DNA of 63,700 bases, filler included, from Octopus bimaculoides (taxonomy: Eukaryota), in the NCBI RefSeq assembly GCF_001194135.2. It is 7 parts of 5 records of this genome, joined end to end, with 100 filler letters (N's around TTAATTAATTAA, not from the genome) between each part and the next. Parts side by side here need not be neighbours in the genome. Positions count along the whole stretch, not along the records: positions 41,325 to 51,649 come from NC_068986.1; 6 more parts are not named here. One strand, written 5' to 3'. Positions within the stretch are counted from its first letter, which is position 1. Each line of letters opens with the position of its first letter. Under the pieces are notes generated by a model. It saw nothing but the letters and a program-made list of their open reading frames with translations, had not been told where the DNA came from and searched no databases. The translations under genes were made by a program, and so were the position numbers. This document shows, in pieces, positions 1 through 63,700 of the stretch.

Positions 1-149
1 CGCGGCAGGAGGTGCAAATGAGGGTTGCTAAATCAAACTCCATTCTTCACCAAGTGCCACATATTGTAAGAGGCTCCCTGTAATAACAGTGTAGCAACAC
101 GGTGGTGCATCAGCATGGCCGCAGCTCTAAGCTGAAACTACTCTGCTAC

Positions 150-620
150 TCTTTCTCTTTACACAGCGCTGGTCACGTGTGTCCAGCTGCTATTTCTTTT
201 CGTTCTTGGACTCCCCAAGCTCGCATGTACTTCTTTGCCCCTCCTGTTCGTGCTTCACAGCGTTCAATACATACACACTTCACGTCGGGCTGTACAGCCT
301 TTTTGCTTGTTTGTTTATTCACCGTTTCGTTTTCCTGTCTTGTTTTCCATCTGCCACTACCCTCCACGAAAATAATTTAATTTGTGTTCGTGGGAAGAAC
401 CATTTCAACGATGCGTACTGCCTTAATTCTTCGAAACTCTGGTGTTTTAATGGTGGCAGCTGATGAAGGAGATGTTTCTATGTGGCTTGCTTGTTTGTTG
501 TACCTTGTTTATCATTTTGTCCATGTTCTTTTGCTACGTCATGTACCCAGTTATGTATCTATATGTACATGTAGATGAAGGTATGTACATACATGTACAT
601 ATATATGCATATACTCATAT
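150..620 (+). repeat. Non-coding dispersed repeat unit carrying a permuted hammerhead motif (copy 1)
   Basis: About 330-620 matches the reverse complement of about 44120-44455. 143-180 (ctctgctactctttctc...ggtcacgtg) matches the reverse complement of 43821-43860. Confidence 0.8.
409..472 (+). ncRNA. Candidate non-circularly permuted hammerhead ribozyme, copy 1 (one helix III mismatch)
   Basis: GCG-TA-CTGCC (413-422), then TCTTC-GAAA-CTC (428-439), then GGCAG-CTGATGA-A-GGAGA (455-472). Helix I is CTGCC/GGCAG, helix II is TCTTC/GGAGA, helix III is GCGT/ACTC with one mismatch. Confidence 0.6.
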
Positions 621-626
621 ATTGCT

Positions 627-683
<57 letters not shown>

Positions 684-734
684 ATATATATATATATATA
701 AATGTGCGTGTGTGTGTATATATGTATGTGTATA

Positions 735-1100
735 GTGGAGGTGCAATGGCCCAGTGGTTAGGGCAGCGCACTCTCATTTGTAGGATCGTGGTCTTGATTC
801 CCAGACCGGGCGCTGTGAGTGGTTATTGAGCAGAAACACCTAATGTCTAACGAGGCTGCGGCAGGAGGTGATGGTGAACCCTGCTGTATTCTTTCACCAC
901 GACTTTTTCTCACTCTTTCTTCCTGTTTCTGCTGTACCGGTATTTCGAAGAGGCTAGCCTAGTCACACTGAATCTCACCAAGAACTACATTAAGAGTACA
1001 CATGTCAGTGGAGAGCTCATCCACTTGCACGTTAATTTCACGAGCAGGCTGTTCTGTTGATCGGATCAACTGGAACCCTCGTCATCATAACCGAGTGCAT
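735..1100 (+). mobile_element. tRNA-headed SINE, family A (diverged)
   Basis: Head gtggaggtgcaatggcccagtggttagggcag with A-box and B-box-like motifs. Body is shared with 2632, 18128, 22563 and 24293. Confidence 0.9.
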
Positions 1101-1251
1101 GTAAAAAAAAACAGGATAAACAAGTGTTTATCAGGAACCAATGCAAATAATCAGAAAATGGAGAAAACCTCAGATTAACAAACACATCGATTGGACTACA
1201 TTTATAGCTTATTTTTTAATACAAAGCATGACATAACAAATAAGTGATGTA

Positions 1252-1339
1252 AAATATCTTACGGCCGTTTCCGATCCGTTGCCAAAATGCTGTCTATAAA
1301 TAAATGCGAGAATAAAGTTCTTCATCTTCATAGGATATT
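1252..1339 (-). ncRNA. Degenerate type I hammerhead (palindromic helix III)
   Basis: Minus strand reads AATATC-CT-ATGAAGA ... TCG-GAAA-CGGCCG-TA-AGATATT. C3 of the core is changed to A. Confidence 0.45.
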
Positions 1340-1477
1340 CGAATTAAGGCACGGAGCTTTATCAGAGTAAAAAACAAGAGCATACAATATAAACAAAAGG
1401 AAGGAGGAAAAGGAAAGGAAAACATGGCCTAGACAAAAAGTCTAGAAGCCCAATATGTTAAAAGCATATAACTTACC

Positions 1478-1882
1478 ATCTAGGGTCTATGAGGTCCGTA
1501 GGTAAAAGAGTGAGCTAGTAATGGTGTAGGGAATACTACAATTTATTAACAAGTAGATGCAAGTAAAAGGAGGGGCCCAGGATGTTAAAAAAAAAAAGCA
1601 GTTATCAAGAAAATGTATATAAGGAAAATACTAACACAATTATCAAAGGGCAGTACCCATGCTAACAAAGTAAACATGAGTAAATGTTAATTACTGTAGG
1701 GTGCTGAAGAAAATTTACTCACAGGGATTAATACTGAGAATCCCACCTATGGTCCACAATGGGGCAAGTCTAAGTCCAGTGGTCTCTACAATTAATTATA
1801 ATCTGAACCTGTTAATAAATTGTAGTATTCCCTCGACCATTACTAGCACACTCTTTTACCTACGAACCTCGTAGACCCTACA
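1478..1882. repeat. Inverted repeat, about 75-bp arms with about 250-bp spacer
   Basis: 1478-1553 (tagggtctatgaggtccgtaggtaaaagagtgagctagtaatgg...) is the reverse complement of about 1808-1882 with few mismatches. Confidence 0.8.
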
Positions 1883-1892
1883 TGGTATACAC

Positions 1893-1934
<42 letters not shown>

Positions 1935-1976
1935 TATGTATATATATGTGTGTATATATATATATATGTGTGTGTG

Positions 1977-2007
<31 letters not shown>

Positions 2008-2055
2008 ATATACATATATGTGTGTGTATGCATATATATATATGTGTGTGTGTGT

Positions 2056-2520
2056 GCAGGAGTAGCTGTATGGTAAGTAGCTTGCTTACNNNNNNNNNNN
2101 NNNNNNNNNNNNNNNNNNNNNNNNNNNNNNNNNNNNNNNNNNNNNNNNNNNNNNNNNNNNNNNNNNNNNNNNNNNNNNNNNNNNNNNNNNNNNNNNNNNN
2201 NNNNNNNNNNNNNNNNNNNNNNNNNNNNNNNNNNNNNNNNNNNNNNNNNNNNNNNNNNNNNNNNNNNNNNNNNNNNNNNNNNNNATATATATATATATAT
2301 GTATGTATGTGTGTGTATATGTTTGTGTGTCTGTGTTTGTCCCCCCCAACATTGCTTGACAACCGATGCGGGTGTGTTTATGACCCCCGTAAATTAGCAG
2401 TTTGGCAAAAAAGGCCGATAGAATAAGTACTAGGCTTACAAAGAATAAGTCCTGGGGTCGATTTGTTTGACTAAGGGCGGTGCTCCAGCATGGCTACAGT
2501 CAAATGACTGAAACAAGTAG
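2056..2520 (+). mobile_element. SINE family C (gcaggagtggctgtgtggtaag head), interrupted by a gap
   Basis: Head at 2056. Internal microsatellite. Tail ccagcatggctacagtcaaatgactgaaacaagta. Same family at 7733-8582, 58105-58470 and elsewhere. Confidence 0.85.
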
Positions 2521-2631
2521 GATATGTATAGATATATACATATATATATATATATGTATTTATATATATACATGTATATATACGTATATACACATGTATG
2601 TATATATATATTGATGTAATCTTCCTTGTGT

Positions 2632-2998
2632 GGAGGCACAATGGCCCAGTGGTTAGGGCAGCGAACTCGCGGTCATAGGATCGCGGTTTCGATGCCCAGA
2701 CCGGGCATTGTGAGTGTTTCTTGAGCAAAAACACCCAAAGCTCCACAAGGCTCCGGCAGGGGATGGTAGTGAACCCTGCTGTACTCTTTCACCACAACTT
2801 TCTCTCACTCTTACATCCTGTTTCTGTTGTGCTTGTAATTCAAAGGGTCAGCCTTGTCATGCTGAATATCCCCGAGAACTACGTTAAGGGTACACATGTC
2901 TGTGGAGTGCTCAACCACATGTACGTTAACTTCACAAGCAGGTTGTTCCGTTGATCGGATCAACTGGAACCCTCGTTGTCGTAAGCGACGGAGTGCCA
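2632..2998 (+). mobile_element. SINE family A, full length with 14-bp target-site duplication
   Basis: aatcttccttgtgt at 2618-2631 and again at 2999-3012 flanks the element. Confidence 0.93.
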
Positions 2999-3059
2999 AA
3001 TCTTCCTTGTGTAGTATTGCTGAACCACCTCCAGTTCTGGTATTAATCCTACAGTATAG

Positions 3060-3287
3060 GGTGACCACAGAATTCCTCTGTTATTGCCTGGAGGACTATG
3101 ATGAATAAAAGGGGACTGAGGACTGATCTTTGGTGAACCCCTACTTCTACCTGGAATTCTTCAATATACTCATTGCCAACCCTCACCTTACTGACAGTAT
3201 CCCTGTCCAGGGCTTGTATGGCTTTTACCAACCACTCATCTCACCCTAGATTCTGCACTGACCACCAAATAAGGGATCGGGGGATAA
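3060..3287 (-). pseudogene. RTE-clade LINE reverse-transcriptase fragment
   Basis: Translates IPRSLIWWS...SKVRVGNEYIEEFQVEVGVHQRSVLSPLLFIIVLQAITEEF, nearly the same as the RTE RT at 20999-21540. Confidence 0.9.
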
Positions 3288-3964
3288 CAGACATGTCATA
3301 ACAGTTGTTTTTGCTTTTAACCTTACCGTCATTCAAATATGTGAAGATTGTTAAGGTTGTTGCCTCTACTAGGCAGTGGGAGTAAGGAAGCATTGTATAT
3401 GAAAGTGTTTTGGGTGTTGTAAATATAAGCATTATGAGCATTGAGGATATAAGCATTACTGGTGCTGCAGAGGTAAGTGGGCTGCTATCTGGTTAGGTTA
3501 GTTTAGAGAGGTGGGGGAGAAAAGAGAGGGCAACAAAACAACCAATATAAGAGAGGAGACAAACAGTATGAGAGAGGGGAACTTCCAGTAAGAGCAACGG
3601 GATATCTGGCAAGAGAAACGAGATTTCCGGTATTGGTGGTGGGGGCGGGAGAGGGTAGGCGCAACCACCAAGAAGAGGGAATCCTTTTAGGGAGCAGTAC
3701 AAACAAGAATTACTTTAGAGAGCAGTATGAATTATGAATATAAATGTATCCAAAAAACAAGGAAAGGATCATTTTAGAGGGAGAGATTACAATTTGGAAG
3801 TTATTTGATGAATTATTATAAATGTTTACAGATTACATAAGTACAGGTTAGTAATGGTGCAGGTGAGATTGGTGAATGAATGAGGTGATTAAAAACAAGA
3901 GAAATAGTTAATGTTTACAATACTACCCGGAAACGAAAAACAAAAATTACACACACACACACAT

Positions 3965-4009
<45 letters not shown>

Positions 4010-5218
4010 TATATATGTAGATAAACATATATATAGATATACATATATAGATGTATATCACATTAGACATTCTGCAACGGGTTTGTAGAGAGCAGATGGT
4101 CCCAGGGTGGCAGTTACATGGTAGTGCATTGTGGGGATTGTCCTCAGGAATGTAGGAAGTAATACTGTCTGAGGAGAGGGGAAGAATGGTCTATGTTATT
4201 AATATTATTATTACTATTTCTTCAATCCTTTAAGAGGGTAAGAAGACAGACAAAGTCCATGCTGTTGTCACTTCAGCTTAGAAGTTTCTAAGACATCAGG
4301 AAAAAAGCTGTTTGTTCATAGCTTGTCACTGATTTTGGTTCAGTTTTAATTTATTAGTCTTGTTTATCAAATCTTTGTATATCAAATCTAAGACTAGGGA
4401 ATAGTCTCTGTGAGGAAAGGGCATGAGGGAGTTGACAGAATCATAGTGGGTATAGTCATAAAACTTGTCAAGATTATTTTGAAGTAGTATAAAGTAACTG
4501 GGTTGTGTAGTCGAAGACCTCTAATCAAGATGTTAATTACCAGTTAAAGGGGCAAGACGCTAATAAAACTAATGATGATAATACAGAGGAAAATTTTATC
4601 ATGGGATACTATAGGTGATTGATTAAAACAATGTTATATTGTATAAAGATAAAATTTAGGTTAGGGAGAAGAATATTATAACCAAAAAGATGAATTTTGA
4701 ATATATACCAAATTTTTCAACATTAGAGAGAGAAAAATTACATAGAATTAGTTTAATATTCTTTCATATACTTAATTATTTACTTATTAGGTGGTATCTA
4801 TAAAGACTGATCACTGGCATTTACTAAAGGAATACTGGGGCGATAGAACATGCTAACTATATATTAATTATAATCTAAGAGGTATATTAGAAATTGTTAA
4901 GTTACTGGTGCTATTATATACAAGCTGATATAAATTTCTAGGGGTATAAAATTAGGAGGTTTACTTACATAAAAGCTATTATAAAAATAATAATATGATC
5001 AGTAGGGTAGAACATTATAGAAAGGAATAAATAGTTTCATCACCAAAACCATGATGAAATATATATACCATATTATTAACAATACAAAGAGGAGTTTATA
5101 TAGAATTTGTTTGATAATTCTATCATTATACTTAATTATTTACTTATTAGGTGGTATCTATAAAGACTGATCACTGGTATTTACTAAAGGAATATTGGAG
5201 CGATAGAACATGCTAACT

Positions 5219-5790
5219 CATCATCATCATCGTTTAACGTCCACTTTCCATGCTAGCATGGGTTGGACGATTTGACTGAAGACTGGTGAACCAGATGGCT
5301 GCACCAGGCCCCAATCTGATTTGAGTGGGTGTTTTTATGTGCCACTGGCACGAGGGCCAGTCAGGTGGTACTAGCAACGGTGTTTTTTACGTGCCACCTG
5401 CACGGGAGCCAGTCCAGCAGCACTGGCAACGACCTTGCTCGAATGTTTTCTAACGTGCCAGTAAAGCGATGATAGTAACGATCACGCTCAAATGGTGCTA
5501 TTTATGTGCCACTGGCATGGAAGCCTGACAGCTGCTCTGGCAATGATCACGCTCGGACGGAGCTGCTAGTGCTCCACTGGCACAGGTGCCAGTCATCAAA
5601 TATGGTTCAATTACGATTTCGATTTCAATTTCACTTGCCCCAACAGGTCTTTGCAAGCAGAGTTTAGTGTCCAATGAAGGAGAGGTTGGTATGGGTGCCA
5701 GTTGTCGAATTTGGTTCGATTTCGATTTCATTTGCCTCAACAGGTCTTTGCATGCAGAGTTTAGTGTCCAATGAAGTAAAGATACGAATA
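5219..5790 (-). mobile_element. RTE LINE 3' end (3' UTR with internal tandem subrepeats) inserted in the PLE
   Basis: Ends ...ggacgttaaacgatgatgatg on the minus strand. Same sequence family as 10673-11287 and as the 3' flank of the RTE RT at 20350-20470. Confidence 0.85.
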
Positions 5791-6119
5791 AGTGAGCTGG
5801 CTATACTTCTGGTAAGCTAAGATGCATAAAATAAGTTGTAAAGTTTCCAGTGCTAATACATACATGATAATATAGTTAGGGGTACATAAATAGGAGGACT
5901 ACTTAAAGGCCTTTATAAGAATAATAATATGATCAGAAGGGTGGAACACTATAGAAAAGAAATAAATAGTTTAATTACTAAAACCATGATGAAGTTAGAC
6001 TAACTAGGCAGGAATATTCATAGGATAGTATACTCTATGTAGCACACTAACTTACTATACTATATAGCTTATATTATATGCAATGTACTTTAATTCTTCA
6101 TGTAACAGAATATCACCTG

Positions 6120-6157
<38 letters not shown>

Positions 6158-6239
6158 CTAGAGGGTAAGTATAATTAGATACAACACTAAAATTTTAAAA
6201 GTTAGTTTCCATCAATCCATTTCAAGCACCTATAAAACG

Positions 6240-6520
6240 TTAAATTTGAAAATATTTAAATGTATGAGTGACACTATGTACGCATGATACCGTTAGGTCT
6301 AATCTATTGTTAATCAGGTTGCTCTTATTCTTATGTTTCCTTATTATTTCCCATTTACGTTTAAGTCTAAAAGAGGAAAAAGGATTATAAATACGTTTTT
6401 TCATATTAATCGAACATCCAATATATATAAAGTTACCTGTTATAGCTATGATTGTACATTTATAAATTATGTTTTGGGTAAGACATTGACCTAATAACAG
6501 ACAATTGCATCTAGGAGAAT
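6240..6520 (-). pseudogene. GIY-YIG endonuclease remnant of the PLE
   Basis: RCNCLLLGQCLTQNIIYKCTIIAITGNFIYIGCSINMKKRIYNPFSSF. Homologous to 45340-45740. Confidence 0.88.
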
Positions 6521-7732
6521 TACTACTATTAATATTATTATTATTGATATTCATATTGTTATTATTATCACTATTATTACTAATCCTGCTACAACTATCA
6601 AGTGTGATATGTTCATGTCTGCTATTATCTATCCCTCCTTCAACTGTAGTATCATTCAAATCTGCTTCAACATCAACAGGCGTATCATTAATTTCTATGC
6701 TAGTATAGGCACCAGAACTACAGTCTATATATTGTGTATATTAGAAGTATTAACACCTCCATTTCTATTTTCCACGTCACCATTAATGTTACTATTCACA
6801 TTGTGGAGGTTTATGTTATTGTTGACAGGACTATTATTAATATTATTATTATTTTTATTAATATTATAATAATCACCTCTTGCTAATTTTATATTCTTCT
6901 TATTTAACCTAGCTATGATGGTACCCATATTGGAAAGAGTAGAATACGAGATTCTAACTGTCTTACAAGTAAAAGTTCTGTTATATCTATGGAAGCAGGG
7001 AAGTTTTTTTATCTAAAATAGCAATAAATTACCTATATATATGTTTGTGGGTATGGCACAGTTGTAAAGATTATTGAACCAGACGAAGTCCTTACTTTCA
7101 AACTTACAGCGTAAGTAAGGGCAGGATCTACCTGCTCTATCACTGCCCCCCAGAATTGTGACTTGATTATTAGGTATGTCCCCATTTCCGGTAATTTTCA
7201 TATCTATGCAGGGAGGAGTAACCAGCTCTTTCTCTTCACTACATTTATTATCTAACCTAAGCTTCCTACCAGTTTTAGCATCTAATTTCCTGTTGTTGCT
7301 TATTTTATTATTATATATATTGTTGGGATTTTAGGATGCTTTTACATTTGGTATTTTTTACAACTAAGTAAGTTAGTAATCTCTCTATCACTCAAACTCT
7401 CATTATTTCCAGTATTAATAGGTACTAAACTTTCAGGACTATGAAATATAATTTCCTGGTCATATCCCACCTTAGACAAAGCAAAGTTATAGCGGTGGGA
7501 ATGGGTATTAAAAATATCCTTATTTGCTGATAATTTTGTAATTCTCCTAGAAATACTTTTAACTACCGATTTTAACACATTAGTGGGGGTGATTTGATAA
7601 TTTGCTCACGTATCTCGTAACTTCACCTGGTTTCCTATAGGGGTGGTATAATCCTGAGCTAATGTCTAAAGTAGTATCGAAAGAATTTGCTACCTTTGTG
7701 CCATATTCATACGTAATACCTAATTCTTTTCT

Positions 7733-8582
7733 TTTCTTTTATTCTTTTACTTGTTTCAATCATTTAACTGTGGCCATGCTGGACCACCGCCTTTAGTCGA
7801 GGAAATCAACCCTAGGACTTATTCTTTGTAAGCCTAGTACTTATTCTATTGGTCTCTTTTGCCAAACCACTAAGTTATGGGGACGTAAACACACCAGCAT
7901 CGGTTGTCAAGCAATGTTGGGGGGGGGCAGACACAGACGCACGCACATCATCATCATCATTGTCGTTGTTTAACGTCCACTTTCCATGCTAGCATGGGTT
8001 GGATGATTTGACTGAGGATTGGTGGACCAGGAGGCAACACCAGGCTCCAATCTGATTTGGCAGAGTTTCTACAGCTGGATGCCCTTNNNNNNNNNNNNNN
8101 NNNNNNNNNNNNNNNNNNNNNNNNNNNNNNNNNNNNNNNNNNNNNNNNNNNNNNNNNNNNNNNNNNNNNNNNNNNNNNNNNNNNNNNNNNNNNNNNNNNN
8201 NNNNNNNNNNNNNNNNNNNNNNNNNNNNNNNNNNNNNNNNNNNNNNNNNNNNNNNNNNNNNNNNNNNNNNNNNNNNNNNNNNNNNNNNNNNNNNNNNNNN
8301 NNNNNNNNNNGAACTGGCAATGATCTCGCTCGAATGTCTTACTGGCAATGGCCACGCTCGAAATGGTGTATTTTACGTGTCACCTGCACAGGAGCCAGCA
8401 CACACACATATATATATACATACGACGGGCTTCTTTCAGTTTCCATCTACCAAATTCACTCACAAGGTTTTGGTCGGCTCAAGGCTATAGTAGAAGACAC
8501 TTGCCCAAGGTGCAACGCAGTGGGACTGAACCCGGAACCATGTAGTTGGTAGCAAGCTACTTACCACACAGCCACTCCTGCA
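7733..8582 (-). mobile_element. SINE family C split by an RTE 3'-end insertion (7948-8399), itself inside the PLE RT
   Basis: SINE tail half at 7733-7947 and head half at 8400-8582. PLE RT reading resumes on both sides. Confidence 0.85.
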
Positions 8583-9107
8583 CTTAAGTTGAAGTTTTAA
8601 AAAAATTTTCTAATTCTTTTTCTCATTCTTTCTATTACTGATTTGTTGTCACTAGGAATGATAAAAAGAGCAGCATCTCTATATAAACCTCCCTGTAATT
8701 CTGGGATTTCTCTATTAAGGCACTTTAAAAGATACACACCAACTAGATTAGAGATTTCAGCTGAATAACTTGAGCCCACAGCTATATTGAAATTATCAAG
8801 GGTATCAGAGCTCGTCCAAAGCTTATCCTCAAATTCTATGATAGCCCTCCTGGCTAAAAGAATAATGTCAATTTTATCTCAAGTAATAAGAGAGAGTTTT
8901 TTGTGAAAATTAGAAATCTGTTAAGAAGAATGGGAGATATACTGGAATAATAAGTATTAACGTTAAATTCAATAAATGAATAATTACGTATGTTTTCAAT
9001 GGATTGAAACCAATGTATTTCTTCATTCATATCAAACCATAATTTGAGAGATAGATAAGGGGTAGTATAGATTTACTAAGTCAACCAATATCAGATTTAG
9101 TCGGGCA

Positions 9108-9291
9108 AATGATTGCATTGTTCAATTAAATGGAGCCGCTTGAAACAGTCGTACTGATTCACGTAGGGATATGCTGTTGCTTATTTTGATTTTATTCACC
9201 TTATTTTGAAGTTGTACGGATAATACAGCATTAATTTTTGGTGCTTCAACTTAAGTACCTGATTCATCTGAATCTCAATTATTTTGCTTAT

Positions 9292-9297
<6 letters not shown>
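9108..9297 (+). repeat. Inverted PLE terminal (pLTR-like) fragment containing the 3' half of the hammerhead
   Basis: aatgattgcattgttcaattaaatggagccgcttgaaacagtcgtactg... is closely similar to 46871-47040 and abuts the truncated 5' end of the minus-strand RT. Confidence 0.8.
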
Positions 9298-9327
<30 letters not shown>

Positions 9328-10672
9328 NNNNNNNNNNNNNNNNNNNNNNNNNNNNNNNNNNNNNNNNNNNNNNNNNNNNNNNNNNNNNNNNNNNNNNNNN
9401 NNNNNNNNNNNNNNNNNNNNNNNNNNNNNNNNNNNNNNNNNNNNNNNNNNNNNNNNNNNNNNNNNNNNNNNNNNNNNNNNNNNNNNNNNNNNNNNNNNNN
9501 NNNNNNNNNNNNNNNNNNNNNNNNNNNNNNNNNNNNNNNNNNNNNNNNNNNNNNNNNNNNNNNNNNNNNNNNNNNNNNNNNNNNNNNNNNNNNNNNNNNN
9601 NNNNNNNNNNNNNNNNNNNNNNNNNNNNNNNNNNNNNNNNNNNNNNNNNNNNNNNNNNNNNNNNNNNNNNNNNNNNNNNNNNNNNNNNNNNNNNNNNNNN
9701 NNNNNNNNNNNNNNNNNNNNNNNNNNNNNNNNNNNNNNNNNNNNNNNNNNNNNNNNNNNNNNNNNNNNNNNNNNNNNNNNNNNNNNNNNNNNNNNNNNNN
9801 NNNNNNNNNNNNNNNNNNNNNNNNNNNNNNNNNNNNNNNNNNNNNNNNNNNNNNNNNNNNNNNNNNNNNNNNNNNNNNNNNNNNNNNNNNNNNNNNNNNN
9901 NNNNNNNNNNNNNNNNNNNNNNNNNNNNNNNNNNNNNNNNNNNNNNNNNNNNNNNNNNNNNNNNNNNNNNNNNNNNNNNNNNNNNNNNNNNNNNNNNNNN
10001 NNNNNNNNNNNNNNNNNNNNNNNNNNNNNNNNNNNNNNNNNNNNNNNNNNNNNNNNNNNNNNNNCTTTTGAAAGTAAATAAAACGAAGAAAGAAAACTGC
10101 TATATACTATAAAAAAAAAATTTTTTTTATAAGTTAATGGTCAAAGAGGTAAATCTAGTAAATAAAACTTATGTAAAATATAATCTACTCAAATGTACAT
10201 AATCATATCAAATAATTATATTTCATTTAAAGTTTAGAACAGTAATGAGACTTTTTATGGTTATGTAAACAAGATAAATTAGAGAGTATAAATTGTAAAT
10301 AATGAATAATAATAAGTAAAATAAATTAGGTTACATTCAGATTGCAGCTATCAAAGTTTAAGAAAAATTATAGTAAATTAACTTAGTAATGGGGTTCAAA
10401 TACAATATTAAAGATAATATCAAAAGAAGGAACGGATTTAATTGATAAAGTAAAAAGGTCCCATGAAGACATGGGACCTTAAAGACTGCTAGAAAGCAAG
10501 AAAGTATACTAGTCCTTTAATATTTAAAATTCAGTATTTCATTTATTTAATAAGACATTCAATACTTCATTTCATTTTACTATATATTCCATATCCTACA
10601 TTAATTTTATAAGAATATAAATAAAACATAAAAAACAGACAGAGTTGGAATTNNNNNNNNNNCGAGACCTTT

Positions 10673-11287
10673 AGAAATATGCTGTGCTTGAGAAGACCCA
10701 GCAAGCCAAGTGAGACCATAACCTATGGCCTATGCCAGTGGTGTAACCAACCAGCCACTTAGGCGTACCTTTCTTTCATTGGACACTAAAATCTGCTTGT
10801 GAAGACCTATTGGGGCAAGTGAAATCAAAATCAAATTCGATGGCAGCACCGCTTGACTGGCATCCGTGCTAGTGATCGTCGCCAGGGTCACTGATGGGCC
10901 CCCATGCTGGTGGCACATAAAAAGCACCATTTGAGCGTGATCGTTACCAGCATCGCCTTAGTGGCACTTGTGCCAATGGTACGTGGAAAACAACATTCGA
11001 GCGAGGGCGTTGCCAGTACTGGACTGGCTCCTGTGCGAGTGACACAGAAAAACACCATTTGAGCATGGCCGTTGCCAGTACCACCTGACTAGCCTTTGTG
11101 CCGGTGACACATAAAAGCACCCACTACACTCTCGGAGTGGTTGGTGTGAAGAAAGGCATCCAGTTGTAGAAACTCTGCCAGATCAGATTGGAACCTGGTG
11201 CAGCCATCTGGCTAACCAGTCCCCAGTCAAACTGTCCAACCCATGCCAGCATGGAAAGTGGACGTTAAACAATGATGAGGATGATGA
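10673..11287 (+). mobile_element. RTE LINE 3' end (ORF C-terminus plus 3' UTR)
   Basis: Starts RDL*KYAVLEKTQQAK*. Ends ggacgttaaacaatgatgaggatgatg. Confidence 0.85.
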
Positions 11288-36962: not shown

Positions 36963-37869
36963 GCACATGGACATAAACAAACTTGCACACACATGCAGAC
37001 ACACATAACTGAGAGTGAGATCAAGAGAGAAATTTGTGTCCATTTATGCGTATATGTGTATGTATATATATATAGACATACTATATGTATATTTTTATAT
37101 GAATGGCATATATGTGTGTGTGTGTGTGTATGTGCGCGTATGCATGTGTGTGTATGTGTGCACATGTGTGTGCGGGTGGGAGTGTGGGTGGGTAAGTATA
37201 ATTTATTGAATATAAATATACATACATGATCAGTACATTTNNNNNNNNNNNNNNNNNNNNNNNNNNNNNNNNNNNNNNNNNNNNTTAATTAATTAANNNN
37301 NNNNNNNNNNNNNNNNNNNNNNNNNNNNNNNNNNNNNNNNATATATATATAATTACTCATACAATATAAGTGCATTAAATGTGTGTATACACACATACAC
37401 GCGCACACGAACACACACGTATATATATGTATATATGTGTGTGTGTGTGTGTGTGTATGTGTGAAAGTGTGTATGTGTGGGTGTATATATACACACACAC
37501 ACAAAGGCATACACACGTGAAAACTAGAACACTTGCTACGGATGTTTTATTTATAGTAAAACACATATCTAAAATGAACTGACAAACAGTGCACTGTAGT
37601 ATTAAACTATGAAAGTAACCTTGGAGATCATAGTTTATCTGTTATAACATCATTCTGTTATAACATCATTCTGTTATAACGTCATTCTCTTCATGTTTAC
37701 TACGTATCACGAGAAATGCGGCAATGAAATCGCCACCACTCAGCATTCCGTTCAGAAGGTGACACCAAACATGCTTAGAAACGTCTAATGGACTTAGGAG
37801 TGTCATTCTTTCAGACGAAACGTAAAGAATAAATATATATATCATTGATGAAAAACATGTGTGTGTGTA

Positions 37870-37909
<40 letters not shown>

Positions 37910-38264
37910 GTGTTGTGTTTGTATTACTGTGTTGTCTGTGCGTGTGTGTGTGTGTGTGTGTAGTTCAATTTTTGAGATAGAGGTACAAGAATGTCCAATA
38001 GATGGACTTTATGGAAATATTATGAAGCACCATATAATTTCCCAGTCATTGGAAAAAGCCCTTCAAGATAAGGAAAACGAACAAATAAAACATAAGATAA
38101 ACCCTGTGGATCTGCCAAGATGAAGTCGTGCCTTTGGAGATACCCCTTAATCACGTCCAGCCGTATGGTACGGAGCCTATCGCGGGGCCTCTTCCAGCTC
38201 GCAGCTGCTGCGTCGAACGAGAGTTCGGCCTATCGTAGAAATCTGGGGACAATCACAAGGCTTT

Positions 38265-38375
38265 GATCGGCTCAAGGGCTATAGCAGGAGACACTTGCCC
38301 TAGGTGCCCCGTAGTGGGACTGAATCCGGGACTATGTGGTTGCGAAGTAAGCTTCTGACCAGGCAGCTACACCTT
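38265..38375 (-). mobile_element. SINE family C 5' fragment
   Basis: gacacttgccctaggtgccccgtagtgggactgaatccggg. Confidence 0.75.
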
Positions 38376-38471
38376 ATGGGTAGAAAGTGTGTGTGTGTGT
38401 GTGTGTGTTTATGTGTGTGTGGGACAAAGAGAAAGTGGGGAGATGATAGAGAGAGGTGTAAGAGAAAGAGT

Positions 38472-38516
<45 letters not shown>

Positions 38517-38819
38517 TTATAGTTTTGGCAAACGATACTAAAGTACTCAACACCGTGTAGCAAAATATTTAATTTAAGCTGAACCTGTGACCCATTATTC
38601 TGAAATTTCCTCGGCGTGTAGCCGATTCGCCAGACAGGAATAGACTGGATAGAGGGCAAGACACGCCATAATTATAAAGAGGAGACCGGAATACATAAAT
38701 ATTTGAATTAACAAGCCAGCTTTTACGTAAATATATTATACCTCTATCAGGTATGTAGTGGCGGCGATGGTTTCGGAATGTTGCTAGTATTTCCTAGATT
38801 TTCTTTATCAGCTTTTCAA

Positions 38820-39180
38820 TCCATTGTGCTTCCACCTTAATATGACGAGGCTGTAGCTTTATAACTTAAGTGGGTAATGTGTTTATATCTATTATATTAC
38901 TCCAAGCATTGATTTCAATTTTTAATATAAATCGTCTGCACTACAAGTTCTTCTTCATTTATGTGTTATGTCTTATCAGCTTTATCTACCGCTAAGTATT
39001 TTTATGGGTAGTTTTAGTCTAATTTTCTGATTTTTGGTGTTTTTATCTAATTTAATGTTGTCGCTTTTTACATCATTTCTCTCTTCTTTATAGCAGCTTC
39101 TGTACATTTGTCTAATCTCCTACTCATTTTTATGCGTTGGTTGAATTTCTGAATAATTTTTAGTAGTTGCTATTATATTT
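38820..39180 (-). pseudogene. Highly degenerate PLE pre-RT fragment
   Basis: LAVDKADKT resembles the PADKT motif of Neptune-type PLEs. Many stops. Confidence 0.45.
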
Positions 39181-39504
39181 CACTTGTTTCAGTGTTTGAA
39201 CCGCGGCCATGCTGGGACACCCCTAAATCCACCACCCCCGCAATACTCATTCTCTCGATTTCTTTTGCCGAACCGCTACGTTACGGTAACGTAAACAAAG
39301 CAACACTCGTTGTCGAACGGTGATATATATATATATATATATATAAGCAATGTTAATTCTCTAAATGAAGTATTATAACTTCCCTTGGCAAACAGGACAC
39401 AGTCGTGTGTCGATAAGCCAGCTGGAGGAGATGTCCTCCTGGGGCTAAAAGCAACAGTAACATCCACCCCTAGGGGTCAGCCACACTTAAGTGGCAATAT
39501 ACTA

Positions 39505-39550
<46 letters not shown>

Positions 39551-39699
39551 GTATGTGTGTTTTTTCAATCTTTACAGATAACATGGAAAAAAATAAGTAA
39601 ATAGTTACCAGGGTAGCAAAAAGTCACACAAGTACCAAGGATGTAACAGCCTACTTATAGAGGTAGAAATTCCAGGTTTAGGTGAAATGTATTGGTATA

Positions 39700-40034
39700 T
39701 CATAGATAAATAAATAAATGGAGTTAAACGCAGGTGTTATTCAAATCTTTTTACTTCCGACATGTGTCTCCTTGGACCCTGCAACTGATAAGCATCCTGT
39801 TTATTGAGATTGTTATGGTCTCGGTCACTCATACATCAAGGAGTCCGGATAACTGGCCTTATGAGTCCTAGGGCTAAACACAATATATTAGATCGACTCT
39901 CCTAGATTTTGCTCTTTTACAGCAATGCTTAGTGGAATCCTTTCTGTTCCTCGAGTAATGTGCAATTGTTTTTTACTTGAATAACCAGCCTGTTGTTAGA
40001 ATAGTAAAGGTTTTATGTTGTTGACAAGTAAGTT

Positions 40035-40075
<41 letters not shown>

Positions 40076-40500
40076 GTCTCCGGTGTATTTGCTTGGGGGA
40101 ATGTATATCGTTTCCTCCCTCGCCAATCAAATATTGATTCTGGTGCCCTATGGATGCTGGTTTAGTGTTTCAGCTACAATCTGAAACCTTGTCAATCCCG
40201 AGGGCTTTCCCATTGCTTTCGGTTTTTAGTGTTGGTCGGTTGCTTGCCAGCTTATAAAGGGCGATACTCGTGCTGCCATGCTTTATCTCCCTTTCCTTCG
40301 TATCCATTGTGGTTTCTTTTTATTAAGCTGAATATATTTTCTTCAATCTTCCCTTCCATTATATTTGAATTTCCGTCGGTGTCGGTAAATTTTCCATTGT
40401 TACGTTTACTTTGGTAATATTCTTCGGATTACATTTTTTTGTATTCATTTTAAATATATTGTTCTCCCGGATGAAGCGACTACGTTTTACGTATCGTTAT
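39700..40500 (-). pseudogene. Degenerate R4/Dong-like RT N-terminal fragment
   Basis: Frameshifted remnants of WKAPG.DK-like and LLEEQKGF motifs. Confidence 0.55.
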
Positions 40501-40509
40501 TTCTTACAT

Positions 40510-40985
40510 GCTTTTAATAATCCTTTCTACTATAAGCACAAGGCCTGAAATATGGCGGAGGGGGATAGTCGATTACTTCGACCATAGTACTCAACTGGTA
40601 CTTATTTCATCGACCCCGAAAGGATGAAAGGCAAAGTTGACCCCGGCGGTATTTGAACTCAGAACGTAAAGACGAGCAAAAATGTAGCTAAGTATTTCGC
40701 CCGGCGTGCTAACAATTATTTTCTACACTAGGCACAAGGCCCGAAATTTTGGAGAAGCGGGGGCCAGTCGATTAGATCGACTCCAGTACGCAGCTGGTAC
40801 TTAATTGAGCGATCCCGAAAGGATGAAAGCAAAGTCGACCCAGGCGGAATTTGAACTTACGTCTCAGTAACTTAGCGGAATAAGTACCAGGTATTAAAAA
40901 AAACTTCTAGGGTCGATTTGTTTGACTAAAAAGATTCTTCAAGGCAGTCTCATAACGGAAAGAAGTAGAAGATAAAAGATAAAAG
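40510..40985. mobile_element. Two minus-strand family B SINEs (about 40510-40700 and 40720-40860) followed by a plus-strand family C tail
   Basis: Repeated cccgaaaggatgaaag(g)caaagt(t/c)gaccc. Tail aataagtaccagg...gtcgatttgtttgactaaa. Confidence 0.8.
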
Positions 40986-41181
40986 AGTGTTGATAACGCT
41001 AATTATTTTCAAACCCCGTTGGTTTTTAAAAGGTGTGTATGTGTGTATGTGTATGTGTGTACGTGTATGTGTGTATGTGTGTATGTGTGTTTCTCTTAAA
41101 TGTATGCGTTCAATAGATGGGAGTTAATTTAGGTTTATATATATATATATGTTCCAGCCTTAGGGCTGTGGCCATGCTGTG

Positions 41182-41224
<43 letters not shown>

Positions 41225-41324
41225 NNNNNNNNNNNNNNNNNNNNNNNNNNNNNNNNNNNNNNNNNNNNTTAATTAATTAANNNNNNNNNNNNNNNNNNNN
41301 NNNNNNNNNNNNNNNNNNNNNNNN

Positions 41325-41408
<84 letters not shown>

Positions 41409-41929
41409 CTGAGTAAGAGAGAGAGAGGGTGAGATAGATAGATTGAGATTGTTGCCGGGGCCTTAAAAATTTGCTAACTTTCGAGAAAACATGGGTCTGG
41501 ACGCACAGAATGACACAGAACTTACGGAAGGGAATTGATGTGTTGTCTTCAGTGGATTAAGCTATTTCACACGTGTTGTATAGTAACCTGAGAAGAGGTA
41601 GCTGTTCATAGTACCGGGCTTGACCATTTGTCATTCAGTCTCGGATTTACAATTGTTATAAATTATTTCTTCTTTTGTATTTCTTACATCGTCATTTCCT
41701 CCTATTATTTTGAAAAAGCAGATATTTTGAATTTGCTACTTGTGCAAATGTCTAGAATTTCATTACATGGATCATTGCTGAGAGATGGAACTTTGAATTG
41801 TTGCTTATGTACGCTCGCAGCAGTACCTGTATTTCAAAACGTCTACCTTGTCACATTCTATGTCACTCTGAAATCTCCCTCAAAACTACGTTAAGAATAC
41901 GTGTGTCTGTGGACAGATCAACCACTTGC

Positions 41930-42130
41930 ACATTACCAAAGTCATTCCATTAATGTTATCCTGTTTGGCCGATATACTTCTCAATGCACTGTGAGCATGT
42001 GACGCAGCAAATGAGATTTTTTTGCCTTTCCACACTGCAAGTTTTGCCTTTCCACGCATCAAATTTATTTTAATTGCTATTTTCAGTTCATTCACACATA
42101 CCACGACAAACGTCTCCAAATGTTTTGTAA
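41930..42130 (-). pseudogene. PLE GIY-YIG endonuclease remnant
   Basis: A minus frame gives KTCSVERQKNLICCVTCSQCIEKYIGQTG, matching TC.S.NLIY...C..C...YIGQT. The 83-aa ORF called in the track is a different frame. Confidence 0.75.
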
Positions 42131-43820
42131 CCTGCATTATTTCTTCATCTAATGTGAATTTCGCTTTGTTAGAAGTTATTTAAGATGCGGTAATTTTATA
42201 TCGGGCAGCCAACGATTAAGAATTTATTGACCATAAGTTTGAAACCATTATGCATACTAACCTCTTGATTTATCAGAAATGACATTAAGTTCCTAAACCA
42301 CTTACGAAGTGGAGTAAATATATATTACATACTTGGATATATAGCTAGCATGTGTGAGTGTGTGTGTGTTTCGGCCCAGCATGATCTTTCATTCTTAACA
42401 CCTTATTTTCCTGCCTCCTGACTGTCATCTAAGTTTGTATCTTAAGGCTTCCACTTTACACGTCATCTCAGTTTAACTTGTTCATATTAGTCGGAAGACA
42501 CCTGTTGTTTTTCTCATTGTTTGTATTTGTAATTGTGTAACATTTTCTCCGTTTTCTCGTTGTTTTGTCCGTGTTGTCGCACATATGCGCTTGCTTTCTT
42601 TTAAAAGTTTAATGTCCTTAGCTTAGATGTTTGGGGCCTACCAATTTTGAACGGTTTTAAGTGTAACAGGCCCAAGCTGTAGTGATGATTGGAAGCTTGA
42701 CTGATGAAAGAAAGCTATGAATGTTCCGTCTTGGTTTTCCATGTCCGTCTTTGTATCCTCTATCTGTCCGTATGTTTTTATCGTGGTCCGTTACGTTCTT
42801 ATACCGTTTTCGGGATATATATANNNNNNNNNNNNNNNNNNNNNNNNNNNNNNNNNNNNNNNNNNNNNNNNNNNNNNNNNNNNNNNNNNNNNNNNNNNNN
42901 NNNNNNNNNNNNNNNNNNNNNNNNNNNNNNNNNNNNNNNNNNNNNNNNNNNNNNNNNNNNNNNNNNNNNNNNNNNNNNNNNNNNNNNNNNNNNNNNNNNN
43001 NNNNNNNNNNNNNNNNNNNNNNNNNNNNNNNNNNNNNNNNNNNNNNNNNNNNNNNNNNNNNNNNNNNNNNNNNNNNNNNNNNNNNNNNNNNNNNNNNNNN
43101 NNNNNNNNNNNNNNNNNNNNNNNNNNNNNNNNNNNNNNNNNNNNNNNNNNNNNNNNNNNNNNNNNNNNNNNNNNNNNNNNNNNNNNNNNNNNNNNNNNNN
43201 NNNNNNNNNNNNNNNNNNNNNNNNNNNNNNNNNNNNNNNNNNNNNNNNNNNNNNNNNNNNNNNNNNNNNNNNNNNNNNNNNNNNNNNNNNNNNNNNNNNN
43301 NNNNNNNNNNNNNNNNNNNNNNNNNNNNNNNNNNNNNNNNNNNNNNNNNNNNNNNNNNNNNNNNNNNNNNNNNNNNNNNNNNNNNNNNNNNNNNNNNNNN
43401 NNNNNNNNNNNNNNNNNNNNNNNNNNNNNNNNNNNNNNNNNNNNNNNNNNNNNNNNNNNNNNNNNNNNNNNNNNNNNNNNNNNNNNNNNNNNNNNNNNNN
43501 NNNNNNNNNNNNNNNNNNNNNNNNNNNNNNNNNNNNNNNNNNNNNNNNNNNNNNNNNNNNNNNNNNNNNNNNNNNNNNNNNNNNNNNNNNNNNNNNNNNN
43601 NNNNNNNNNNNNNNNNNNNNNNNNNNNNNNNNNNNNNNNNNNNNNNNNNNNNNNNNNNNNNNNNNNNNNNNNNNNNNNNNNNNNNNNNNNNNNNNNNNNN
43701 NNNNNNNNNNNNNNNNNNNNNNNNNNNNNNNNNNNNNNNNNNNNNNNNNNNNNNNNNNNNNNNNNNNNNNNNNNNNNNNNNNNNNNNNNNNNNNNNNNNN
43801 NNNNNNNNNNNNNNNNNNNA

Positions 43821-43967
43821 CACGTGACCAAGGCTGTATGAAGAGAAAGAGTAGCAGAGGGAAAAGGAGGGGAGGAAGTAGAATAAAAGTGAGCAACGAG
43901 AGGTAGAGAGAGAGAGAGAGAGATAGTAGTAGTAACGGTGAGAGGCGAAAGACGAGTAACAAGAGAT

Positions 43968-44014
<47 letters not shown>

Positions 44015-44455
44015 GAGAGAGAAGTAGTGACAGGTAGAGGCGAAGAACAGTAGACGGAAGAATGAGAGGGGGAGATAGAAATAGAGAGAGTCGCGTTTGA
44101 AAAATAGTTAAAAACTTACTGTATAGAGGTAACGCGTGCGTTCTGTCGTGATACAAACAATATATGAGTATATGCATATATATGTACATGTATGTATATA
44201 CGTTCATCCACATGTACATATAGATACATAACTGGGTACATGACATGGCAAAAGAACAAGGACAAAAATGGTAAACAAGGTGCAACAAACAAGCAGGCCA
44301 CATAGAAACATCCCCTTCATCAGCTGCCACCATTAAAACTCCGGCGTTTCGAAGAATTAAGGCAGTACGCATCGTTAAAATGGTTCTTCCCACGAACACA
44401 AATTAAATTGTTTTCGTGGAAGGTAGTGGCGGACGGAAAACAAGACAGGAAAACG
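43821..44455 (-). repeat. Second copy of the hammerhead-bearing non-coding repeat
   Basis: Reverse-complement homology to 143-180 and 330-620. Confidence 0.8.
44311..44374 (-). ncRNA. Candidate non-circularly permuted hammerhead ribozyme, copy 2 (core and all helices intact)
   Basis: Minus strand: cgatGCG-TA-CTGCC ttaat TCTTC-GAAA-CGC cggagttttaatggt GGCAG-CTGATGA-A-GGGGA. Confidence 0.7.
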
Positions 44456-44491
44456 NNNNNNNNNNGAAGAAGTACGTCCGAGCTTGGTGAT

Positions 44492-44528
<37 letters not shown>

Positions 44529-45079
44529 TTGTCAGTTTTATAATTCATTTGGAACAATAGAGCTCTTCAATTCATATCTGATGAATCTAAACTTTGCTGT
44601 CTCATATCGATTATATTTGGCGTCTGTGTTTCTTATATAGTATCTAGAATTCGTGCAGACTTTCCCACAAGAAGTATTTTGACGTTTAGCTTCATGAAGT
44701 AGTAGTCACGTGCTCATTTGTGTCTCGCAGCCAAAAATTTACAGATTTGTTTTTTCATACCAGCAGCCGCATGTTAAATGTTTGTTGCATATGTTTGCGT
44801 GTTAGTTTGTGATCGTACTGCGAGACGAAAGTGGTTTCCATAATTAATTTCTTTATAAGAATGTAAGAACTATCCTCTATTAGTAAATTCTGTAATTTTG
44901 TTTTGTGTTGTAAGGTGTGTGTGTGTGTCTGGTATAATGTGCATTAGATCCATCTTGCAAGTGTGTGCTGGGTCTACTGGAGATTGTAATATTGCGCTGT
45001 CTTGATGTTACAACTTAGAGTTTTATTTTCAAATCTATAGATCGTACCGGCTATCAAATGTTTGTTTTCGGTCTAAGTC

Positions 45080-45156
<77 letters not shown>

Positions 45157-45169
45157 GTATATATATATG

Positions 45170-47050
45170 CGGAGGGTATGTTCAGATATATACATATATT
45201 TCTACTACAATTGAAGGATGGCGAGATAATACCGGATATGCAAATAACACATACAACAGTAGTAGTAGGATTAATATTAATGGTAGGAATATCGATAATA
45301 TTAATGGTAGGAATATCAATAATATTAATAGTTGTAATTCTCCTAGTTGCAATTGTAGGGTTAAATCCCACTGTCCGTTATTAGGCTGATGTCTAACCCA
45401 AAACGTAATCTATAAGTGTACTATCACAACTGTAGCTGGCAACTTTGTATATAAAACATGAAAAACACATTAATAACCAATTTTCATCTTTTACGCTCAA
45501 GCATAAGGCTAATTGTGCGTCCTTATCTAGCAATATTTGGGAACTGAAGGAAAGCGGAATCGAATTTAGCCTTAAATTGGATATTATAAGGAAAGCGCAG
45601 CCTTCTAGAGATAGTTGATACGGGTGCGAGCTGTGCTATATGGAGACATGTAATTTTAAAGTATAGGGACAAGAGCATTCTAGTTAATAATAGATTAGAC
45701 CTAAGGGTATCATGCGTACATAGTGTCACCAGTACATTTGAATGTTTTCGAAGTTAGCGTTTATAGGTGCTGCACTTGAACCTGAACGGGAGAAATTAAT
45801 TTTAGTGTGGTATATGATGTGAATTTACCCCCTAGTATTATATATAATAAGTGATATATATATTTTTTCTTACTATTCTCTATAATTTCTTATTATTGCG
45901 TTTTCTTATTTTGATATCTTTACCTATTAACCTCTTATCGCTTATAAGTTAGTAATGTTCTTAAAGACAAATATAAACTTTCCAGTTACTTAAGTCTAGA
46001 AGAGTTGATTATAACATACTCATAATAAAGTACAAATATTTGTGTATATTTGCATGTGTGCACATAGTTAAATATGTGTATGTATATGTGCACAACTTAT
46101 TTCTCCGATTTTTTTCTGATTCTTAGCTTATAACTAATATACAGATAGCATTATTTATCGCCCCTGTATTCCATAAGTAAATACCCATAGCAATCTTTAT
46201 AGAAACCACCTTATGAGTAAATAATTAAGTGCAGGTATGAATATTAAACTAATTCAATGTAATCTTCTATTTCTAATGTTGAAAATTGGTATATATACAC
46301 AGTTTATCTATTCTGGTTATAACATCACTTTTAGTAGTCTTAAATTTTATTTTCTTACAACATAACAATATTGTTTATATACGATCTTCCATTGTACACC
46401 GTGATAATTTCCTCTGTATTAACATCATAAGTTCTATTAGCGTCTTGCCCCTTTAACTGGTAATTAACAACATAATTTAGGGCCTCCCCCTACCCAGCCT
46501 CCTTTATAGACAATTACTTATACATTTTCTAAAATCCTGACAATATTTATGAACATACCCGACTATAAACTGTCAACGCACTCTGTCTATCCATTCTAAA
46601 CAGACACTGTCCTCTAGGCTTAGATCTAGTATTTGATAAAAAAGACTAATAAATTAAAAGTAAACCACAATCATTTACAAGCTATGACCCTAACAAACTT
46701 CCTAGTTCTTAGAAGTGTAGTATAATCTCAGTCACATTAGTAGCAACATGGATTTCTCTCACTTCTTGCTCTATTAAAGATTTTGAGCAAAATTATATTA
46801 ATGTGTTCAACTGATTAAAAAATTCTATTTATTTATGCAGCTGAGGATAGCCCTGCATTTAAATTGATGTAATGATTGCATTGTTCAATTAAATGGAGTC
46901 GCTTGAAACGGTCGTACTGCATCACCTCTTGATATCCTGTTGCTTATTTTAATTTTATTCACCTTTGAGTTGTACGGATAATACCGCACTGACTTGGTGC
47001 TTCAACTTAAGTACCTAATTCAACTGAATCCCAATTATTTCTTGATATAT
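45170..47050 (+). mobile_element. 3' part of a Neptune-type PLE: Cys linker, GIY-YIG, long 3' region and terminal hammerhead
   Basis: SCNCRVKSHCPLLG*CLTQNVIYKC...SLSSNIWELKESGIEFSLKLDIIRKAQP...CELCYME. Collinear homology to 4200-6600 (minus). Confidence 0.9.
46835..46922 (+). ncRNA. Type I hammerhead ribozyme with long helix II and diminished, self-complementary helix III
   Basis: ATGCAG-CTGAGGA-[T-AGC...GCT-T, extended by CTGCATTT/AAATGGAG and AATTGA/TCAATT]-GAAA-CGGTCG-TA-CTGCAT. Confidence 0.85.
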
Positions 47051-47415
47051 ATATATTGCCCCTTGTGGGCAATAAAGAAATAAGAAAAAAATATCTCCCA
47101 TTGGTTTGTTGAAAATAATCGATGAATAAAACCTTTAATTGCAGAAAACTAAAAAGCTCAACTTTGTCAAGAGAATAATCAGAATTCTAAAGTCAACAGA
47201 GAATCTATCATGAAACCAAGAATTAAATGCAAACGATGACTTAGAGAAACCCTAATGCAATGATAGCTTGAAAAAGAGAAGCAAATACATGACTATGTCA
47301 ATAGGAACCAATTAGGAGATTTTTCACATTTATTCGAAAGGTCTTGATACACACATGGTCCCAATTTAATCAACTAATGTAAATCACACTCAAAAAAAAA
47401 AAAAAAATACATACT

Positions 47416-47474
47416 CACTGGTGACAGAAAGTGGTTGGACATATCGTTAGTCCAACCACTTTCTGTTACCAGTG
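47416..47474 (+). other. 25-bp hairpin with 9-nt loop (pre-miRNA-sized)
   Basis: cactggtgacagaaagtggttggac / gtccaaccactttctgttaccagtg: 24 Watson-Crick pairs plus 1 G.U. Confidence 0.6.
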
Positions 47475-50400
47475 CAGTATTTAGTATAAAATCTCTAGAT
47501 TTAGTACAAACTCTGACCTAGCATACTTACAGCTAGGTCTTTGCACTTACATAACTGATCAGATCACCCATATCTCAGATGATTTTATCGGATTACTCCA
47601 CCGTCCTGGTAAGTATTGGAGCAAGGTATTAAAGTATGGATTGAAATTTTCAACTTTTACTCGACCGCATAATTGTGAAGACTTTCACTGAACATCTGCC
47701 TGGAATCAGAGATTTACTCATAACAGTCCGGTAATGTTGATTTCTTAACACCTCGCTCCTCTCGATTCTGAATACATCGAACAGCATTCGTTCTGTCATC
47801 GCACAGCACACCCTTTTTTTTAGAGACCTGTGATTGGTGACTGGGACACGAGTCCTACGGCACCCGTTTAACTAATATACTAATTCATATTTGTAAGCTA
47901 CGCCTGCCGGAAATATTGATTTTTGATTTCAGTAACTGGTGTCTGTGTACATTATGTTGAACATATAGACCACACACTAGACTGTGTAGCTCAGAAACCG
48001 CAGCTATACACAGCCGTTGAACTATCTAAAATAGTTCAACGGCTGCTATTTGAATAAGATTTGGGTGACCTGATGTCATTTCTCCAACTCCAGTCTAGCA
48101 TATTCAGAAAATCTAGTTAGTATCCAGTGGATACTATTTGGAGCAACTGCACGTACCTATTACATAGATATTCTAGTGCGTCTAAGATGCCATTCCAGTT
48201 TCCCTCTCCAACAAGTGTATACTCCTAAGAATACCTCTAGACGCAAAAATCTGACAGCTCAACTCCATTTTGTACATGAACGACTACTAGCCTAACGAAA
48301 TTGAAAATATTGCTAATATTATGCTTTTGAAGTTCAGGTTGATAAACCTCTCGTTGGAATCCAGGAAAATTGTTCTTAGCTTCAAAACAACACTACCTTT
48401 TCCGTTGCTTCGGAACGACCAAACATGTTGCACAAATCTTCGTTATTCAGAAGAACCATGGGATAACAGAATCTGTACGATGAAGAACAAAGCAGTTTGT
48501 TTTGGCTTATGTCTCTTTACTACCGTGTCGACTTTACCATTCTACCATATGAAATCGATAAAATATTTTCCAAACAAAAGAATGGATTGTAATGATTAAA
48601 ACCATTCACGTATATTATCTAGCATGGCCGCTGTCCAATACTTGAAACCTGTAAAAGAATAAATGAATAAATGAATATGCGAGTTTGCATGTATGTATGT
48701 ATGTATGTATGTATGTATGTATGTATGTATATACGTATGTATGTATATACGTATGTATGTATGTATATATGTATTTATGTAAATGTGTAGGTTTTTATGT
48801 ATATATATCTATAAAATGACCCGTCTGTGCATATTTCATATTGATTTCTAGTTTAGGCAAAAGGGCATAAATTTACAGAGGAGGCGAAGGAGCTTATTTC
48901 TTTGAAATACTATAAGTAGATTATAGAGAGCAGATGTTTGTAAGCTGAATTCTGTACTTGTTTCCATGCACTTAATATTTATATATATATATATTTTCTT
49001 TTACTTCATTTCATAAATGTTTAGGCATTTTCATATTTGATATGTGAAAATATGTATTTTGGAATATAAATTCCCTTGGATGATTTCTCTATGGATCATA
49101 AATTATAAAAGCATCATTTGCTTTGAAATAATTCAGAAAATGTTTAGAATGCTTACACTTAAAATGCACATAACATAATGGAATGCGTAAAACATTCAAT
49201 CAGATAACAGCTGGTCGATGTTTATCACTTCCAGCATTGCAAAAGTAGGAATAAATTAAAATCATGATGTTAGAATAATAAACAATATTCCATGAGGCCA
49301 AAGGGAGTCTTTGCCTGATCGCAAGATGTGCTTGAAGTAGAAGCCATATATCTTTCATATTACTGCTTCTCGTCTTTCAAAACGCGAGATGTTCGATACA
49401 GTAACTCTAGACATGCAATTCATAAAAGAAATAAATAGGATATTGATATATGAACCTTCTTTCATCGAATGACCTTGTTATAGATATCAGCACTATTTCA
49501 ATGGAACAGTTTTATGATTGTTTTTGTTTAGCTCCAGGGAAGTCCCAATTAAGTAGACGTATGATCATGGACACCCTTCTCGGAAACATTGTGTCGTTCG
49601 ATATATCAGTGACTCACCTTCATTATTTTACTCGTTGCGGGAGAATTGGCATAGTCTTCTGGAGATCGGATAAAATATCTCACAGTATTTCTTCTGAATA
49701 TCTGCGCTCTGAGCTCGTAGCCCACGGAGGTTAAACTCTACCTTTAGTCGTTAGAGGGATTGATAAAAACATACCAATCAGAGTGGTGGATAGGCAGAAT
49801 TATGGGAACAGTATTTGCTCCAAGTCATTGAGTTTTGACTTGAAAACTGGCTGGTAGACTTCAACCATTACACAATGATGGTATTCAGCACCTAAGGAGT
49901 TGAATACCACCATTCAACACCTTGGGTACTTTTAGTTCACTTTGTGGCAAGCTTTAAAGCCAAGCTTCCATTTTCCTCCTTTTCACCTCTCTCTGAGGCC
50001 CAGTAAAAATCTTGATTTCCTCTAAACTAAATTGTAAGAAAAGATTTTAAAAAGAACGGCGTAATTTCAAGATGAATTTGGTTGCTCGTTTGCTTTTCTG
50101 CACTGAGGAAACTTTTAAAAGATTGATTTGCTTCTTGCGCAAGATGTTGCATGAATATGACAAATGACAGCTACTCAATGAACTTGATTAATCCACTCAA
50201 ATTTGTAACTTTTTGTGACTTCAGTTCTTGGTTATTTCTAACACACGGAAACTTAAATCATGAAGTAACTAATGCCCACTCCCTAAAATTACTGACATTC
50301 AACTGAAATTTGAAACTATTATTATTACTATTATCAGAACAAATTTTCTGTGAAATTATCAGTGCTGCAAAGGTGGCAAAGATAGTAACACGCTAAGCAG

Positions 50401-50619
50401 TAATTAATTTCGTTGATTAATAACCAATTTTACCATTCAGTATCGGCATTCCATTTTATCCCAATGTTTAGTAGTAAGAGTTTAGCTTCTGAATTCTCGT
50501 ACAGTCAGCCATGACATTGCAATATCTTTCTTTCGTCGACAGTTGAAATTAATACAGGGCAAGGACAAATATCGTATTAACTGATCATTCCTCATCCAGA
50601 AAATGTGTAATGTTGATAT

Positions 50620-50831
50620 CGTGATAGACATGTGAGTGGTCAAAAAGCTTCCTTTGCAATCGTGTGATTTCAGGTTAAGTCCCACTGCGTGGAACTTTGA
50701 GCAAGTGCTTTCTGCTATAACTCCGAACCGTTCAATGCCTTGTGAGTGAATTCATAAAATCGGAAACTACGTAGAAGCCTGTCGTCTGTGTGTGTGTGTG
50801 TGTGTGTGAGAGTGTGTGTGTGTGTGTGTGT

Positions 50832-50921
<90 letters not shown>

Positions 50922-51140
50922 ATGTGTATGATTCAGTGTTTGCTATCCCACAATACTTGACAACTGGTGTTGGTAAATCTATGTCCCTATAACATAGCGT
51001 TTTGACAAAAGCGACCGATAGAAAAGTACCAGGCCTTACAATTAAGTATTGAGTTCAATCAGGTCGATTAATACCCTTCAAGGTGCATCCAAGGTTAACT
51101 GTAGTCTAATAACTGAAAGAAAGAAATAAAAGAACAGAAA
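50620..51140 (+). mobile_element. Diverged SINE family C with expanded (GT)n
   Basis: cccactgcgtggaactttgagcaagtgc...gccttgtgagtgaatt...ccgatagaaaagtaccaggc...ctgaaagaaagaaataaaag. Confidence 0.75.
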
Positions 51141-51309
51141 TATATATATATATATATATATATACGTTTTATTGCACTGTAAGATATAACAGATAATTGG
51201 GAAGGATTATGTATAAAAGGGGTTTAGTCAATATATTTCATGTATATCAATATATTTAGCGTTGCTGTATAAGAATTTTTGATAAGAAAGCAATCTAAAT
51301 CATTAATTT

Positions 51310-51460
51310 AAAATTTTGGCACAATGCCAGCAATTTTAAGGAAGGGAGTAAATCGATAACATCGACCGAAGTGAATAACTGGTCCTTATTTCATCAACCC
51401 CGCAAGCATTAAAGGAAAAGTCGACCTCGGCGGAATTTCAACTCAGGAGGTAAAAACAAA
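51310..51460 (-). mobile_element. Diverged SINE family B
   Basis: aaagtcgacctcggcggaatttcaactcag. Confidence 0.7.
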
Positions 51461-52779
51461 CGAAATGCACAAATACACAAATACACACACACACATACAC
51501 ACAAACACAAGAGGCACCCGAGAATTTGGTTCCTTCTTTGCTATAATAGAGATAGCGAGCGCGCGATCGCTTGTTTGTGTGTTTGTGTCATACGATTCAT
51601 TTGACAGCCCGATGCTATAACAGTTGTCTGGTGGCTTTGTCTCAGTTTANNNNNNNNNNNNNNNNNNNNNNNNNNNNNNNNNNNNNNNNNNNNTTAATTA
51701 ATTAANNNNNNNNNNNNNNNNNNNNNNNNNNNNNNNNNNNNNNNNNNNNAGTGTGTATATATATTTTTATATATTTATACACACACACAGACACAGACAC
51801 ACATATATATATATATATATGAAAAATAGAAGTTGAAAATGCATTGAGAATAGGTAAAATATTTTGGAGGCACTTTAACATATTTGAAGCTCTAACCGGT
51901 TTTACATTTTACACTTATTTTCAAAAATTTCAAATAGAAAGACGTGTATTATGTCGCAGCTGTCTTGCTTCTGACTAGTGTTTGAATTTTGCTCTGTTTT
52001 TATAGGGAGTTCATGGCTCAAATTAGTATATGTTTTGAGTAGGATTCGATTGATTGAGGATATCACATGACTGGTCTTAGAATTTTTGTACGTTCCCCGC
52101 TACGTCTGTGTGTTAGTATCAAGTGACAATGTTTGGCGTCGTAAGTTAAGGCAGACACGGCTGACTGAACAAGTCCAAACAATCAATGCTCTGAATGTTT
52201 TCTGTCAAGTGTTTGTAGAGAAAGAACAGATGATTAATCTTACAATCTTTTGTACGTTTCCCGTTACGTCCGTGACTCAATGTCACGTGATAGTATGTTT
52301 TGTGCCTAAAAAGAAGGCCGACACGATTGATTGAGGATGTTTAATTATAAGCAAGGCGCTTCAAATTTAATCTGCCTGGTGGGAGAGTGGACAGGAGTCG
52401 TTTGTATGTAGTCCAATGGTTAAAATGTAGGTTGTTAGCTGATAAGTGGTAGAATGAATTTTGTGTGTGAATAGTTATTTGGGTATGTGCTCCGTTAAAG
52501 TTTGTTAATTCTTGGTTTGTACTTTTTGATGAAAGTATTTTCTTTGTTTATCCGTGCTTCATCTGTGGTATTCGCTGAACATAGGTAGAGTGAGAAGACC
52601 TGGAATTTTTTGCACATATATCTATGTGACCACTCAGTGGAATCTGTCTACTACTGTGGTCTCGTATCTCGTTTTATTATGTTGTCTATTAGCATTAATG
52701 GATTATTGTCTTTTATGTATTACTTGTTTTAGTTCCCGGTGTTTTATTGTGAGTTTCAGGGTTTGAAACAACTGTGCGG

Positions 52780-53480
52780 CCTCTTCTTGCCAGATTAAAG
52801 GGGATATAATAATTCGTGTTTGGGATAACATGAGGAGAATAGCAAGTATTGATTTATCTGTAAAGAGTCTTTGCGTTAGATTTCTTGTGTCGTGCTTACT
52901 TTTAATTCCAGATTGCACTCTTCTGACAGTTTCCGGAGAGTTATATCCTGGTTCATTTCCAGCTTTGCGAGAATTTTCGTTTTAACTTTTTAGCAGTAAG
53001 TCCCTGAGAAAAACTCAGGCACTTTACCGAGTCTGGTGTTAGTTTATCCAGTTTAAATCTCCCGCACTCTCTGTTTACTCTACCCGCATATGTGGCAAAC
53101 TCTTCGTCATCGCTTTTCTCAGTGTTGAAACACTTCCAACGTGTGTTGAATAATGTTCACTGAACATCTTGAATAAAATGTCAACTATGTCCATGAAATT
53201 TACGTCAGAAACTTTTTAGATAATACAAAGTTACAGTATTTCTCATGTTCTATCGTCTCTAGTTTCCTCAGAATTAGACGCGCTTTCATTTCGTCCGTTC
53301 AGTCTTGGCATTTTTTTTTTTCGAAAATTTGTTCAAATTTTTGGTAATATGCCTCACCAATTTTATTAGTTGTAAATATCTTCCAACGTGCTGTAGCAGG
53401 CTGAAGCTTAAGAAAGCTATTGTAACCAATCATCATGCAGTTGAAACGCCACTCTCTCAGTCACGTTGTATTACACTTGA
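52780..53480 (-). pseudogene. Ty3/Gypsy-type gag remnant with possible short LTR and primer-binding site
   Basis: DDEEFATYAGRVNRECGRFKLDKLTPDSVKCL...KILAKLEMNQDITLRKLSEEC. TGGTGAGGC at about 53351-53359 follows an LTR-like segment. Confidence 0.6.
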
Positions 53481-54136
53481 TATCGACAGTGCTTATTGAT
53501 TGAAACATTTTAGCCAATCGGTGTCTCCGATAGAGTATCGGGCTACAATCAGTTGTTGAAAAACATCTGTAATTACAAGTAGATGTCCTGTCTGAAAAAT
53601 TTTAAATGAAATTAAATTTATATGGAAATTTACATTATTGTCAATGTCGGTACAGTGTGTGAATAAAGTTAAATTCAAATCATTATTAATATTCCTCTTG
53701 TTATTGTCTATTCTTGTACCTCTCAATAAAATGTTTTTACTCTTCTCCTGATTTCACTTGAGTTTTAAATTTTGTAAAGGGTAAATATTAAAAGCATGTT
53801 ATTACTACATGTTTTTATTTGAATAATTGATGAGATCTGACGGACATTAAAATTGATTTGTGTTTCCCTATAAAAGGTTTGATGTACTTGTCTTGTGTTT
53901 CTCTTCCTTGAGTTGCACTAATTTGTTCTTAAGTACTTGTTTTGCATGTTGCATATATCGTTTTCAATAAATAGAGGTATATAGTTTTGTTTGGGGAGAA
54001 TTCCTTTCAGTTCTGCGAGTTGTTTGTTCCTGGTACCTACATCATCAACACTAGTATAAATTTTCCTGTCTAGGAAGTATATTGCGTTTTGTTTGTGCTG
54101 GGTAGCATGATCATGTGTATCTGTGCCTTTATAATA

Positions 54137-54170
54137 TACTAGCAGTATAACCCGACCTTGTCCGGGTGTG
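54137..54170 (+). mobile_element. Possible Helentron/HINE-like 5' terminus
   Basis: tactagcagtata followed by the sub-terminal hairpin acccg...cgggt. The other end is lost in a gap. Confidence 0.4.
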
Positions 54171-54381
54171 ACTTATTATGCCATCTACGATAAGTCTTGC
54201 TAGCTGAAAATCAACTAAAAAAGAAAGCCTTACAATGAAAAAACCCTTATGATATAAATATGTTNNNNNNNNNNNNNNNNNNNNNNNNNNNNNNNNNNNN
54301 NNNNNNNNTTAATTAATTAANNNNNNNNNNNNNNNNNNNNNNNNNNNNNNNNNNNNNNNNNNNNCCATTATACCTGGGAGA

Positions 54382-54448
54382 GTGGAGGTGCAATGGCCCA
54401 GTGGTTAGGGCAGCGGACTCGCAGTCATAGGATCGCGATTTCGATTCC
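54382..54448 (+). mobile_element. SINE family A tRNA-like head only
   Basis: gtggaggtgcaatggcccagtggttagggcagcggactcgcagtcataggatcgcgatttcgattcc. Confidence 0.85.
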
Positions 54449-55729
54449 ATCTTTCCATCATCATCATCATAACCATCATTGCAACCACCACCACTACCAT
54501 TATTACCATTACCACCACCAAATCCCCCCACGCCCACCCCATCATCACCTGATCACTTTATGTTTTCCATTGTAAAAAAAAAAAAAAAAAAATCGCAGTA
54601 TTTCCTGTGAGAAAACATTCCATTTCCTTTCCTAGAGACTAATAAGGGGGGTGTCACAGGATCTAGTTCTATGTCCTCCTGACATTGGCTCCCTGGGGCA
54701 CAGAGCAAGAAAGCTCAGTTGCAAAGAGAGATGTTCTTCCTCACACTTATAAACATTCACATACATGTGTATGCGCACACGCGTGTGTGAGTGTGTGTGT
54801 GTGTGTATGTGTGCATGTACATCAACACATGTATGTATGCTCATTAACATGTGTTTATATATATGCTCGTTAGCATGGGTAAAAGCTTGTGCGAGTGTTG
54901 TGTATTTGGGGGTTTGTTTGACACGAGTGTGTTTCCGCTGAAGTGAAATATTCACATCAACACAGGACACGTGGCTACTCTACAATCACACACACAAACA
55001 AACACACAACTGTATGCACATATACTCAGACCCATAAACACTCACACACAAATGTATACACACACACACACAGTTCCAAAATAAACTTATTCCTACACAA
55101 ACATATACCTTCCTATGCCGCCTGATAAACACACACACACACACAGACAGAACTTCCATTCAATGCTATGTTTCTCTGTGTCTGTCTTCAGAGATTTCCT
55201 GTACACCAACAGGATACACCTGTAGCTTAAGTAAAAGATTTGAAAAGGGATTACTGTCACTCTGCCACTTCACCAATTTACAGTCAGATATCTTTTAAAT
55301 TAGATGAAGAAAACTGCTCCAAGAACCTCAATTCCTTACTCATTCCCCACGCAACCATTCCTCCCCCTCCTTTTCAATCATTTGCTTCTACATGAAGAAA
55401 TTCTTCAGTCACCTGTCTACTTCTCCTCTACTCACCCCACCACAAAAACGCAAGCCTTATGGCATCATTAGGGGGCAGCTGACCAGTCTGCTACACTCAA
55501 TCCCTCTCCAGAATGTATTTATACAGCAGAACAGTGATTCTCAACCATTTTTTTTTACTTCTGAACCTTTTCCATTCCTATTTTATTCTGGTAGACCTCA
55601 CCCCCACACAAAAGCCATTCAATATTTAAAAGCTAGTTGTATCGATAGATACTTGTTTCAAAATTCCAGTTTTGTTCTTCACATGTTCACTTGCAGACTT
55701 CTGCAACAGAACTCGTTTCAGAGAACTTA

Positions 55730-55845
55730 TTTCAGTGACCGAAAAGCAAAGTCGACCTTGGCGGAATTTGAACTCAGAATGTAACGGCAGACGAAATACC
55801 GCTAAGCATTTCACCCGGTGCGTTAACGTTTCTGCCAGCTCGCCG
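55730..55845 (-). mobile_element. SINE family B 5' half
   Basis: aaagtcgaccttggcggaatttgaactcagaatg...ttctgccagctcgccgcc. Confidence 0.85.
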
Positions 55846-55962
55846 CCAAGATTGGAGGTTTCTACCTTCCTCCTCTTCAGCATGTTGCCTGATATGATTG
55901 CATGAAAGATACATACACACATACACACACAAAGGAAGTTTNNNNNNNNNNGCATGAAAGAT

Positions 55963-55993
<31 letters not shown>

Positions 55994-57029
55994 GGAAGTT
56001 TTTATAAGCATAAAATTAGCAAAAATTAACTGAATAAAAGACTAGCTTTCTTATATACATATGTATACATACACATTCACGCATATATATATTATAGATA
56101 CTCAAATACACACACATGATGAGATAAGATCTTAGAATGTTAGACCTTGCAGACAAGATGATGCAGAATATAGATAAATGATTTATCACAGCATACACCC
56201 TCCCCAACTCGTGCCAGCTTAGAATGACAGATGTTTATATAGAATTAAATAATGTTGAAGAAGATATACACCCTAAACACACACACACACTCACGTAGTC
56301 TGTCTTTATCATACAAATATGGGTGGAACGATTTTGGTATCTAATGGAACATTTTATTTTGTTTTATTAAAAAAAAAAAAAATCTGTTAATTTTTCAATC
56401 ATAAACCTCATTCATTAGTCATATCTGATTCTAGATTATGTCCAGGATATGAAGCTGGGTGTTTTCTAAACAAATACTTAGTTGTTCAGGAGTTAAAATT
56501 CCTTTCCAGTCAGGATGACCAGACCACGTTCTTTCCATGATAGCCACATTATATATATGTATATATATGTGCTGGGTCTCATGAAGGCAAAGGTTGCAGT
56601 CACTGTGCTAGGAAGAAACAACTGAATGCTCAAGGCTGGAATCACCTTTGACTTTGGATTTTTTTTTGTAATTAAGGTTTTAGTGGGAATTAAACAACTA
56701 TTCTGCAGGTATGAACGGTTGGAGAAAACAACACGTTTTTGTTTATTGATAAGTTGTTACTATGGTGATGATTATTCACTTAACGGGAAGAAGGCACTCA
56801 CAACCGGTTCATCATCATCATCATCACATCTCTCACTCACTCACCTTCTACATCACTCTCAGACTCTCTCTGGTCATTCTAATTAATTCTCAATAATTAT
56901 CTAAAAGCCATGAGTCTGGTTGAGTCATATCAAACACAAACACACTGACACAGAATATAGAAGCACACAGCTAAAGAGATGAATGGGTTGATCACTGCAG
57001 GATCACATATACATCCATANNNNNNNNNN

Positions 57030-57086
<57 letters not shown>

Positions 57087-58104
57087 TCTCCCTGTCCCAA
57101 TTGTATCTCCTCCTCCTCCAAACTAGTCTCCTTTCACCCCTATCTCCCATCTTAGTCCATCAGTCACTTCCCTTCAACCCTCTCACAAAGTTACCCACCC
57201 ATTCCCCCCAGCCCAACCTTCTTGACCATTCCTCTTATAATTCACTTTCCTATACCCTGACCCCCTCTTCCCCACCATCCTCTCTCCTTCTCCAACCCAG
57301 GGTAGCCATGTACCTCCTCTACACCAAGACTCCTGTTCCTGCAACCCCCTGTTATACTTTAATCTTTAATCACCTGGCATAAAGCCACTTCCTCTATCCA
57401 TCTCTCATTCTCCTCTCCTCCTATTACCCACTGCCCACATCCTGTCTTCAGCTTCCTTTGCTCTGGTTCCTTATCTTTATTTCCTTCCCAACCATGCCGA
57501 CCCACCCCTATATAATGTGTGGGAGCCATGTAATCTCCTCTATAGCAACACACTCTCCTTGTCCCTCAATCATACTTAAGCCTTTCAACACTTGACATAA
57601 AATGACCCACTCCTACCTTCCAAATACTAACCCTACCCCCTACTTAGTAGTGGGAGCTTTTTCATTTTCTTTTTGGCCTTTGTCTTGTGGTGGGGTGACT
57701 AGATGGCAACCTCACTTGTGCCAATGAAATGAAAGAAAGCACCTAGTGCACTCTGCAAAGTGGTTGGTGTCTGGAAGAGCATCCAGCCATAGAAGCCATG
57801 CCAAAGCAGACAATGGGGCCTGGCTTGGCTCTGCAACTCACTGGTTCCTGTCAAATTGTTCAACCTAAGCCAGCAAAGAAAACAATGTTAAATAAGGATG
57901 ATGACAAAACACACGTGCGCACACACACACACATCTATGGACCATTCCAAGAGTTGTTACCTCATGCAAAGAATAAGAATTTGCTCGACTAAAGGCGGTG
58001 CTCCAGCATGGCCACAGTCAAATGACTGAAACAAGTAAAAGAGTATTCTTTCACTCATTACTGTCCAAAATTTCATTCTTTGAAGAGCTTTTNNNNNNNN
58101 NNTG

Positions 58105-58470
58105 CTGGAGCACCACCTTTAATCGAGCAAATCGACCCCAGGACTTATTCTTTGTAAGCCTAGTACTTATTCTATCAGTCTCTTTTGCCGAACTGCTAAG
58201 TTACGGGGACGTAAACACACCAGCATCGGTTGTCAAGCGATGTTGGGGGGGGGGGACAAACACAGACACACAAACATATACACACATACACATATATATA
58301 TATACATATATACGACGGGCTTCTTTCAGTTTCCGTCTACCAAATCCACTCACAAGGCTTTGGTTGGTCCAAGGCTATAGTAGAAGACACTTGCCCAAGG
58401 TGCCACGCAGTGGGACTGAATCCGGAACCATGTGGTTGGTAAGCAAGCTACTTACCACACAGCCACTCCT
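58105..58470 (-). mobile_element. SINE family C, near full length; further pieces at 57975-58045 (+) and 58975-59125 (-)
   Basis: High similarity to the other family C copies across head, microsatellite and tail. Confidence 0.9.
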
Positions 58471-58918
58471 ACACCTGGATTTTTTTTGTGCTTGATAATG
58501 AAAAATATTCCCATTAGAGTTCCAAACAGGACACAGTCAAGTCTTTCAAAATAATTATACTTATGATATATGATATAATTGTAACTCAGAATGTGTGATT
58601 ATCTATTCAGATAACATATTTGGGATTATTTGCTTCATGTCACCTTCACCTCAGTTTATTTTGCAGTTGTACAGATAAAAGTAGTTTTTTTTCACTCCTC
58701 TATTCACTACATTCACATTTATTTAGCCTTAATTCTCAAGGAATATGAAAACCATTTTTTAGCATTATACATGATTTTTCAGTTTCTGTCTTTCAAGTAA
58801 ATCTAGTCACATTTGGAACATTCTGGAAGTTACATGAAATAACTTTAAATGGTTTTCAAGTTATTACAATTTTGAAATGAAAAATACCTTATTCTCCTAT
58901 TTTATGAATGTGGAAGGG

Positions 58919-58962
<44 letters not shown>

Positions 58963-60407
58963 TATATATATGAAAAGGTTCTTTCAGTTTCCATCTACCA
59001 AATCCACTCACAGGGCTTTGGTTGACCTGTGGCTTTAGTAGAAGACACTTGCCCAAGGTGCTACACATAGTGGGACCGAACCTGGAACTAAGTGGTTGGG
59101 AAGCAAATTTATAACCATACAGCCACATTAACCCATTACCTCCCATAATTCTATTAACTGGAATTTTTTTTATGAAACTTTGATTTCTGGCATAAAACAG
59201 CCTTACAAACACGCTGGAATGATCAAAATAACATTTTAAATAGAAATAAGCGAGATATTGGGTGAAAAATTAGCAAACCTCATTTGAATATCAGAGAAAT
59301 ATACCTAGTAGATATAGCAAAAAAGGTTAGATATGTGTAAATATTGACAGATAATTACGAAAAGTCTTCAAGGTGGTGCCCCAGCTTGGCCACAATCTAA
59401 TGATTGAAACAAGATAAAAGACTGTGATTGCGTGTGTGTGTATGTATCTGGGTCTGTCACAAAATATTATTGTTTCTTTTACTGGCTCTTATTAATACCT
59501 CTCTCTTGCAAAGTGTTCATATTATGTCAAAGAAGAAAATTCATTTCTACTCAAAGATATTGATGGAAGAAATTTACGAAAATGCAGAACAGCTTTGCTT
59601 TCTAGAAGTGTGGAACTAACCAAACCAAAACATTTAGTCTCCAGCAAAATGACAGTCACAGAATTATTAAAAGTAGAACAAACCTCTGCACATACACACT
59701 GAGGCATGCGTTAGAGAAAACGACAGCAGCATGCTACAAAATGCAGAAGCAGATTCCCCCCAAAAAAGACTCCAAGATAAGCAGCAAGAGGTGTAGTAGG
59801 AGGAAGCTGAGTGTATGGATGTGGGACAAAGGGAGAGGAGAGGAAGGCAGAGGAGAGCGAGGGAGTCGACAGCTATGAGAGAGAGATAACACCACCCAAC
59901 GTTGTTGTGGAGACAAGAAGATGGAGTTAACTGGAGAGTGATGCACACAATATGTATACAATACACACTGAGGTACACATAGACACATGTGTACGTATGT
60001 ATGTATAGATATGTGGATTTTCATGGATGAATTCAATAATTGTGGGGGTTTTTCTCTAATTCATATATTTATATATTGTGAAATTTAATTTAATTTTGAT
60101 AAATTAGATTGAATTTTTCCCTGTAAATTTGGGTTTTTATCCCTAATATATATATNNNNNNNNNNNNNNNNNNNNNNNNNNNNNNNNNNNNNNNNNNNNN
60201 NNNNNNNNNNNNNNNNNNNNNNNNNNNNNNNNNNNNNNNNNNNNNNNNNNNNNNNNNNNNNNNNNNNNNNNNNNNNNNNNNNNNNNNNNNNNNNNNNNNN
60301 NNNNNNNNNNNNNNNNNNNNNNNNNNNNNNNNNNNNNNNNNNNNNNNNNNNNNNNNNNNNNNNNNNNNNNNNNNNNNNNNNNNNNNNNNNNNNNNNNNTT
60401 GCAATTA

Positions 60408-60652
60408 TTGGGTTGGTGCATAATTATTGCGACTTTTTTTCAACAAATTTTATTCAACAAAAACAATGACAATATTTAACAAAATCATCTTTAAATCACT
60501 GTCTGCCAAGCAAATGGGAAGCAATAATTGAAGTAGATGGTGAATATGCTCCGGAATAATCATTTAAAGACGTTTTTGTTACATGTTGTTATTGATTTTG
60601 TTGAATAAAATTTGTTGAAAAAAAAACCCACAATAATTATGCACCAACCTTA
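60408..60652 (+). mobile_element. Mariner-derived MITE / internal deletion derivative
   Basis: TIRs ttgggttggtgcataattattg / caataattatgcaccaacctta. TA flanks. Long sub-terminal inverted repeats. Internal LPSKWEAIIEVDGEYAPE* resembles a mariner transposase C-terminus. Confidence 0.9.
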
Positions 60653-61191
60653 TATATTATGAAAAGACGATTTGGTGATCCTTGGGTATTGTATACTGAG
60701 TGTCGATATAAAGAGATATTGCCATTCACCTATTTCAGCTTAGCCTTTTTATCTATCTCATGAGGGAAGGTTATATGAGTGACTGATGCTGTGTACCAAT
60801 ACTGAAGGATTGCTGACTATTATAGGAAAACAAACACAAAACCCATTGAATTTACTTTTCAATGATTTCTAGAGCTGTGAAAAATCTGATCACAGTTCAG
60901 TGATTCTGCTCACTGACCTGGATTACGATTATGATTAGGAAGACTGTGTTAGTGACCCAGGCACCATTACTATGTCAAATGTAATCCTTATTTATGCCCA
61001 TTGTTTCGAAATGATCCGGCATTATCTCATAGCTTTGAGATTGTGATGATGTGATGTTGTTTATCTTTAGAATGATTTTGTAGGGTAGGCGTGAGAGGCC
61101 AGATCTGTCCTGTTTGAACATAAAACAAGTAGAATATTTGGATCCTGGATATGGCTAGTTTAAATGCTGAAGGGATGGATATATATATATC

Positions 61192-61565
61192 ATCATCATC
61201 ATCATCGTTTAACGTCTGCTTTCCATGCTAGCATGGGTTGGACGATTTGACTGAGGACTGGTGAAACCAGATGGCTGCACCAGGCTCCAATCTGATTTGG
61301 CAGAGTTTCTACAGCTGGATGCCCTTCCTAACGCCAACCACTCAGAGAGTGTAGTGGGTGCTTTTACGTGCCACTGGCACGAAGACCAGTCAGGAGGTAC
61401 TGGCAACGGCCACACTCAAAATGGTGTATTTTACGTGCCACCTGCACAGGAGCCAGTCCAGCGACACTGGCAACGAACTCGCTCGAATGTCTTTTCACGT
61501 TCCACTGGCACAAGTACCAGGAAGGCGACGTTGGTAACGGTCACGCTCAAATGATGCTATTCACG
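61192..61565 (-). mobile_element. RTE LINE 3' end; older fragments at about 57720-57905 and 63400-63565
   Basis: catcatcatcgtttaacgtctgctttccatgctagcatggg..., same family as 5219-5790. Confidence 0.88.
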
Positions 61566-61857
61566 TGATGAAACAACATGAAATAACCAAAGAGGTAGAT
61601 TTTGATATCGTTGGAAGTAGAAAATGATACTTATTGATAGATACAGACATGGAAACTTGCATGCAGAACCTTAAGTTTCTGCGTCAACAATTTGATGATC
61701 GTTGCACAGAAAATACAAAAAAACATGATATTTTATGCTTTACAAAACATGTAGTCATTTTAACAAATATAGAAATATGTAGCCAAGTATCCCATTGGGG
61801 TAGCCAGGTATCCCCTCTATAGTAAGACAACTCTTTCTCTCCTATTGTACCCTAATC

Positions 61858-62431
61858 CAGGGGTTCTTGACCATTTTTTATCTAAGGATACCTTTGATTA
61901 CTATTTTACCCTGGTAGACCCCCATAGCCATTCAATGTTTAACCCTTTCGTTACTATATTTCTGTTGAGATGTTCTGTGCTTCTTTCAATTTCTTTAAAT
62001 ATAACGAAGAATTTAGTAAAATAACTTAGTTATCATTAAGCTAGTGTTAGGAACATAAATTGTGACTAAGGTTTGGTGGAAGATTTTAATTCAAAACTTT
62101 TGAAAACAAGACATTTGTACAACAAAGCCAGAGCCGGTTTCAGCCGGTTTGGTAACGAAAGGGTTAAAGACTAATTTTACAGACACATCTTTCAAAATTC
62201 CTATTTTGTTTTTCTAACTTTAACTTGTGCAGGTTGAACTATGAAAAATGGTAGAGAATGGAACCTGACGGTTTCTTGCAATAAATGCCAATACATACAC
62301 CAAAAGCAAAGTTTTATCAGGGGCCCTTAAAATACTACTGTAGGTCCCCAGTTTATCATTTTGTTTTGTGGACCCCCAAACGTCTTATATGGATCCTCAG
62401 GGGCCATATGGACCCCAGATCAGAACTATTG
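61858..62431. mobile_element. Old hAT-like MITE hosting a younger MITE
   Basis: Left end caggggttcttgacc, degenerate right end ...cagaactattg. 8-bp flanks ccctaatc / ctctgacc match at 5 of 8 positions. Confidence 0.5.
61943..62163. mobile_element. piggyBac-like MITE
   Basis: ttaa-CCCTTTCGTTAC ... GTAACGAAAGGG-ttaa: perfect 12-bp TIR with TTAA duplication. Confidence 0.92.
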
Positions 62432-62688
62432 CTCTGACCTCTCACCTGGCACTCACCCACTTCCCTCACATCCACTTGCTCGGTCAACTTAAGAGGTCTT
62501 TATCTTAAGAGGTCTTTATCTTACAAGTTACTGTAAAAAGCACCCAGTACATACTGTAAAGGGCTTGGCATTAAGAAGGGGGCATCTAGCAGTATAAACC
62601 ATGTCAAAGCAGACAATAAAACCTGGTACAATTCCTCACAACTTTTACCCATTCTCTGATTTTTCTATCACCACCACTCTCTCCTACA

Positions 62689-62732
<44 letters not shown>

Positions 62733-63626
62733 TTAGCCATGCTACCTTTGGGCATGCTCTGGCTCCTAACTACAATCATCTTTGTCTTTCTTTCTGGTAC
62801 CACTCCATTCACCCAGCCTACGCCACATACATAACCTGGGGGAGGGGGTACCCCTGAATCTCCTCCTTCCCCTCAACCCATTCCATTGGTCATCTTATTC
62901 TCTCTAACTCTAAAATTACTTTTCCTTTTCCTCTTCTATTGTCCTCTTAACACTGTCTCTGCTGGCTTCTCTCTCTCTCCAGCATCTTTTCCACATCACA
63001 ACAATAAACCCGATTCACCCAGCAGACTTCTAACTTCTCAAATCCCCACCCTCTCTATCGTGTGGACTCTTTTTAGTCTTCTGACTTACAAGGTGACCTC
63101 ACTAATGCTGGTGCAACAAAAGCAGCCCCACCCTGTGCATTCTGTAAAGTTGGTGGTGACAGGAAGGGCATGCAGCTGTAGAAAATAGACAAAACTACAC
63201 TGGAGCAGGAGGTGTCTATCCAACTCATTGAATCCTGTCAAAATGTCCCACCCATATCAGCCAACAAAGCAGGCATGAAACAAAATGATGATGGTGACTG
63301 GTGTGTGTGTGTACGTGTTAGTATTTCCTAGTCTTGGCATTGCATGATAGTCACAAATGAGTCACCACCATACAAGTTGTACCATTTGTTTCCAATCTTC
63401 CATGAAAACATGTTCAGCAAGGGGGGGGGGAATATTACCTTATTTAGAAACAGGTGAGGGTTGGTGACACAGAGAGCACCTGGCTGTAGAAAATTTGCCT
63501 CAATAAATTCTGTTCGACCCATGCAAGCATGGAAAAGCAGATGTTAAAAACGATGACGACGACGCTATAAATATTTGAATAAACATAATATACGTATACA
63601 TATATACGTATATATATTCTTTACCT

Positions 63627-63670
<44 letters not shown>

Positions 63671-63700
63671 AATAATAAATGAGTATATGCATATATACGT

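What the first reader, a model, noticed from the sequence alone, without database searches (positions are those of the whole stretch)
44311..44374. Hammerhead ribozyme with scrambled strand order (non-circular permutation, pseudoknotted topology)
Seen: on the minus strand all conserved hammerhead nucleotides occur within 64 nt, in the order [GCG-UA-CUGCC], [UCUUC-GAAA-CGC], [GGCAG-CUGAUGA-A-GGGGA]. All three helices close. I is CUGCC/GGCAG (5 bp). III is GCGU/ACGC (4 bp, extendable by CG/CG past a 2-nt bulge). II is GGGGA/UCUUC (5 bp, two G.U) after an extra A. Established: types I, II and III are the three circular orders of these strands, and an extra nucleotide between A9 and G10.1 is tolerated in natural hammerheads. 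The order here is the reverse cyclic order and cannot arise by circular permutation. Inference: the linkers run helix I end to helix II end (about 5 nt) and helix III end to helix I end (15 nt). This fits the active fold, where helices I and II lie side by side, so a pseudoknotted monomer is plausible. Predicted cleavage is after the A at 44366. From memory, natural non-circular hammerhead permutations have been reported. I cannot check whether this octopus family is among them.
Basis: partly seen in the sequence, partly recalled or inferred. Interest (0 to 1): 0.92.

Follow-up and report, generated by a model that had tools for sequence, protein, structure and literature searches.

The report
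Lone permuted hammerhead-like motif, unproven
A 64-base stretch carries every conserved hammerhead-ribozyme nucleotide in the scrambled "type SGC" order published in 2023, but it is a single copy with no relatives found, lacks a helix the proven examples need, and prefers another fold, so it is a test candidate and not a discovery.

Summary
On the minus strand, 44374-44311 reads GCGU-A|CUGCC, UCUUC-GAAA-CGC, GGCAG-CUGAUGA-A-GGGGA. Stems I (5 bp), II (5 bp, two G.U) and III (4 bp) all close. The strand order is not new: it is the "type SGC" non-circular permutation validated by Eckert et al., NAR 2023.

In favour: the core is canonical and the match is unusually clean. I estimate about 2e-5 (any pairs) to 2e-6 (all Watson-Crick stems I and III) chance matches per 9-kb piece.

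Against:
- A Gb-sized genome would still give roughly one equally clean chance match.
- The fourth helix, present in the published alignment rows read here and required for SGC-3 cleavage, is absent.
- Stem II is marginal (-1.9 kcal/mol).
- A competing hairpin that buries GAAA dominates the predicted ensemble.
- A model built from published type-SGC sequences does not detect it.
- No second copy, relative or covariation could be found. No eukaryotic genome collection was available.

Verdict: most likely a fortuitous or non-selected match. A real new type-SGC lineage remains possible (about 0.15-0.2).

The parts
44367..44370 (-). Stem III 5' strand GCGU (16.4-16.1). U44367 is U16.1.
   Evidence: Sequence. 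Pairs with ACGC at 44347-44344, all Watson-Crick.
44366..44366 (-). A17, the predicted cleavage-site nucleotide of the GUA triplet. The scissile bond lies between 44366 and 44365.
   Evidence: Position by analogy with the hammerhead core. GUA occurs in some natural hammerheads (PMC1636495 abstract). Cleavage not tested.
44361..44365 (-). Stem I 5' strand CUGCC.
   Evidence: Pairs with GGCAG at 44328-44324, 5 Watson-Crick pairs, duplex energy -6.8 kcal/mol.
44356..44360 (-). Linker UUAAU from the distal end of stem I to the distal end of stem II.
   Evidence: 5 nt here. Typically 3 nt in published type-SGC ribozymes, and 3 nt in SGC-1 and SGC-3 by my descriptor.
44351..44355 (-). Stem II 3' strand UCUUC. 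C44351 is C11.1.
   Evidence: Pairs with GGGGA at 44315-44311, 3 Watson-Crick plus 2 G.U pairs, -1.9 kcal/mol.
44347..44350 (-). Conserved GAAA (G12, A13, A14, A15.1).
   Evidence: Sequence. It lies at the closing pair and in the loop of the competing hairpin in the minimum-free-energy fold.
44344..44346 (-). Stem III 3' strand CGC (15.2-15.4).
   Evidence: Sequence. Stem III duplex energy -3.4 kcal/mol.
44329..44343 (-). 15-nt linker CGGAGUUUUAAUGGU from stem III to stem I. In published type-SGC ribozymes this segment holds the 5' strand of the fourth helix.
   Evidence: No helix with the 3' tail beyond what shuffles give. The best adjacent pairing is 4 bp, AAUG/UGUU, with 2 G.U.
44324..44328 (-). 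Stem I 3' strand GGCAG.
   Evidence: Sequence.
44317..44323 (-). Conserved CUGAUGA (C3-A9).
   Evidence: Sequence. One of three CUGAUGA sites in the piece, and the only one with partner blocks.
44316..44316 (-). Extra A between A9 and G10.1.
   Evidence: Precedents: A10 of the CChMVd(+) hammerhead and the U at this place in HRIMA-1 and SGC-3.
44311..44315 (-). Stem II 5' strand GGGGA. G44315 is G10.1.
   Evidence: Sequence.
44327..44365 (-). Competing nested hairpin CUGCCUUAA..CUUCG[AAACGC]CGGAG..UUAA.GGUGG. It is incompatible with stems II and III.
   Evidence: It is the minimum-free-energy fold of the 64-, 86- and 151-nt transcripts. Pair probabilities are 0.05 or less for stem III and about 0 for stem II.

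Best explanation
This is an isolated stretch of non-coding, repeat-rich, eukaryote-like DNA. It meets the sequence-and-pairing descriptor of a type-SGC (site, GAAA, CUGAUGA) hammerhead, most likely without having been selected for it. It is a fortuitous match, helped by a local imperfect palindrome that supplies stem I. If the minus strand is transcribed, the RNA is predicted to sit mainly in a nested hairpin that buries GAAA and the stem II 3' strand. The doubly pseudoknotted hammerhead fold would be a rare conformer, because it has a marginal stem II and lacks the helix that joins stems I and II. At most I expect slow, Mg2+-dependent cleavage after A44366 in vitro, as seen for the published singleton GCS-1, with no biological role.

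Shown: the motif, its statistics, the missing fourth helix, the competing fold, and the absence of detectable relatives. Inferred: lack of selection and lack of in vivo activity.
For: - **One copy only.** There is no other copy of the region or of any block in the accessible sequence. The apparent similarity to 42560-42823 is not significant (z = 1-2).
- **No relatives found.** None in protein space. None in metagenome or viral pattern scans: 0 specific hits, and none of 76 loose hits had stem II or a site block.
- **Fourth helix absent**. It is present in all published rows read here, and disrupting it abolished SGC-3 cleavage.
- **Energetics.** Stems I-III sum to -12.1 kcal/mol, against a nested minimum free energy of -15.5 to -16.3. 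Validated SGC-1 and SGC-3 reach -19.6 and -17.1 with helix IV, and their nested folds contain native helices. The minimum free energy is ordinary for its composition (z = -0.09).
- **Homology model.** A covariance model built from 20 published type-SGC sequences does not report the site at E <= 10 with filters off.
- **Genome-scale chance.** About 2e-6 clean matches per 9-kb piece means roughly one per 2-3 Gb genome.
- **Published caution.** Eckert et al. expected descriptor false positives and accepted only candidates with covariation. Their singleton GCS-1 cleaved in vitro yet was judged biologically doubtful.
Against: - The match is much cleaner than typical chance matches. Stems I and III are all Watson-Crick, and G10.1-C11.1, C15.2-G16.2 and a GUA triplet are all present. 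None of 168 simulated chance hits (12.4 million sites) was as good.
- For a single randomly chosen 9-kb piece, the chance probability is only about 1e-5 to 1e-6.
- The stem lengths (5/5), the inserted nucleotide after A9 and the short I-to-II linker mirror published type-SGC ribozymes, one of which has the stem II pair UCCCC/GGGGA.
- Stems I-III are about as stable in sum as those of validated SGC-1 and SGC-3.
- No eukaryotic genome collection could be searched, so 'no relatives' is weak evidence.
- Alternative folds that mask hammerheads are normal in viroids.
Confidence: 0.55

Rival explanations
1. It is a genuine, selected type-SGC hammerhead ribozyme of a new lineage, encoded in an animal-like genome. 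The S block pairs with the G block (stem III). The C block then closes stems I and II into the canonical core. G12 acts as general base and G8 as general acid. The transcript cleaves itself after A44366, leaving a 2',3'-cyclic phosphate and a 5'-OH at C44365. The 5-nt I-to-II linker takes over the role of the loop-loop contact.
For: - All canonical core positions and quasi-conserved pairs are present, and three stems close.
- The architecture parallels validated type-SGC ribozymes: 5-bp stems I and II, an inserted nucleotide after A9, and a short linker.
- Chance probability per piece is about 1e-5 to 1e-6.
- The summed energy of stems I-III equals that of SGC-1 and SGC-3.
Against: - No helix IV, although it was required in SGC-3.
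- Stem II has tandem G.U pairs, and a shifted register that sequesters G8 and A9 is more stable.
- The hammerhead stems have near-zero probability in the nested ensemble.
- There is no second copy, no homologue and no covariation.
- Known type-SGC ribozymes come from metatranscriptomes, probably circular RNAs, and not from animal chromosomes.
Confidence: 0.17
2. It is a decaying relic. The stretch derives from a once-active permuted hammerhead, or from rearranged blocks of a hammerhead-bearing repeat or an integrated circular-RNA copy. It is no longer under selection. C-to-U transitions have turned G-C pairs into G.U pairs in stem II, and the fourth helix has been lost.
For: - UCUUC/GGGGA differs from the published stem II pair UCCCC/GGGGA by two C-to-U transitions.
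- GGAGU (44342-44338) can form wobble-rich pairs with GUUUC starting one nucleotide after stem II, the published position of the 3' strand of helix IV.
- The match is too clean for easy chance.
Against: - The GGAGU/GUUUC pairing is no better than shuffles: 93% of shuffles do as well.
- No other block remnants lie nearby.
- No sequence homology to HRIMA-1 or the SGC variants beyond the universal core.
- The story is post hoc, and no parent family is known.
Confidence: 0.13
3. It is a hammerhead assembled in trans or as a dimer. The GAAA block of one transcript pairs with the site and CUGAUGA blocks of another. This gives an ordinary three-way junction without pseudoknots.
For: - Hammerheads assemble from separate strands in vitro (established knowledge).
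- The intramolecular fold is disfavoured.
Against: - There is no tandem or multi-copy arrangement at the locus.
- The same weak stem II and competing hairpin apply.
- Nothing indicates expression.
Confidence: 0.03

Closest known systems
Type-SGC hammerhead ribozymes: HRIMA-1 motif and type-SGC variants (Eckert, Friedrich, Weinberg & Weinberg, NAR 2023, PMC10085705)
   Same: - Identical block order (site, GAAA, CUGAnGA), with all three core stems mutually crossing.
- 5-bp stem I and 5-bp stem II.
- One inserted nucleotide between A9 and G10.1.
- A short linker from stem I to stem II.
- Canonical core and cleavage position.
   Different: [quoted passage not shown]
- Linker of 5 nt against a typical 3 nt.
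- The inserted base is A, not U.
- Stem I sequence is CUGCC/GGCAG, against the invariant AUGUU/AACAU of HRIMA-1.
- Stem II has two G.U pairs.
- Not detected by a covariance model of the published sequences.
- Found on a eukaryote-like genomic scaffold, not in metatranscriptome RNAs associated with hairpin ribozymes.
- Singleton, with no covariation.
GCS-1, the singleton type-GCS candidate from Caballeronia peredens (same paper)
   Same: A lone descriptor match, in a non-circular block order, with no homologues and no covariation. The evidential status is the same as here.
   Different: The block order is different (G-C-S). It was shown to cleave in vitro (0.014 per min at 25 mM Mg2+). The authors still regarded its biological relevance as unclear.
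CChMVd (+) hammerhead with extra A10 (De la Pena & Flores 2001, as summarised in PMC3705267)
   Same: An additional A between A9 and G10.1 is compatible with activity, with a moderate rate decrease.
   Different: It is an ordinary type III hammerhead in a viroid, with loop-loop tertiary contacts.
Classic type I/II/III genomic hammerheads (Rfam RF00163, RF00008, RF02275-RF02277; family names from my own knowledge)
   Same: Same catalytic core consensus.
   Different: Those are circular orders with a three-way junction. No Rfam family of any kind matches 44311-44374 at E <= 10.

Membership tests
Hammerhead ribozyme (catalytic core) | C3-U4-G5-A6-N7-G8-A9 directly between stem I and stem II | tested here: met
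   CUGAUGA at 44323-44317, directly after GGCAG. One extra A precedes stem II.
Hammerhead ribozyme (catalytic core) | G12-A13-A14 plus the A15.1-U16.1 pair and H17 at the cleavage site | tested here: met
   GAAA at 44350-44347. U44367 pairs with A44347. A44366 is H17.
Hammerhead ribozyme (catalytic core) | Three helices I, II and III closing the core, including G10.1-C11.1 | tested here: met
   5, 5 and 4 bp. G44315-C44351 closes stem II only if A44316 is bulged. Stem II is weak (-1.9 kcal/mol).
Hammerhead ribozyme (catalytic core) | Site-specific self-cleavage, abolished by core mutations | not testable with these tools
   Needs in vitro transcription and mapping.
Hammerhead ribozyme (catalytic core) | Covariation and conservation across homologues | tested here: inconclusive
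   No homologue found in any accessible collection. No eukaryotic genome database was available.
Hammerhead ribozyme (catalytic core) | Match to curated Rfam hammerhead models | tested here: not met
   No Rfam hit overlaps 44311-44374 at E <= 10. This is expected for a non-circular permutation, so it is uninformative.
Type-SGC permuted hammerhead (Eckert et al. 2023) | 5'-to-3' block order S (site), G (GAAA), C (CUGAnGA), uninterrupted blocks | tested here: met
   The descriptor hit is of order SGC. The same descriptor recovers SGC-1 and SGC-3.
Type-SGC permuted hammerhead (Eckert et al. 2023) | Short linker joining stem I directly to stem II (typically 3 nt) | tested here: inconclusive
   5 nt (UUAAU), against 3 nt in SGC-1 and SGC-3. 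Sterically plausible but outside the typical range.
Type-SGC permuted hammerhead (Eckert et al. 2023) | Fourth helix tying the other sides of stems I and II. Its 5' strand lies just before the stem I 3' strand, and its 3' strand starts about 1 nt after stem II. | tested here: not met
   Best adjacent pairing is 4 bp with 2 G.U. The linker-tail duplex of -4.6 kcal/mol is the median of shuffles. Controls give 4-7 clean pairs.
Type-SGC permuted hammerhead (Eckert et al. 2023) | Sequence and structure homology to HRIMA-1 or the type-SGC variants | tested here: not met
   Covariance model R1 (20 published sequences, stems III and IV) with filters off gives 12 noise hits at E of 1.7 or more. None is at the locus.
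Type-SGC permuted hammerhead (Eckert et al. 2023) | Occurrence in metatranscriptome RNAs associated with hairpin ribozymes (putative circular RNA replicons) | tested here: not met
   The locus lies on a scaffold with N gaps, microsatellites and no coding ORFs or Pfam domains. It is not in a tandem or circular-like arrangement.

The most novel reading that the evidence does not exclude
This would be the first non-circularly permuted (type-SGC) hammerhead encoded in an animal-type nuclear genome. It would be an independent lineage that works without the stem I-II helix of the metatranscriptome forms. It could belong to a repeat family whose other copies lie outside the sequence I could see.
Probability: 0.15. 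Interest if true: 0.7.

Novelty: not a real feature. Interest (0 to 1): 0.3.

Why it matters
If real, it would move non-circular RNA permutations from uncultured circular RNAs into a chromosomal animal genome. It would also show that the type-SGC fold can work without its fourth helix. That bears on how easily hammerheads arise by convergence or rearrangement.

As it stands, it mainly shows that descriptor-perfect ribozyme motifs occur as singletons. They need covariation or cleavage data before they are believed, which is the standard the discoverers of type SGC applied.

Tried and rejected
1. **Second copy in the piece.** blastn with word size 7 found none. By eye, 42560-42823(+) looked related, but local alignments score z = 1-3 against shuffles and fall within the range of unrelated segments. 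Rejected.
2. **Relatives through protein space.**
   - The frame open across the motif gave no candidates in the 5.8-billion-protein search.
   - An exact look-up of the 61-aa ORF found nothing.
   - phmmer against 1.84 billion representatives gave two tandem-repeat ORFs. They match only the T/G-rich tail and are spurious.
3. **DNA pattern scans.**
   - The exact C block in viral contigs gave one phage coding hit, which is chance.
   - A strict three-block pattern in metagenomes gave 0 hits.
   - A loose pattern gave 76 matches in 77 loci, none with stem II or a site block.
   - IMG/VR lacks even the HRIMA-1 signature, so viral negatives mean little.
4. **Rfam** gave only microsatellite-driven miRNA noise. 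ARAGORN found no tRNA or SINE head.
5. **Covariance model of HRIMA-1 and SGC-3** gave no hit at the locus.
6. **Remnants of further hammerhead blocks nearby** were not found.
7. **Tandem-array or dimeric arrangement** was not found.
8. **Pfam on the ORFs** found nothing.
9. **Unmasked structure-only null.** It was swamped by microsatellites (15,194 against 65 in shuffles), so it was replaced by the masked version.

Full report
**What is there.** The minus strand from 44374 to 44311 reads CGAU-GCGU-A-CUGCC-UUAAU-UCUUC-GAAA-CGC-CGGAGUUUUAAUGGU-GGCAG-CUGAUGA-A-GGGGA.
- Stem I is CUGCC/GGCAG, 5 Watson-Crick pairs.
- Stem III is GCGU/ACGC, 4 Watson-Crick pairs, including A15.1-U16.1 and C15.2-G16.2.
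- Stem II is UCUUC/GGGGA, 5 pairs with two central G.U, and needs one extra A (44316) after A9.
- H17 is A44366.
- In the 64-mer the stems occupy 5-8/28-31 (III), 10-14/47-51 (I) and 20-24/60-64 (II). All three cross one another.
- A descriptor scan for all six possible block orders finds this site and nothing else in the piece, at strict and relaxed thresholds. The same code recovers the published ribozymes SGC-1 and SGC-3.

**The topology is already known.** Eckert, Friedrich, Weinberg and Weinberg (NAR 2023, PMC10085705) divide the hammerhead into blocks S (site), G (GAAA) and C (CUGAnGA). They describe natural, experimentally validated "type SGC" ribozymes, with 407 HRIMA-1 sequences plus 176 variants from metatranscriptomes. 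They also describe type CSG and a doubtful singleton, type GCS. The order here is exactly S-G-C.
- Shared features seen in their alignment: 5-bp stems I and II, a 2-4 nt linker from stem I to stem II, and one inserted nucleotide between CUGAnGA and stem II. That nucleotide is almost always U; here it is A. One published stem II is UCCCC/GGGGA.
- An extra A at that position is tolerated in the CChMVd(+) hammerhead (PMC3705267).
- A literature search for 2023-2026 found no report of a type-SGC hammerhead in an animal genome.

**How far beyond chance.**
- With a first-order Markov model trained on the piece, 1.35e-5 of CUGAUGA sites complete an SGC motif (I = 5, II = 5 with 0-1 extra nt, III = A-U + 3, linkers up to 15 and 60 nt).
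- Only 1.2e-6 do so with all-Watson-Crick stems I and III.
- None of 12.4 million simulated sites also had G10.1-C11.1 and C15.2-G16.2.
- The piece holds three CUGAUGA sites.
- Real sequence is richer in such topologies. Counted without any core requirement, the unmasked piece has 15,194 SGC-type triple-helix arrangements against 65 in shuffles. Nearly all come from microsatellites.
- After masking simple repeats the excess is modest: 84 against 52 ± 8, and clean ones 6 against 1.9 ± 1.4.
- Multiplying by the probability of the core letters (my arithmetic) gives about 2e-5 (any pairs) or 2e-6 (clean) matches per 9-kb piece for this order.
- A decoy-core null (630 permutations of CUGAUGA times 4 of GAAA, any order, span up to 130 nt) gave 4 hits in 2519 decoys.
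- The motif is therefore a real statistical outlier for one window. A 2-3 Gb genome still contains about 3e5 such pieces, so roughly one equally clean chance match per genome is expected. Eckert et al. explicitly expected descriptor false positives and kept only candidates with covariation.

**Features that argue against a working ribozyme.**
1. *Fourth helix.* Every published type-SGC row read here has a helix whose 5' strand lies just before the stem I 3' strand and whose 3' strand starts about one nucleotide after stem II. Disrupting it abolished SGC-3 cleavage, and compensatory changes restored it. Here the best adjacent pairing is AAUG/UGUU, 4 bp with two G.U. The best linker-tail duplex (-4.6 kcal/mol) is at the median of shuffles.
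2. *Stem II.* It is marginal (-1.9 kcal/mol). The shifted register UCUUC/GAAGG, which sequesters G8 and A9, is slightly better (-2.3).
3. *Competing fold.* The nested minimum-free-energy fold of the 64-, 86- and 151-nt transcripts is a hairpin, CUGCCUUAA..CUUCG[AAACGC]CGGAG..UUAA.GGUGG. It has GAAA at its closing pair and in its loop and excludes stems II and III. Their pair probabilities are 0.05 or less for III and about 0 for II. The fold energy is ordinary for the composition (z = -0.09).
4. *Energy comparison.* Stems I-III sum to -12.1 kcal/mol against a nested optimum of -15.5 to -16.3. SGC-1 and SGC-3 have similar sums for I-III (-11.8 and -10.6) but reach -19.6 and -17.1 with helix IV. 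Their nested optima already contain native helices.
5. *Expected rate.* Even the validated type-SGC ribozymes are slow, 0.007-0.19 per min at 25 mM Mg2+.

**Search for relatives.**
- The piece holds no other copy of the region or of any block.
- An apparent inverted copy at 42560-42823 did not survive shuffle and empirical nulls.
- No eukaryotic genome collection was available, so I tried indirect routes:
  - the reading frame open across the motif in two protein-space searches (nothing relevant);
  - an exact ORF look-up (nothing);
  - pattern scans of metagenome and viral contigs (no hit with the full motif).
- A covariance model built from 20 published type-SGC sequences (stems III and IV as structure) does not report the locus at E <= 10 with filters off. 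It is therefore not a sequence relative of HRIMA-1 or the SGC variants.
- The viral collection fails a positive control for HRIMA-1, and the metagenome collection could not be controlled. These negatives are weak.

**Context.**
- The piece looks like a draft eukaryotic scaffold. It is about 35% G+C, with N gaps at 42824-43819 and 44456-44465 and many microsatellites.
- It has no tRNA, no ORF with a Pfam domain and no tandem array around the motif.
- I could not determine the organism.
- The motif lies in a unique segment of about 215 nt between an assembly gap and a (TATG)-like microsatellite. It sits 15 nt downstream of a separate palindromic hairpin.

**Judgement.** Observation and interpretation come apart. 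The structural reading (non-circular S-G-C order, pseudoknotted, cleavage after 44366) is correct as a formal assignment and has a published precedent. Neither novelty of topology nor ribozyme function is supported.

| Reading | Probability |
|---|---|
| Fortuitous, non-selected match that mostly folds as a hairpin | about 0.55 |
| Genuine new type-SGC lineage | about 0.17 |
| Decayed relic of a hammerhead-bearing element | about 0.13 |
| Trans or dimeric assembly | about 0.03 |
| Unassigned | remainder |

Separately, I would give about one chance in three that some Mg2+-dependent cleavage is detectable in vitro. The core is intact, and the singleton GCS-1 behaved that way. Such cleavage alone would not establish biology.

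The decisive data are genome-wide copies or orthologues with covariation, plus a cleavage assay with core and compensatory mutants.

Noticed in passing
window 47414-47481 (+): Near-perfect long hairpin of about 33 bp. The minimum free energy is -51.6 kcal/mol for 47400-47495, z = -13.4. There are only sub-threshold Rfam hits (mir-2970 at 38 bits against a gathering score of 72; MIR8008). It looks like a foldback or MITE-type inverted repeat, or a miRNA-like hairpin.
   Followed up: partly
window 44388-44421 (-): Imperfect palindromic hairpin UUCCACGAAAACAAUUUAAUUUGUGUUCGUGGGAA about 15 nt upstream of the hammerhead-like motif (-15.7 kcal/mol, z = -4.45). Its relation to the motif is unknown.
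   Followed up: partly
window 42824-43819 and 44456-44465: Assembly gaps of 996 N and 10 N. The second lies only 82 nt upstream of the motif, so the upstream context of the candidate is incomplete. ORFs listed across the gaps are artefacts.
   Followed up: yes
window 41325-41410, 43962-44022, 45081-45155, 48690-48770, 50784-50920: Microsatellites: (GATA)n, (AG)n, (TA)n/(TG)n, (TATG)n and (TG)n. They account for the mir-297, mir-466, mir-1277 and mir-3149 Rfam hits. They also inflate any structure-only count 200-fold unless masked.
   Followed up: yes
window 44226-44300 (-), T/G-rich tail after the motif: Translated, this tail weakly resembles the repeat units of two long tandem-repeat ORFs in the protein library (P0001 and P0002; E-values driven by 9-11 repeated stretches). 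The similarity is probably compositional, not homology.
   Followed up: partly
window 42701 (+) and 44578 (+): These are the two other CUGAUGA sites in the piece. Neither has GAAA or site blocks that close helices in any of the six block orders.
   Followed up: yes
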